Positions 1-64,000 of a DNA stretch of 64,000 bases are shown piece after piece. A program made the translations under genes and the position numbers. Location of the stretch: positions 32,001 through 96,000 of the forward strand of contig OZ243972.1 in NCBI GenBank assembly GCA_965214705.1. Direction: 5' to 3'. The notes under the pieces were generated by a model. It made no database searches and had not been told where the DNA came from. It worked only from the letters and a program-made list of their open reading frames with translations. Source of the stretch: Alphaproteobacteria bacterium (GTDB lineage Bacteria; Pseudomonadota; Alphaproteobacteria; UBA828). Numbering within the stretch: position 1 is the stretch's first letter; every line of letters starts with the position of its first letter.

Positions 1-91
1 AGGACCAGGTGCTTCCGCTGCGGGCGCGTGTCCCAACAACACATCACGACGGGGCGCATCGCCTCGGAGGATGAACGAAAGGGAGGTCGAC

Positions 92-1009
92 ATGATCGAC
101 ACGCGCCAGGACACAGCTTCACAGACCGCAGCCATCTGCGAGAACGTCGCACTCTACGGCGCGGCGCCCGAGCGCGGCGAGCTCGACAGCCGCGAGGTCT
201 GGGACGAAGACGACGCCACCGAGGCGCTGAGCGAGGCCATCCGCATCATGGTGGACGGCATCACCGTGGAGGGGACGCAGATGGCCGACGAGCGCGAGCC
301 GCTGCTCTGGAGCCTCGTCAACTGCCTCCACGCGCAGGTGGGGCGCCTCGACAGGGCGGTGGATCGCATCGCCCCGGAGATGAAGGACCTTGAGACCGCT
401 CAGGACGGGAGCGAGGTGAAGGCGTGGGAGCTGCAGCTCCTCACGGACCGTGCGCAGAACCTCGGAGACCGGCGCGACGCCTTCGAGACCCTGCGCGATA
501 CCGCCGCAGACGCCTACCGCACCGAGACGGGCGATATCTGGCGGCCGAGACACGGCTCGCATACCTCGAAGGCGGGAGCGCTCACGTCAGCCGCCATCGA
601 CGCGCGCGACTACAGGCGCGCCCGCAAGGAGCGCGAGACCAGCAGCCACCTGCCCGAGGGCACCCTGGTGGCGGTGACCGGCGGCAAGGAGGTCGCGGAC
701 CCCGCCGCCGTCTGGAGCGTCCTCGACCGCACGCACGAGAAGCACGGTAACATGGTGCTCGTCCATGGCGGCGCCCCCGGCATCGAGACGGTGGCGGCGA
801 AGTGGGCCGAGGCCCGCAGCGTGCACCAGGTGATCGTTCGCCCCGACTGGAAGGCGCACGGACGCGCAGCCCCGTTCCGGCGCAACGACGCGCTGCTCGA
901 CCTGCTGCCCAGTGGCGTCATCGCCTTTCCCGGCAGCGGCGTCACCGGCAATCTGGTGGACAAGGCCCGCCAGATGGGAATCCCCGTGATGCAACTCAGC
1001 GCCGCCTGA
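92..1009 (+). CDS. DUF2493 / YspA-like SLOG-domain protein (typical of alphaproteobacterial ICE/plasmid regions)
   Basis: C-terminal VAVTGG...LVHGGAPG...AAPFRRN...IAFPGSG pattern of the SLOG/DUF2493 fold. GGGAGG RBS at 81-86 favours ATG 92 over 71. Confidence 0.75.
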   Translation: MIDTRQDTASQTAAICENVALYGAAPERGELDSREVWDEDDATEALSEAIRIMVDGITVEGTQMADEREPLLWSLVNCLHAQVGRLDRAVDRIAPEMKDLETAQDGSEVKAWELQLLTDRAQNLGDRRDAFETLRDTAADAYRTETGDIWRPRHGSHTSKAGALTSAAIDARDYRRARKERETSSHLPEGTLVAVTGGKEVADPAAVWSVLDRTHEKHGNMVLVHGGAPGIETVAAKWAEARSVHQVIVRPDWKAHGRAAPFRRNDALLDLLPSGVIAFPGSGVTGNLVDKARQMGIPVMQLSAA

Positions 1010-1033
1010 TGCGGCGCTTTCTCTTGCCGCCAT

Positions 1034-1072
1034 GCCGGTCCTTCGCTGCGGCGAGGGACCGGCTTCTCTATT
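1034..1072 (+). terminator. Probable intrinsic terminator after the DUF2493 gene
   Basis: GCCGGTCCTTCGC-TGCG-GCGAGGGACCGGC hairpin followed by TTCTCTATT. Confidence 0.45.
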
Positions 1073-1473
1073 CTCGCCGCGCCCGGTGTCGCGCAGCGCG
1101 TCCCGGCGCTAACGCGCCGTCGCCGCTCGCGCTCTCGTTGCCGCCCCTTCCGCCAGACCCTCCGCCGCGCCTCTCGACCCGCTCGCCGCATGCGCGGCTT
1201 CGCGCCGCCGCTCGCACTCCGTATCGGCAGCACCCGCCTCGATCTTCCACCGGCGCCGTATCGCGCTCGGCTCGCCGCATACGCGGCTCCGCCGACCGCT
1301 CGCTTGCTCCCCCTTCACCAGAGTGCCAGACGGCGGCACGCGGCTCGCCGTGCTTCGCACGACGCATCGCCGATCCGGGCTCGGCCCGTCCCGGGCTCGA
1401 CGCTCCGCCTCTTCGCCAAGAGCCTTCGTCTTATGGCCAGCTCGGCGCTTGCGCGCCTTCGCCCGGTTCCGGC

Positions 1474-1779
1474 TCAGAAGGCATCTCCCTCCGAATCCTT
1501 GCCACCGATCTTCGCCGCCACTGCGGCAGCCTTGCGCCCAGGAAGCTCCCCCTTGTCGAGGAAGACTTTGAGGCTTCGCTCCCCCAGCTCGATGCCTCGC
1601 GCCTTCAAGACCTCGTGCATCTGCGCCACGGTCACGCCCTTCGCCCGCTGCTCGAGCATGCGCTCTCGCAAGCGGTCCAGGACGTCCTTCAATGTCAGCT
1701 TAGGCGGCGCCAGCTTCGCCAGATCCGCATCGATGGCATCGAAATCGATATCCGATTCGTTGAAGCGCCTGACGACCAT
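1474..1779 (-). CDS. Small mobilization / relaxosome-accessory-like protein, divergent from the relaxase
   Basis: 101-aa ORF with AGGAGGG RBS and a helical, HTH-like middle; lies across the putative oriT from the relaxase. Confidence 0.5.
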   Translation of the reverse strand: MVVRRFNESDIDFDAIDADLAKLAPPKLTLKDVLDRLRERMLEQRAKGVTVAQMHEVLKARGIELGERSLKVFLDKGELPGRKAAAVAAKIGGKDSEGDAF

Positions 1780-1974
1780 GCGATCCCTCCTCTTCTTCCC
1801 GCAACAATTCCAGACAGTTACGCACGATTATCCAAGGCCTCGATTGTGTCAAGACCACCGCCGCCCCCAATGCGGTACGTAGCCCCGACGGTCCTTCGCG
1901 GACCGCCAACTCAGAAAAAAATCGCGCAGATCCATGAATTCTCTTAACGAACAGCAGTCTTTCGCATAACAAAC

Positions 1975-2001
1975 TTCTCACACCTATGCACTAAAGTGCG
2001 G
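1975..2001 (-). promoter_or_regulatory. Candidate oriT nic site (MOBF type)
   Basis: Minus strand reads CCGCAC-TTTA-GTGCATAGGTGT^GAG: a short hairpin followed by a TGCxTAGGTGT motif resembling IncN/IncW nic sites. It lies between the mob gene and the relaxase. Confidence 0.55.
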
Positions 2002-2186
2002 TGTTCCGGGATACATAGCCCGTTGTGGATACAGCCTGGAAGCGACCGTTTTGCAGAGTCGGGTAACCGTCTGATCGTCATGAGGAATCTCTCTCCGACA
2101 GCATTCAGGTCGGCTCCGGTCTCAGGCCGGGAGCATGAGTCCGGCTGCGCCGCCCGCGCCAGCTTGGCCGCCCTGCGTGGCGCACC

Positions 2187-5100
2187 ATGGTAGCCACGCT
2201 CGCCCAGGCTGCCTCGGCCGCATACTACCTGGAGAGCCAGCGCTCGTTCCGCCATCCCAACGAGTACTACACGGCGGGCGAGGAGCCCGACGGGGTGTGG
2301 TTCAACCCTGCGGGCCTGCTCGGCCTCGAGAACGGAGGCAAGATCGACAGCGCTGACTTCCAGCGGCTCTATAACGGCTTCTCACCGGACGCCTCGCACA
2401 GGCTCACGCGGAACGCCGGCAGCGAGAGCCGCTCGCCTGGCCTGGACATGACCTTCTCCGCCGACAAGAGCGTCTCCGCGCTCTGGGCCATCGCCGATCC
2501 CGAGCTTCGCTCCCGGATCGAAGACGCGCACAACGACGCCGCCCGCGTGGCGCTGGAAGAGACGGTGTTCCGTCACTGCGCCTTTACGCGTATCCGGGAC
2601 AGGGAGGGGCGGATCAGGGTGCTCCCTGCCGATATCGCCGCGGCGATGTTCCAGCACGGCACCAGCCGCGAGAACGACCCCCAGCTCCATACCCACTGCC
2701 TCGTCTTCAACGCGGCCCGCACGCAGGAGGACGGCAAGTGGCGGGCGATGCACCAGTACCCGGTCTACAGCTGGGCCAAGGCGGCGGGCGCCGTCTACCG
2801 CAACGCGCTCGCCTGGAACCTGCGCGAGCGCCTCGGCGTCCGCATCGAACAGTACGGACCCGACGGCGCGTTCACCCGCATTGAGGGCATGCCGGAGGAC
2901 CTACAGGTCTTCTGGTCCAAGCGGCGCAAGACGATCGTCGCGAAGGCCGGGGAGCTGGGCATCCCGACGCTCGGCAACGCGTCCCGCATGGCGGGCGTCA
3001 ACAAGCTGACCAGGGCGGGCAAGTCTCACGACAACGATCCCGAGGTGCGTCACGGGCGCTGGCGCGACGAAGCGCATGGTTTTTGTGAGCGGGAGGAGCT
3101 GATCGCCTCGGTCACGGACAACAGGGTGGAGATCGGCCGAGAGGCGGTCAGGGAGCTCACGGAAAGGCTCGACGATCTCCCCGCCCATCTGGCCCGGGAG
3201 GAGGCCGTGTTCCGGCGGCCTGACATTGTAGAGGCGGCCGCCAATGCCGCTGCGGGCCTGATCGGATCCGAAGCGCTGAAGACCGCCATCGAGCGGCTGC
3301 GCCGCAACCCGGAGATCGAGCGGCTGGAGCCGAAGAAGCCCACGGCCGAATCCCTCGCCGGCATGGTCCACACCGAGGTCTATTCCACCCGACATAACCT
3401 GGGGCTCGAACAGGCGGTCAAGGACATGGCGTCCTCCATGGCGTCAGACGCCGGCCACGGGTTGCCGGAAGAGGCGGTGGCGCTAAAGGTCGAGACGCTG
3501 CTGGATCGGAACTATCCGCTGAGCCAGGAGCAGTCGCTTGCGATCCGCCACGCCACCGTGACGGGTGGGCGCGTTGCGGTGATCGAGGGCGCGGCGGGCT
3601 CGGGCAAGACCACCACGCTCCGGCCCATCACCGACCTTCACAGGGAGCACGGCTACGAGATCGTGCCGACGGCCGTCGCCTGGCGCACCGCCGTCGCACT
3701 GGGCGACGACTGCAACGCCCGTCCCTACTGCGTCGACAAGCTGCTGAAGCTCGCCGCGAAAGGGCAGTTGGAGATCGGCCGGCGCACCCTGATCGTGGTG
3801 GACGAGGCGGGGATGCTGTCCACCCGACAAGCGCATCACATCCTGCAGCTCTCCGAGCGCCACGGCGCGAAGGTGGTGTTCGCCGGCGACACCCGGCAGC
3901 AGCAGCCCGTCGAGGCGGGGCCGGGGCTGAGGCTGATCCGCGACGTCGCGGGCAGCGTCCGCGTCGACCGCATCAGGCGTCAGAAGGCGGACCTCGAGGA
4001 CGTGCTGGTTCATGTCCACAAGGAGACGCCGGAGCAGGCGCGGTTCCGGGCCGGGCTCACCTCGCGGGAGGAGCGCGGTGCGATCCTTGCCGACTACGAG
4101 GCGATGGAGAAGAAGCCCCTGTTCACGCCCTGGCAGGTGTCGGTGTCCGAGGCGCTCAGGGACGGCGAGGCAGAACAGGCCATCGAGGCGTGGCGCCTCC
4201 GGGGCCGGCTTCATCTCTGCTACGACGAGGAGAAGACCCTCACGCGTCTGGTGGACGACTGGGCCCGGCACGCGCAGGCCGAGCCCGAAAAATCCGCCGT
4301 GGTGCTCGCGCGCACGCGGGCCGAGGCGCGGGCGCTCTCGTGGCTGATGCGGGAGCGGGTGCTCGCCCGAACGCCGGACGCGAAGCGCGCCGTGATCGAG
4401 GTGAGCAAGGACCTGGACGGGAGGGTGACGGAGCCGCTGGAGATCGCGGTCGGCGACTGTCTCCGCATCGGCGCCACGCAGTGGGAGAAGCAGCTCTTCA
4501 ACGGCACCGTGGTCACGGTGGAGGATCTAGAGGTGCGCCACGGGGAGCACGCGGCGGTCTCCCGCAAGGCCCGGAACCGGCAAGCCGGCGGGGGCGCCGG
4601 GCACGGCCCGGAGGCAGGTGAGAAACGGCTTGAAGCGGGCCGTGCAAGGGAAGGGTTCGAAAGGAATGCGGAGGACGAGCCATCGGTGTTCATCACGGCG
4701 CGTACCGACGATGGGCGGGCGGTCTCATTCCGCCACGACGAGATCCGGGACTTCCACGGCAACATACGCCTCGACTACGGCTATGCCATGACCATCGCGT
4801 CCGCCCAGGGGATCACCGTCGACCGGGCCTTCCTCCTGATCGACGACCGGCCCTCCCGCGAGACCGTCTATCCCGCCGCGACCCGCCACCGCGAAGGGAT
4901 CGACGTCTACGTCAACCGGGCGCCCATCGTGTTCGACATCGCCGAGCACCGGCCCGAGGACGAGGCGGACATGCCTGTCACCGACATCGACGTCCGCGCG
5001 TATCTGGCGGAGCGCTGGTCGCGCTCGCAGCCCAAGGAGGCCGCTCTCGATTACATCGCGGACGGAGCATGGAGGGATGCGAGAGAACAGGCTCAGCTCG

Positions 5101-6128
5101 TTGCGCGGCAAGAAGCGCAGATCGAGCGCGGCGGCATCGGGAACGGGGCAAGCCAGCCGCGGAGTGCGGCGCGCGTCGGTCCCGGCGAACGGCAGGGAGA
5201 GTCGGCAGAGGACCGCGCAGCAGCTGAAGCGCAGGTGTCGCAGACACAAGCTGCGGCGAACGACAATGCGCTCGTGCGCATCGCCCGTGAGATCCGCCAT
5301 GCGGTCAACGGATGGCGCCACGGCGCAGCCGTCGACGCCTTCGCGGCGGAGAGCACCGAGGTCATGGCGGCGTGGGACGAGCTTCGCCGGCGCGCACGCG
5401 CCGAGGGCGAGGCTGTGGCGCTCAGCCCGGCTTTCCGCGAGACCCTCGACCGCCACCGCGCGCTGATGAAGCAGGCCGCGTCGTTCCGCTCCCGGCCGCA
5501 GATGTTCGAACGCCTGCTCGCCGAGCGCGCCGGCATCGGCCAGGGAGAGATCGCGGAACTCCGCAATCAGCACGCGCGCGCTGGCAGCTACCTCCGCTCC
5601 GTGACGGCCAGGGCCGCTCACCGGGCGCGGCAGGACGCGAAGCGCCAGGACGCGAAGCGCCAAGACGCACCGCGCGAAGAAGCGGGGATCGTCGAGGCCG
5701 TCGCAGCCGAGGTTGTCGCAGCCGGGATCGCCGCCCCTGCCGCCGGGCCCGCTCCCGAAGAGTCCCTGCCGCCTCGTACCCCGGAAGCTGTCGCGCCCGG
5801 CCCGGAGCGCGATGCCCCGCCCGACTGGCGCACGCTCTACAGGGAGCTGCAACGCGACTGGAACGATCTCGTCGCCCGCGCCGAGGAGCCCGACCTGCCC
5901 CTGCCGCTGATGGAGGGCTACGACGCGCTGATTGGCCGCGTCCGCATACTCGCCGATAATCCCGACCTGTCCGGGCGCGCACGCAGCGTGATCGACGGGC
6001 TCCTCGAGTACCATGATGACGAGACCGCGGCGCGCGAGATCGCCGAGGGCTATCTGGCGGCGGCCGAACGGCAAGTCGAGGCGTATAAGGCCCTTGAACA
6101 GCATGCCCGCCAACGCGGCGTTCCCATT
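2187..6128 (+). CDS. MOBF (TrwC/TraI-family) conjugative relaxase-helicase, N-terminal 1314 codons; C-terminus cut off by an insertion
   Basis: N-terminal YY motifs, DMTFSADKSVS, H-x(9)-HTH (FQHGTSRENDPQLHTH), Walker A GAAGSGKTT, VVDEAGM, AQGITVD. As interrupted the ORF stops at 6161 inside the inserted element. Confidence 0.9.
5631..5668 (+). repeat. 15-bp tandem repeat (about 2.5 copies) within the relaxase
   Basis: CAGGACGCGAAGCGC x2 plus CAAGACGC, encoding QDAKR repeats. Confidence 0.8.
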
Positions 6129-6357
6129 GAACGAAGCCGCTACGCGGAGTTAGCGGCGTAGAGTTCATTCATTTCCGAGGCGTCGCGGGTGCCGTTTGTT
6201 CTGTGCGTTCGCTTCCCGGTTGCGTCAGTGGCGCTCCGCCCGTCGGGTGGCGGATCCCCAGCAGCCTCCCGATCACCAGTGGTTAGCATCGACCCCTGCG
6301 ACGGACCGTCGCCGGATCGGTCCGGCGGCGCGCCGTCGCGATCCAGGGAGATCGATA

Positions 6358-7236
6358 ATGACCGGGACCGCGTGCGACACGAACACCGTCACCCCTCTTC
6401 GCCAGCGCATGGAGGAGCAGCTCCGCATCGCCAATCTGGCCGCGAGCACGTCCAAGGCCTACATCTGCGAGATCAAGAACCTGGCCAGGTACTACGACGC
6501 CTCGCCGGACGAGCTCGACGCCGAGCAGGTGCGCCAGTGGTACCTGGGGCGGATCGACAAGGGGCTCAGTCCGGGCACGACCAACGTCTCCTTCGCCGCG
6601 CTGAACTTCCTCTACATCGACACACTCGGCTGGCCTGACCATGTCGCCGGCCTGCGCTCCCGCAAGAAGCCCGGCAAGCTGCCGCGCTACATGTCGGAGC
6701 AGGAGGTCGAGCACCTCATCCTTGCGACACCCGACCTCCGCCACCGTGCTGCCATTGTCACCGGCTATGGCGGCGGGCTCCGCATCTCCGAGACCTTGGC
6801 CATCAAGGTCGGCGACATCCTGTCGGAGAAGAAGCTGCTGCACATCCCCTCCGGCAAAGGCGGCACCGAGAGAATGGCACCGTTGCCGGACATCGTCATC
6901 CACTACTTGCGCGTCTACTACAGGAACATCTGGCCGCGTCCGACGAACTGGCTCTTCTACGGCGTCTCGCTCGACAGGCCCATCGCAACGGAGACCTTGC
7001 AGGCCGCCTTCAGGAGGGCGCGCGACATTGCCGAGCTCGACCGCAGCTACACCTTCCATTGCCTGCGCCATTCGGCGGCGACCCATCTCCTCGAGCGCGG
7101 CGGCGATATCGAGGTGATCCGGGACATGCTCGGCCATCGAAGCGCGAACACGACCCGTCACTACGCCCGCGTCACCGGCAAGATGTTCGAGGGCCTCGAC
7201 CACCCGATCTCAGGCTTCGCAGCGTTGCGCAACTGA
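6358..7236 (+). CDS. Tyrosine recombinase/integrase (N-terminal SAM-like domain plus catalytic domain)
   Basis: GLRISE (R), GKGG (K), HCLRH (HxxR), LGH and TRHY (Y) catalytic residues; AGGGAG RBS. Confidence 0.92.
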   Translation: MTGTACDTNTVTPLRQRMEEQLRIANLAASTSKAYICEIKNLARYYDASPDELDAEQVRQWYLGRIDKGLSPGTTNVSFAALNFLYIDTLGWPDHVAGLRSRKKPGKLPRYMSEQEVEHLILATPDLRHRAAIVTGYGGGLRISETLAIKVGDILSEKKLLHIPSGKGGTERMAPLPDIVIHYLRVYYRNIWPRPTNWLFYGVSLDRPIATETLQAAFRRARDIAELDRSYTFHCLRHSAATHLLERGGDIEVIRDMLGHRSANTTRHYARVTGKMFEGLDHPISGFAALRN

Positions 7237-7539
7237 CGGCGCGTGGAGGCCGAACGCGCGGGCGTGGCGGAGATCTTCCGCCGCGCCGGCGCCGCTTTCC
7301 GTGAGCGCCACAAAGGGCGCATCGACGCCGCCCGGCTCAAGGTCATGGGCGCCATCGAGGCGTGCCGCACCGCCGTGCTCGGCGGCCACATGTACGCCTG
7401 CGAGGGCTGCGGGCGCGAGCATCCGCTCTTCAGATACCATGAGCACGGTGGCACCGAATCGATTCTGGCGGTTAGACAAGCTCGGAGAGAAGGCCAGCAC
7501 CTTCTCTCCGAGCGGAATCGTCAACAACGGAGTGGACGG

Positions 7540-8736
7540 ATGTCGGATGGTCCAGACACGACCGCGCTGACAGGCGCAAGTAGTAGCACGATTTATGTCG
7601 CGGTGGAGATCAGCCTCAAATCGTGGATCGTTGGCGTGCATTGCCCGGATGCCTCGGGTGGCAGCATCAGCATCCACACACTGGCTGCTGCCGACACGGC
7701 GGGACTGTTGGATCTCGTCGGGTCGGTGCGGGAACGGGTGGCGAGGGAGCTCGGCGCCCGTCCTCGGGTGATGCTGACCTACGAGGCGGGCTACGAGGGG
7801 TTCTGGCTTGCCCGCGATATCGAGCGCCGTGACGCGGAGATCGATATCTTCATGAACGATCCGGCGAGCCTGCGGGTGAACCGGCGCGCCAAGAAGAAAA
7901 AGACCGACCGTATCGACGCGAGGAGGATGGTTCGGGCTCTGAAGGCATGGGACCAAGGCGATTCGGAGGCCATGTCCTGGGTGCGCGTGCCCGATGTGGA
8001 CCAGGAGGATGCCAAGCGCCTGCTGCGCGAGAGGGACACGCTGATCAGCGAGCGTACCCGCGTCAACAACCGGATCAAAGGGCTCTTGCAGTTGCACGGC
8101 ATCTTCGATCTGGCGCCGCGCAAGCCGGACTTCCTCGAACGCCTCGCGACCGCGCGGACGGGCTATGGGGCGCCGTTGCCGCCGCGTGCGCGGGCAGAGA
8201 TTGAGAGGGCGGTGGGGATGCTTCGCCTGGTTGAGGAGCATATCGAGATGATCGAGGCCGAGAAGAGGGCCCTGCTGAAGGCTGGCCGGAAAGCCCAGGA
8301 CGCGACCAATCGTGACGGGACGGCGATGATCGCGGCGCTTACGCGCATCCATGGCATCGGCCTCAATGACGCCACACTGCTGGCTGGCGAGGTGTTCTAT
8401 CGGGACTTCCGCAATCGCCGGGAGTTGGGCAGCTGGGCCGGGTTGACGTCGGTGCCGTGGGCGAGCGGAGATGTCGACCACGATCTTGGCATCAGCAAGG
8501 CCGGCCCCTCGCATGTCAGGAAGCACATGATCCAGATGGCTTGGCGCTGGCTGAAGCTGCAACCGGAAAGCGCGATCACGAAGTGGTTCCACGCCTACGT
8601 CGCCAGGGATGCCGGTGGCGGGAGGGACCGGCGAGCGAGGAAGCGGGCGATCGTGGGGGTCGCGCGCAAGCTGCTGATCGCGCTGTGGCGCTATGCCACC
8701 CAAGGACTGGTGCCTGAGGGCGCCATCGTCTCCTGA
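7540..8736 (+). CDS. IS110-family DEDD transposase/recombinase
   Basis: YVAVEIS, YEAG and KTDRIDA RuvC-like motifs; C-terminal GIG...AGL...PWASG...ISKAG...ARKL domain. Confidence 0.92.
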   Translation: MSDGPDTTALTGASSSTIYVAVEISLKSWIVGVHCPDASGGSISIHTLAAADTAGLLDLVGSVRERVARELGARPRVMLTYEAGYEGFWLARDIERRDAEIDIFMNDPASLRVNRRAKKKKTDRIDARRMVRALKAWDQGDSEAMSWVRVPDVDQEDAKRLLRERDTLISERTRVNNRIKGLLQLHGIFDLAPRKPDFLERLATARTGYGAPLPPRARAEIERAVGMLRLVEEHIEMIEAEKRALLKAGRKAQDATNRDGTAMIAALTRIHGIGLNDATLLAGEVFYRDFRNRRELGSWAGLTSVPWASGDVDHDLGISKAGPSHVRKHMIQMAWRWLKLQPESAITKWFHAYVARDAGGGRDRRARKRAIVGVARKLLIALWRYATQGLVPEGAIVS

Positions 8737-9082
8737 GGGCACCGGCCGAACGAACGGGAAAATACAGGAGGTTCCGACGTGGTCGGACGCGGCCGCGGAG
8801 GATGCCGGGCAAGGCGTGTGACCGGGCAAGAGTTGGGTCGCCGCTTGGCACCGTTCTACAGATGGGTCCCGCCTCCCGGAACGTCACCACCGCTTGGATG
8901 CGGTATTGGGGTCACGGAGCCGGCAAGCGCCGGAGTTCCGAACCGGATAAGAGCTGAGCAGCGTGGCGGATCGCTGCGTGGAAACGACGTTCTGCCTGGA
9001 CATCGGCCGCGGATTCGAGTGGAGAGATTGCGAATGCCATTGACGTAGATGAAGCCGGGCCTTGCGGAGAGAGCTCATAAGA
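8737..9082 (+). ncRNA. Putative bridge RNA / seekRNA region of the IS1111-type element (exact RNA ends unknown)
   Basis: Non-coding 3' end. Contains GGCAAGAGTTG (8825-8835) and CCGTTCTACA (8851-8860) matching the two target strands, and GGTAT (8902-8906) and ATAAGAG (8947-8953) matching the circle junction; each pair is separated by a stem. Confidence 0.7.
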
Positions 9083-10382
9083 ACTCCTGCCGTAACCGCC
9101 ACTGCCCCACCTGCCAGGGTCTCGCCGCCAACCTCTGGAGCGAGGAGCGCGCCGGGGACATCCTGCCGGTGCCCTACTTCCATGTGGTCTTCACCCTGCC
9201 CAAGGAGGTTGCCGCCATTGCCTTCTGCAACCGCAGGGTGGTGTTCGACATCCTCTTCCGGGCCGTCGCCGAGACCCTGCGCACCATCGCCGCCGATCCC
9301 CGCCACGGCGGCATGCGCATCGGCGGCACCGCGGTCCTCCATACCTGGGATCAGAAGCTCCGCTTCCACCCGCACCTGCACGTGGTCGTGCCCAACGCGG
9401 GCTTCGACGTAGACAGTGGCGAGTGGAAGACGGGGAGCACCACCTTCCTCGCCCCCGTCAAGGTCCTCGGCAGCCTGTTCCGCCGCCTCTTCCTCAAGGA
9501 GCTCGCCCGCGCCCACGGCCGGGGGGACCTGGAGTTCCACGGCACCCTCGCCCACCTCGCCAATCCCGGCGAGTTCCACGCCACGCTTGCCGCCGCCCGG
9601 GCCAGGGACTGGGTGGTCTACGCCAAGCGGCCCTTCCGCGGGCCTGAGCAGGTCTTCCGGTACCTCTCGCACTACACGCACAGGATCGCCATCTCCGACA
9701 GCCGCATCGTCTCCTTCGACGGCGAGACGGTCTCCTTCCGCCACCGAAAGCCCAAGGCGCCGGGGCAGAGAAAGCCGCGCTACGGCATCGCCACCGTGAG
9801 CGCCGACGAGTTCATCCGCCGCTTCCTGAGGCACGTCCTGCCGGACGGCATGCACCGCATTCGCTACTTCGGCATCCTCGCCAACGGCTGCCGCGCCAGC
9901 ACGCTGGAGAGAGCACGCCAGGCTCTCGGCGCCCTCGGCTGCGCCGCCCCCGAGGGAAGCGTGGACGGCGCTCGGGCCGAGCCCGACGAAGAGCCCGAGA
10001 TCGGCACCGCGCCCGTGGCCTGCCCCCACTGCGGCGGCGTCATGCGCCTCGTCCGCGAAATCCGCCGCCGCCATGAGCCCCGCTCGACGCGCGGCCCGCC
10101 GGCGCTGCCGCCGACCCACAGGGGGAAACCGTGAGACGCCCGCTCGCTTCGGCCCCGCGCAACGGCGCCAAAGCGCCGACGCACGACCGAACCTGTCTCC
10201 GCTTGAGCCGGGCTGACAGCCCTCGGCTCACACCCCGCTCAGTCCTCGCAGCGTGCGCCCGCATGCCTGCCGAAAGACCGGCGCGAGCGTCGATTTTATG
10301 CGCAACTCTGCTGCCGGTGGATGCCGCCTGACGCTGACATCAGCGCACTTTCCACATAGCTCAACTTCGCCTCTCGTGGCCC

Positions 10383-10438
10383 GCGGCTTCGTTCAAAAGG
10401 GTTGGGCAGGCTCTCGAGAGAGAGCCTGCCCAACCCTT
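10383..10438 (+). repeat. Sub-terminal 14-bp inverted repeat plus perfect 19-bp hairpin at the element 3' end
   Basis: GCGGCTTCGTTCAA (10383-10396) is the reverse complement of TTGAACGAAGCCGC (6127-6140). AAGGGTTGGGCAGGCTCTC-GAGA-GAGAGCCTGCCCAACCCTT spans 10397-10438. Confidence 0.95.
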
Positions 10439-10444
10439 AACCTT

Positions 10445-10876
10445 TCCCGTCTTGATGCCTGGCCCCGATGGCGCGAAACGGCCGGGCTGCTCGCGGACAC
10501 CGGCAAGGCCGTCCTCTCCAACGTCGAGAGGTACGGCGTATATCTCGACGCGATCGCCGCCGGAAAGCCGCGCGCTCGCTTGACGGTCGACCAACTGCGC
10601 AACCGGCTCGACGACAATCGCACCGTCGCAAGAAAGCCGAATGTTCCGCAGAACCGGCAAGAGCCCACGTCGAAGCAGGAGCAGGGCTTCGCGCACAGGC
10701 TGGTCGATGACCGCAAGCCTCGAAATCAACCGCGGCCGGCGGTCGAAGGAGAACGGCAGGGCTTCGCCCACATCCTCGACGATCCCGAGAAACTCCGCGA
10801 ACTGCGCAAGAAGGCCGAGGAGCGCGACCGCAAGCTCGGCAGGCACATGCGAAGGAGTCGGGGGCTGAGTATCTGA
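10445..10876 (+). pseudogene. Detached C-terminal 143 codons of the relaxase
   Basis: In frame with 2187-6128 once the element is removed (..GVPI|SRLDAW..); ends in RRSRGLSI, a basic T4SS-signal-like tail. Confidence 0.85.
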
Positions 10877-11097
10877 GGGAGTGAGTCTCGTATAACGATG
10901 ACTGAGGTCATGCAATAATTTCCATAATTCTAGAGGGCCTGAGGTTGCCGTTGGCCTACCTGGATCAAGTGTTCGTCAGTGCAGCCCACGCCGGTCGAAC
11001 CGGTCTTGAGTTGAATGCGCAATACTAGCCATGTACTCATAGGCTCGCCCTCGTCGTAGGTTCGATTTGCTGTTATGAGTATGCTGTCTAAGCGCAG

Positions 11098-11883
11098 ATG
11101 GCCGAGATGAGTCTGTATTCTTGCAAGCGATTCTCTGATAACAAAGCACACGACCCTGGGAACCCAATCATGACAGAGCCTATTCGATGGAAGAATTGCA
11201 ACGCTGACGTTGGAACATGGCGTTATGGACGCATAGTCCAAGAGTTCTTCAATGATGTCGTGGAGCCACCCCTCGACACTCTGGACGCACACCTCAATAA
11301 ATGGACCGAAAGCGATGATCCTGTAGCTCTCTTCCACTTGAATGACTTGAGAGAATTACATCGTGCCACCACGATGGCGTTTTGCCTTTCTATCCAGTCC
11401 ATTTGGGAACGGCAAATCCGAGCCTACCTCAGTGGTTGCGCCAATGAACTCAGAGGGGACAATGCTCTGACCAAGAAAGTACTTGAGGAACCTTGGAGCA
11501 AGATCAGCGATCTTTTCTTTGATCTACGCGGAATTCACCTATGCTCCTTCTACAAGTATTGCGAACTTGACCAACTTCATCTTCTCTCTAATGTATGTCG
11601 TCATGGAGACGGACTCTCTGCAAAGAGGCTCTGGTGTCAATACCCCGAACTTTGGCCGGATCAGCACACGCATTCACAGAGCTCTCGGACTGCCACTTCG
11701 ACCATGGAAAGGCCGCCATCGACTGAAAAGATAGACATTACGCGCAGCCAACTGCGGACGTTTATAGACGCCATTATTGCATTTTGGGAGGAGATAAATT
11801 ACATTTATCTTGAAAACATCCAACAGAAGCATGAATCTCTTGAAAGGAAACTTGTGGAGTTGCGCCAAGATCGGGCGCGATAG
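11098..11883 (+). CDS. Hypothetical low-GC protein, possible HEPN-like fold (start may be 11170)
   Basis: Long ORF in an AT-richer segment; helical, with an LSNVCRHGDG motif reminiscent of HEPN active sites. Confidence 0.55.
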   Translation: MAEMSLYSCKRFSDNKAHDPGNPIMTEPIRWKNCNADVGTWRYGRIVQEFFNDVVEPPLDTLDAHLNKWTESDDPVALFHLNDLRELHRATTMAFCLSIQSIWERQIRAYLSGCANELRGDNALTKKVLEEPWSKISDLFFDLRGIHLCSFYKYCELDQLHLLSNVCRHGDGLSAKRLWCQYPELWPDQHTHSQSSRTATSTMERPPSTEKIDITRSQLRTFIDAIIAFWEEINYIYLENIQQKHESLERKLVELRQDRAR

Positions 11884-12135
11884 GGAGAAAGATGGGTCAT
11901 GCGGGCAAGCGTCGGGAGAGAACGCTAGGCGGTGTGCCCGCAAGCGCGTAGGTGATTTCGGATGGTGGCGGACCTATGTGTACATCGGCTAATGTGGCGT
12001 ACCGTGAGGGTTGTTGGCGATCCAGTCGGTGCCGGATGGCGGAGGACTTCCTCATGTCCATCAACTCCCTCTGCCCCAGGACCTATTAAATCCGCCGCGG
12101 CGACCCGATCATAACGGTACGAACTGTGAAGTCTG

Positions 12136-13816
12136 GTAACTGCCCAGGTTGTTTCTGGGGATGATTCCGCTGTTGGGGAGTTCTCGCCGGGTCGGCTCAC
12201 GCGCACTTGACGGTGGCGATGAGTTGGTCCGATGGGCTCATCAGGGCTTCGATGATGTTCCAGCCCTGCTTTCTGGCGGTGGTGATGACGCTGCGCAGGA
12301 TGGCGAAGTTCTCGGCCCCCTTCTCGGATCGGAAGCCCCCGGAGATCTTCTGGCGCAGCTTCATCATCCGAAGGTCGCGCTCGGCCTCGTTGTTTGTGAA
12401 CCCGACCTCGAGGTCGGTCAGGAACCGGAGCACCGCGCACTTGCGGTCGCGCAGCCTCAAGGCCAGATTGTGACCGATCCGTCGTTTCCGGCGTTTCTTC
12501 CTCTTGCCAGGCGAGAACGGCGGTTGGCTCTCGTGGAAGGCCAACGCCTCGGCAATGATCTCGTCGTATCGGCGCTCGATCAGCGCCGCAAGCCTCGCCG
12601 GAACGGCGATATCCTTGTCCTGTGCGATCCGGGCGGCGCGATTTGCCCGGCGCAGAAGCTGCTGCATGTGGCGAGCCCAGGCCTCCCCTTCGATGTCCAC
12701 CAGAGCCTGCAACTCCCGCAGGTGATGGGCGTTGCACAGGCTGTGCTCCACACCCTCCATCGTAAAGTACGGCTTCCAGTGATCGTGAACGACGATGCCG
12801 GAAACACCCGAGAGCAAGGCGCCGCGCCTGCCGCTGACCCGGTACGCCGCCAGATGCGGCGTGCAGATCACATGAAGCCACTGCGTCTGCCCGCCGATCC
12901 GGAACCCGGTCTCGTCCATGTGCTTCACCCGCGCCGTGCCCGCCGCCAGATCCTGTATGTGCGAGGCCACGTCCCGCAGCCGCTCTGCCGCCCTCTCGCT
13001 CATCGTCGCCAGCGTCGCAGCCGTCACCGGCGCGCCGAACAGCTCGGCCATCACCTGCGACAGCCGATCCTCCGGCAGGAAGTGGGCGTGCTGAAGGTAG
13101 ACCGCCACGCCTGCAATGCGAGGGCCGTACTGCACCGGTGCCGACACCCCGTCGGGGAACGCCGCCCGCGTCACCGTCCCGCAATGCCCGCAGCACTTGG
13201 CATGCGCCCGGTGCTCGGTCACCTCCAGTGGGCTCGGCTCGGGCAGATCGAAGACCTGGCGGGCGACCGGCGTTCCCGCCTTGGCCGCGTCCGAAAGCGA
13301 CGAGCCGCATCCCTTGCAGGAAGCCGGCATGTGGTCCTTCACCCGATCCGGGTGATCGCGGTGGCGCAGCGTCTTGCCCTCATGGCCGGGCTGCCCGCCG
13401 GGCTTGCGGCCCGATTTGCCGCGCAGGCTTCGGGTTCGCCGCTTCGACCTCGGCTTCTTCAGCCCATCGCTCGAAGGCGGCTTGCCACTGTTGCCGCTGT
13501 CGAGGCCAAGACGGCGCTCCAACTCCTCGATGCGCTCGACGAGACGCGCGACTTGCTCTTCCAGCCGCGCGTTCTGCTGCCGAAGCCAAGCGTTTTCCTC
13601 TCGAAGCCGGGTGTTCTCCTCTTCCAGATGGGCGATCTTCTGTGCGGGCGTTTCGGGCGCTGCCCCCGTCGAAGGGCCGCGCGGCGACTCGGGATTGCTC
13701 ATGCCGCTGTTGAGTCATTTCCCGAAACTCCCGTCAACCCCTTTACGCCAATTCCGACCGAGACACGCCTCAACTCACTGGCCCAAAATGACAAATCAGA
13801 CGACCTGGGCAGTTAC
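12136..13816 (-). mobile_element. IS66-family insertion sequence (single-ORF, ISBst12-like), 1681 bp
   Basis: Terminal IR GTAACTGCCCAGGT (14 bp perfect). 8-bp target duplication GAAGTCTG at 12128-12135 and 13817-13824. Confidence 0.95.
12197..13702 (-). CDS. IS66-family DDE transposase
   Basis: Leucine zipper, SGNSGKPPSSD, GGQPGHEG, Zn finger CKGC/CGHC, DETG, HDHW, TNNEAERDLR. Confidence 0.95.
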   Translation of the reverse strand: MSNPESPRGPSTGAAPETPAQKIAHLEEENTRLREENAWLRQQNARLEEQVARLVERIEELERRLGLDSGNSGKPPSSDGLKKPRSKRRTRSLRGKSGRKPGGQPGHEGKTLRHRDHPDRVKDHMPASCKGCGSSLSDAAKAGTPVARQVFDLPEPSPLEVTEHRAHAKCCGHCGTVTRAAFPDGVSAPVQYGPRIAGVAVYLQHAHFLPEDRLSQVMAELFGAPVTAATLATMSERAAERLRDVASHIQDLAAGTARVKHMDETGFRIGGQTQWLHVICTPHLAAYRVSGRRGALLSGVSGIVVHDHWKPYFTMEGVEHSLCNAHHLRELQALVDIEGEAWARHMQQLLRRANRAARIAQDKDIAVPARLAALIERRYDEIIAEALAFHESQPPFSPGKRKKRRKRRIGHNLALRLRDRKCAVLRFLTDLEVGFTNNEAERDLRMMKLRQKISGGFRSEKGAENFAILRSVITTARKQGWNIIEALMSPSDQLIATVKCA

Positions 13817-14106
13817 GAAGTCTGGACACTTTATGGGTTGACTCCTGTCGGTTTCCTGATAATCGCTTATGCACTTGCTTCCGGCTTGACCAGTATGTTG
13901 ACAAGAACTCGTCGAGGTTGGCCTGAGGCCGCAATATGTGGCGGCAAACTCCCGCAACCGGAGCCATGTGCATAAGCGGTTCCTGATATTGCATGACATC
14001 GAAACCGCTACCATGATTCTTCATGTCATGGTGCGCCTGCCGATAGGCGGCGGCAATCACTTGAGAGTCGCAGCTAACCGTCAATGACTTTTGAGAGCTC
14101 GGTGCA

Positions 14107-14613
14107 ATGCCAGAAATTCCCAAGCCTGACTACGACGATCCGAAGGAAGTGTACGCCTTTTTTGGTCTTGCATATTATAAAGCTGCGGTACTTGAGCACG
14201 GCGTGCTGAATATTGCTGTAGCAATGCTCGCAAAACGTGTTCCAGGAGTTACTGCGGGTGATGTAGAAGGGCTCTATCAGTCTTTCGATAAATCTACTTT
14301 TGGACAGGTGATTAATGCTGCCAAGGACAAATTCGATATACCATCCGGCCTAGAAGCCGATCTTGCTCTCGCACTTGAAAAGCGTAACTATCTCGCTCAC
14401 CGATTCTTTGTTGTCCACGATGTTGATTTCATGGTGCCTGCGGGCAGACGGGCGATGATCGACGAATTAATTGAGATATTGCAGCATCTCCAATCAGTAG
14501 ACATGCGTATGGATGATATCTGGATGAGTGCCTGGGAGTCACTCGGGATAACAAAAGAATGGATCGAGCAGAAAAAGAGACAACTCTTCTCTGAAATGAG
14601 CAACTGCGACTAA
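14107..14613 (+). CDS. Hypothetical protein with HEPN RxxxxH motif
   Basis: 168 aa, low GC, KRNYLAH motif. Confidence 0.6.
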   Translation: MPEIPKPDYDDPKEVYAFFGLAYYKAAVLEHGVLNIAVAMLAKRVPGVTAGDVEGLYQSFDKSTFGQVINAAKDKFDIPSGLEADLALALEKRNYLAHRFFVVHDVDFMVPAGRRAMIDELIEILQHLQSVDMRMDDIWMSAWESLGITKEWIEQKKRQLFSEMSNCD

Positions 14614-15052
14614 TAGATGACTGAGAGAAATCGACCGCAAAGTGGCTGATTGCGCACCTGTCAATTTGCTGCAGTACGCGGCGACAACTGTTCCGTCGAG
14701 CATGGTACGAGCCTTTGTCGGCGCTTTCGCCACTGCACAGGATAAGCGCTAGGTGTGCGCCCATGCTCCCACAGTTTCATACGACGTTCCCCGTCCCGGA
14801 GTCTCCCAGCAACCAGCCCGAATCGCCCATGGCGCAGTTGTTTTCTTCGAATCGGCCATGCGTGCTTTGTGCGCCGCATCGCGCGTGCGATTATCGTACG
14901 AGGGTATGCCGCGCCCTCCAGCCCCGCCGCGGTGGAGGGGGTCGGCAGACCGTGCGGCGCCAGCGAGACCCCGCACCCCATGCGCTCGTCGACAGCCGCC
15001 CGATTGTCTTGGGCAGTTGCATATCGCTCCGTAGTCCGCGAGAACAGGTGGC

Positions 15053-18000
15053 ATGGCGGGAACGAACAAGAAACTGACGGCTGCCGCGGAAGCGTACTTC
15101 ACGGAACTCAGCCGGTTGCACGCGTCTGGCGGTGCGACCGGTGAGAGATCGAGCTACGGTCCAATCCACGGCTTGCTGAGCGCCGTCGGCGCGGCGCTCA
15201 AGCCGAAAGTGCACTGCGTTCAGGAGCCTGCGGACCAAGGCGCGGGACATCCAGATTTCGCGCTTTACGCAGCGCGGCAGTTGCAGAAGGGGCGCGTGCG
15301 CGGGGGCCAACTGCCGGAGTCTGGCGTCGTCGAGGTCAAGTCGCTCGACGACGATGCATGGTTGACCGCAGAGGGCGATCAAGTCACCCGATACTGGGGT
15401 CGCTACCGTCTGGTGCTCGTGACCAACGGTCGTGATTTCGTGCTGGTCGGTGACGACGCAGCGGGCCTCCCCGCGAAGCTCGAACCCTTCCGGCTGGCCA
15501 AGTGTGCGGACGACTTCCGGCGCAAGATCGAGAAGCCGCGCGCCTTCGCACGCGAAGTCGGCCCGCGCTTCGGCGAATATCTCGTCCGCGCATTGTCTCA
15601 CCGTGCCGCGCTGACCGAGCCGAAGGATCTGGCGTGGCTGCTGGCCTCCTATGCTCGCGACGCACTGGCGCGGGTCGAGGCGGCGGGCGACGCGCCGTCG
15701 CTCAAGGCCGTGCGGAGAGCGCTCGAAGAGGCGCTGGGCGTCCGCTTCGAAGGAGGCAAGGGCGCGCGCTTCTTCCACTCGACGTTGGTGCAGACTCTGT
15801 TCTACGGCGTGTTCTCGGCCTGGGTACTCTGGGTGCGCCAGTCGCCGCCGCCGGGCGGGGGATTCGAATGGCGCACGGCCGGCTGGCACCTGCGGGCGCC
15901 AGTACTCGCCGCGCTATTCCAGCAACTGTCGGACCCCGGTCGACTTCGGCCGCTCGGCCTCGTCGAGGTGCTGGACTGGACCGCTGCCGCGCTAGAACGG
16001 GTAGACCGTGCTGCTTTCTTCGCCCAATTCAACGAAGGCGAAGCGGTGCCGTACTTCTACGAGCCATTCCTCGAAGCGTTCGACCCAGCGCTCAGAAAGG
16101 AACTCGGCGTCTGGTACACCCCGACGGAAGTGGTGCGCTATATGGTGGCGCGGGTGGATCGGGCGTTGAAGGACGATCTCTGCATTACTGAAGGGCTGGC
16201 GGCGGAGAACGTCTACGTGCTCGACCCGTGCTGCGGCACGGGGGCATATCTAGCCGAGGTGCTTCGCCGAATCGCGGTCAATTTGCAGGGGCAACGGCTT
16301 GGGGCACTCGTCGGCTCGCGGGTGAAGCGGGCAGCAACCAAACGCGTGTTCGGCTTCGAGATCATGCCGGCGCCGTTTGTCGTCGCGCATCTGCAAGTCG
16401 GACTGACGATGCAGGAGCTCGACGCGCCGCTCGCCGACGACGGGTCCGAGCGGGCGGGCGTATTCCTGACAAACGCACTCACCGGGTGGGAGCCGCGCAC
16501 AACCAAGCCGCTGCCGTTCCCGGAATTGGAAGAGGAACGCGACCGGGCAGGAAGGGTGAAACAGGACACGCCGATACTCGTCATCCTCGGGAATCCGCCA
16601 TATAACGGCTTCGCTGGGATGGCGGTGGATGAGGAGCGGGAGCTCTCGGAAGCCTACCGGACGACCAAGCGAGTGCGCCGTCCCGAGGGTCAGGGATTGA
16701 ACGACCTGTACGTCCGTTTCTTCCGCATGGCGGAACGCCGCATCGCGGAGAAGACAGGAAGGGGCGTGATCTGCTTCATCTCAAATTATTCTTGGCTCGA
16801 TGGTCTCTCGTTCACGGGAATGCGTGAACGTTATCTCGAAGCGTTCGATACGGTGCGCATCGACTGCTTGAACGGCGACAAGTACAGGACCGGCAAGGTC
16901 GCGCCCGACGGCTCGCCCGACCCGAGCATCTTTTCGACCGAGGGCGATCCGGTTGGCATTCAGGTCGGAACGGCTATTTCGATGCTGGTGCGCAAGGCGG
17001 ATCACAGGCCCGCCGAAACGGTCGGGTTCCGGCACCTGTGGGGACAGTCCAAGCGTGAGAACCTCAAAGAGTCGTCGGAAGTAGCGTCGGACGCGCTATA
17101 CGAGCAAATCGAACCGGTGTTGCGGCTCGGCCTGCCGTTCGTGCGAACGGCTGTGAACGGCGACTGGTTTGATTGGCCATCACTGCCGGATCTACTCCCG
17201 GTATCGTTTCCTGGCGTTCAAACCAGTCGCGACGGGTTCCTTATTGACACCGATCTGGATTGCCTGCGGGCCCGAATCGAGGAGTATTTTGACGCCCGCC
17301 TGAGCCATGAAGAGATCGCCCGGCGCTATCCCGTGGCGATGAAGTCAACGGCGCGCTTCGACGCTCGCGCGGTGCGGGACGTATTGTTGGATCGCGGTGG
17401 ACCGGAGGAGGGCGGCTTCATCCGCTTCGCCTATCGGCCCTTCGACACGAGATGGCTATATTGGGAGAAGGACACGAAGTTACTCGACGAGAAGCGCGTC
17501 GACTATCGGCCGCACGTGTTAGAGGGGAATCTGTGGCTATCAGTGGCTCAGCACCTACGGAAGGGAGAATTGGAGCCACAGACCTGCTTCACGCAGGATG
17601 TCGGTGCCCGCCACATGATCGAACGAGGTGCCAATTGGTTTCCCGCGTGGCTTCGCGAAGATGGGCGGTTGAAGGCGAACTTGAAACAAGCGAAGTATGC
17701 GGGAGAAAAGACGATCCAGCACTACCTCGATCACGTCGGCGCAAGTGTCGAAGACCTGTTCCATCATGTCCTCGCCACCCTGCACGATCCCGCCTACCGT
17801 GCCGCCAATGCTGGAGCGCTCCGGATGGAGTGGCCGCGCATTCCGCTACCGGACTGGCCGGACGGCGAAGCCCAGGGCGCCGCGGAGGAACTCGCTCGCT
17901 CGGCCGAGCAAGGACGTAGACTCGCCACGCTCCTCGACTCGGGCGCCCCCGTCTCTGGTGTAACGCGGGCACCGCTGAAGTCAGAAATCGGCGCGATTGC

Positions 18001-18424
18001 GGTTCCCGCGACCGCCAGCGGCCGGAACATGACGAACGAGAACCTTTCGGTAACTGCTGGCTGGGGATATTTCGGCCGAGGCGACGCGGTAATGCCGGGG
18101 CAGGGCCGCGCCGTCGAACGCGACTTTTTGCCGGACGAGCGCGCGGAAATGGGCGAGACAATCCCTGCACTCGGCGAGAAGACTTTCAATATCCACCTCA
18201 ACGGTGAAGCATTTTGGTGCAACGTCCCCGCCGTCGTCTGGAATTACCGCCTAGGCGGCTATCAAGTGCTCAAGAAATGGCTGTCCTACCGTGAGCATGC
18301 CGTTTTAGGCCGACCCCTGCTGGACGAAGAAATCCAGCACTTCATGGACACCGCTCGACGGATCGCGGCGATCCTTCTGCTCACAAGGGCCGATGGTGGA
18401 CAACTCGGCCCATTCAATTCGTAA
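15053..18424 (+). CDS. Single-chain restriction-modification enzyme (N6-adenine MTase plus Type ISP-like specificity domain, no helicase)
   Basis: N-terminal PD...EVK nuclease-like motif, GVWYTP, LDPCCGTG (motif I), GNPPY (motif IV), YRPFD and GGYQVLKKWLSYR in the C-terminal domain. Confidence 0.85.
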   Translation: MAGTNKKLTAAAEAYFTELSRLHASGGATGERSSYGPIHGLLSAVGAALKPKVHCVQEPADQGAGHPDFALYAARQLQKGRVRGGQLPESGVVEVKSLDDDAWLTAEGDQVTRYWGRYRLVLVTNGRDFVLVGDDAAGLPAKLEPFRLAKCADDFRRKIEKPRAFAREVGPRFGEYLVRALSHRAALTEPKDLAWLLASYARDALARVEAAGDAPSLKAVRRALEEALGVRFEGGKGARFFHSTLVQTLFYGVFSAWVLWVRQSPPPGGGFEWRTAGWHLRAPVLAALFQQLSDPGRLRPLGLVEVLDWTAAALERVDRAAFFAQFNEGEAVPYFYEPFLEAFDPALRKELGVWYTPTEVVRYMVARVDRALKDDLCITEGLAAENVYVLDPCCGTGAYLAEVLRRIAVNLQGQRLGALVGSRVKRAATKRVFGFEIMPAPFVVAHLQVGLTMQELDAPLADDGSERAGVFLTNALTGWEPRTTKPLPFPELEEERDRAGRVKQDTPILVILGNPPYNGFAGMAVDEERELSEAYRTTKRVRRPEGQGLNDLYVRFFRMAERRIAEKTGRGVICFISNYSWLDGLSFTGMRERYLEAFDTVRIDCLNGDKYRTGKVAPDGSPDPSIFSTEGDPVGIQVGTAISMLVRKADHRPAETVGFRHLWGQSKRENLKESSEVASDALYEQIEPVLRLGLPFVRTAVNGDWFDWPSLPDLLPVSFPGVQTSRDGFLIDTDLDCLRARIEEYFDARLSHEEIARRYPVAMKSTARFDARAVRDVLLDRGGPEEGGFIRFAYRPFDTRWLYWEKDTKLLDEKRVDYRPHVLEGNLWLSVAQHLRKGELEPQTCFTQDVGARHMIERGANWFPAWLREDGRLKANLKQAKYAGEKTIQHYLDHVGASVEDLFHHVLATLHDPAYRAANAGALRMEWPRIPLPDWPDGEAQGAAEELARSAEQGRRLATLLDSGAPVSGVTRAPLKSEIGAIAVPATASGRNMTNENLSVTAGWGYFGRGDAVMPGQGRAVERDFLPDERAEMGETIPALGEKTFNIHLNGEAFWCNVPAVVWNYRLGGYQVLKKWLSYREHAVLGRPLLDEEIQHFMDTARRIAAILLLTRADGGQLGPFNS

Positions 18425-18434
18425 GGACAGCCCG

Positions 18435-18929
18435 ATGCAACCGACGGCGTACATCGAGACATCCGTAGTCAGCTATCTGACAGCGCGACCGTCTCGGGAT
18501 GTGGTCGTCGCGGCCTATCAGGAGATCACGCGACAATGGTGGCAAGATGCGCCCGACATGTTCGACCTCGTTGCATCGGAGCTTGTTGTCACGGAATCTG
18601 GAGCCGGTGACGCGGACGCCGCCCGTGCCCGTCTGGGCGTGCTCGAATCAGTCACCCTCCTCAACACCACCAAGAATTCGGAGGAACTTACCCGGCTTCT
18701 TCTTGATCTCGGCGCGGTTCCACGCGAAGCCGCTGCAGATGCCGCGCATATTGCAATTGCGGTCACAAACGGCGTCGACTATCTGGTGACGTGGAACTTC
18801 AGGCATATCGCCAATGCAGCAATGCGCTCGCGAATCGAACTCGTATGTCGGCAGGCAGGTTACGAACCGTCAGTGATCTGTACACCCAATGAACTCATGG
18901 AGACTGACCATGCAGACAATACAGCCTGA
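18435..18929 (+). CDS. PIN-domain (VapC-like) protein
   Basis: AYIETSVVSYL...DAAHIAIA...DYLVTWNFRHIAN PIN signature. Confidence 0.85.
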   Translation: MQPTAYIETSVVSYLTARPSRDVVVAAYQEITRQWWQDAPDMFDLVASELVVTESGAGDADAARARLGVLESVTLLNTTKNSEELTRLLLDLGAVPREAAADAAHIAIAVTNGVDYLVTWNFRHIANAAMRSRIELVCRQAGYEPSVICTPNELMETDHADNTA

Positions 18930-19128
18930 CTCGATCATTGCAGAGGTTCACGCAATCCGGGACGAGTATGCGGCCCGTTTCGACTACGATGTGGGAAGGA
19001 TGTTCCGGGACCTCCAAGCCAGACAAAAGGCCTCGGATCGCACATATGTTTGCTTTCCCGCTCGTCGTCCGTCGATCGATTTAACGGATCCTGGGCATAA
19101 GGGCGCAAGAGAGACAAATGGTCAATAG
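18910..19128 (+). CDS. Small putative antitoxin/partner of the PIN protein
   Basis: 72 aa, overlaps the PIN gene stop; DSIIAEVHAIRDEYAARFDYD pattern typical of partners of this PIN subfamily. Confidence 0.6.
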   Translation: MQTIQPDSIIAEVHAIRDEYAARFDYDVGRMFRDLQARQKASDRTYVCFPARRPSIDLTDPGHKGARETNGQ

Positions 19129-19933
19129 CCAACACAAGGGACCGAGAGACAGTGAAATTTCAATTCAGGAATGGCTCGAACAGATCGGAGCGACTGACAT
19201 TTCCTATGTCGGACATCAAAATAGCCCACCGGACTTTACCATCAAGTATTCTGGTAAAACAATTGCCATTGAAGTCGCTCGTTTAATTCCCGATGTGGGA
19301 TGGGAGAGGAAGACCGAAATCGCATTTGAGAGAGAGCTACGAACTCTGATAGAAGAAGTTGCTAGCGATCCCAGTAATCCGAGATGGCATTCGTGGTGTC
19401 AATATGACTCGCGTGATCGTTGCCCATCACGATCAGACTCTGAAACGTGGAAAGAGCGAGCACGAAAGGCGTTGCGTACAGGAGGTCCTGGAGGAGAATT
19501 TCAACTATTGCCACCCAAGCAATTGAATGGGCGAGGAATAGCATTAGAGCTACATCCGGCAGGAAACCAAGGGAGCTTTGGCGGGGTCAGTGAAGATGAA
19601 GGTTATATGATTGAAAGGACGGTGGTGGATCAGTTGGTTCGTTGGACGGACAAGAAAACTTTAGCAGTAAAGAAAATGGAACCAGCTCACGAGATCCGCC
19701 TTTGGTGGCTCGTATTTGACGATGAAATTGTCATAGCGCCGACGGGAATTATGGGAGAAAGCCGAGAGACAATTGAAAATTGCGTGCGAGATCAGATCGA
19801 CATAAGATTATGGAGTAAGATTGTATTGGTGAGCCGGTTCCAAATAGAAAGACCTCCACCTATACAGCCCAAATGGTTCTGGCCCTTGTGGGAGAATTCG
19901 CAATGTGTGGCACTTCCTGATAGTCCATATTGA
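19118..19933 (+). CDS. Hypothetical PD-(D/E)xK-like nuclease
   Basis: Low-GC 271-aa ORF with SPPDFTI...IAIEVARL motif. Confidence 0.55.
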   Translation: MVNSQHKGPRDSEISIQEWLEQIGATDISYVGHQNSPPDFTIKYSGKTIAIEVARLIPDVGWERKTEIAFERELRTLIEEVASDPSNPRWHSWCQYDSRDRCPSRSDSETWKERARKALRTGGPGGEFQLLPPKQLNGRGIALELHPAGNQGSFGGVSEDEGYMIERTVVDQLVRWTDKKTLAVKKMEPAHEIRLWWLVFDDEIVIAPTGIMGESRETIENCVRDQIDIRLWSKIVLVSRFQIERPPPIQPKWFWPLWENSQCVALPDSPY

Positions 19934-19950
19934 GAAATGCCGATAACACA

Positions 19951-20625
19951 CTACATGCTTGGTCGATCCTTGACCCAAGCCAACCGAAGCCGAATCCCTT
20001 CGCAGTCCCGTTCCTCCGACACGCGGTTCACGGACTCCACCGGAATTCCCATCGATCTGGAGAACGCCTGAAAATCGGGGAACGACGCTTCGGTCGCGCT
20101 GAACGAATGCACCAACATGACGGCTTGCGTTGCCCGGTACCGCTGAGCCTCGTAAATGGCCGAGGCCGTCCGGTGGAGCAGCTGATAACGGATTCTGCCG
20201 ACACCGGCGACCCCGAGCCCGAGAGACGCGCACAAGACCGCCAGCCGACGCTCCTTGCCGGCGCTGCCATCGTTCCAGGTCGAGACGAGATCGCCGAACG
20301 GCTCGTCCATCTTGCCCTCGACCGCGATTACCGCAGCGCCGTGGACAGAATTCACGAAGACGAGCAGATCGGTCTGGCTTCGGCGCCCCGGAGTTCGAAG
20401 GTCCACATCACGCTCGAACAAGCCCTCAACCAGTGTAACGCCCGCGTAGTCGGCGCAAGTGTCCAGAACCGCGCGAACCGGGGCCGGAATGTCACCTGCG
20501 TTGACCCAGGAATGCGCCAGTTCATAGGCCGAGTAGCCACACTTCCAGTGTCGCTCTCGCTTGGCGAGAAACGGGATCACGTCTTCGGGCTTCGCGATCT
20601 CCTGAGCGTGGAAGAAACGACTCAT
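19951..20625 (-). CDS. DUF6946-like protein (predicted PD-(D/E)xK fold)
   Basis: HWKxGYSAYELAxSW, SQTDLL, IAVEGKxDEPFG, RYQLLHRTASA; GGAGG RBS. Confidence 0.65.
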   Translation of the reverse strand: MSRFFHAQEIAKPEDVIPFLAKRERHWKCGYSAYELAHSWVNAGDIPAPVRAVLDTCADYAGVTLVEGLFERDVDLRTPGRRSQTDLLVFVNSVHGAAVIAVEGKMDEPFGDLVSTWNDGSAGKERRLAVLCASLGLGVAGVGRIRYQLLHRTASAIYEAQRYRATQAVMLVHSFSATEASFPDFQAFSRSMGIPVESVNRVSEERDCEGIRLRLAWVKDRPSM

Positions 20626-20850
20626 AAGGCCTCCTGCAGCGTTCCATCGTATCACCCCTACTCACTCCGCAACCCTGATCGTTGGCTCTGCAAAGGGGAA
20701 GAGGCGAGGATGCCAGACCCGCGCCGGCGAACCCGTGAACCCAGCGCACCCATCTGTTCCTGGATCGCCTCCGCCACGCCGCCGTCGCTGCGCCATAGGC
20801 CGTGCGCTATAGTGCTACGGCACTTCGCATCGACCAAGAGGAACCACCTC

Positions 20851-22935
20851 GTGAAGGAGATCTATGTTTGGGCACCCTACTTCAGAGAGCTGGCCCGCAA
20901 GGTCGCCGACCGGGGCGAGCTCAATCTGATAGACGCTGCCAAGCGGGTGGCATGGAAACAGGAAGGACCACAATCGCCGTTGCTCAACTACGGCGATCAG
21001 AACATTGACCCGTTTTCCTTCTTCTACACCATCGCCGCCAACAGCCCCGCGGCCGTCAGCAGGAAGCGGATATACGAGAGCCTTCGCGACATTTACGACA
21101 TGGAGGCGGAACTTCCCATTGAGTTGGACGAAGCGTTCGTGTTTCCCACCCCTCCCAGAATTAATACGCTCTTTCATTCCGGGGGTCAGGGGGATCCAAC
21201 TCTACTCTGGCGGCTGTTTCGAAGCGCCGTATCTGGATTCGAACACATAGACGCCGAGGACTTTGAAGGCGCCCTCGCAATCGGCAACGTCGCGCTCAAG
21301 AAGCTGACCCAGACGCTCTATCTGGTTAACGCCGATAGTTTTCTGCCCATCGACGATCATACCACCTCGCTGAGACTCTTCCAGTTCGAGAAGCCGCCGA
21401 ATCAGGTAAGCCTTGCAGAATACGCAAACCTCATCGAACTCTTGCGGAATGCGTTTCCGGGTTGCCACCTCTTCGAGATAAACCTCTTCGCCTATCTGCG
21501 CTCGACCGGCCTAGTCGTCCGACCGGGGCATTGTTTCCAGATCAGCACCAACGTCTATAACGAAAAAGAGGACCACTGGCCTGATTTCAATGACGGCAAC
21601 CATGTTTTTACCGGCGGCCCCGGACAAAACATGCAATATCCGCTCGGGAAACCAGAACAGGGCGATGTTGTCTTGGTTCGATACGGTAGATGGGAAGGCC
21701 GCGGTATCGCAGTCGTGTACCGCAACGACTACCGTGAAGAGGGTTGGGCCGAAGACAGGAGGCTGCACGTCCTTTGGCTGAACAAGACGTCCGCAAACCT
21801 CAGCGATAACGCGCCGGTCATCGGCTTCTCCGAAGCGGGCACTGCTACACGTGACGCGTTTCGCAACGCCGATGCCTACGCACCGACGTTCGATCTACTC
21901 GAGCGGATTTCCCCGGCCGAACCGAAAGAGATCATATCAGATGCCCCCGCGGAACATCCGCGCAACCGAATTCTGTACGGGCCGCCGGGTACCGGCAAGA
22001 CCTGGCACGCAGTTAACCACGCACTGGCGATTCTTGGCGAAACGGAAGTTCACACGGGAATTGAACGAGATCGCTTTGATGAATTCAGGTTCGATCCGGA
22101 ACGAGGTACCGGACAGATCGCGATGGTCACGTTCCACCAGAACTTTGCCTACGAGGACTTCATTGAAGGCATCCGCCCGGCACTGGATGGAGACACCGTC
22201 GCTTACAGAATGCACCACGGCATCTTCAAGCGCATCGCCAAAGCGGCTGAGAAACAACCAAACCGGCGCTTCGTCCTCATCATCGACGAGATCAACCGCG
22301 GCAACATCGCTAAAATCTTCGGCGAGCTTATCACGCTGATTGAAGACTCCCGCCGTATCGGCCGGGACGATCAGACATTCGTTACGCTTCCGTATTCCGA
22401 CGAGACGTTCGCGGTACCGGACAACCTGTACCTCATCGGCACGATGAACACTGCAGATCGTTCTATCCAGTTGCTCGATACGGCGTTGCGCCGCCGCTTC
22501 ACGTTTCTGGAAATGATGCCCGATCCCCGGCACGTGGGGGTTTCAAGGGATTTCGATGGGGTCGACTGCACAAGAATGCTCGCAGCGATTAACGAGCGGA
22601 TCAGCGCCCTGCTCGATCGCGAGCATCAGATCGGTCACACCTACCTGCTCCATGTACGCGACATGGACCAATTGGCGGAGGCGTTCCAGAATCGAATATT
22701 CCCGCTGTTGCAGGAATACTTCTTCGACGATTGGGCGAAAATCAGGGCCGTGCTGGCGCTCAACGCGTTCGTGTCCGTCCATGACCTACCGGATTCTCGA
22801 GTTCTGACCGAATTCCTCGACGAGGAGCGGAAACTCTACGAACGGCTGCCCGACGACGATCCTGCGTGGCAAGACCCCGCTGAGTACCGAAGGATCTACG
22901 AAGCAAACGACGCGGATGAGCCGGAAGACTCATAA
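20851..22935 (+). CDS. mcrB: McrB-family AAA+ GTPase (Type IV restriction)
   Basis: GPPGTGKT, TFHQxFAYEDFIEG, IIDEINR, MNTADRS. GTG start with AGAGGA RBS inside the 1001-aa ORF. Confidence 0.9.
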   Translation: MKEIYVWAPYFRELARKVADRGELNLIDAAKRVAWKQEGPQSPLLNYGDQNIDPFSFFYTIAANSPAAVSRKRIYESLRDIYDMEAELPIELDEAFVFPTPPRINTLFHSGGQGDPTLLWRLFRSAVSGFEHIDAEDFEGALAIGNVALKKLTQTLYLVNADSFLPIDDHTTSLRLFQFEKPPNQVSLAEYANLIELLRNAFPGCHLFEINLFAYLRSTGLVVRPGHCFQISTNVYNEKEDHWPDFNDGNHVFTGGPGQNMQYPLGKPEQGDVVLVRYGRWEGRGIAVVYRNDYREEGWAEDRRLHVLWLNKTSANLSDNAPVIGFSEAGTATRDAFRNADAYAPTFDLLERISPAEPKEIISDAPAEHPRNRILYGPPGTGKTWHAVNHALAILGETEVHTGIERDRFDEFRFDPERGTGQIAMVTFHQNFAYEDFIEGIRPALDGDTVAYRMHHGIFKRIAKAAEKQPNRRFVLIIDEINRGNIAKIFGELITLIEDSRRIGRDDQTFVTLPYSDETFAVPDNLYLIGTMNTADRSIQLLDTALRRRFTFLEMMPDPRHVGVSRDFDGVDCTRMLAAINERISALLDREHQIGHTYLLHVRDMDQLAEAFQNRIFPLLQEYFFDDWAKIRAVLALNAFVSVHDLPDSRVLTEFLDEERKLYERLPDDDPAWQDPAEYRRIYEANDADEPEDS

Positions 22936-24200
22936 TGCATGCCGTGCGCACGTTCCACGAGCACGAGCAATTCGTCGGGCTCAGCGCGGAGGATCGCGCC
23001 GACCTCGCGGACTTCGCGCGGAAAGTGCTCAAGTGCAAGGACGGCGACCTCGCCGCGAGCAACCACGTCGGCGTCGTCACGACGAGGCGTGGCACGGTGG
23101 TGGAGATCCTGCCGAAGATCGACCTTGGACCGGAAAGGGAGACCGATTCCGACGAGACGACGCGCCGGTTGTTCCTTCGCATGCTTCGCTGTTGGCGCCG
23201 ACTCGGGGAGACGCTGCCCGACAGCGCAATTCGCGCCATGAGACGCTTCCCTATGCTCGAAGTCTTCGTCCATCGTTTTCTGAACGACCTGGGCTCGCTT
23301 GCCCGCGGTGGACTGGCCAGACGATACGTGCCGGTCGAAGAAAATCTGCCCTGTCTTCGGGGGCGTATCCTCTTTCGCGAGCAGGTCCGTGAGAGCCTCG
23401 TCAACCAGGCGCGGTTCTATGTGGCCTACGATGAACTCAGCGTCAACCGGCCCGCCAACCGGCTGATCCACAGCACTCTTGCCAAGCTCCTGCCTCGGGT
23501 CTCAAGCAGCCAGAACAGACAGTCCTTGAGGGAATTGCTGGCCGTATTCTCCGACGTGCCGCGCTCGGCTGACTTTCTTGACGACTGGCGCAAGCACCAC
23601 ATAGACCGCTCAATGCATCATTATGCGCCGGTGATGAACTGGGTAAGTCTTTTCTTGTTCAACCACGGTCTCGCGACCTTTTCCGGAGCCCATGCCAACC
23701 TGTCACTGATGTTCCCGATGGAGCAAGTGTTCGAAGACTTCGTTTCCCACAGCTATGGCCGATACCAGACCAAATTCGTCGTGTACCGCCAAGGTCCGCA
23801 ACGGCCAATGGCAAGCATCGACGATCGCGACGCGTTTATGATGAAGCCGGACCTCTGTCTCGGGGATGGTAACCGCGTCGCCTTCGTACTCGATGCAAAG
23901 TGGAAACACGTCAATGCGCTCGGCCAAGATCCGAAGCATGGCATCGACCAGGGCGACATGTACCAGCTCTATGCCTACGCCAAAGCCTACGAATGCAATG
24001 TCGTCGCGCTTGTCTATCCCCGTACCCAAGCCTTCAGGCGTCCACTGCACTACCGTTTTTTCAACGGTACCGGATTACTCTGCTTGCCCTTCGACGTACA
24101 GGATCCCGAGGGCAGCATCCAAACTTCGGTTCGAACACTCAGCGAGTTCGTTCCTCATCAGCCGATCAACCGACGACGAATTCCGACCACTGCTCCATGA
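22935..24200 (+). CDS. mcrC: McrC-family restriction endonuclease subunit
   Basis: Coupled to mcrB (TAATG); VEILPKI, FPMEQVFEDFV, MKPDL...LDAKWK, DMYQLYAYA. Confidence 0.9.
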   Translation: MHAVRTFHEHEQFVGLSAEDRADLADFARKVLKCKDGDLAASNHVGVVTTRRGTVVEILPKIDLGPERETDSDETTRRLFLRMLRCWRRLGETLPDSAIRAMRRFPMLEVFVHRFLNDLGSLARGGLARRYVPVEENLPCLRGRILFREQVRESLVNQARFYVAYDELSVNRPANRLIHSTLAKLLPRVSSSQNRQSLRELLAVFSDVPRSADFLDDWRKHHIDRSMHHYAPVMNWVSLFLFNHGLATFSGAHANLSLMFPMEQVFEDFVSHSYGRYQTKFVVYRQGPQRPMASIDDRDAFMMKPDLCLGDGNRVAFVLDAKWKHVNALGQDPKHGIDQGDMYQLYAYAKAYECNVVALVYPRTQAFRRPLHYRFFNGTGLLCLPFDVQDPEGSIQTSVRTLSEFVPHQPINRRRIPTTAP

Positions 24201-25362
24201 GCGCTCGCCTCCGGTCGAAGAGGTCGGTACGCCGATAGGCGGCCTCCACCCGGTCGGAGTTCACATGCGCCAGGGCGAGCTCGCAAACCTCGCGAGGCAC
24301 ATCGGTGCACTCCGCCGCCCAGTCCCGAAAGGACGACCGGAACCCGTGCGGCACCGCATCGATCCCCAGCTCCCGGATGAGCCTGGAGACCGTGCCGCCG
24401 TGAATCGCGCGGGCGCGCTGCGACGGAAAGATCAGGTCCGAGCCGTCTGCCAGCGCGCGTGCTTCATGAAGAATCTCCAGCGCTCGCGCGGACAGCGGAA
24501 CACGATGCTCGCGCCTCGCCTTCATCCGCTGCGCCGGTATCGTCCACGTCGCCGATGCGAAATCGATCTCGTCCCATGTCGCGAACCGAACTTCCCCGGA
24601 CCGGCACGCCGTCAGCACCAGAAACTCGAAGGCGAGCACCGCAGGCCGATAGGCATCCGATGTCCTCACCCTGGTGAGCGCGGCCCCGACCTCCCGGAAT
24701 GGCAAGGCGCGCTGATGCTGGCGCACGCTGCCGTTCTTGGGCAGTGCGGCGGCGATGGCGTCGCCGGCAGGGTTGTCGCCCCGATGGCCCTGCGCGACGG
24801 CCCACTTCATCACCGCCCCGATACGCTGGCGCACGCGGCGCATGGTCTCGGTCTTAGTGTGCCAGTGCGGAACGAGCACCGCCATTACGTCTGCGGTGGT
24901 GATCTCGTCGACGCCCTTGCGGCCGAGCTTCGGCATGGCGTAGTCCCTGAGGCTCGCCTTCCACTGCATCTCGCTCTTGCCGCCATCCTTCCAGCCCTTG
25001 CGGTGGATGCCGATCACGGTCTCTGCCGCCTGCGCGAAGGTCGGCACTTCGGGCCTGCGCCTGAGGGTCTTCGGATCGCCGCCGGCCTTCGATATCTTGC
25101 GGTACTCGAATGCGGTCTGCCGAGCTTCGGCGAGGGTGACGTAGGGGAAGCCGCCGAGCCCGATATCGCGTCGTGTTCCGTTGACGGTTCCGCGCCATAT
25201 CCATTGCTTGGAGATCAACGCCCGTTTTCGGGATTTGTAGACTCGGAGCCTCAGGCCGTGCTGATCGCCATAGACGCCCGGTCGGCTGACGGTTCGGACG
25301 AAGGCGGCATTGAGGCGTCTTGGTCTGGCGGCATTCGATGCGTCCGAATCGAGATACCTCAT
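24166..25362 (-). CDS. P4-family tyrosine integrase with arm-binding (DUF4102-like) domain
   Basis: GLRLRV...RRDIGLGGFPYVTLAEAR, ACRSGE, RMKARREH, HGFRSSFRDW, LAHV...AY. Confidence 0.93.
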   Translation of the reverse strand: MRYLDSDASNAARPRRLNAAFVRTVSRPGVYGDQHGLRLRVYKSRKRALISKQWIWRGTVNGTRRDIGLGGFPYVTLAEARQTAFEYRKISKAGGDPKTLRRRPEVPTFAQAAETVIGIHRKGWKDGGKSEMQWKASLRDYAMPKLGRKGVDEITTADVMAVLVPHWHTKTETMRRVRQRIGAVMKWAVAQGHRGDNPAGDAIAAALPKNGSVRQHQRALPFREVGAALTRVRTSDAYRPAVLAFEFLVLTACRSGEVRFATWDEIDFASATWTIPAQRMKARREHRVPLSARALEILHEARALADGSDLIFPSQRARAIHGGTVSRLIRELGIDAVPHGFRSSFRDWAAECTDVPREVCELALAHVNSDRVEAAYRRTDLFDRRRALMEQWSEFVVG

Positions 25363-25515
25363 AATTCGTCACCCACGCTGTGTCCCACAATTGGACCAAG
25401 AATGGGTGAAAACGGACTGGAACGCAAGAGACCAATGTTCTACCTAACACGCTGTTATTCAACTCTATATGGGAACAGCGTGGAACGGTCAGGAAACCAT
25501 GGGAACGGACGCTCG

Positions 25516-25659
25516 CTCCGCTCGCTTGGCTCCGCGCTTACGCGCGCGGCGCAGTCGCGCCGTCCGGGCCTGACTTAATCATTTCCCTCAATCGCCGGGC
25601 GCGAACTCCGTTCGCTTGGCTCCGCGCTTCGCGCGCGGCGCAGTCGCGCCGTCCGGGCC
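25516..25659 (+). repeat. Two near-identical 54-55 bp GC-rich direct repeats separated by 35 bp
   Basis: CTCCGyTCGCTTGGCTCCGCGCTT(A)CGCGCGCGGCGCAGTCGCGCCGTCCGGGCC at 25516-25570 and 25606-25659. Confidence 0.9.
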
Positions 25660-25896
25660 GCTGCGCGGCCCGGTTCCTGTCTGGGCGACCTTCTCGTCGG
25701 TTGCCGTTAGCGTGCCCCGGACCATGGTGCGGTGCACGGCGCGGGCGGGCGGAGTCAGTCTCGCCGGATGCGTTGTGCAGACCGCGAAAACGCCGCCACA
25801 CGCGATGCCCGCCGCACGGATGTGAGGCAACCCATTTTGGCGAGACGTGGCAAAAAGGGGCATTCGCTTGAGATCGTCGCCCACATCCGCGCTGTC

Positions 25897-25980
25897 TTGG
25901 TCCACCGTGAGCCACTTTGAGCCGCCGGTTTTGGACCACCTTGGGCCACTTTGGGCCGGAGTGGGCCGGAATAGGCCGCA
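25897..25980 (+). repeat. Array of degenerate 10-bp repeats
   Basis: TTGGTCCACC GTGAGCCACT TTGAGCCGCC (ggtt) TTGGACCACC TTGGGCCACT TTGGGCCGGA GTGGGCCGGA ATAGGCCGCA. Confidence 0.7.
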
Positions 25981-26129
25981 TAAAACTAAACTCTCAAGGA
26001 TATCCCAGCCGCCGCCGCTTCGCGCCGACGGTGCGCCTTGGGGTATGATGGCGGCGCGGCCGGGCACCCGGCGGCCGCAGCTTGCGGCTTAGCCCCAAGA
26101 AGAACCGGACGCTGAGGACAGGAATCGCG

Positions 26130-29100
26130 ATGACCCTCGCCGCGGTCTCACTCGACGACAAGTACGCCGCCCTCTCGGGCGAGGTCTACATGACCGGCAC
26201 CCAGGCGCTGGTCAGGCTGCCGATGATGCAACACCTGCGGGACAAGGCCGCCGGGCTGGACACGCGCTGCATGATCTCGGGCTACCGCGGCTCGCCGCTC
26301 GGCAACTTCGACCGCGCGCTCTGGCAGGCCAGGCCGTTCATCGAGCAGCACGGCGTGCACTTTCAGCCCGGAGTCAACGAGGACACGGCGGCCACCGCGC
26401 TCTGGGGCACGCAGCAGGTCGGGCTCTTCCCCGGTGCCAAGCACGACGGCGTCTTCGCCATCTGGTACGGCAAGGGGCCAGGCGTCGACCGCACGATCGA
26501 CGTCTTCAAGCATGCCAACCTCGCTGGCACGGCGGCCCACGGCGGCGTGCTCGCGCTGGCGGGCGACGATCATGTCTGCGCTTCGTCCACCACGGCGCAC
26601 CAGAGCGAGTTCAACTTCGTGAGTGCGACCATGCCGGTGATCAACCCGGCCGGCGTGCAGGAGTTCCTGGATTACGGGCTGCACGGCTGGGGGCTCTCGC
26701 GCTACGCCGGCCTCTGGGTCGGCTTCATCTGCATCGCCGAGACGGTGGACAGCTCGGCCATCGTCTCCGTGGATCCGCACCGGGTCGCCATCGCCACGCC
26801 GGATGACCACGCGCTGCCCGCAGGCGGGCTCAACATCCGCTGGCCGGACACGCCGCTGGAGCAGGAAGAGCGGCTGCTCGAGCACAAGCTCGACGCCGCG
26901 CGGGCCTACGGCCGGGCGAACGGGCTCGACCGCACCGTGATCGACGGGCCGGGGCGCCGGCTTGGCATCGTGACGACCGGCAAGTCCTATCTCGACGTGC
27001 GCCAGGCGCTGGACGACCTCGGCATCGATGAGGGCACGGCACGGCGGCTGGGCATCGCGCTCTACAAGGTCGGCATGAGCTGGCCGCTGGAGCCGGACGG
27101 CATCAGGCGCTTCGCCGGCGGGCTCGACGAGATTCTCGTGGTCGAGGAGAAGCGGGACTTCATCGAGGGCCAGATCAAGGAGTTGCTCTACAACCTGCCC
27201 GCGACGGAGCGGCCGCGCGTGATCGGCAAGTGCGACGAGGAAGGGCGCCCGCTGCTCCGCGCCTCGGGCGAGCTCGACCCCGGCGGGGTGGCGCAGACGT
27301 TGGCCGAGCGGCTCCTGCGCCTCGGCGCGGACGAGAGCATCGAGGCGCGGCTGGCCCGCTTGCGCGCTAGGTGGGCGGAGAGCGGCGCCGGGGAGCCTGC
27401 GGCGATGGAGCGGGTGCCCTACTTCTGCTCGGGCTGCCCGCACAACTCGTCGACCAAGGTGCCCGAAGGGAGCCGCGCGCTCGCCGGCATCGGCTGCCAC
27501 TACATGGCGCAGTGGATGGACCGCGAGACCGACACCTACACCCACATGGGCGGCGAGGGTGCCAACTGGATCGGCCAGGCGCCCTTCACCGAGACCGAGC
27601 ACATCTTCCAGAACATCGGCGACGGCACCTACTTCCACTCCGGCATTCTGGCGATCCGGGCCGCGGTCGCCGCCGGCGTCAACATGACCTACAAGATTCT
27701 CTACAACGACGCGGTGGCCATGACCGGCGGCCAGCCCATGGACGGGCCGCTCTCGGTCCAGCGCGTGACCCGACAGGTCCAGGCAGAGGGCGTCGGCCGC
27801 ATCGCGGTGGTCACCGACCAGCCCGAGAAATATCCCTTCGACGGGCAGTTCGCGGACGGCGCCACGATCCATCACCGGGACGAGCTCGACCAGGTGCAGC
27901 GCGACCTGCGCCAGTGGGAGGGGGTCTCGGCCATCGTCTACGACCAGATGTGTGCGACCGAGAAGCGGCGCCGGCGCAAGCGCGGGCTGCTGGAGGACCC
28001 GGACTGGCGGGTCATCATCAACCCGGACGTGTGCGAGGGCTGCGGCGACTGCGGCGTGCAGTCGAACTGCCTCTCGGTGGTGCCGCTGGAGACCGAGTTC
28101 GGCCGCAAGCGGGCGATCGACCAATCCGCCTGCAACAAGGATTTCTCCTGCATCAAGGGCTTTTGCCCGAGCTTCGTGCTGGTGAAGGGCGGGAAGCGGC
28201 GCGCGGGCGCCTCCGCGGGCGTATCCGAGCGGCCCATCGCCGCACTGCCGGAGCCGCAGCGCCCCTCGTGTACGGAGCCTTACGGTATCCTGCTTGCGGG
28301 CGTCGGCGGCACCGGGATCGTCACCCTTGCAGCGCTGCTGGGCACGGCGGCGCGACTGGAAGGCAAGGGCGCCACGGTGCTGGACAAGGCCGGCCTCGCC
28401 CAGAAGTACGGTGCCGTCACCAGCCATATCCGCATCGCCGAGCGGCCCGAGGACCTGCACGCGGTGCGCATCGCCGTCGGCGGCGCCAGGCTGCTGCTGG
28501 GGATCGACCGGGTGGTGGCGGCGAGCCGCGAAGCGGTGTCACGGCTCGACAAGAGCGCCTCCCACGCGGTGGTCAACGGCGGCCCGATCACGACCGGCGA
28601 CTTCACCCGCGCGCCCGACCTCGAGTTCCCCGGCGCGCAGCTCGAAGGCGTGATCGGGGCGGCGGCGCGCACGCTCGATGTCGTGGACGCGACCCGCCTG
28701 GCGACGGCGCTGGTCGGCGATGCCGTCTACACCAACCTCTTCCTCTTAGGGTTCGCCTATCAGCGCGGCCTGGTTCCGCTCGGCGCCGAGGCCATCGAGC
28801 GGGCGATCGCGCTCAACGCGGTTGCGGTCGAGGCCAATCAGCGTGCATTCCGCTGGGGCCGCGCGGCCGCGCACGATGCCGACGCGGTCGCCACCGCAGC
28901 GGCCGAGACCGGTACCCTGCCGCAGGAGCCGCAGGCGCAGGGGCTGGACGCGCAGATCGAGCGGCGTGCCTCCGACCTCAGGGCCTATCAAAACACCGCG
29001 CTTGCCAGCCGCTACCGCGCCCTGGTGAGCCGCGCGCGCGAGGCCGAGCGCGCACGAGCGCCAGGCCGCGAGGGCTTTGGCGAGGCGGTGGCCCGCGCCT

Positions 29101-29600
29101 ATCACAAGCTGCTCGCCTACAAGGACGAGTACGAGGTCGCCCGGCTCTACACCGACGGCCGCTTCCGGGCACAAGTTGCGGCGGAGTTCGAGGGCTCGGT
29201 CGGGCTGCGGTTCAGCATGGCGCCGCCGCTCATCGCCGGGCGCGATCCCCACACCGGCCACCTGAAGAAGCGCATTTTCGGCCCCTGGATGCTCGCGGCC
29301 TTCCGCCTGCTGGCGCGGTTCAAGGGCCTGCGCGGGACGCCGCTCGATATTTTCGGCTACAGCGCCGAGCGGCGCCGGGAGCGCGCGCTGATCGGCGAGT
29401 ACGAGGAGACGGTGGAGACGCTGATCGCCGGGCTTGAGTCCGACAACCACGGGCTCGCCGTGGAGATCGCCGAGGTGCCGCTCGCCATGCGGGGCTTCGG
29501 CCACGTGAAGGAGGCGAACGTCGCCTGCGCAAAGGAGCGCGAGGCCGAATTGCTGGCCGCCTTCCGCGCGCCCGCCGCCCAGGCCAGCGCCGCAGAATAG
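26130..29600 (+). CDS. Indolepyruvate ferredoxin oxidoreductase family protein (fused alpha/beta)
   Basis: SGYRGSPLG, GVNED, PYFCSGCPHN, GDGTYFHSG TPP motif, CEGCGDC ferredoxin motif, GVGGTG, YKDEYEVARL. Confidence 0.93.
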   Translation: MTLAAVSLDDKYAALSGEVYMTGTQALVRLPMMQHLRDKAAGLDTRCMISGYRGSPLGNFDRALWQARPFIEQHGVHFQPGVNEDTAATALWGTQQVGLFPGAKHDGVFAIWYGKGPGVDRTIDVFKHANLAGTAAHGGVLALAGDDHVCASSTTAHQSEFNFVSATMPVINPAGVQEFLDYGLHGWGLSRYAGLWVGFICIAETVDSSAIVSVDPHRVAIATPDDHALPAGGLNIRWPDTPLEQEERLLEHKLDAARAYGRANGLDRTVIDGPGRRLGIVTTGKSYLDVRQALDDLGIDEGTARRLGIALYKVGMSWPLEPDGIRRFAGGLDEILVVEEKRDFIEGQIKELLYNLPATERPRVIGKCDEEGRPLLRASGELDPGGVAQTLAERLLRLGADESIEARLARLRARWAESGAGEPAAMERVPYFCSGCPHNSSTKVPEGSRALAGIGCHYMAQWMDRETDTYTHMGGEGANWIGQAPFTETEHIFQNIGDGTYFHSGILAIRAAVAAGVNMTYKILYNDAVAMTGGQPMDGPLSVQRVTRQVQAEGVGRIAVVTDQPEKYPFDGQFADGATIHHRDELDQVQRDLRQWEGVSAIVYDQMCATEKRRRRKRGLLEDPDWRVIINPDVCEGCGDCGVQSNCLSVVPLETEFGRKRAIDQSACNKDFSCIKGFCPSFVLVKGGKRRAGASAGVSERPIAALPEPQRPSCTEPYGILLAGVGGTGIVTLAALLGTAARLEGKGATVLDKAGLAQKYGAVTSHIRIAERPEDLHAVRIAVGGARLLLGIDRVVAASREAVSRLDKSASHAVVNGGPITTGDFTRAPDLEFPGAQLEGVIGAAARTLDVVDATRLATALVGDAVYTNLFLLGFAYQRGLVPLGAEAIERAIALNAVAVEANQRAFRWGRAAAHDADAVATAAAETGTLPQEPQAQGLDAQIERRASDLRAYQNTALASRYRALVSRAREAERARAPGREGFGEAVARAYHKLLAYKDEYEVARLYTDGRFRAQVAAEFEGSVGLRFSMAPPLIAGRDPHTGHLKKRIFGPWMLAAFRLLARFKGLRGTPLDIFGYSAERRRERALIGEYEETVETLIAGLESDNHGLAVEIAEVPLAMRGFGHVKEANVACAKEREAELLAAFRAPAAQASAAE

Positions 29601-29616
29601 CCGGCTCGGCGGCAGG

Positions 29617-30051
29617 CTACGCCGCGGCGGCCTTCAGCGCCTCGCGTGCGAGGGTGTCGGCGCGCTCGTTCTCCGGGTCGCCGGCGTGGCCCTTCACCCA
29701 GTGCCAGGTCACGTCGTGGCGCTGGGCGAGGGCATCGAGGGCCTCCCACAGGTCGCGGTTCTTGACCGGGGACCTGGACGCGGTGCGCCAGCCCTTGGCC
29801 TTCCAGCCGGGGAGCCAGCGGGTGATCCCGTCCCTCACGTAGGTGCTGTCGGTGTAGAGGGCGACGGCGGAGCGGCGGTTGAGCGCCTCCAGCGCCCGGA
29901 TCGCGGCCGTGAGCTCCATGCGGTTGTTGGTGGTGCGCGGGTGCGCGCCACTGATCTCGCGCCGATGCGTGCCGTAGAGCAGCACCGCGCCCCATCCGCC
30001 CGGCCCCGGATTGCCGCTGCAGGCGCCGTCGGTATAGATCGCGACGCTCAC
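29617..30051 (-). CDS. rnhA: Ribonuclease HI
   Basis: [37 protein letters not shown]; GTGA overlap with thrB. Confidence 0.97.
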
Positions 30052-31013
30052 GGCTCGATGCCGTAGGCGCCGGGGCCCGACACGCCGCGATGGAAGCGGA
30101 GCTTGTGCAGGTACTCGCGCGGGTCCTTGGGTTTGACCAGGGCGCCGTCCACCTGGTTGATCCAGTCGTAGAGACGGGTGAGCAGGAAGCGCAGCGCGGC
30201 GCCCTCGGCGAGCCGCGGGAGCGCCGCGATCTCGGCTTCCGCGCAGCAGCGCACCGCGCGGTAGCGCCCGATCATGAGGCGTGCCTTGGTCACGTTGAAG
30301 CTGAGGTCCGGCTCGAAGCACCAAGCGTTGAGGCAGACCGCGAGGTCGTAGACCAGCGCGTCGTTGCACGCGAAGTAGAAGTCGATCAGGCCGCTGAGCC
30401 GGTTCCGCTCGAAGAAGACGTTGTCGGGGAAGAGATCGGCGTGGACCACGCCGCGCGGCAGCTCGCGCGGCCATTCCGCCTCGATGCGGTCCAGCGCCGC
30501 CGAGACCTCGGCGGAGAGGCCGGGCACCACGTCGTCGGCGCCGGCGCGGCAGCGCTCGAAGAGCGGGCGCCAGCTGTCGACCGAGAGCGCGTTGGCGCGC
30601 TCTGCCGGGTAGTCGAGTCCCGCCAGGTGCATCCGTGCCAATGCCTCGCCCAGCTCGGCACAGTGCTCGGGCCGCGGGCGCCTCGGCCAGACGCCGGCGA
30701 GGAAGCTCGTAATCGCCGCCGGCCGCTCGCAGAGGGTGCGCAGCACCGCGCCGTCGCGCCCGTGGACGGGCACCGGGCAGGGCACGCCGCGCGCCGCCAG
30801 ATGCTCGATCAGCCCGAGGAAGAAGGGCAGGTCCCTGGCATCGACCCGCTTCTCGTAGAGCGTGAGGATGTAGGGGCCGCCCTCGGTCAGCAGCAGGTAG
30901 TTGGAGTTCTCGACGCCCTCGGCAATGCCCTTGCAGGAGACGGCCGTGCCGATGTCGTACTCCGCGATGAACGCGGCGAGCTCGTCGTCGGAGACTTCGG
31001 TGTAGACGGCCAT
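30048..31013 (-). CDS. thrB: Homoserine kinase type II
   Basis: [43 protein letters not shown]. Confidence 0.96.
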
Positions 31014-31082
31014 CGGGCGCCCGCTCGGCGGGGAGAGGAATCGGGGCGCATCCTAGCCAAGGTGCGCCGTAGAGGGGAGCCG

Positions 31083-32075
31083 CTACGACGGTTGGCTCAT
31101 CCCATCAATCACCACCTCTATCTCGGGGAAGCGGGCGGCGAAAGCGGCGGCTTGCGCGGGCGAGGAGACGGCGAGCGCGGTGGAGAGCGCGTCGGCCATG
31201 GTGGCGCGTGGCGCGATCACCGAGACCTGCCCCGCTGCCTGCGCGGGCCTGCCGGTCGCGGGGTCGAACAGGTGGTGGTGGCGCCCGCTCGCATCGAAGG
31301 GGCTCGCGATGCCGGCCGAGGTGGCGACGGCACGGTCGGTCAGCGTGACGGTGCGTGCGACCGTCTCGGGCTCGGCCGCGTGGCGGAGGCCGACATGCCA
31401 GGGGCGGCCGTCGGGATGACGGCCGAGCGCCCGGACTTCGCCGATGTCGAGAAGAACGTCGCCCATGCCGGCGTCCTGCAGCAGCGTCGCCACACGGTCG
31501 GTGGTGTAGCCCTGGGCGATGCCGTTGAGGGTGATCGCCATCCCCCGTCGGGCGAAGCGGACCTCGGCCGGCTCGATCTCGACGGCACGGTAGTCCACCA
31601 GCGCCTGCGCCCTGGCGTGCTCGGCATCGTCCGGCCCGCGCGGATCGGCGCCGGGGCGCGCGAAGTGCGCGGCGTAGAGGCGCCAGAGCGGCTGCACGGT
31701 GACGTCGAAGGCGCCCTCCGTCCGCTCCGAGTAGGTACGCGCCTCCGCCAGCAACGTCACCAGCTCCAGAGGCGGCGCCGCGAGCCAACCGTCCCGGTTG
31801 AGGCGCGTGATCGCGCTCTCGGGCCGGTAGAGGCTGAACACGTCCTCCAGCCGGTCGATCTCTGCGACGCAGCGCGCGATCAGGCGGCGCGCGCGAGAAG
31901 CATCGGGATCATGCAGGACGATCTCCGCCGCAGCGCCGAGCGCAATGCCGGACCAACGGTGCAAATGCGTTGTCTCGGCGCCGGCCCGGATCGCCGCGAA
32001 GGGCAGGCCGGCGGCCGCTGCCGCGATGGCGACGAAGCGCCGCCGGGTGGGCGCGGCAGCGGGCCAGCGCATCAT
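31083..32075 (-). CDS. nosX: FAD:protein FMN transferase (ApbE family)
   Basis: Tat motif [37 protein letters not shown]; end of the nos operon. Confidence 0.9.
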
Positions 32076-32620
32076 TGGTGGTCTCCATGCGCCGACATCG
32101 CGGCGTCGTCCTCATCGGCGTAGGCGAAGATGTAGCTCTCCGGCACGTCGGTGAGTGCGACGATGCGCCCGCCATGCTCGGCGACGAAGCGTTCGGCGGC
32201 TTCGCGCGTCGCAAACGGCACCGCTTCCGGCACGCCCATGCCGCCCATGCGGTCGCTCCCGATCACGTACAAGGCACCGTTCGCATCGATCCAGGTGCCG
32301 GGCTCGGGCGCGTCCCACTGGGCCACGCCCATGTCGTTGACGTAGATCGCGATGTAGTTGCGCGGCTCCTCCGGCAGCATGGTGAAGGCGATGGCGTCGC
32401 GCACCGAGGAGAACCACACGGGCTCGGACTCGTCGGGCAGGTGAACCTGGGCCTTGGGGCCGCTGTGATCGACCAGGATCATGCCGCAGTAGTGGCCGGA
32501 GGCCTCGCGTGTGGGCTCCACCGGCGCCGGCTTGGCGACAACGTCGTCGTCCTCGCCGCAGCCGGCGGCGCCCGAGAGCGCGAGCAGGCCGATAGCCAGC
32601 AGGGCAAGCGCGCGTCTCAC
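32072..32620 (-). CDS. nosL: Copper chaperone lipoprotein NosL
   Basis: Lipobox-like AAGC, YCGM...HSGPKAQ, FSSVRD, GGMG. Confidence 0.92.
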   Translation of the reverse strand: MRRALALLAIGLLALSGAAGCGEDDDVVAKPAPVEPTREASGHYCGMILVDHSGPKAQVHLPDESEPVWFSSVRDAIAFTMLPEEPRNYIAIYVNDMGVAQWDAPEPGTWIDANGALYVIGSDRMGGMGVPEAVPFATREAAERFVAEHGGRIVALTDVPESYIFAYADEDDAAMSAHGDHQ

Positions 32621-33444
32621 AGCTCCTTCCTCCCGAACAGGAGGCCCGCGAGGCCGAGCGGCACCGCGATCCAGAGCACCATGACCGGGAACAGAAGCGC
32701 ATGACCGAAGGCCGCCTCGGCGCTCACCCCCGCCATGCCGGAGAGCGCACCCACGGTCTCGGAACCGGCAAGCGTCAGCATGCGGTAGACGTCGGTCGGG
32801 TTGAGCAGCAGCAGCACGCGGAAGAGATCGCCGGAGATTACCTGCCCTTCGTCCGCCACGAGCACGGCGAGCAGCGCCATGTCGAAGAGCACGACGAAGA
32901 CCAGCCACACCGCCGTGGAGACGCCGGCTGCCGTGCCGCGCTCGGCCACCACGGCGCTGATGAGCGTGCCGAGCGCGACGAAGGCGGCGCCAAGCAGAAT
33001 CGAGCTGCCCACCATCACCCCGAAGGCGCGCCAGGCCTCGGCATCGCCGCCGTCCCCGAGGCCCGTGGCCAGCGCGGCGACGCCGAAGCCCACGACTGTG
33101 GCGATGGCGAGGATCGCCACCTGGCCTGCGAACTTGCCGAGCACGATGCGCAAGCGGGTAACCGGATGGGTCATCAGCAGCGGCATGGTGCCGCGCTCGA
33201 TCTCGCCCACCAGCGTGTCGTAGCTCACCAGCAGCCCGATGAGCGGCACCAGGAAGACCGAGAGGCTGGAGAGGCTGACGACCGTGATCGCGAGACGCGA
33301 GGCGGCGACCGTCCCGCCCGGCGCGCTGCCCACGAAGGCCAGCGTCAGCGCCAGCACGCCGAGGAGCAGCGCGGCTGCGAGCATCCAGCGGTTGCGGATG
33401 CCGGCCAAAACCTCCCGCCCGGCGATGGTTGCGACCGCCGTCAC
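32617..33444 (-). CDS. nosY: ABC transporter permease NosY
   Basis: IRNRW, GEIERGT, LLNPTDVYR; multiple TM segments. Confidence 0.93.
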   Translation of the reverse strand: MTAVATIAGREVLAGIRNRWMLAAALLLGVLALTLAFVGSAPGGTVAASRLAITVVSLSSLSVFLVPLIGLLVSYDTLVGEIERGTMPLLMTHPVTRLRIVLGKFAGQVAILAIATVVGFGVAALATGLGDGGDAEAWRAFGVMVGSSILLGAAFVALGTLISAVVAERGTAAGVSTAVWLVFVVLFDMALLAVLVADEGQVISGDLFRVLLLLNPTDVYRMLTLAGSETVGALSGMAGVSAEAAFGHALLFPVMVLWIAVPLGLAGLLFGRKEL

Positions 33445-34379
33445 GGCGCGCGCTCCCTCTCGCCGCCGCCGCTGCCGCCGAAACGTGCGTAGACCGCATC
33501 AAGGCCGGGCGGGACGATTTCGATGTCCTCGACTTCGTCGCCCAAGCCAAGGATGCGCTCGATCAGGGCGCGTTTCTCGTCGGCGTCGCAGCGGAGCTCG
33601 ACCGCGTGATCGTTGATCCGCTCGGACGACCGGCCGCCGAGCGCGCTCGCGAGGCGCGCGCCGCCGCCGGGGCGCACGGCCACGCGGATCGTCACCGCGA
33701 GACCGGCCCGGCGCTTGAGCTCGTCCGCCGTGCCCAAGGCCGCGAGACGACCCTCGCGCATGATCGCGATACGGTCGGTCCCGGCTTCGACCTCGGTCAG
33801 CACGTGGGAGGAGAGGATGATCGCCGTGCCTCGTCCGGCCAGTTCATGCAGCGTCTCGTGGAAGGCTTGGCGCGATTCCGGGTCGAGCCCGCCGGTGGGC
33901 TCGTCCAGGATCAGGAGCCGGGGCGCCCCCAGGATCGCCTGCGCGAAGCCCAGGCGCTGACGCATGCCCTTGGAGTAGGTCTTGACCCGCCTGCCCGCCA
34001 CCCCGGCGAGGCCGACATGGGCGAGCGCCTCCTCGCAGCCAGCCCGGCCGACTCCCTTGAGCCGGCCGTAGAAGCGGATCGTCTCGCGTCCGGTCATCGA
34101 GCCGAGGAAGGCCACGTTCTCCGGCAGGAAGCCGATCTCGCGTTTTGTTGCGGTCCAGGCCGGGCCTCCGGGGGCGCAGCCCAGGGTCGTCACGCTGCCG
34201 CGGTTGGCCCGCGTGAGGCCCAGCGCCAGCTTGAGCAGCGTGGTCTTGCCGGCACCGTTGTGGCCGAGCAGCGCGAGCCGCTCCCCGGGCGCCAAGCTGA
34301 GCGTCACCCCATCGACCGCCGCGTGCCGGCCGTAGGACTTGGCGACCGCCTCCAGCGCAAGCGCCGGCCCCTCCATCAC
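33441..34379 (-). CDS. nosF: ABC transporter ATPase NosF
   Basis: GHNGAGKTT, YSKGMRQR, LDEPTGGLD. Confidence 0.93.
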   Translation of the reverse strand: MMEGPALALEAVAKSYGRHAAVDGVTLSLAPGERLALLGHNGAGKTTLLKLALGLTRANRGSVTTLGCAPGGPAWTATKREIGFLPENVAFLGSMTGRETIRFYGRLKGVGRAGCEEALAHVGLAGVAGRRVKTYSKGMRQRLGFAQAILGAPRLLILDEPTGGLDPESRQAFHETLHELAGRGTAIILSSHVLTEVEAGTDRIAIMREGRLAALGTADELKRRAGLAVTIRVAVRPGGGARLASALGGRSSERINDHAVELRCDADEKRALIERILGLGDEVEDIEIVPPGLDAVYARFGGSGGGERERAP

Positions 34380-35647
34380 CCGGTCTCCAACTCAGGCGGT
34401 CGCATCAGCGGGGCGGAATCGATCACGCCGCCCGGATAGATGGAGGGGAAGCGGTCATGAGCCCAGCGCAGGATGCGCACCGACGGGCTGGTCAGCAGCA
34501 GCTTAGCCAGCGGGTGGCGCCAGACCACCTGGTCGACGAGGTCGTTGGGCCGGTAGGGCACGTCGCCGATGCCGTCGCCATCGAGATCGAGCGCGGGATT
34601 GTCGCTCCAGTAGTTGCCGACGCCTTCGTCGGACCACTCGACGTGACGCGTGCCGACGTACTTCACCTGGGTCGCGTTGCCGACGAAGCCGTTGCCCGCG
34701 ATGCGATTGCCCTCGGAGCCTGCGGTGAAGTGGATGCCGATGGCGCAGCCCTCGAAGAGATTGCCGCTGAGCACGTTGCGGTTGGCATTGTAGAGAAAGA
34801 CGCACTTGTCGCGGCCGGCGCGCACGAGATTGCGCTCGATGCGCGACTTGTTGGTGAAGTTGAAGAGGAAGCCGTGGTCGCGGTCGCCTGTGGAGCGGTT
34901 GTCGAACACGCGGAGGCGATCCGAATACATCAGCGCGTAGCCCACGTGGTTGTCGTGGGAGACATTGCCGCTGACCTCGCTGTCGTGGGTGTACATGTAG
35001 TGGATGGCGAAGCGCAGTTCGCGAAACTCGTTGTTTCGGAACGCGTTCTTGCGGCTGGTCGTGACGAAGATGCCGTCGCGGCCGTAGCGCACGTCGTTGC
35101 CCTCCACCACCGAGCCCTTGGCCGCCCAGAGATGGATGCCGTTGCCGCGCTCGCTCATGCGCAGGTCGCGGTTGCCGATCACCTCGTTGTCCCGCACCAG
35201 CGCGTTGCGGGCGCCGTGCAGGTAAATCCCGAACAGGTTGTTCTCGAGCCGATTGCCCTCGATCAGCGCTCCCTTGGCCGGCTTGTCGAGGAAGATGCCG
35301 GCGTCGGTCTCGGCAAGGCTCGTGCCGGAGTTGCGGACGGTGAGCCCGCGCACCACCACATCGGGCGCGGCAACGCTGAGCACCCGCCCCTTGCCACCGC
35401 TGTCGAGGACCGCGCCGGGCGCACCCTCAAGCGTGAGCGTGCGGTCGATGACGATCGGACCAGGGTAACGGCCCGGTGCAAGCCGCAGCACCGCGCCGGG
35501 CTCGGCGGCATCCAGCGCGGCCTGCAGCGTCCCTTCGCCGGGCGAGACCTCGATGACGGCGGCGGGCGCGGCACGCACCTCCCCCGCGACGGCGGCAAAC
35601 AACGCCACCGCCGCGCCGAGAGCGAGCACCGCGCGCCGCACGCGCAT
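34376..35647 (-). CDS. nosD: Nitrous oxide reductase maturation protein NosD
   Basis: Beta-helix repeats, RGNGIHLW, HYMY, GYALM, GNYWSD. Confidence 0.94.
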   Translation of the reverse strand: MRVRRAVLALGAAVALFAAVAGEVRAAPAAVIEVSPGEGTLQAALDAAEPGAVLRLAPGRYPGPIVIDRTLTLEGAPGAVLDSGGKGRVLSVAAPDVVVRGLTVRNSGTSLAETDAGIFLDKPAKGALIEGNRLENNLFGIYLHGARNALVRDNEVIGNRDLRMSERGNGIHLWAAKGSVVEGNDVRYGRDGIFVTTSRKNAFRNNEFRELRFAIHYMYTHDSEVSGNVSHDNHVGYALMYSDRLRVFDNRSTGDRDHGFLFNFTNKSRIERNLVRAGRDKCVFLYNANRNVLSGNLFEGCAIGIHFTAGSEGNRIAGNGFVGNATQVKYVGTRHVEWSDEGVGNYWSDNPALDLDGDGIGDVPYRPNDLVDQVVWRHPLAKLLLTSPSVRILRWAHDRFPSIYPGGVIDSAPLMRPPELETG

Positions 35648-37578
35648 CAGGCGGTCTTGGGCTTCACGAACATGCGCCCGCGCATCTCCATGTGCAGCGC
35701 ATGACAGAACCACTGGCAATAGAACCAGTGTACGCCGGGCCGGTCGGCAGTAAACGTCACCGACGCAGTCGCCTGAGGCGCCACCTCCATGGCCACCCCG
35801 TAGTTGGAAAGCGACCAGCCGTGGCTGAGGTCGTCCACATCGTCCTGGTTGGTGATGTAGACGGTGACCTCGTCGCCCTCGTTCACCTCGAAGGTCTCGA
35901 GACTGAACGCGGGTGCGATCGAGTACATGTAGACCCGCACCTTGCTGCCGTCGCGGATCACGTCCTCGCCCCAGTCGAGATCGACACCATCCTTCGCCGC
36001 CTGCTGGCGCGCCTCTTCCCAGGTCGGGTCTTCACGGTCCCAGATCTGCTTCGGGTTCATCTTGCTGCGATGAACGATGATGCAGTCGTGAGGCTCCGAG
36101 AAAGTGGGGCCGTCATGGACCAGCTCCATCTTGTCGCCCGAGATGTCTATGAGCTGCTCGCATTCGGGCTTGAGCGGGCCCACGTTGATGAACCGGTCCT
36201 TCGAGAACTTGTTCAGCGATACCAGCCACTTGCCGTCTGCCTCCTTGGTCTCGCCCATGGAGGTGTGGTTGTGCCCCGGCTGGTAGTGAACGTCGATCTT
36301 CTCGACGATCGGGTCCACCTCCTCGCCATTGTACTGGCGAATCGCGGCATCCATGTTCCACTTGCAGACTTGGCTGTCGAGGAAGATCGTCGTGAAGCAG
36401 TTGCCGTGTCCGTCGAAGGCGGTGTGGAGTGGGCCGAGGCCAAGCTCGGGCTCGGCGACGATCACGTCGCGCGGCGCGATCTTGTCGTCGAACAGGTCGT
36501 CGAGGCGGCGCACGTCGATGACCGAGACGGTCGGCGACAGCTTGCCGTTGATGACGATGTGGTGGCCGTCGGGCGCCGTGTTGACGCCGTGGGGGCTGGT
36601 GGAAATCGGGATGTAGCGGGTGTAGGGCGAGCCCTTGCGGCCGTCCAGCACCTTGACGCCCTGGTGCATGGTGTAGTCGCCGTCCTTCACCCCCTGTTCG
36701 ATGCGGGCAATGTTGAAGACCACGGCCCAGTCCTGCTCGGCGGCGGTCATCTCCTCCAGGTTCATGCCCATTTCGGAATTGTAGCAGGTGGAGACCGCGT
36801 ACTTGCCCTGATAGTCGGCATCGACGTTGTCGAGGTTGCCGTCGACGATCACCTGCCAGGCGACCTCCATGGTGTCGCCGTCGAGCGCGGTGAAGATGGC
36901 GATGTACTGCGACGGATCATTGAGCACGGAGCCGTCGTTGGGCAGCGGAATCTCGTGCTCACCGTTGCAGAACACATAGCCCGTGCGCGGATATTTCTGG
37001 GGCCGCAGGCCGTGGATGTCGTTGGCGTTGGGGATCTCCACGATCTTGTCGACCTTCATCACGTCGCAGCGGATGCGGGCAACACGCGTGTTCGCCTTGT
37101 CATTGATCCAGACATAGCGCCCGTCGTAGGTGCCGTCGGTGAACGACATGTGCGGGTGGTGCGCATCGCCGTTGGTGTAGATGCCGCCGCGGGATTCCAG
37201 GAACTTCCGGGTCTCGGGTGTGAGCCCCTCGGTCATGATTCGGCGGCTCTCGTTGGTGAGTCCCCAGCCGGTGGCGCTGCAGCGGTTGAACACCGGAATG
37301 CGCAGGAGCTCGCGCATGGAGGGAACGCCGAAGACGCGCACCTCGCCGGACTGGCCGCTCGACCAGAAGCCGTAATACTCGTCGAGCTGGCCCGGCCCCA
37401 CGTAGGCGGAGCCTGCCTCGGTCGCGGCGTGCGCCTTGCGCGGCGGACCGGCGGGAGTGACCCCGGCGACGCCGGCAGCGACCACTCCGCCCACGGTGGC
37501 GATCTTGGCCGTGCTGCCGATCAGATCGCGGCGTGTGACGCCGGTCTTCTCCGGGGCATCGTGTTTTTTCTTCGACAT
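35647..37578 (-). CDS. nosZ: Tat-dependent (clade I) nitrous oxide reductase
   Basis: TRRDLI Tat signal, DAHHPH, IHGLR, PHG, GPLH, EPHD and CuA motif [12 protein letters not shown]. Confidence 0.98.
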
Positions 37579-37601
37579 GGCTTTCTCCTCCTTGCTTGGC
37601 A

Positions 37602-39854
37602 TCAGGGACTCGTTGCTGTGCCGGTTGGGCCTGCGGGAGCTGCAGGCGGGACGGTGATATTCGCGGAGGCGCGCGCGCGTCGACGCTCGCGCCGGAGGCG
37701 GCGCTGGATCATTGGCGGGCAGCGATGCTCGTCGTGATAGACCTGCTGGCAGTGCAGGCAGTAGAGGCACTCGTTCTGGTTGATGTGCCCGTCCGGATGG
37801 ATCGCCTGGACCATGCATTCCTGGGCGCAGCGATGGCAGGGCGCGCCGCATTCCTTGTGGCGGCGCAGCCACTCCATGATCCTGATCTTGCCGGGGATCG
37901 CGAGCGCCGCCCCCAGCGGGCAGAGGTAGCGGCAGAAGAAGCGCTCGACGAAGAGCCCGGTGCCGAGCAGCACGCCGGCCCAGGCCACGAACGGCCAGTC
38001 ATGGGCGAAGCGCAGGATCACGGTGGTCTTGAAGGGCTCGACCTCCGCCAGGCGTTCGGCGAAGGCGAGGTCGTAGAGCGAGACTCCGGCAAGGCCGATG
38101 AAGATCACGTACTTCACCGGCCAGAGGCGCTCGTGCAGGCCCCAGGGCAGCGTCACTTGGGGCACCCGCGCGAGCCGCGCTGCCTTGTTGAGCAGCTCCT
38201 GCAGCGCGCCAAAGGGGCAGAGCCAGCCGCAGAACACGCCCCGGCCCCAGAAGATCAGCGCCAGCGCGGTGCCGCACCAGAGCAGGAAGATCAGCGGGTC
38301 CATCAGGAAGTAGGACCAGCGGAACTCGGTAATCAGCGCGTTGCCGAATGTCATGATGTTGACCACCGAGAGCTGGGCCTGGGCGAAGCCGCCGAGCCAG
38401 GCGACGATGAAGAGCAGGAAGCCCACGCGCACGCCGGTCGCGAGCTTGGGCCGGCGTGCGAACCAGTCCTGGAAGAAGAAGATCAGGGTGAGCGCGATCA
38501 TGGCCGCGCCGAGCACCGCCACGTCGACGATTCGATCCTCCCAGATGCGCCGCCAGAGCTCCGGCGCGGCTTCCGGCTCGGTCAGGGTCTGGTCGGTGGC
38601 TGAAGGCGCAGGTCCGGGCAGCGGCCTCAGATAACGTGCGGGCAACGTGTAGGAGAGCTCGTAGAGCAAGAAATCCTTGTCGAGCGCACCGATCGCGCGC
38701 TGCACCAGGAGTTGGAGCGTCCAAGGTGCTACGGGGTCGAACTCGGCGTCAGCCGGCACCACGAAGAGGCCAATTTCGGAGAAGGGCTGCGCCAAGTCCG
38801 CCGCCACCTCACCCAGGTGCTTGTACTGGCGGTCGCGGAAGCGGATGCTGCCATCGCCCTGGACGAGCTGAACACGGTCGAAGATCCCGCCGCGCACGAA
38901 GCCCGAGCCCTTGAACGAATAGAGGCCGTTGGCGGCAATCAGCAGCGCGTGCTGGCCGGGCTCCAGCCGTGCGCGGAGGTTCTCGTATTCGGCGTCGCCA
39001 AGCAGGCTCCGGCCGATGACCGGCACGCTGACCTCCGCCGCGTAGAGGTCGATGAAGCGCGCCTCCGGGTCGTCACTCTCTGGCCGCTCGGCGGCTTTCT
39101 CCTTGCCCGCAGCGGCGAAGTCTGCGGTTACCTCGCCGACGCTGAGGTTGAGCCGACGCACCGAGCCGTCGCCGATCAGGGTCATCCAGTCGTCGACGCC
39201 CCCTTGCGCGGTGTCGACCTCGCCCCGGGGCGGCGCGCCGGACGCCCGTTCCCCGCCGAGCCCAGCGAGGCCCAGCGCGCGTGCCATTCGCAGCGAGGAG
39301 CGGCGGATGGCGTCGTCGATCACCAGGATGGTGACCGTGGCGCCGGCGATGATATCGAGCGAGCGGTCGCTGGCATCGCGTTCCTCCAGGAACTCGCGCA
39401 CGTTGCGCCCGACGTAGTCCGCGATGAAGCTCTTGATCCGGCGCTCGGGAATCCCGATCAGCACGATGGGCTCGTGGTGCTTGTGCAGCGCGGCACCGGT
39501 GATCGTGCCCTCGGTGTCGAGCCCGATCAGGAGGTGAATGGGCTTGCCGGAATAGCCCACTGCGCCCGCGACATCCGTGTTCAGGAAGACGTAGCCCTTG
39601 AGCGAGGACCCTTCGAGCGCCTGCGCACGGGGCGGCGCGCCTTCGACCGGGCCTAAGCGGTCGGCGCCCGGCACAAGGTCTGCGGGCGCAATCTTGGTGA
39701 GCGCGGTGCCGAGCTTGACGGCGGCGTGCGCTTCGCCAGCGAGGGCGACGAAGACGAGGAGCAGCAACAGCGATGCCCCGGTGCTGGCCCCGAGGTGGAC
39801 CGTGCGCGCCGCTATCCTGCAGCGCCTCGCGCCAGAAAACGAACCCGCTGTCAT
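37602..39854 (-). CDS. nosR: NosR flavin/Fe-S regulatory and electron-transfer protein (start approximate)
   Basis: [20 protein letters not shown] motif, [17 protein letters not shown]-terminal ferredoxin motifs. Confidence 0.94.
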
Positions 39855-39948
39855 GGCATGCGCGTCGTGGCGAATGGGCGATCGGCTCCCGAGAAGTGCG
39901 GCGACGGGCTCCCTCAGAACCAGTCTGAAGCGCGCACACGCCAGCGCC

Positions 39949-39962
39949 TTGATCTGCGTCAA
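39949..39962. promoter_or_regulatory. FNR/DNR/NnrR-type binding box upstream of nosR
   Basis: TTGATCTGCGTCAA, one mismatch to TTGAT-N4-ATCAA, about 95 bp upstream of nosR. Confidence 0.85.
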
Positions 39963-40053
39963 CAGACGGGCACAGGGGCCGTCATTGCCCGCCTGTTTCG
40001 GCGTCGCTACGATGCCGCGCTTTGGCGCGAGAAGCCGGCGGGGAGGACGAATT

Positions 40054-40938
40054 ATGACTGATGACGGTGGCACCAAGGTGGCGTTTCTCGGGCTCGGCGT
40101 GATGGGGTTTCCCATGGCAGGGCACCTCGCTAAAGCGGGCCATGAGGTCACCGTCTACAACCGAACCGCAGCCAAGGCCAAACAATGGACCGAGACCCAC
40201 CAAGGCAGCGCCGCCCCGACCCCTGCCGCTGCCGCCCAAGGCGCGGAGATGGTCTTCGCCTGCGTCGGCGCCGATGACGACCTACGCGCAGTCGTCTACG
40301 GCGACGACGGTGCGCTCGCCGGCATGGCGGATGGCGCCATCTTCATCGATCACACGACTGATTCCGCCGTTGTCGCCCGCGAGGTCTATGCCGCAGCCAA
40401 GGAGCGGGGCGTGGGCTTCCTCGATGCCCCGGTCTCGGGCGGCCAGGCGGGCGCCGAGAACGGCGTGCTGACCGTGATGGTGGGCGGCGACGAGGCGGAG
40501 TTCGCGCGTGCCCAGCCAGTCATCGACGCGTTCGCACGCAACGTCACCCACATGGGGCCGGCAGGGAACGGCCAACTCACCAAGATGGTGAACCAGATCT
40601 GCATCGCGGGCGTGGTTCAGGGGCTCGCGGAAGCCATCAACTTCGCCCAGCGCGCCGGCCTCGACGGTGAGACCGTGCTTGAGGTCATCTCCAAGGGCGC
40701 AGCGCAGTCCTGGCAGATGGAGAACCGGGGCTCGACCATGCTGCGGGGCGAGTTCGAGTTCGGCTTTGCCGTCGACTGGATGCGGAAGGACCTGAGCCTC
40801 TGTTTCGAGGAGGGCAAGAAGAATGGCGCCCTCCTGCCGATGTCCATGCTGGTGGACCAGTTCTACGCCCACGTGCAGCAGCGCGGTGGCAACCGCTGGG
40901 ACACCTCCAGCCTGATCCACCTGCTCCAGAACATGTAG
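40054..40938 (+). CDS. NAD(P)-dependent beta-hydroxyacid dehydrogenase (3-hydroxyisobutyrate / tartronate semialdehyde reductase family)
   Basis: FLGLGVMG, DAPVSGG, KMVNQ, KDL; GGAGG RBS. Confidence 0.9.
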   Translation: MTDDGGTKVAFLGLGVMGFPMAGHLAKAGHEVTVYNRTAAKAKQWTETHQGSAAPTPAAAAQGAEMVFACVGADDDLRAVVYGDDGALAGMADGAIFIDHTTDSAVVAREVYAAAKERGVGFLDAPVSGGQAGAENGVLTVMVGGDEAEFARAQPVIDAFARNVTHMGPAGNGQLTKMVNQICIAGVVQGLAEAINFAQRAGLDGETVLEVISKGAAQSWQMENRGSTMLRGEFEFGFAVDWMRKDLSLCFEEGKKNGALLPMSMLVDQFYAHVQQRGGNRWDTSSLIHLLQNM

Positions 40939-40947
40939 GTGTCGCGC

Positions 40948-41335
40948 CTACGCCGCCTCGATATCGGTCAGGGCGAAGTCCTCGCCTTTGAACAGCAGGG
41001 GCTCACCGGTCACCTCGGCGAGGGCATAGGCGAAGCAGTCGCCGAAGTTGAGCGCCGCCGGATGATTGCCCTTGCCGAACCGCCGCCAAGCTTGGCGAGC
41101 GACATTGACATGTTCCTGTGTGACAGGCTCCAACTTGATCTTTGCTCTTTTCAGAAGAGCATCTAATGCGTCCCCAGCCCCTGGCGCCGCCCCTACCTTC
41201 TACAACCATCGCCGACTCTAGCAATGCGACTGCCGTCATGCGGCGGGGCCATGCGTCGGCGATCGCATCCTCGAAGCGTCCAGCATCCGGCTCCCGGAGC
41301 AGGATCGCGAGAATAGCCGAGCTGTCGATAATCAC
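40948..41335 (-). pseudogene. vapC: VapC toxin with a +1 frameshift
   Basis: [11 protein letters not shown] start and LNFGDCFAYA...LLFKGEDF end are in different frames; 388 bp = 129 codons + 1; shift at a G run near 41178-41181. Confidence 0.8.
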
Positions 41336-41589
41336 TTGGGTAGGCCCCGCTTGTCGTAGAGGTAGTCGCCATGCTCCACCGCCGAAGGTCCTGGCTTCAG
41401 ATTGCGAGCGCAACGCTCGGCGATGGCGCGAATATCCCGTTTTAGGGCAGCCGCGTCGCGTTGCCGTGTCTCGCGCTCCAGCCGCTCGCGGAGCGCGACG
41501 GTAATGGCGCCGGTCATGCTCTCGCCGGTGAGCTGCGCGAGCTCGCGGGCCAACCGGCAAGTCTCGTCGTTCTTGATGTTGAGGCTCAT
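41332..41589 (-). CDS. vapB: VapB antitoxin (PSK_trans_fac / Rv0623-like)
   Basis: MSLNIKN...[17 protein letters not shown]...LYDKRGLP; GTGA overlap with vapC. Confidence 0.88.
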
Positions 41590-41599
41590 CGTCGCCACC

Positions 41600-41630
41600 A
41601 GGGTAGAAACTTCACCGCACTTTCTACCCT
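41600..41630. promoter_or_regulatory. Inverted repeat upstream of vapB, probable autoregulatory operator
   Basis: AGGGTAGAAA-N11-TTTCTACCCT, perfect 10-bp IR. Confidence 0.6.
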
Positions 41631-41669
41631 AGCGCAGCAGCCACGCCGCCGGCAATGCCGACGCGCCCT

Positions 41670-42743
41670 TCAGCGAGCGGAGCGGATGAGTTCGCCGGTC
41701 TCGCCGTGGAAGAGGTGGCAGCGGTCGGGATCGACCGCGAGGTTCACCCGCTCGCCAAGGGTGAACTGCGGCTGGCCCGGCGCCTGCACCTTGAGAATCT
41801 GCTCACCCACGCTGACATCGACGATGGTGAATGCGCCGAGCGGCTCGACCTCGTAGATGGCGGCCTCGACCCCGCCGTTGGCGCCGGCCACACCGATCCC
41901 CAAATCCTCCGGCCGCACGGCGAGGGCCGCCGGCCCTTCCCCCTCGGCACCCTCCAACGTGATCGAAAACGGCACGTCGCCCCCCTCAAACCGGCCACCG
42001 TTCGCGAGGGTGCCGTCGACGAAGTTCATCGGCGGCGCGCCGATCAGCTCCGCCACGTAGCGGCTGTTCGGCAGGTTGTAGATCTCGGCCGGCGTGCCCA
42101 CCTGGCGGATCTCGCCTTCCTCCATAACTGCGATGCGATCGGCGATCGACATCGCCTCCTCCTGGTCGTGGGTGACATACACGATGGTGTGGTGCAGCTC
42201 GCGTTGGAGGCGCTTGAGCTCGACGCGCATCTCCTCGCGGAGCCTGGCATCGAGCGCGGCGATCGGCTCGTCCATGAGGAAGGCTGCAGGGTCGCGCACG
42301 AGCGCCCGGCCGATGGCGACGCGCTGGCGCTCGCCCCCGCTCAGGTGTGCCGGCATCTTGTCGAGCAGCGGCGTGATGTGCAGGGTCTCCGCCACCTCGA
42401 CCACCCGCGCCTTGATCGCGGCCTTCTCCAGCTTCCGCTCCACCAGCGGGAAGGCGAGGTTCTGCCCCGCGGTCATATGTGGGAAGAGCGCGAGGTTCTG
42501 GAACACCATCGCCAGATTGCGCTCCTTCGGCCCCTGATCGACGACGGGCTCGTCGCCGATGATGATCTCGCCCTCGTCCGGTGCTACCAGCCCGAGCAGC
42601 AGGCGCAGGATCGTCGTCTTGCCCGAGCTCGGCGGGCCGAAGATGCAGAAGAACTTGTTGTCCTCGACAACGAGTTCGATGTCCTTCACGGCGACGGTCT
42701 TGCCGTAGGACTTGCTCGTGTTCCTCAGCTCGAGCTGTGCCAT
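41670..42743 (-). CDS. Carbohydrate-type ABC transporter ATP-binding protein (MalK/UgpC family)
   Basis: GPPSSGKTT, LSGGERQR, MDEP, YVTHDQ, TOBE C-terminus. Confidence 0.92.
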   Translation of the reverse strand: MAQLELRNTSKSYGKTVAVKDIELVVEDNKFFCIFGPPSSGKTTILRLLLGLVAPDEGEIIIGDEPVVDQGPKERNLAMVFQNLALFPHMTAGQNLAFPLVERKLEKAAIKARVVEVAETLHITPLLDKMPAHLSGGERQRVAIGRALVRDPAAFLMDEPIAALDARLREEMRVELKRLQRELHHTIVYVTHDQEEAMSIADRIAVMEEGEIRQVGTPAEIYNLPNSRYVAELIGAPPMNFVDGTLANGGRFEGGDVPFSITLEGAEGEGPAALAVRPEDLGIGVAGANGGVEAAIYEVEPLGAFTIVDVSVGEQILKVQAPGQPQFTLGERVNLAVDPDRCHLFHGETGELIRSAR

Positions 42744-42791
42744 GGCGCTGTCGGAGCTCTCCCCTAAGCGGGTGACGGAGGGCGGGCCGCG

Positions 42792-43895
42792 CTAGGCACG
42801 ACCCAGCGCCTCGCCCGTTTCCGCATCGAACAGGTGGCACTTGCCCGGCGGCAGCACCGCCTTGACCGAGGCGCCAAGCTCGATGCCGTACTGCTTGCCC
42901 TCGGCGATCTTCAGCCGGCGCTCGCCGGCGGCGAGATGGACGATGGTGCGCGGGCCGATGGGTTCGACGAACGTCACGGTCGCCTCGATGCCGGGAGCAG
43001 TATGGCCGGTCGGCTCGATCTCGAGGTCCTCAGGCCGCGCGCCGAAAATCAGCTCGGCATCCCGCGCCGCATCGCAGCGCCGCTTGAGCGCGCCGTCTTC
43101 CACGGCCGCGCTGCCACCTTCGCCGAAATCAAGCGCATAGCTGCCGTCTCCGCCGGAGAGCGTGCACGGCACCAGATTCATGCTGGGGCTGCCCATGAAG
43201 TTGGCGACGAAGACGTTGCGGGGCTCGTTGTAGACCTCGATGGGCGAGCCGTACTGCTGCAGCACGCCCAGGTCCATCACGGCGATCCGGTCGGCGAGGC
43301 TCATCGCCTCGATCTGGTCGTGGGTGACGTAGACCATGGTCTGCTGGAACTGGTGCTGCAGGTGCTTGAGCTCGGTCCGCATGAAGGCCCGGAAGGCTGC
43401 ATCGAGATTACTAAGTGGCTCGTCCAGCAGAAAAATCTCGGGCTCGGTGATGGCCGAGCGGCCGATCGCGACCTTTTGCAGCTCGTTGACGCTGAGCTTG
43501 GCGGTGGGCCAATCGATACGGTCTTCGAGGCGCATAAGCTGAGACATGGCAGCCACGCGGCGCTGGACCTCGGCCTTGGGCACGCCCCGCACCTTGAGTC
43601 CGAACGCCAGATTCTCGCGCACCGAAAGATGGGTGAAGATGGCGTAGTTCTGAAACACGAACCCGACCTTGCGCCGGCTGGCCGGCACCGTGCGCATGTC
43701 TCGGCCATCGAAGAGGATCTGCCCGTCGGACGGCGTCTCGATGCCGGCGATCATGTTCATCGTCGTGGTCTTGCCGCAGCCCGACGGCCCAAGCAGGGCC
43801 ACGAACTCCTTGTCCCTGATTTCAAGATTGAGGGAGGCGACCGCAGTCAGGTCGCCGAAGCGCTTCGTCAGGCTGGCAAGCGTGATTGACGCCAT
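42792..43895 (-). CDS. Carbohydrate-type ABC transporter ATP-binding protein (MalK/UgpC family, degenerate signature)
   Basis: GPSGCGKTT, LSVNELQK in place of LSGGQ, LDEPLSNLD, YVTHDQ. Confidence 0.92.
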   Translation of the reverse strand: MASITLASLTKRFGDLTAVASLNLEIRDKEFVALLGPSGCGKTTTMNMIAGIETPSDGQILFDGRDMRTVPASRRKVGFVFQNYAIFTHLSVRENLAFGLKVRGVPKAEVQRRVAAMSQLMRLEDRIDWPTAKLSVNELQKVAIGRSAITEPEIFLLDEPLSNLDAAFRAFMRTELKHLQHQFQQTMVYVTHDQIEAMSLADRIAVMDLGVLQQYGSPIEVYNEPRNVFVANFMGSPSMNLVPCTLSGGDGSYALDFGEGGSAAVEDGALKRRCDAARDAELIFGARPEDLEIEPTGHTAPGIEATVTFVEPIGPRTIVHLAAGERRLKIAEGKQYGIELGASVKAVLPPGKCHLFDAETGEALGRA

Positions 43896-43904
43896 GGCTC
43901 TTCT

Positions 43905-45053
43905 CTAATGGCGGCCGCGGGCCTCGATCGGCCAGATGTCGACCAGGGTCTCGCCACGAACGCAGTGGTAGTGGTCATAGAGGTTCACGGTCGGGTCGCA
44001 GTGCGGCACGATGCACTCCAGCGCCGCGCCGATCCTGAGCCGCTCGTTGGCGCTGGCGAAGACGATGCGTCCGTGCTCGTCGCCGAAATTCTCGTAGTGC
44101 GCGCCGATGGGCACGCCGGTGTGGAAACGCGGCAGTGGCCCGTCGGTGGCGAAGCACTTGAGGCCGGCGTCCATGGTCGCGCTGCCGTCGTGGCTCGCGG
44201 AAACCACCGTCGAGCGGACGAAGAGCGCGGGCTCGAAGCGCCACTCGCCGCTATCGCGCGCCTGAACGTCGAGGTACTCGACGTCCATGACCACGTAGGA
44301 GCCGACCTGGAGCTCGGTCATCAGCCCGATCTCCGTGTCGATATCGTGGGTGCCGGTGCCGGCGCCGGTGACGATGGGCACCACGATGCCTTGCCCTACG
44401 AGCCGGTCACGCGCCTCGCGCAGCGGCGCCAGATCGCCGTGGGAGGTCGCGCGGCGGTCGCTAAAATCCTCGATGTGCTGGACGTGCCCGGCATAGCCCT
44501 GAAGCCCGCAGAAACGCAGGCTCTCGCTCGCGTCCGCCACCTCGGCCAGCGCGACCGCCGTCTCCGCGTCGCGCGTGCCGGTGCGGTGCAGCCCGACATC
44601 AACATCGATCACCACGTCCAGCACGAACCCGGACGCGGCCGCAGCGGCTTCGAGGGCGCGCAGGTTATCCATGTCGTCGGCCACCACCATGAGCGATTCG
44701 TGGTCCCGGCGGAGCGCCATGAGGCGATTGATCTTGGCGGGCGCCACGATCGGCGAGGTGATGAGCAGTCCCTCGATCCCGCCTGCCGCCAGCGCCTCCG
44801 CCTCGCCCAGCGTCGCGCAGCAGATGCCCAGCGCACCGGCGTCCAGCTGGCGGCGCGCGATCTGCACGCTCTTGTGGGTCTTGGCGTGAGGGCGGACCGC
44901 GACGCCCTGCTCCGCCGCGTAGGCCGCCATCGTGGCGATGTTGCGCTCCATCGCGTCGAGATCGAGCACGAGAGCGGGCGTGATCAGGCGGGCCCGAGAC
45001 TCGCGCTCGTCGATCAGAGACTCGTTCGGCCCAAGCGCCGCCGACGTGGTCAT
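43905..45053 (-). CDS. DSD1-family PLP enzyme (D-threonine aldolase / 3-hydroxy-D-aspartate aldolase-like)
   Basis: TPALVLD, RPHAKTHK, HRTG, GAGTGT, ELQVGSY, DEHG, PHCDPTVNLYD. Confidence 0.9.
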   Translation of the reverse strand: MTTSAALGPNESLIDERESRARLITPALVLDLDAMERNIATMAAYAAEQGVAVRPHAKTHKSVQIARRQLDAGALGICCATLGEAEALAAGGIEGLLITSPIVAPAKINRLMALRRDHESLMVVADDMDNLRALEAAAAASGFVLDVVIDVDVGLHRTGTRDAETAVALAEVADASESLRFCGLQGYAGHVQHIEDFSDRRATSHGDLAPLREARDRLVGQGIVVPIVTGAGTGTHDIDTEIGLMTELQVGSYVVMDVEYLDVQARDSGEWRFEPALFVRSTVVSASHDGSATMDAGLKCFATDGPLPRFHTGVPIGAHYENFGDEHGRIVFASANERLRIGAALECIVPHCDPTVNLYDHYHCVRGETLVDIWPIEARGRH

Positions 45054-46084
45054 TCAAGCCCCCATCGCCTCGCTGTGCTTCCTTGCCCCGCCGCACAGTT
45101 GCGCGGCGGGTGGCACAGTCCGGAGCCTATCATCCGCATACCGGCGCGCCCTGCCAATAGGATATGTTGCACGCGGATGCAGACCGAGCGGACGGAGAGA
45201 ACGCATGAAGGTGGTGATCACGGGGGGCCTGGGCTTTCTCGGGCTGAGACTGGCGCGGACGCTGCTCGACAGGGGAACGCTGACCGGCGCCTCGGGCGAG
45301 CAGGAGTGGATCGACGAGATGATCTTCTTCGATGCCGTCGTGCCCGAGCAACCACCCGCCGGTCTCGACGACGAGCGGGTCTCGCTGGTCGCCGGCGATG
45401 TCTCTGACGGCGATACCGTGCGCGCCCTCATCGCGGGCGACTCCCTCTCGGTCTTCCACTTCGCCTCGGTGGTCAGCGCCGGCGCCGAGCAGGACTTCGA
45501 CCTCGCGCTCGCCGTCAACCTCACCGGCGGCCTCAACGTCCTCGACGCTTGCCGCGCCGCACCGGGCCTGCCGCGCCTCGTCTTCACCAGCAGCATCGCG
45601 GTCTACGGCGGCAGCGCGCTCCCTGAAACCGTCTCCGATATGACCAAGATCACGCCGCAGGGCACCTACGGCGTGACCAAGGTCATCAACGAGCACCTGG
45701 TGGCCGACTATACCCGCAAGGGCTATCTGGATGGCCGCGGTGGCAGGCCGCCCACCGTGATCGTGCGCCCTGGCAAGGTTAAGGGTTGGGCAGGCTCTCT
45801 CTCGAGAGCCTGCCCAACCCTTTTGAACGAAGCCGCGGGCCACGAGAGGCGAAGTTGAGCTATGTGGAAAGTGCGCTGATGTCAGCGTCAGGCGGCATCC
45901 ACCGGCAGCAGAGTTGCGCATAAAATCGACGCTCGCGCCGGTCTTTCGGCAGGCATGCGGGCGCACGCTGCGAGGACTGAGCGGGGTGTGAGCCGAGGGC
46001 TGTCAGCCCGGCTCAAGCGGAGACAGGTTCGGTCGTGCGTCGGCGCTTTGGCGCCGTTGCGCGGGGCCGAAGCGAGCGGGCGTC

Positions 46085-47326
46085 TCACGGTTTCCCCCTG
46101 TGGGTCGGCGGCAGCGCCGGCGGGCCGCGCGTCGAGCGGGGCTCATGGCGGCGGCGGATTTCGCGGACGAGGCGCATGACGCCGCCGCAGTGGGGGCAGG
46201 CCACGGGCGCGGTGCCGATCTCGGGCTCTTCGTCGGGCTCGGCCCGAGCGCCGTCCACGCTTCCCTCGGGGGCGGCGCAGCCGAGGGCGCCGAGAGCCTG
46301 GCGTGCTCTCTCCAGCGTGCTGGCGCGGCAGCCGTTGGCGAGGATGCCGAAGTAGCGAATGCGGTGCATGCCGTCCGGCAGGACGTGCCTCAGGAAGCGG
46401 CGGATGAACTCGTCGGCGCTCACGGTGGCGATGCCGTAGCGCGGCTTTCTCTGCCCCGGCGCCTTGGGCTTTCGGTGGCGGAAGGAGACCGTCTCGCCGT
46501 CGAAGGAGACGATGCGGCTGTCGGAGATGGCGATCCTGTGCGTGTAGTGCGAGAGGTACCGGAAGACCTGCTCAGGCCCGCGGAAGGGCCGCTTGGCGTA
46601 GACCACCCAGTCCCTGGCCCGGGCGGCGGCAAGCGTGGCGTGGAACTCGCCGGGATTGGCGAGGTGGGCGACGGTGCCGTGGAACTCCAGGTCCCCCCGG
46701 CCGTGGGCGCGGGCGAGCTCCTCGAGGAAGAGGCGGCGGAACAGGCTGCCGAGGACCTTGACGGGGGCGAGGAAGGTGGTGCTCCCCGTCTTCCACTCGC
46801 CACTGTCTACGTCGAAGCCCGCGTTGGGCACGACCACGTGCAGGTGCGGGTGGAAGCGGAGCTTCTGATCCCAGGTATGGAGGACCGCGGTGCCGCCGAT
46901 GCGCATGCCGCCGTGGCGGGGATCGGCGGCGATGGTGCGCAGGGTCTCGGCGACGGCCCGGAAGAGGATGTCGAACACCACCCTGCGGTTGCAGAAGGCA
47001 ATGGCGGCAACCTCCTTGGGCAGGGTGAAGACCACATGGAAGTAGGGCACCGGCAGGATGTCCCCGGCGCGCTCCTCGCTCCAGAGGTTGGCGGCGAGAC
47101 CCTGGCAGGTGGGGCAGTGGCGGTTGCGGCAGGAGTTGAAGAGCGGATGCTCGCGCCCGCAGCCCTCGCAGGCGTACATGTGGCCGCCGAGCACGGCGGT
47201 GCGGCACGCCTCGATGGCGCCCATGACCTTGAGCCGGGCGGCGTCGATGCGCCCTTTGTGGCGCTCACGGAAAGCGGCGCCGGCGCGGCGGAAGATCTCC
47301 GCCACGCCCGCGCGTTCGGCCTCCAC
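46085..47326 (-). CDS. IS91-family Y2 (HUH) transposase with N-terminal Zn-binding domain, intact
   Basis: CEGC, NSCRNRHCPTC, YFHVVFTLP, HTW, HPHLH, YLSHY, C-terminal CPHC. Confidence 0.95.
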   Translation of the reverse strand: MEAERAGVAEIFRRAGAAFRERHKGRIDAARLKVMGAIEACRTAVLGGHMYACEGCGREHPLFNSCRNRHCPTCQGLAANLWSEERAGDILPVPYFHVVFTLPKEVAAIAFCNRRVVFDILFRAVAETLRTIAADPRHGGMRIGGTAVLHTWDQKLRFHPHLHVVVPNAGFDVDSGEWKTGSTTFLAPVKVLGSLFRRLFLEELARAHGRGDLEFHGTVAHLANPGEFHATLAAARARDWVVYAKRPFRGPEQVFRYLSHYTHRIAISDSRIVSFDGETVSFRHRKPKAPGQRKPRYGIATVSADEFIRRFLRHVLPDGMHRIRYFGILANGCRASTLERARQALGALGCAAPEGSVDGARAEPDEEPEIGTAPVACPHCGGVMRLVREIRRRHEPRSTRGPPALPPTHRGKP

Positions 47327-47332
47327 GCGCCG

Positions 47333-48211
47333 TCAGTTGCGCAACGCTGCGAAGCCTGAGATCGGGTGGTCGAGGCCCTCGAACATCTTGCCGGTGACGC
47401 GGGCGTAGTGACGGGTCGTGTTCGCGCTTCGATGGCCGAGCATGTCCCGGATCACCTCGATATCGCCGCCGCGCTCGAGGAGATGGGTCGCCGCCGAATG
47501 GCGCAGGCAATGGAAGGTGTAGCTGCGGTCGAGCTCGGCAATGTCGCGCGCCCTCCTGAAGGCGGCCTGCAAGGTCTCCGTTGCGATGGGCCTGTCGAGC
47601 GAGACGCCGTAGAAGAGCCAGTTCGTCGGACGCGGCCAGATGTTCCTGTAGTAGACGCGCAAGTAGTGGATGACGATGTCCGGCAACGGTGCCATTCTCT
47701 CGGTGCCGCCTTTGCCGGAGGGGATGTGCAGCAGCTTCTTCTCCGACAGGATGTCGCCGACCTTGATGGCCAAGGTCTCGGAGATGCGGAGCCCGCCGCC
47801 ATAGCCGGTGACAATGGCAGCACGGTGGCGGAGGTCGGGTGTCGCAAGGATGAGGTGCTCGACCTCCTGCTCCGACATGTAGCGCGGCAGCTTGCCGGGC
47901 TTCTTGCGGGAGCGCAGGCCGGCGACATGGTCAGGCCAGCCGAGTGTGTCGATGTAGAGGAAGTTCAGCGCGGCGAAGGAGACGTTGGTCGTGCCCGGAC
48001 TGAGCCCCTTGTCGATCCGCCCCAGGTACCACTGGCGCACCTGCTCGGCGTCGAGCTCGTCCGGCGAGGCGTCGTAGTACCTGGCCAGGTTCTTGATCTC
48101 GCAGATGTAGGCCTTGGACGTGCTCGCGGCCAGATTGGCGATGCGGAGCTGCTCCTCCATGCGCTGGCGAAGAGGGGTGACGGTGTTCGTGTCGCACGCG
48201 GTCCCGGTCAT
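47333..48211 (-). CDS. Tyrosine recombinase/integrase, same protein as 6358-7236
   Basis: R-K-HxxR-H-Y catalytic residues present. Confidence 0.93.
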   Translation of the reverse strand: MTGTACDTNTVTPLRQRMEEQLRIANLAASTSKAYICEIKNLARYYDASPDELDAEQVRQWYLGRIDKGLSPGTTNVSFAALNFLYIDTLGWPDHVAGLRSRKKPGKLPRYMSEQEVEHLILATPDLRHRAAIVTGYGGGLRISETLAIKVGDILSEKKLLHIPSGKGGTERMAPLPDIVIHYLRVYYRNIWPRPTNWLFYGVSLDRPIATETLQAAFRRARDIAELDRSYTFHCLRHSAATHLLERGGDIEVIRDMLGHRSANTTRHYARVTGKMFEGLDHPISGFAALRN

Positions 48212-49067
48212 TATCGATCTCCCTGGATCGCGACGGCGCGCCGCCGGACCGATCCGGCGACGGTCCGTCGCAGGGGTCGATGCTAACCACTGGTGATCGG
48301 GAGGCTGCTGGGGATCCGCCACCCGACGGGCGGAGCGCCACTGACGCAACCGGGAAGCGAACGCACAGAACAAACGGCACCCGCGACGCCTCGGAAATGA
48401 ATGAACTCTACGCCGCTAACTCCGCGTAGCGGCTTCGTTCAAGCCCAACAAGGCGGCCTCCGGCTTCGCCAGCGGGCTCTTCCGCGAGCCGCTGGCCGGC
48501 ATCGACCACGAGCTCCCAGTGAGTCGGGACACGCGCATCGTCCTCGGCGGCTACCGCACGATCGTCGATAGTCTGGTCGCCCTCCACGAGGTGCCGAGCG
48601 CGGACCTCGGCGACGACCGCACCATCAACCTGCCCTCCTTCTCGGCGACGGCAGGCGAGATGGCGGCGGCGCTGGAGCGCGTGGGCGTGGGCCGCAGGCT
48701 AGGCGCCATCATCGACGCGCCCGATGCGGCGATCCAAAGGCTGGTTGGCTCCTGGCCGGCCTACGCGAAGGCCGACCGCGCGGCCGGCCTCGGCCTGCCC
48801 CAGAACCCGCCGCTCGACGAGGTGGTGCGCCAGTACATCGAGGACTACGTCGACAACTGACCCGCGCCGCACGCTGGCGTCTGGACCCGGCCCTGCCGTC
48901 CGTCTCGCACGGTGTCTGCGCCACACAGTGAGACGGACACACAATTTTTCTAGCGAGATGCGCCGGGATTAAGCGGGATAACTGCGATGTCGTGCGCGCG
49001 CGTCTCACCCGCACCTGAGGGTCGCGGGCGCGGAAAAGTAGCACAACCGACGATCCCACCTCCCCCT

Positions 49068-49146
49068 GTCCCCCTCCCCCAAAGGTGGAGGGGGGACGTG
49101 GCTGCACCGGCTTGCTCTCCCTCTCCGCCCCCGGGGGCGGAGAGGG
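49068..49146. repeat. REP-like GC-rich palindromes between convergent genes
   Basis: Imperfect hairpin at 49068-49097 and perfect 28-bp palindrome CCCTCTCCGCCCCCGGGGGCGGAGAGGG at 49119-49146. Confidence 0.7.
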
Positions 49147-49261
49147 CCAGGTGGGGGAGTTCTCTCCTTCTCGCATAGAATGATGGTGATGCGCTGGGCC
49201 GGCGCAGTGCACCGCACGATGGTTCGGAGAGTCTGAAGGGGCGGGGGGTTCCCCGGCGTGT

Positions 49262-50161
49262 CTACGCCGCGGCGCGAATGTCCTCCACCCGCGTGCCGTG
49301 CCAGCCCTCCTCGCGCTTCTGCCAGTAGCGGGACTGGATGCGGCTGGTGACGAGCCCCGCATGGCCGTTGCCGATGGGCTTGTCGCCGAGCCGCACCACC
49401 GGCATCACGCCGCCGGCCGTGGTGCTCGCGAACAGCTCGTCGGCCTCACCAAGCTCCTCCGGCTCCATCCGGCGGTAGGCGAAGGGAATCCCCTCCTCAT
49501 CGCAGAGCTCGGCGACCGCGCGCCGCGTGATTCCCTCCAGCACATTGGCGTCGGGCGACGCTACCGCGCCGTCGCGAACGACGAAGATGTTGTAGCCCGG
49601 CCCTTCGGTGAGCGAGCCGTCGGCGCCCACCAGGATCGCATCGTCGCAGTCGTTGTCGTAGGCCTCGAAGCGGGCCTGCACGAAGTCCGCCCGGTTGTAG
49701 TTCTTGTAGCGGGCGTCGATCGCCTTCGACGAGACCCGCTCGACGCCGCTGAGATAAAGGGCGGCGCCATTGCGGCACTTCTCCTCGCCCCAGATCCAGG
49801 CGTAAGGCGTGGCGTAGGCCACGAATTCGGGGGACCCGAGGCGCGGATCGCGGGTCTGGCTCTGGATTACGCCGCGGGTGAGTTGGATCTTCACGTAGCA
49901 GTTGTCGAGCCCGGTCCGCGCCACGCACTCGGCGAGGATGCCGCGCATCTCGTCTGCGCTGTATGGGTTCTCAAGCCGGAAGCCTTCGCAGGAGCGCTCG
50001 AAGCGCTCCAGGTGCTCGTCCAGCATGAAGAACCAGCCGGCCCAGGTGGAGGTCACGTCGTAAACCGTGTCGCTCCAGACGAAGCCTGCGTCGAAGATCG
50101 ACATCTTGGCGTCCTCGGGCGCGACGTACTCGCCGCCGATGAACACGCATCCCTCGCTCAT
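49262..50161 (-). CDS. Fold-type IV PLP aminotransferase
   Basis: DAGF..SD..YDV, HLERF, KNYN, EGPGYN, LEGITR, STTAGG. Confidence 0.9.
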   Translation of the reverse strand: MSEGCVFIGGEYVAPEDAKMSIFDAGFVWSDTVYDVTSTWAGWFFMLDEHLERFERSCEGFRLENPYSADEMRGILAECVARTGLDNCYVKIQLTRGVIQSQTRDPRLGSPEFVAYATPYAWIWGEEKCRNGAALYLSGVERVSSKAIDARYKNYNRADFVQARFEAYDNDCDDAILVGADGSLTEGPGYNIFVVRDGAVASPDANVLEGITRRAVAELCDEEGIPFAYRRMEPEELGEADELFASTTAGGVMPVVRLGDKPIGNGHAGLVTSRIQSRYWQKREEGWHGTRVEDIRAAA

Positions 50162-50172
50162 CGCTCTCTCCC

Positions 50173-51012
50173 TCACGAATTCTTCGCCAGCGCGTCGAAG
50201 GCGAGCAGCCGGTCGAGCAGCGCGGGCAGGGCATCCAGTGGCACCATGTTGGGGCCGTCGGAGGGCGCCTCGTCGGGCGCCGGGTGAGTCTCCATAAACA
50301 CCGCCGCGACGCCAACCGCAACCGCCGCCCGCGCCAGCACCGGCACGAACTCCCGCTGCCCGCCGCTCGACGAGCCCTGTCCGCCCGGCTGCTGCACCGA
50401 ATGGGTGGCGTCGAACACCACCGGGCAGCCGGTCTCCGCCAGCAGCGGCAGGCTCCGCATGTCCGAGACCAGTGTGTTGTAGCCGAAGCTCGCCCCCCGC
50501 TCGCACACCAGCACCCGGCGATTGCCGGCGCCGGCGATCTTCGCCACCACGTGGCGCATGTCCCAGGGCGCGAGGAACTGTCCCTTCTTCACGTTGATGG
50601 CCTTGCCGGTCGCCGCCGCCGCCAGCAGCAGGTCCGTCTGGCGGCAGAGGAACGCCGGGATCTGGAGCACGTCCACCGCCTGCGCCACGGCCGCGCACTG
50701 CTCCGGCAGATGCACGTCGGTCAGCACCGGGCAGCCGTGGGCGTCGCGCACCGCCTCCAGAATTGCGAGCCCCTCGTCGATGCCGATGCCGCGCGGGCTC
50801 CCGGCCGAGGTGCGGTTGGCCTTGTCGAAGGAGCTCTTGTAGACGAACGGCATGCCCCGCGCCGCCGTCATCTCCACCAGCGTCTCCGAGACCCGGAGCG
50901 CATGGTCGCGCCCCTCGATGGCGCAGGGGCCCGCGATGAGCGCGAGCGGCAGCGCGTTGCCGACCTCGAAATCGTTGATCGCCACCCGGCCGGAGGCGGG
51001 CGTCTCGCTCAC
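50173..51012 (-). CDS. kdsA: KDO8P synthase
   Basis: [44 protein letters not shown]. Confidence 0.97.
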
Positions 51013-51030
51013 ATCGCCCTCATTTCGCTC

Positions 51031-52665
<1,635 letters not shown>

Positions 52666-52785
52666 CTACCTTATCAAACGCACCCGAGTCGCCACCACCC
52701 GTCTGTAGATTATTTGGTTCGTTTCGCCAGCCCCGCTAGGGCTTCGGCGTTGTAACCTGAAGCGCCGTCAAGGCGGCGCGGCCCC

Positions 52786-53157
52786 TCACTCAGCGCGGGG
52801 GACGGCCGGGCGGTCGTCCTCAAGCAGGTCCAGCGGCTCGATATCGGTGGGCAGGTCGAGCTCGCCCGGCAGGGGGAGGTCGTCCTCGATGATCAGCGGA
52901 TCTTCTTCCACGGTATCCAGCACCGATTCCTTCTCGGACCAGCTGCCGGAGAGAATAGCCAATACCAGGCTCAGGATCATGAAGGCCGCTGCCAGTCCCG
53001 CCGTCGCGCGCGTCAGCAGGTTGGCCGTGCCGCGCGCCGAGAACATCGCACCGGGGCCGCCGATGCCGAGCGCACCGCCCTCGCTCCGCTGAAGCAGCAC
53101 GAGCCCGATCATCGCAATCGCGATGATGATCAGGATCACGAGCAAAATCGTTTCCAC
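52786..53157 (-). CDS. secG: Preprotein translocase subunit SecG
   Basis: LVLLQRSEGGALG, ANLLTRAT; between tpiA and pyrG. Confidence 0.93.
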   Translation of the reverse strand: METILLVILIIIAIAMIGLVLLQRSEGGALGIGGPGAMFSARGTANLLTRATAGLAAAFMILSLVLAILSGSWSEKESVLDTVEEDPLIIEDDLPLPGELDLPTDIEPLDLLEDDRPAVPRAE

Positions 53158-53188
53158 TGCCGCTCCTCGCCGCTAATTCCGGGCGGAT

Positions 53189-53941
53189 TCAGCGGCACGC
53201 CTGACAAATCTGCCAGAACGTGTCCGCAGAGAGACTAGCACCGCCGACCAGCACACCGTCGACACCCGGCGCGGCCATGATCTCCCCCGCCTTCCGCGCC
53301 GTGACGGAGCCGCCATATAGCACGCGGAGCGCCGCACCGCTCCCTGAAAATCGCCTCTCCCAGCCGGCGCGCACCTCGGCGTGTGCCGCCTCGATGTCGG
53401 CCGGGGCCGGCGTGCGGCCGGTGCCGATGGCCCAGACCGGCTCGTAGGCGATCGCGGTGTTGTCGGTCGTCGAGCCGTCGGGCAGCGAGCGCTCGACCTG
53501 GCGGCCGATCACCGCGAGCGCCCGCCCGTCGTCGCGGTCGACCGCGCTCTCGCCGACGCAGACGATGGCGGCGAGCCCCGCCGCATGGGCCGCTGCCGCC
53601 TTGCCCGCCACCGTCTCGTCCGCCTCGCCGTGGCCGGCGCGGCGCTCCGAATGGCCGACGATGACGTAGGCGCAGCCGGCATCGGCGAGCATCGGCGCGC
53701 TCACGTCGCCGGTGTGCGCGCCCTCCGGCGTGGCGTGGCAATCCTGCCCGCCGAGCTCGATCTGCGAGCCCGCGAACACGGCCCTGAGCGCGAAAAGCAG
53801 CGTGGCCGGCGGGCAAACCACGATATCGCCGCCGCAATTGCCGCCCGCCGCGTGGCCGGCGAGCGCACTGGCGCGCGCGAGGCCGTCGGCATGGAGGCCG
53901 TTCATCTTCCAATTGGCCACGAAGAGCGGTCGGGGTGGCAT
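53189..53941 (-). CDS. tpiA: Triosephosphate isomerase
   Basis: ANWKMN, GHSERR, AYEPVWAIGTG, YGGSV, LVGGASL. Confidence 0.97.
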   Translation of the reverse strand: MPPRPLFVANWKMNGLHADGLARASALAGHAAGGNCGGDIVVCPPATLLFALRAVFAGSQIELGGQDCHATPEGAHTGDVSAPMLADAGCAYVIVGHSERRAGHGEADETVAGKAAAAHAAGLAAIVCVGESAVDRDDGRALAVIGRQVERSLPDGSTTDNTAIAYEPVWAIGTGRTPAPADIEAAHAEVRAGWERRFSGSGAALRVLYGGSVTARKAGEIMAAPGVDGVLVGGASLSADTFWQICQACR

Positions 53942-54194
53942 GAGCGCGGGCTGCGGTTGTGGGTGTTTGCGCCTCTTCCCCTGTACATAAGTGCAGGCTG
54001 CGGGCGAGGCCACCCCGCTCTATCACGGCCCGCGAGGATGGGCTAGGCGCCGAGGGCAGGACGGCGGAGTAGCGAGATCGTGAACGGAACGACAGGTTGC
54101 GTGTTGCCCGGTGCGCACAGGCGCTCCTATTATCCGGCGCAACGCGCACCCCGCGCTGGCTCGGGTGCGCCTCCACCATGCGACGGGTTCCGCA

Positions 54195-56099
54195 ATGCTG
54201 CAATCCATGCGCCAGGCCACCAAGTCGTGGGCGAGCCGCGCCGTCATCATCGTCCTGGCCTTGAGCTTCGGGGCCTGGGGCATCAATGACGTGTTTACCG
54301 GCGGCAGCCGCTCGGCGGTGGCGACGGTGGGCGACGTCGACGTTCCCACGGTCCTCTTCGACCGCCAGTTCCAGCGCGCCCTGCAGCGCGAGCGGGACCG
54401 CTCCGGCCGCCCCGATCTGACCCGCGACGAGGCCCACCAGGCCGGGCTCACTGGCCAGGTGCTCAACCTCCTCGTCCGCGAGTACCTGCTGGACGCCGAG
54501 GCATCCAAGCTCGGGCTGAGCGCGGCGGACTTCAGCGTCAGGCAGGAGCTCGAGGCCTCGCCGGCGTTCTCCAACGAGCAGGGCAGGTTCGATCCCGAGC
54601 TCTACGATCTCGTCCTCGAACGCAACAACATGACCCGGACCGAGTATGAGGACCTGATTCGCATCGACCTTCTCCGCGATCAGATCCTCACCTCCGTGGG
54701 CGGTGACCGTAACGTGCCGGAAGCGATGACCGATGCCCTCCACCGCTACCGGGCGGAGGAGCGGAGCGCCCGGCTCGCCGTGATTCCCGCGCGCGGCATC
54801 GGCGGCCTTACCGAGCCGGGAGAGGCCGCCATCCAGGCCTATTACGACGAGAATGCGACATCCTTCATGGCACCCGAGCGGCGCAGCGCGGTGATCGTGC
54901 ATCTCACGCCCCAAGCCATGGTCGCGGAGATCGAGCTGAGCGACGAAGACGTCTACGCCGAATACGAAGCCCGGATCGACGAGTTCGAGTTGCCGGAACG
55001 ACGCGCGGTCATCCAGATCAACGCCCAGGACGAGGCGCTGATTCGGGAAGCCACTCAGAGGCTGGCGGAAGGCGAGGATTTCGACACTGTCGCCGACGAC
55101 CTCGACCGGCGCGGGGCGAGCGTGCTGACCATCCCCGATTTCGAGGCCGACGGACCGCTCAGGGACGCGAGCGAGGCGGTCTTCCGCCTCTCCGAGGGCT
55201 CGGTCAGCGACCCGGTGCAAACCCCGTTCGGCTGGCACCTCTTCAAGGTCGAGAAGGTGGAGCCGGCGCGGCGCCAGAGCTTCGAGGAGGTGAAGCAGGA
55301 GCTGCACGACGAGATGGCGCTCGACCTCGCGGGCGCGGGACTCTTCCGCCTCTCCACCGTGCTGGAGGACGAGCTCGGCGGCGGCGCCTCCCTGGAGATG
55401 GGCGCGGCCGCGGTCGGCGTCGAGCCGATCGTCGTCAACGGTATCACCCGGACCGGGCTCGACCGGGGCGGCTCCCCGGTGCTCGTCGAGCTGGCCGAGC
55501 GCGACGACATTCTGACGCTCATCTACGAGACGACGGAGGGGAGCGAATCGCTCCAGACCGAACTCGGCGATGGCAGCTTCGTCATCCTGCGGGTGGACGA
55601 GGTGGTCGTGCCAGCGCCGCGCCCCCTGGAGGCAGTGCGGAGCCAGGTGCGTTCGGCGCTGGTGCGCGCGGAGGAGCAAGGGGCCGCCGAGCGGGTGGCG
55701 AATACCCTGGCCGACCGGGTCCGGGCCGGCGAGGACCTCGATGCGGCCGCCCGCGACGCGGGTTTCAGGGTGACTACGCTGGAGAACGTGCGGCGCGATG
55801 GGCAGGGCGCGGCGTCGGACACCTCGTTTGCACTGATCCGGGGCCTGTTCGAGGGCGACGAAGGCAGCCGGGAGCCGATCGTGGCGCCGACCGCCGACGG
55901 GTGGGCCGTCGCGATGCTCACACAGGTCTCCGACGCCGGCCGGAGCGCGACCGGAGACGAGCGCGACCGACTGCGCGACCAGCTTTCGCGCGCATGGCGT
56001 GGTGATCTCACGGATGTCTACCGGGCGTCGCTCTACGGCCGGCACGATATCTCGGTCAACCAGGGCACGCTCTCGGCCCTGTTCAACCAACAAAATTAG
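54195..56099 (+). CDS. ppiD: PpiD / SurA N-terminal domain peptidyl-prolyl isomerase chaperone
   Basis: N-terminal anchor LSFGAWGI, SDPVQTPFGWHL rotamase motif; divergent from tpiA. Confidence 0.8.
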   Translation: MLQSMRQATKSWASRAVIIVLALSFGAWGINDVFTGGSRSAVATVGDVDVPTVLFDRQFQRALQRERDRSGRPDLTRDEAHQAGLTGQVLNLLVREYLLDAEASKLGLSAADFSVRQELEASPAFSNEQGRFDPELYDLVLERNNMTRTEYEDLIRIDLLRDQILTSVGGDRNVPEAMTDALHRYRAEERSARLAVIPARGIGGLTEPGEAAIQAYYDENATSFMAPERRSAVIVHLTPQAMVAEIELSDEDVYAEYEARIDEFELPERRAVIQINAQDEALIREATQRLAEGEDFDTVADDLDRRGASVLTIPDFEADGPLRDASEAVFRLSEGSVSDPVQTPFGWHLFKVEKVEPARRQSFEEVKQELHDEMALDLAGAGLFRLSTVLEDELGGGASLEMGAAAVGVEPIVVNGITRTGLDRGGSPVLVELAERDDILTLIYETTEGSESLQTELGDGSFVILRVDEVVVPAPRPLEAVRSQVRSALVRAEEQGAAERVANTLADRVRAGEDLDAAARDAGFRVTTLENVRRDGQGAASDTSFALIRGLFEGDEGSREPIVAPTADGWAVAMLTQVSDAGRSATGDERDRLRDQLSRAWRGDLTDVYRASLYGRHDISVNQGTLSALFNQQN

Positions 56100-56106
56100 T
56101 AGAGGG

Positions 56107-56733
56107 CTACGGCGCCGCGGGCCGGCGGGCGACCACGTACCTCACGACATCGTCGATCAGGAAGCGGTCCTCGGCGAGCACGAGACCGGCGGGCTCGACA
56201 TGGCGGTGCGGCTCGCGGTCGAAGCCCGCGCCGTAGGCCCACCGCACCCAAGGCGCCCACAGGCGCATGATGAGCCGCCGACCCGGCTGCTTGGACCACG
56301 TGTAGTCGAGCAGGCGGATCTCGCCGCCGGGCCTCACGATGCGCCCGAGCTCTTCGAGCGCCGCCTGCTGCTGATCGGGCCTGAGAACGCAGAAAACGAA
56401 GCTCGCGACGATCCCGTCGAAGCTTGAGTCCGCGAATCCGGTCCTGAGCACATCCATTGCCGCGAGCGGCGCGTCGCTGCCCAGCGCATCGCGCCGGGCG
56501 CGGGCCTGCGCGAGCATCGCCTGCGAGAGATCGACCCCGATGACCTCCGCGTCCGCCGGATAGTAGGGGAGGTTGCGGCCGGTCCCGACGCCGGCGTCCA
56601 GAATCCGCCCCGTGAGCCCAGCGAACAGCGTGCCGCGGATCGGCGCATAGCGCTTGCGCTCGAACGACCCATCGAGGAAGTCGTAGAAGCGCGCGATGCG
56701 CCGATACGTCGCGCGCGCGTCACCGGCGCTCAT
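56107..56733 (-). CDS. Class I SAM-dependent methyltransferase
   Basis: ILDAGVGTG, GVDLSQAML, FDGIV, RPGG. Confidence 0.88.
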   Translation of the reverse strand: MSAGDARATYRRIARFYDFLDGSFERKRYAPIRGTLFAGLTGRILDAGVGTGRNLPYYPADAEVIGVDLSQAMLAQARARRDALGSDAPLAAMDVLRTGFADSSFDGIVASFVFCVLRPDQQQAALEELGRIVRPGGEIRLLDYTWSKQPGRRLIMRLWAPWVRWAYGAGFDREPHRHVEPAGLVLAEDRFLIDDVVRYVVARRPAAP

Positions 56734-56765
56734 AGCCGCGCCCCGCCGGAGCTAGGTAAGCGGCG

Positions 56766-57041
56766 CTATCGCCCGACCAGTTCGGCTGCAATGCGTCTTG
56801 CGCGGTCGGTAAAGCCCTCGACACTCTCGCCCTCGAAGCGCTGACGGAAGCGCTCGGCGGCTTCGGTGATGTGGGCCTCGATCTTCTCCTGCGACGGCTT
56901 TCGCTTCGGCGGGACGAGTTCGCGCAGCACCGCCTCAGCGGCGAGCAGGCGGCAGGCCTGATCGACGACCATCATTTCCAGAGCCAGGATCAGCTCGTCC
57001 CTCTTCTCCAGCTCCTCCTGAATGTTCCGCGGGATCGGCAT
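56766..57041 (-). CDS. Hypothetical protein
   Basis: 91-aa helical ORF with AAGGGAG RBS. Confidence 0.55.
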   Translation of the reverse strand: MPIPRNIQEELEKRDELILALEMMVVDQACRLLAAEAVLRELVPPKRKPSQEKIEAHITEAAERFRQRFEGESVEGFTDRARRIAAELVGR

Positions 57042-57117
57042 CGTTTCACTCCCTTGACCGCGATCGGTATCCTGCGCCTGAGAGACGGCGATCTTACTCG
57101 AAAGCGACGGAAACATC

Positions 57118-57606
57118 GTGGCGCGACGCCGCAAGACCGGAGTGCCAGCGAAGCGGCGATGGCTTCGCTACGGCATCATCGTCGGAATTCTTCTGCTGTT
57201 CGTGATCGTCTACGAGACCGGTCAGCAGTTGCGCCGCGGCAATACCGGAGCGGAACAACACGCCGCAGCACCTGGGGCCGAAGAGCCCGTCGATCCCGAA
57301 GATTCCGTGCGCCGGATCAAGAACTACTACCGCTCCCACGATCTGCCGGCCGGCTGGGAGGTGGGCGACACCGTGCGGGCCGCTACGGGCGCGGTCGAGG
57401 TGGAGGTCTACTTCTCCCCCGGCATCCGCTCGGCACGCCACGGCGAAGCCGCGCGTCCCCGCGAGATCGGGCGGCACAACGCCTGCCCGACCGAGGAATC
57501 GGACCTCTGGGGCGAGCTCGCAGAAGCCGCCTTCGAGATCGAGGTGAACGACAAGACCGGGGTGATCGACCGCTTCGCCTGCACCCCGCCCGCACCGGCC
57601 GGGTGA
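57118..57606 (+). CDS. Hypothetical membrane-anchored protein
   Basis: Basic N-terminus, one TM helix, exported domain with two Cys. Confidence 0.6.
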   Translation: MARRRKTGVPAKRRWLRYGIIVGILLLFVIVYETGQQLRRGNTGAEQHAAAPGAEEPVDPEDSVRRIKNYYRSHDLPAGWEVGDTVRAATGAVEVEVYFSPGIRSARHGEAARPREIGRHNACPTEESDLWGELAEAAFEIEVNDKTGVIDRFACTPPAPAG

Positions 57607-57616
57607 GAATACTGCC

Positions 57617-58408
57617 CTACACAGGCACCGGGTCGATGAGCACGTCGGCGTCGCTCGCGGCCTTGCCGCGCCACTGGGCGACGAGGCGCATGCCTTGCGC
57701 CTTCTCGTCCGACGACATCTCCTTGACCACGGCCTCCAGGGCGGTGAGCGCACTGCCGATGCCATGCCGGGCGGCGAGCGAGAGCCACAGGAAGGCCTGA
57801 ACCCGGTCCCGCTTCACGCCCTCGCCCGCCAGGTACATGTGGCCGAGACGCGCCTGGGACTGGTAGTGCCCCGTTTCCGCCGCCTTGCGGTACCACTCGG
57901 CGGCGCGGGTGTGGTTCTGCGGCACGCCGTTGCCCTGGCTGTAGAGCACGCCGAGGTTGAAGCGGGCGTTGGCATCGCCGCCGCGGGCCGCGCGCCGCAG
58001 CCAGCGCACCGCCTCCGCCATGTCCTGGGCGACGCCGCTGCCCATGGCGTACATCGCGCCGACGTTGCTCTGGGCCAGCACGTTCCTGCCCTCGGCCGAC
58101 TTGAGATACCAGGCGAACGCCGCCGCCGCGTCGGCCTCGACGCCATCGCCGTTGGCGTAGAGCGAGCCGACCCAGGCCTGCGCCTCGGCGTTGCCGCCTT
58201 CCGCCAGCGGCAGCCAGAGCGCCCGCGCGCGGTCGAAGTCGCGGGCCATGTAGGCGCGCCGCCCCTCCTCGATGGCGTCGGTCTCCTGGCTGACCCGCGC
58301 CGCCCGCGCTCCGTCGTTGCGGGTCTTGGCCGGGCGCCGCGCCTTACGGGACGGTCCGCTCGCTCTTCTTGTAGACATAGACGCAGTCCGTATCTTCGTC
58401 GCCGTCAT
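57617..58408 (-). CDS. Sel1-repeat protein (start may be 58378)
   Basis: Several AQxxLGxxYxxGxGVxxD...WYxKAAExG repeats. Confidence 0.9.
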   Translation of the reverse strand: MTATKIRTASMSTRRASGPSRKARRPAKTRNDGARAARVSQETDAIEEGRRAYMARDFDRARALWLPLAEGGNAEAQAWVGSLYANGDGVEADAAAAFAWYLKSAEGRNVLAQSNVGAMYAMGSGVAQDMAEAVRWLRRAARGGDANARFNLGVLYSQGNGVPQNHTRAAEWYRKAAETGHYQSQARLGHMYLAGEGVKRDRVQAFLWLSLAARHGIGSALTALEAVVKEMSSDEKAQGMRLVAQWRGKAASDADVLIDPVPV

Positions 58409-58649
58409 ACACCAGCTCGCCGTCGGCCTTCAGCCGCCGCAGAAAATAGTCCTGGACCGTCTGCGCCGCGTAGAAGGTGAGCGCCTGCTTGTAGAGCCAG
58501 GGATCGGCGTCCTTGTCCACCTTGTGGACTTCGAAGAGAGTCTTCTTCGGGTCCGCGGCGATCCCGACGTAATAGTCGCCAAAGTCCCCGCCGAACTCCT
58601 TGATGTAGGCGAGGATCTCGTACTTGATTTGCTGGACGCTGAAGACCAT
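58344..58649 (-). CDS. Hypothetical protein
   Basis: 101 aa, coupled to the upstream Rieske-like gene (TGATG); normal codon usage. Confidence 0.7.
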   Translation of the reverse strand: MVFSVQQIKYEILAYIKEFGGDFGDYYVGIAADPKKTLFEVHKVDKDADPWLYKQALTFYAAQTVQDYFLRRLKADGELVYDGDEDTDCVYVYKKSERTVP

Positions 58650-59770
58650 CAGCGCACGGCGGCCACGTAGAGCGGGCCCGCCTGGTGGACCTCGTGGCGC
58701 TTCAGCAGCCGCCCGATCACGTAGGCCTGCAGTAGGTGGGCGGCCCTGTCCTCTTCGAGCGGGAGCGCATCGAGGCGCGTCTCCGGCTTGGAAGGCGTCC
58801 CGAACCGCGCCAGCTCCTTTTGCTGAGCCGCCGCCTCGCCACCGGCCTGTTCGAGCGCCGCGCGCAACGTCTCGACTTGCGCGGGCTCGATCGGCCGCGC
58901 CGCGATGACCCTGACCCGGGCCAGCGTCTCCTCCAGCGCGGTGGGCTGCAGCACGATGCTCACCAGGAGGTCTTCGGCGCGCAGCAGGATCAGGTTGGGC
59001 AAGAGCCAGAAGACCGTGGCGGGCTCGTCCGAATAGTCGGCGTCTGCCCGGAGTACGATGGCATCGCCGCCCGCCTTCTTCACGGCCTTGGCCTCAGGCG
59101 CGAGAGAGCGCAGGAGTGCGCGGCCGAGCAGCTTCCAGTTGGCGCCGTATTCCACCCAGAAGCTCTCGGCATTCTCCCAGTCCGCGGCGGCGTCGAGATC
59201 GAGGGCCTCGGCCACGCCATCCAGCCGGTCGGCGAGCGGTCCGGCCTCGGGGTCGAGATTGACGAAGAGGATCGGCCCCTCGCTCTCCACCGTTACCGGC
59301 AGCAGGCGCTCGGGCCGGTAGCCGAGATACTGGCGCATGGTCGGCGTGTTGTCGCCGAGCTCGTCGGCGGCGATCACCCCGCGATCCCGGCTGTAGCCGC
59401 ACGAGGTGAACGAGCATCTGGTCTTGGAGCCGGTCTGGCACTGGGCCGGTACGAAGCGGCAGCCGCCGTGCTGCGCCAGATTGTAGCGCCCGATCAGCCC
59501 GTCATCGCCGCGTTGCACGTGAACGCCGTGGTTGCCGACCGTATAGGGCAGCAGGTCGCCGACATTGGGAATATCGCGCTGGGAGCCGACGCAGACCCAG
59601 CTCCGGGTCCAGATCTTCTCGTCCTCCAGGTCGGCGAAGACCTTGGAGCGGTAGGCGATGGGCGTGAGGATGCTCGCCTTGCCGAAGCGGCCGCGCGACG
59701 GCCTGTAGAGAGCGGGATCCTGAAGATCGACGCCCTCGTCCACGTAGTCGAGATCGGGCCGCATCGTCAT
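58649..59770 (-). CDS. Ring-hydroxylating oxygenase alpha-subunit-like protein with degenerate Rieske motif
   Basis: E..KIW.RSWVCVG...IP..GD, ANWKL, LPN; Rieske boxes read NLAQHGG and CSFTSCGY. Confidence 0.7.
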   Translation of the reverse strand: MTMRPDLDYVDEGVDLQDPALYRPSRGRFGKASILTPIAYRSKVFADLEDEKIWTRSWVCVGSQRDIPNVGDLLPYTVGNHGVHVQRGDDGLIGRYNLAQHGGCRFVPAQCQTGSKTRCSFTSCGYSRDRGVIAADELGDNTPTMRQYLGYRPERLLPVTVESEGPILFVNLDPEAGPLADRLDGVAEALDLDAAADWENAESFWVEYGANWKLLGRALLRSLAPEAKAVKKAGGDAIVLRADADYSDEPATVFWLLPNLILLRAEDLLVSIVLQPTALEETLARVRVIAARPIEPAQVETLRAALEQAGGEAAAQQKELARFGTPSKPETRLDALPLEEDRAAHLLQAYVIGRLLKRHEVHQAGPLYVAAVR

Positions 59771-59842
59771 CGGGCCAGACCCTCGGCCGCACCGGGATGG
59801 GGCGGGTGCACCGCCCGCCCCGCCCGTGTCTGCGGCGAACCC

Positions 59843-62248
59843 CTACTTCCGCTTCTTGTTGAGCGGCGGGTCGTAATCGGCGCGGCCACGATGCTTGATC
59901 GCGCTGCGCGGCGGCGGTGGTAGCGGGCCGTCTTGCGCGAAGCGGTCGAGCACGTTCTTCACCAGCCGCGAGATGTTGTTCTTCTCGGGATCGCCGTTGT
60001 TCCACGGCAGCGACCCGCAGAACGCGATCGAGCTGAACGCGAAGCACGCACCGCCGTTGGGCGTCTCGTGATAGGCGATGTCCGAGCGCACGCGGGGGTG
60101 CTGGGTGCCGTCGAGGCCCTGCTGGTTGAAGCCGAAGTCCTCCATCACCAGCAGGTAGCCCTCGGTATGGCGGCCCGCCGAGGTCGCGGTGATCAGCGTG
60201 TGCGGCGGCGAGCCGAGCAGGGTGTCGACGATGTCGAGCTCGGTGCCGGCGGCACCGCCGCCGACCAGGCCGAAGTTGCCGATCTTCTCGTCGTAGTCGA
60301 TGCCCTCGTAGGCCCACGAGACGCGCGGATCGTTACTCTCCGGCGTGCGCGAGTAGTAGCTGGAGATATCGAAGCCTTCGGACGACATGCCGGTGCCGGC
60401 GATCGAGTGCAGGTAGCGCCCACGATAGCGCCACATGCCGCCGAGCTCGCCGGTCGACTGGTGGTAGTACTCGCCGGGATCGGCCCGCCAGGTCCTGATG
60501 CCGGACTCGCAGCGGCGCATCTCGGTGATGATGCCGCGGCCGAGATGGTCGTAGGCCGGATGGTAGGAGTGGATCCAGTAGAAGCCGTCCGCGCCCATGT
60601 ACATGAACCGGCCGCCGCGCTGGGTGTAGTCGTGGATCGCGTCGAGCTGCGGCCCGGAGTTGTGCTCCGGATGCGAGCCCGTGATCACGACGTTGTAGTT
60701 CTCCAGCCGCGCGAGGCCGTCGTAGTTCACGTCCTCGTCGGTGATGACGTCGTACTTGTAGCCCAGCTGGTTGAGCCAGTAGATCAGGTGCAGGTCGGCC
60801 GGATACTGCCAGGGCGCCTGCATCAGGAAGTGGTCGTACTGCGGCCGGATGCTGAGGATCGGCCGCAGCCTCGACGAGAGGCAGAGGCCGCTGCCGTCCG
60901 TGTGGGTGTCGTAAATTGAGCCGCCGTACTCGCGGTGCTCGGCCAGGAACATGTTCTGGTGCTGCATGATCGGCACGCGGTAGACCAGCAGCTCCGCCCC
61001 GCCCGCGTTGTTGGCGAGATGCTCGTTGGCGTAGGCCATGTAGCTGATCGTCGGCATCATCACCGCGATCTTGGCCTGCTCCTCGCCGGGGCGCGGCACG
61101 ACGAAGAACGGAATGTAGTCCTCGTCGCCCTCGTCCGTGGTGAGCTTGACGCAATAGGAATCGCTCTCGTAGTTCGCCGGCACGGTCCACTCGAAGTCGA
61201 CCTCCCAGCGCGCATCGTCCACGTCGTCGTCGTGGAAGTGGATCGCGCCATATTCTTGCGGCGCATGCTTCCAGTCGAAGTTGTTGCCCGAGAAGTTGTG
61301 GCCGGTCATGGCCCGGGTCGGGCAGTTGACGATCTGCGCATCAAGTAGGTACGGCCCGTGGTCCTTGCCGACGATGGTGTTGATGCCGTCGGAGAAGTCC
61401 CAGGCGGCGACGATCGTCTCGGAGAGTGCGCCGGTCGGGCCGGAATTGCGCCGCTCGGTCATGCCGCGCTGGGCGCCGAGCTTCATGGTCTCGATCTCTT
61501 CGCGGCTCAGCGCGCGATTGCAGATCCGGGGGCTGTCGATCTTCCCGTTGTAGTGGCCGTTGATGATGATGCCCGCCGGCACCGAGGACTGCGCCGTGGG
61601 ATCGTTGCTGTGTGCGCCGGTGTAGCCGGCGATCACCGCCGGGCTCCCGTCATGCCTGACCGGCCCTTCGATCTTGTCCCTCGCGGGCCTGATCGCCGGG
61701 TCGAGGGCGTAGACCACCTGCGGCTCGTGATAGAGGATCGCCTGACCCGTCTCGGCGTTGTAGGTCGCGGCGAGGAAGTGCCAGGCATGGTCGCGCAGCG
61801 GCGCGCCGGTCGTGACCTTCTTGCCGTTGATGCGGAGCTCGGCGCAGCCGTCCTCGTTGATGAAGAGGCCGTAGCCCTTGTTCCTGTGCCACTTGGTGAC
61901 CAGGCCCTGGGCGCCGTGCTTCCAGTACTTGGGATGAGTCTTCGGCGTTGTCGGCCAGACCCAGCATTGCAACGTGAAGCTCTGCACGCGAAGCTGCGCG
62001 TTATCCTCCACGCAGCCGTAGGAGCCGCTATGGATGACCTGACGGCGGCCCTTGTAGGAGCCGTTGAGCGCCGCCCGCCTCTTGCGCTCGATCAGGCCCG
62101 GCCCGCGGGGGTTGGTGTCGCCGTTGATCATCTTCACGAGCTGGGCGTCGTAGGACTTCGGCCCGTCGCAATTCACATAGAAGCGGATCGTGTCGCCGGG
62201 ATGGACGCCGAACTTGTCCGCATATCCCGTCAGTCTCATCCAAGCCAT
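59843..62248 (-). CDS. dmfA2: N,N-dimethylformamidase large (beta) subunit family protein
   Basis: GYAD...PGD.I.F, LamG-like domain, AIHFHDDD, SYMAYANE, SIYDTH.DG, SHPEH, GTELD. Confidence 0.88.
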   Translation of the reverse strand: MAWMRLTGYADKFGVHPGDTIRFYVNCDGPKSYDAQLVKMINGDTNPRGPGLIERKRRAALNGSYKGRRQVIHSGSYGCVEDNAQLRVQSFTLQCWVWPTTPKTHPKYWKHGAQGLVTKWHRNKGYGLFINEDGCAELRINGKKVTTGAPLRDHAWHFLAATYNAETGQAILYHEPQVVYALDPAIRPARDKIEGPVRHDGSPAVIAGYTGAHSNDPTAQSSVPAGIIINGHYNGKIDSPRICNRALSREEIETMKLGAQRGMTERRNSGPTGALSETIVAAWDFSDGINTIVGKDHGPYLLDAQIVNCPTRAMTGHNFSGNNFDWKHAPQEYGAIHFHDDDVDDARWEVDFEWTVPANYESDSYCVKLTTDEGDEDYIPFFVVPRPGEEQAKIAVMMPTISYMAYANEHLANNAGGAELLVYRVPIMQHQNMFLAEHREYGGSIYDTHTDGSGLCLSSRLRPILSIRPQYDHFLMQAPWQYPADLHLIYWLNQLGYKYDVITDEDVNYDGLARLENYNVVITGSHPEHNSGPQLDAIHDYTQRGGRFMYMGADGFYWIHSYHPAYDHLGRGIITEMRRCESGIRTWRADPGEYYHQSTGELGGMWRYRGRYLHSIAGTGMSSEGFDISSYYSRTPESNDPRVSWAYEGIDYDEKIGNFGLVGGGAAGTELDIVDTLLGSPPHTLITATSAGRHTEGYLLVMEDFGFNQQGLDGTQHPRVRSDIAYHETPNGGACFAFSSIAFCGSLPWNNGDPEKNNISRLVKNVLDRFAQDGPLPPPPRSAIKHRGRADYDPPLNKKRK

Positions 62249-62347
62249 CGGGTGTCTCTCCCCTTAATCGCGCGGGCTTGTTCAGCCGCTCGCGCGCCTT
62301 GATCGGTTGCCGCGTGGAATCCCGGAATGATCGCCCGGACCTGAGCC

Positions 62348-62788
62348 CTAGGACGCGGCCCAGTTGTCGTCCCGGCGCTTCCAGCCCTGGTGGAAGTGCT
62401 CGGGGAAGCCGTCGGTCTCCGGGAACTCGTCGAGCCGCATCAGGAAGATGTCGTGCTGCGGGTCCTGCTCGTTGTCGTACACCTTGTCGGACACGAACTC
62501 CGGCGGCACGCCCCGGATGCCGGAGCACCGCGCAATGCGCCACTCCTTCTCGATCTTGGTGCAGACCACCACGAGCTTGCCCTTCGCCGGCTGGGCCCGC
62601 ATCCGCAGCAGCACGCGGTTGAGCTGGAAGTCCTCGTGAATGCCGCCGCCGACCTCGGTGGTGTCGCCCGGTGTCGCGCAGCGCAGGATCGAGCAGCCGG
62701 CAACGCCCTTCATGGACTCGATGCACGCCTTGTGCTCCTCGATGAGACGATCCCGATCGGGACTGCCTTTTGGCGGAATACGGATCAT
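62348..62788 (-). CDS. dmfA1: N,N-dimethylformamidase small (alpha) subunit family protein
   Basis: LIEEH...L.RVL..MR..P..GK...W.I.R.SG.RG.PP...H.IF..R pattern; directly upstream of the large subunit. Confidence 0.75.
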   Translation of the reverse strand: MIRIPPKGSPDRDRLIEEHKACIESMKGVAGCSILRCATPGDTTEVGGGIHEDFQLNRVLLRMRAQPAKGKLVVVCTKIEKEWRIARCSGIRGVPPEFVSDKVYDNEQDPQHDIFLMRLDEFPETDGFPEHFHQGWKRRDDNWAAS

Positions 62789-62830
62789 TCTGGGTCCCCC
62801 CTCGCGTCTACTGCCTCGGCCCTCTTGTGC

Positions 62831-63529
62831 CTAGATCGTCAGGTACTTGTCGACGACCTCGTCGGTCAATCCGTCGATGGGGCCACCCTCGACGACCAGA
62901 CCGTTGTCCATGATGACGAACTCGTGCGAGAGCTCACGCGCAACCTTGATGTGTTGCTCCGTGAGCACGAGCGTGAGCCCGACCTCGGTGTTGAGCCGCA
63001 TGATCGTGGCCTCGAGCTCCTGCACGATGTTGGGTTGGATGCCTTCCGTCGGCTCGTCCAACAGCAGGATCTTCGGATCGGTCGCGAGCGCGCGCGAGAT
63101 CGCGAGCTGCTGCTGCTGACCGCCCGAGAGCTGCCCCGCCCGCTTGTCCAGGTTCTCGGCCAGGTAAGGGAAAAGGTCGAGGCACATGTCGGGGATCTTC
63201 CGCCGCTTGTCGTTGCGGGCGAAGGTCCCGAGCAGGATGTTCTCGCGCACCGAGAACTTGGGCAGGATGCCGCGCCCCTGCGGGATGTAGCCGATGCCGA
63301 TCTCGGAGCGCTGGTGCGTGGGCATGTCGCTCGCGTCCTCGCCGGCGATCCTGAGCGTGCCGGTCATGCGCGTGGTCAGCCCCATGATGGTGCGCACCAG
63401 CGTCGTCTTGCCGACACCGTTCCGCCCCAGCACCGCCACACAGTGGCCGTGGGGAACCCCCAGGCTCACGTTCTGGAGGATCGGCGTCTTCCCGTAGTAG
63501 GAAGTGACGCCTTCCAGCTCAAGCAGCAT
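62831..63529 (-). CDS. Urea/short-chain amide ABC transporter ATPase (UrtE/LivF-like)
   Basis: GRNGVGKTT, YIPQGR, LSGGQQQQL, DEPTEGIQPNIV. Confidence 0.9.
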   Translation of the reverse strand: MLLELEGVTSYYGKTPILQNVSLGVPHGHCVAVLGRNGVGKTTLVRTIMGLTTRMTGTLRIAGEDASDMPTHQRSEIGIGYIPQGRGILPKFSVRENILLGTFARNDKRRKIPDMCLDLFPYLAENLDKRAGQLSGGQQQQLAISRALATDPKILLLDEPTEGIQPNIVQELEATIMRLNTEVGLTLVLTEQHIKVARELSHEFVIMDNGLVVEGGPIDGLTDEVVDKYLTI

Positions 63530-64000
63530 CGCTGATGCCCTCGGCGCCGAGATAGACCTCGCGCACCTTCGGATCGTTCTCCACCTCGTGCATGGGGCCC
63601 TCCGCCAGTGTCTTGCCCAGGTGCATGAGCGTGATGATGTCGGCGATCTCGCGCACGAACGCCATGTCGTGCTCGACCACGACGAGAGTTCGCGTTCCCT
63701 TCAGCCGGTTGAAGATTTCAGAGGTGCGGTGGGTCTCCTGCTCGGTCATGCCGGCAGTGGGCTCGTCCATGAGCAGGAGCTTGGGGTCCTGGGTGAGCAC
63801 CATGCCAATCTCGAGCCACTGGGTCTCGCCGTGGCTCAGGTTGCCGCCGAGCTCGTCCAGCCGTTCCTGGAGCCCGACAAGCTCGACGATCTCGTCCAGC
63901 CGGTCGCGCCCCGCCCGCTGGCGGAACGTGATCATGTTGACGAAGGGATTGGTGTTCCGGCTATTGGCGACCTGCAGATTCTCACGCACGGTGAGGTCCC
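63519..64000 (-). CDS. Urea/short-chain amide ABC transporter ATPase (UrtD/LivG-like), partial
   Basis: LSHGETQWLEIGM, DEPTAGMT, VVEHDM, VREVYLG; runs off the window edge. Confidence 0.88.
   Translation of the reverse strand, partial: DLTVRENLQVANSRNTNPFVNMITFRQRAGRDRLDEIVELVGLQERLDELGGNLSHGETQWLEIGMVLTQDPKLLLMDEPTAGMTEQETHRTSEIFNRLKGTRTLVVVEHDMAFVREIADIITLMHLGKTLAEGPMHEVENDPKVREVYLGAEGISDAA

Follow-up and report, generated by a model that had tools for sequence, protein, structure and literature searches.

The closest described systems are the IS1111-type elements, for which the comparison set was ISEc11, ISXne4, ISKpn4, ISPst6, and ISPa11 (Siddiquee et al. 2024, PMC11187229), and IS621 (Durrant et al. 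2024, PMC11208160; Hiraizumi et al. 2024, PMC11208158). IS1111-type elements have a DEDD-type recombinase of 330 to 350 aa and a long 3' noncoding region. Their seekRNA lies 3' of the gene, with the segment complementary to the top strand located 5' of the segment complementary to the bottom strand, and insertion is oriented and without duplication (PMC11187229). The subterminal inverted repeats are 11 to 13 bp (PMC11187229) or 7 to 17 bp (PMC11208160) long, and the left end is extended by 7 (or 6) bp and the right end by 3 bp. IS621 uses a single RNA, encoded in the left end, with a target part and a donor part. The bottom strand is bound by its left guides and the top strand by its right guides, a further short stretch next to a guide matches the partner DNA, the core is CT, and the C-terminal domain of the recombinase carries a serine-glycine motif (PMC11208160, PMC11208158).

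The window, a stretch of 64,000 nucleotides of an alphaproteobacterial genome, contains two near-identical 2.67-kb elements in inverted orientation, one with an insert (6127 to 10447) and one without (45772 to 48442). The matching arms are 6127 to 7432 with 47137 to 48442 and 9082 to 10447 with 45772 to 47137. Each element encodes one phage-integrase-type open reading frame (ORF) (PF00589) and one 413-aa IS91-family transposase (Zn_Tnp_IS91, 104 bits; Y2_Tnp, 184 bits; NF033538, 382 bits). The insert is an insertion sequence (IS). Its parts and the target site, read from the sequence, are as follows.

7433 to 9082, plus strand: whole IS, 1650 bp, absent from the other, near-identical host gene copy
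7433 to 7444, plus strand: left end, with the extension GATACC (7433 to 7438) and the subterminal inverted repeat ATGAGC (7439 to 7444)
7540 to 8736, plus strand: recombinase gene, 398 aa plus stop, with Pfam, NCBIfam, and profile matches
9073 to 9082, plus strand: right end, with the subterminal repeat GCTCAT (9073 to 9078) and the extension AAGA
7426 to 7432, plus strand: left target half-site CTCTTCA, spanning codons L-F and base 1 of the N codon of the IS91-like transposase
9083 to 9091, plus strand: right target half-site ACTCCTGCC, the remainder of the N codon, the S and C codons, and base 1 of the R codon
47128 to 47146, minus strand: uninterrupted target, CCGCTCTTCAACTCCTGCC in coding sense, in the second IS91-like copy, which encodes an intact 413-aa protein

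The boundaries 7432 to 9081 are equally valid, as one A is common to the IS end and the target; the terminal extensions are AGATACC and AAG with these boundaries and GATACC and AAGA with 7433 to 9082. Comparison of empty and filled sites showed no target duplication beyond this one ambiguous A, and 19 of 21 copies in the genome (see below) use one sequence and one orientation, as in the IS110 family. In IS91-family (Y2) transposase genes, these 16 bp correspond to (L/F)(Y/F)NSC of the Zn_Tnp_IS91 domain. The IS enters at the FNSC codons, and each insertion therefore splits the transposase gene of another transposon. The targets of the IS1111-type elements, in contrast, are REP sequences, attC sites, and a short linear site (PMC11187229).

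The recombinase matched the N-terminal RuvC-like DEDD domain of PF01548 (33.0 bits; cut-off, 29), the C-terminal domain of PF02371 (Transposase_20, 45.8 bits), and the NCBIfam model NF033542, IS110 family RNA-guided transposase (174 bits; cut-off, 140). A search of the PDB with the single recombinase sequence gave no match, and only a profile of 16 relatives reached ISCro4 (9t56; E value, 2.5e-9) and IS621 (8wt6; E value, 3.3e-8). The profile alignment ran over the C-terminal domain with the serine-glycine motif, as in IS621, and placed GLTP.PWASG of the family opposite GLTPRRYESG of ISCro4. Residues E23, E82, D123, D126, S309, and G310 were invariant in the 16 relatives. By conservation, E23, E82, D123, and D126 are likely the catalytic tetrad, with E replacing the first D, unlike in IS621.

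The IS thus belongs to the IS110 family, as initially annotated, and the 346 nt of noncoding DNA downstream of the recombinase gene (versus 107 nt upstream) contain the guide region described below. Membership in the IS1111 subgroup in the strict sense, which had also been proposed, is uncertain. The guides agree with it in position and order, and so do the terminal extensions, whereas the 6-bp repeats and the 398-aa protein do not: the repeats ATGAGC and GCTCAT are perfect over 6 bp in the window IS and 8 bp long in its relatives (TATGAGGC and GCCTCATA), and the recombinases of the relatives have 386 to 410 aa. The relatives keep the left end as GATCCTATGAGG or GATCCTATGGGG. Like the IS1111-type elements, the window IS combines a DEDD-type recombinase with a long 3' noncoding region.

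The host ORF is in frame with the recombinase gene (7243 to 8736). Such read-through was found in copies located at IS91 and IstB sites, where the left end is 107 nt from the ATG, but not in copies located at DDE sites, where it is 108 nt. Two of the three reading frames through the left end of the IS are open anyway, and a designed fusion was rejected as a conserved feature. A sigma-70-like promoter was not found inside the IS. Several relatives have a TTGAC-like box, seen by eye, about 15 to 18 nt from the right end, which is a candidate junction promoter. No circle junction or tandem copy was present in the assembly, as expected for a transient circle.

The 7.9-Mb assembly (3 contigs) contained 21 full-length or split copies of the IS; 14 copies besides that in the window were 99.9 to 100% identical to it, 13 IS copies were 100% identical, and variants were also present. 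Nineteen of the 21 copies shared one orientation and, to the base, one insertion point, in the F-N-S-C codons of an IS91-family transposase gene. Both flanks were as in the window copy in 17 of these. One further copy had the IS91-like left flank and, on its right side, a partial tandem repeat of the IS itself; the other had the IS91-like right flank and only 11 IS91-like bases on the left, followed by a group II intron. Uninterrupted sites numbered 81, and 66 of them were identical over the 29 letters compared. The exact 16-mer target occurred 68 times in the genome. The IS has thus knocked out about one-fifth of the roughly 100 copies of the IS91-like transposon in this genome. Two of the sites may be excision scars (+GA and -3 bp variants).

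Rolling-circle elements can be mobilized in trans. The pattern could stem from a single ancestral insertion, after which a composite of the IS91-like element and the IS was spread by intact copies without repeated targeting. The identity of the 13 IS copies, and of most host copies (about 99.9%), would fit such a history. However, the 15 occupied host copies with pairable halves fell into 12 haplotypes, and 7 of the 12 also included empty copies, an argument that gene conversion among the roughly 100 host-element copies could blur. A 100%-identical IS was also found in an IS91-like gene only 78 to 85% identical to the other host genes. In metagenomes, copies L065 and L066 (95% aa identity) occupied the same codon in two other IS91-like genes (...GREHPLY|NSCRNRHCP), with the flanks CCGCTCTACA and ACTCCTGCCGCAACCGG; these host genes differ from each other and from those of this genome. 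Finally, one IS variant was present at both an IS91 and an IstB site (v96 and v97, which do not differ in any column on which the tree was built). One founding insertion with later spread of the composite is therefore very unlikely, and repeated, independent insertion is preferred. The clustering at (Y/F)NSC codons that had been predicted for homologues was thus seen both in this genome and in L065 and L066. Three relatives were found in genome contigs and six in metagenome contigs, and plasmid sequences contained no close relative.

The target motif is conserved beyond this genome. Among 301 genomes sampled from the class, 17 contained PF14319. Of the 24 Zn_Tnp_IS91 motif matches parsed from 30 loci in other genomes, 21 read YNSC(R/K)NRHC; their DNA includes GCCTACAACTCTTGCC and CTCTACAACTCCTGCC, and the consensus form of the target is CTCTACAACTCTTGCC. 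The predicted guides of the IS spell TTCTAC-AACTCTTGCC, which is closer to this cross-genome YNSC consensus than to the local target CTCTTCAACTCCTGCC, from which they differ at three positions (one U:G wobble, one A.A, and one A.C). The ideal target TTCTACAACTCTTGCC, which had been derived from the guides and encodes YNSC, accordingly fits the transposase family better than the local FNSC does. This fit speaks for a conserved motif as the object of selection, and not for a single local repeat.

The predicted guide RNA was delimited on an alignment of the 3' regions of 14 relatives (48 to 95% protein identity). Its target-binding arm and the following hairpin are as follows.

8805 to 8879, plus strand: target-binding arm of the predicted guide RNA, from RNAalifold on the 14 relatives
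8805 to 8808 with 8876 to 8879, 8812 to 8814 with 8872 to 8874, and 8815 to 8823 with 8865 to 8871, plus strand: outer stems of the target arm
8825 to 8834, plus strand: predicted right target guide GGCAAGAGTT, pairing with the top strand of A+ACTCCTGCC at 9 of 10 positions
8836 to 8852, plus strand: inner hairpin GGTCGCC-GCTT-GGCACC, between both guides, with three conserved pairs
8854 to 8860, plus strand: predicted left target guide TTCTACA, pairing with the bottom strand of CTCTTCA
8889 to 8904, plus strand: hairpin ACCGC-TTGGAT-GCGGT between the two arms of the RNA, with five conserved pairs

Two hypervariable segments stand amid invariant blocks in the alignment, one of 10 bases after (G/A)(A/G)CCG and one of 6 bases after CCG and before AGAT. 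They are placed by RNAalifold on opposite sides of one internal loop, which is closed by the outer stem 8815 to 8823/8865 to 8871 and the inner hairpin. These segments coincide with the matches reported in the initial annotation, which had assigned GGCAAGAGTTG (8825 to 8835) to the right half-site and CCGTTCTACA (8851 to 8860) to the left half-site, around the hairpin at 8836 to 8852 and with reference to the empty site at 47128 to 47146 (minus strand); all four strings were found at these positions. The two matches (10/11 and 8/10) far exceed chance. At least 10/11 on the right was reached by 142 of 20,000 dinucleotide-preserving shuffles of the 346-nt region, and none had in addition at least 8/10 on the left within 60 nt downstream.

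The extent of the guides was narrower than first drawn. On the left, 8854 to 8860 was retained as the guide, and CCG at 8851 to 8853 is invariant scaffold in the 14 relatives. The left guide matches CTCTTCA with one U:G wobble and one mismatch. The CA by which the two matches were thought to overlap was reduced to the A, and to this clade only, since G8835, the base that would pair with the C, is invariant across the family. The half-sites overlap by this one A in the window IS, are adjacent without overlap in o53, and lack one A in v86; the register of the right guide also differs by one base between the window IS and o53. The data from the window IS, o53, and v86 conflict as to the exact crossover base and a two-base core. 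The window IS has no CT core as in IS621 and, in this clade, shares a single A at the crossover.

The scaffold comprised 22 pairs, with 99% of cells paired and compensatory changes in 6 pairs. One of these lies in the inner hairpin (C-G to U-A in 3 sequences) and one in the hairpin 8889 to 8904 (A-U in 4 sequences and C-G in 10). None of 500 shuffles matched the covariation score, and pairing fell to 36 to 57% when one strand was slid by 1 to 3 columns. Folded alone, 8805 to 8879 gave the same shape as the consensus at minimum energy, but the energy of the single sequence was unremarkable (z, -1.54 for 8805 to 8879 and -1.37 for 8766 to 8990; 12 and 20 of 200 shuffles as good, respectively). 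An Rfam scan of 7300 to 9300 found no family near its cut-off (best, Bcj14 with 27 bits versus 59). Four RNA-library runs of one study contained assembled contigs of a 92 to 93% relative (e.g., 8170 to 8999 and 8353 to 9086), which attest to presence only and do not bear on strand, ends, or transcription.

The target may instead be recognized by the protein, with the similarity between the noncoding region and the flanks being due to chance or to a relic of a captured target. The unremarkable single-sequence folding would be compatible with this explanation, as would the fact that the guide RNA is known from sequence alone. Against it, the two matches lie on opposite strands, in the published order, and inside a loop with covarying stems, and the shuffles did not reproduce them. 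The guides were also compared with the flanks of 13 distinct elements in a table compiled by hand. The guides matched their own flank at a mean of 12.2 of 16 positions and the flanks of other elements at 5.4 of 16 (12.7 and 7.4 of 16, respectively, with G:U allowed), and none of 20,000 permutations of guides versus flanks reached the observed total. Moreover, guides differ between elements whose proteins are still 88 to 95% identical, and the altered guides fit the sites that these elements occupy. Recognition by the protein is thus extremely unlikely, and the two segments are taken to be guides. Four of the 13 elements failed one half-site, on the right in o55d, o55c, and L047 (4 to 6 of 10) and on the left in o53c (1 of 6).

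Retargeting by rewriting of both segments, as between ISEc11 and ISXne4 among the IS1111-type elements (PMC11187229), was seen among the window IS, v86, and L021. In v86, an 88%-identical copy in the same genome, the guides AATAGGCGTT and TTCCATA replace GGCAAGAGTT and TTCTACA, and the element is inserted in an IstB gene (PF01695). An empty paralogue of this gene reads GTCCACA|ACGCCTATCG, which fits the guides at 9/10 and 5/6 positions with one wobble. L021, in a metagenome-assembled genome, has the guides ACCACCAGTT and TTCTATA and is located at GATCTACA|ACTGGTGGAG in a DDE_Tnp_1 gene. The covariation of guide and target that had been proposed as a check was thus found.

Other copies were located at sites that fit their guides at one half-site only. 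Variant v97, whose guides do not differ from those of the window copy, lies in antisense orientation within the Walker-A codons of an IstB gene, where the right half matches at 10 of 10 positions (AACTCTTGCC) and the left half poorly. L062 to L064 (93% aa identity) carry the IS91-type right guide (complement AACTCGTGCC) but are located at the DDE site, with a full match including a wobble on the left and 7/10 on the right. In the element tree, L062 groups with the IS91-located L065 and L066 (support, 98/97) and not with L021, indicating that the DDE site was entered twice, once by a lineage with an ill-fitting guide. This suggests, rather than proves, that retargeting starts with an off-target jump.

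All four target classes in the close clade (at least 88% aa identity) are transposition genes, namely, the IS91 transposase, IstB (twice), and DDE_Tnp_1. Targets were mixed among the relatives with 50 to 55% identity: o53a and o53b are inserted in another IS110-family gene, L038 occupies the end of an rve transposase gene, L022 lies between genes, in palindrome-rich DNA next to a peptidase gene, and six other flanks had no family match. An ISAs1-type gene was considered as the o55d target and dropped, as no Pfam match was obtained. The targeting of transposition genes is consistent in the close clade and is no rule for the wider family.

This targeting may be no specialization, and the IS may have no anti-transposon or regulatory role. 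An IS with a fixed target would be noticed often only if that target is present in many copies, and transposase genes would simply be the most frequent of the repeated, dispensable sequences. Besides the mixed targets of the 50 to 55% relatives, the targets of known relatives (REP sequences, attC sites, and Tn21 ends; PMC11187229) favor this explanation. The uniform target classes of the close clade and the fit of the guides to the cross-genome YNSC consensus above the local copy speak against it. On balance, it has an even chance of being right.

The RNA is also predicted to contain a donor part, 3' of the target arm, with the following features.

8902 to 8907, plus strand: tentative candidate for a right donor guide, GGTATT, the complement of GATACC at the left end
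8947 to 8953, plus strand: predicted left donor guide ATAAGAG, equal to the last six right-end bases plus the first left-end base, i.e., the circle junction

The donor six-mer equaled the right-end terminus in 16 of 17 elements, in the variants ATAAGA, ATAAAA, and ATATAA, and stands in the context CCGGATA(AGA/AAA/TAA)G. In the candidate right donor guide, GGTAT pairs with ATACC in the window IS and GGGAT with ATCC in the 50 to 55% clade; the candidate overlaps the hairpin 8889 to 8904, and L067 breaks the pattern. Directly after the left target guide, GAT (8861 to 8863) equals the first bases of the left end, within a conserved AGAT, and may act as a handshake-like guide, comparable to the extra short match in IS621. 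The predicted RNA would thus resemble bridge RNAs in having one part for the target and one for the donor, with the right donor guide as a candidate only. As in IS621, the left guide would pair with the bottom strand and the right guide with the top strand. Unlike in IS621, the RNA would lie in the right end and not in the left end, and the order of the guides is reversed, with the top-strand guide 5' of the bottom-strand guide as in the IS1111-type elements (PMC11208160, PMC11208158, and PMC11187229).

In the proposed mechanism, the recombinase (7540 to 8736) would be guided by an RNA from the 3' noncoding region, whose internal loop would present 8825 to 8834 to the top strand right of the insertion and 8854 to 8860 to the bottom strand left of it. 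The second part of the RNA (8947 to 8953, perhaps with 8902 to 8907) would pair with the joined ends of the excised circle, and the RNA would in this way bring the circle and the target together. The recombinase would then insert the IS between CTCTTCA and ACTCCTGCC, in one orientation and without target duplication. Production of the RNA and its binding by the recombinase are presumed, as is the circular intermediate, and the recombination chemistry would be that of ISEc11 and IS621 by analogy. Very probably, 7433 to 9082 is an active or very recently active IS110-family IS of IS1111-type layout that is RNA-guided to the IS91 site. The original interpretation of an RNA-guided IS aimed at conserved codons of a rolling-circle transposase thus appears largely right.

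The novelty of the system had been overstated, as RNA guidance, the 3' location of the RNA, and natural reprogramming were already published. The mechanism has been in print since 2024, and no new mechanism is revealed; the notable part is the target. No published IS110 or IS1111 element aimed at IS91 transposase codons was found in the article listings and passages searched, though a case may be listed among the supplementary targets of PMC11187229 or PMC11208160. A known IS110-family IS with a fixed target in another transposon likewise travels with that transposon and disables it. Its target is a noncoding terminal repeat, whereas that of the window IS consists of conserved transposase codons and is thus held constant by selection on the protein. 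A conserved, multicopy, horizontally travelling target likely offers many harmless landing sites in IS91-carrying hosts.

More broadly, these elements may form a clade of RNA-guided ISs that are parasitic on transposons, with guides tuned to codons held by selection (YNSC of IS91-type transposases, VHNAY of IstB, and IYNWW of the DDE transposase). They would change prey by an off-target jump followed by rewriting of the guides, and the window IS would act as a brake on the roughly 100-copy IS91-like element. Since such guides lie on codons kept by selection on transposition proteins, landing would be possible in any host that carries them. This broader reading is tentative, with distinctly less than an even chance of being correct.

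This genome and a few metagenomes together provide an unusually complete natural record of the choice and change of target by an RNA-guided recombinase, comprising about 100 target copies (19 of them filled), off-target insertions that match at one half-site, and sister copies with rewritten guides. The record offers natural data on mismatch tolerance in seekRNA and bridge RNA systems. For transposon ecology, it is a case in which one transposon limits another, and it shows that conserved coding sequence in other mobile elements can serve as the target of such an IS.

The IS91-like element and its accompanying integrase-type ORF are present in about 100 copies across the whole genome. The window carries two IS91-like copies (6127-10447 and 45772-48442), which are mutually inverted and lie about 35 kb apart.

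An uninterrupted 497-aa ORF in the window (7243-8736) opens with codons 1-63 of the split IS91-like transposase gene, crosses the left end of the IS and continues in frame into the recombinase gene. The same in-frame read-through was found in the IstB-located copy and in L065 and L066, two metagenome copies in IS91-like genes, and was absent from the copies located in the DDE_Tnp_1 gene. The continuity of the host ORF with the recombinase gene is probably due to chance. The acidic residue that comes first in the presumed catalytic set of the recombinase, E23 (7606-7608), was glutamate in all 16 aligned relatives, in the context VA(V/I)E(I/V/L)S; the family name implies an aspartate.

Two IS91-like sites that were otherwise uninterrupted were changed precisely at the IS insertion point. 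The first (G000:C1:3005640, minus strand, locus L061) had gained 2 bases (CTCTTCAGAACTCC), and its sequence looks as if the AGA at both junctions had recombined. In the second, a further copy, 3 bases were missing (CTCTTC---TCCTGCC). These two sites may be excision scars.

When window positions 7300-9200 were compared with RNA-library contigs (runs X1-X4, one study), a relative of the IS with 92-93% identity was detected at another site, with a right flank beginning ACTCTTGTTG. The empty IS91-like sites CTCTACAAC and CTCCATAAC were also present in contigs of these runs.

At G000:C1:1873054-1874867, a full IS is followed directly by a repeat of its own last 166 bases, starting at window-equivalent position 8917; the usual right flank comes after this repeat. 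In the relative L047, the 3' region shows a comparable tandem arrangement. Three IS copies are split in turn by a 2752-bp insert, at three different positions and with an 8-bp duplication, and this insert represents a third level of nesting.

IS copies split by the 2752-bp insert
G000:C2:520096-522847
G000:C3:687936-690687
G000:C3:1715128-1717879

A group II intron with two reverse-transcriptase-like ORFs, matching Rfam RF02005 at 172 bits, is present in four IS91-like copies of the genome.

Group II introns in IS91-like copies, all antisense to the IS91-like gene
G000:C1:791409-795525 (locus L098)
G000:C1:4025031-4037209
G000:C3:1609612-1615235
near G000:C3:2984178 (fourth copy)

The intron lies on the upstream side of the IS target in the IS91-like gene, at a distance of 11 bp, and one IS91-like copy contains both the intron and the IS, next to each other. 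The positions of these insertions thus indicate that two distinct RNA-guided mobile elements, the IS and the group II intron, home to a common 30 bp of the IS91-like gene.
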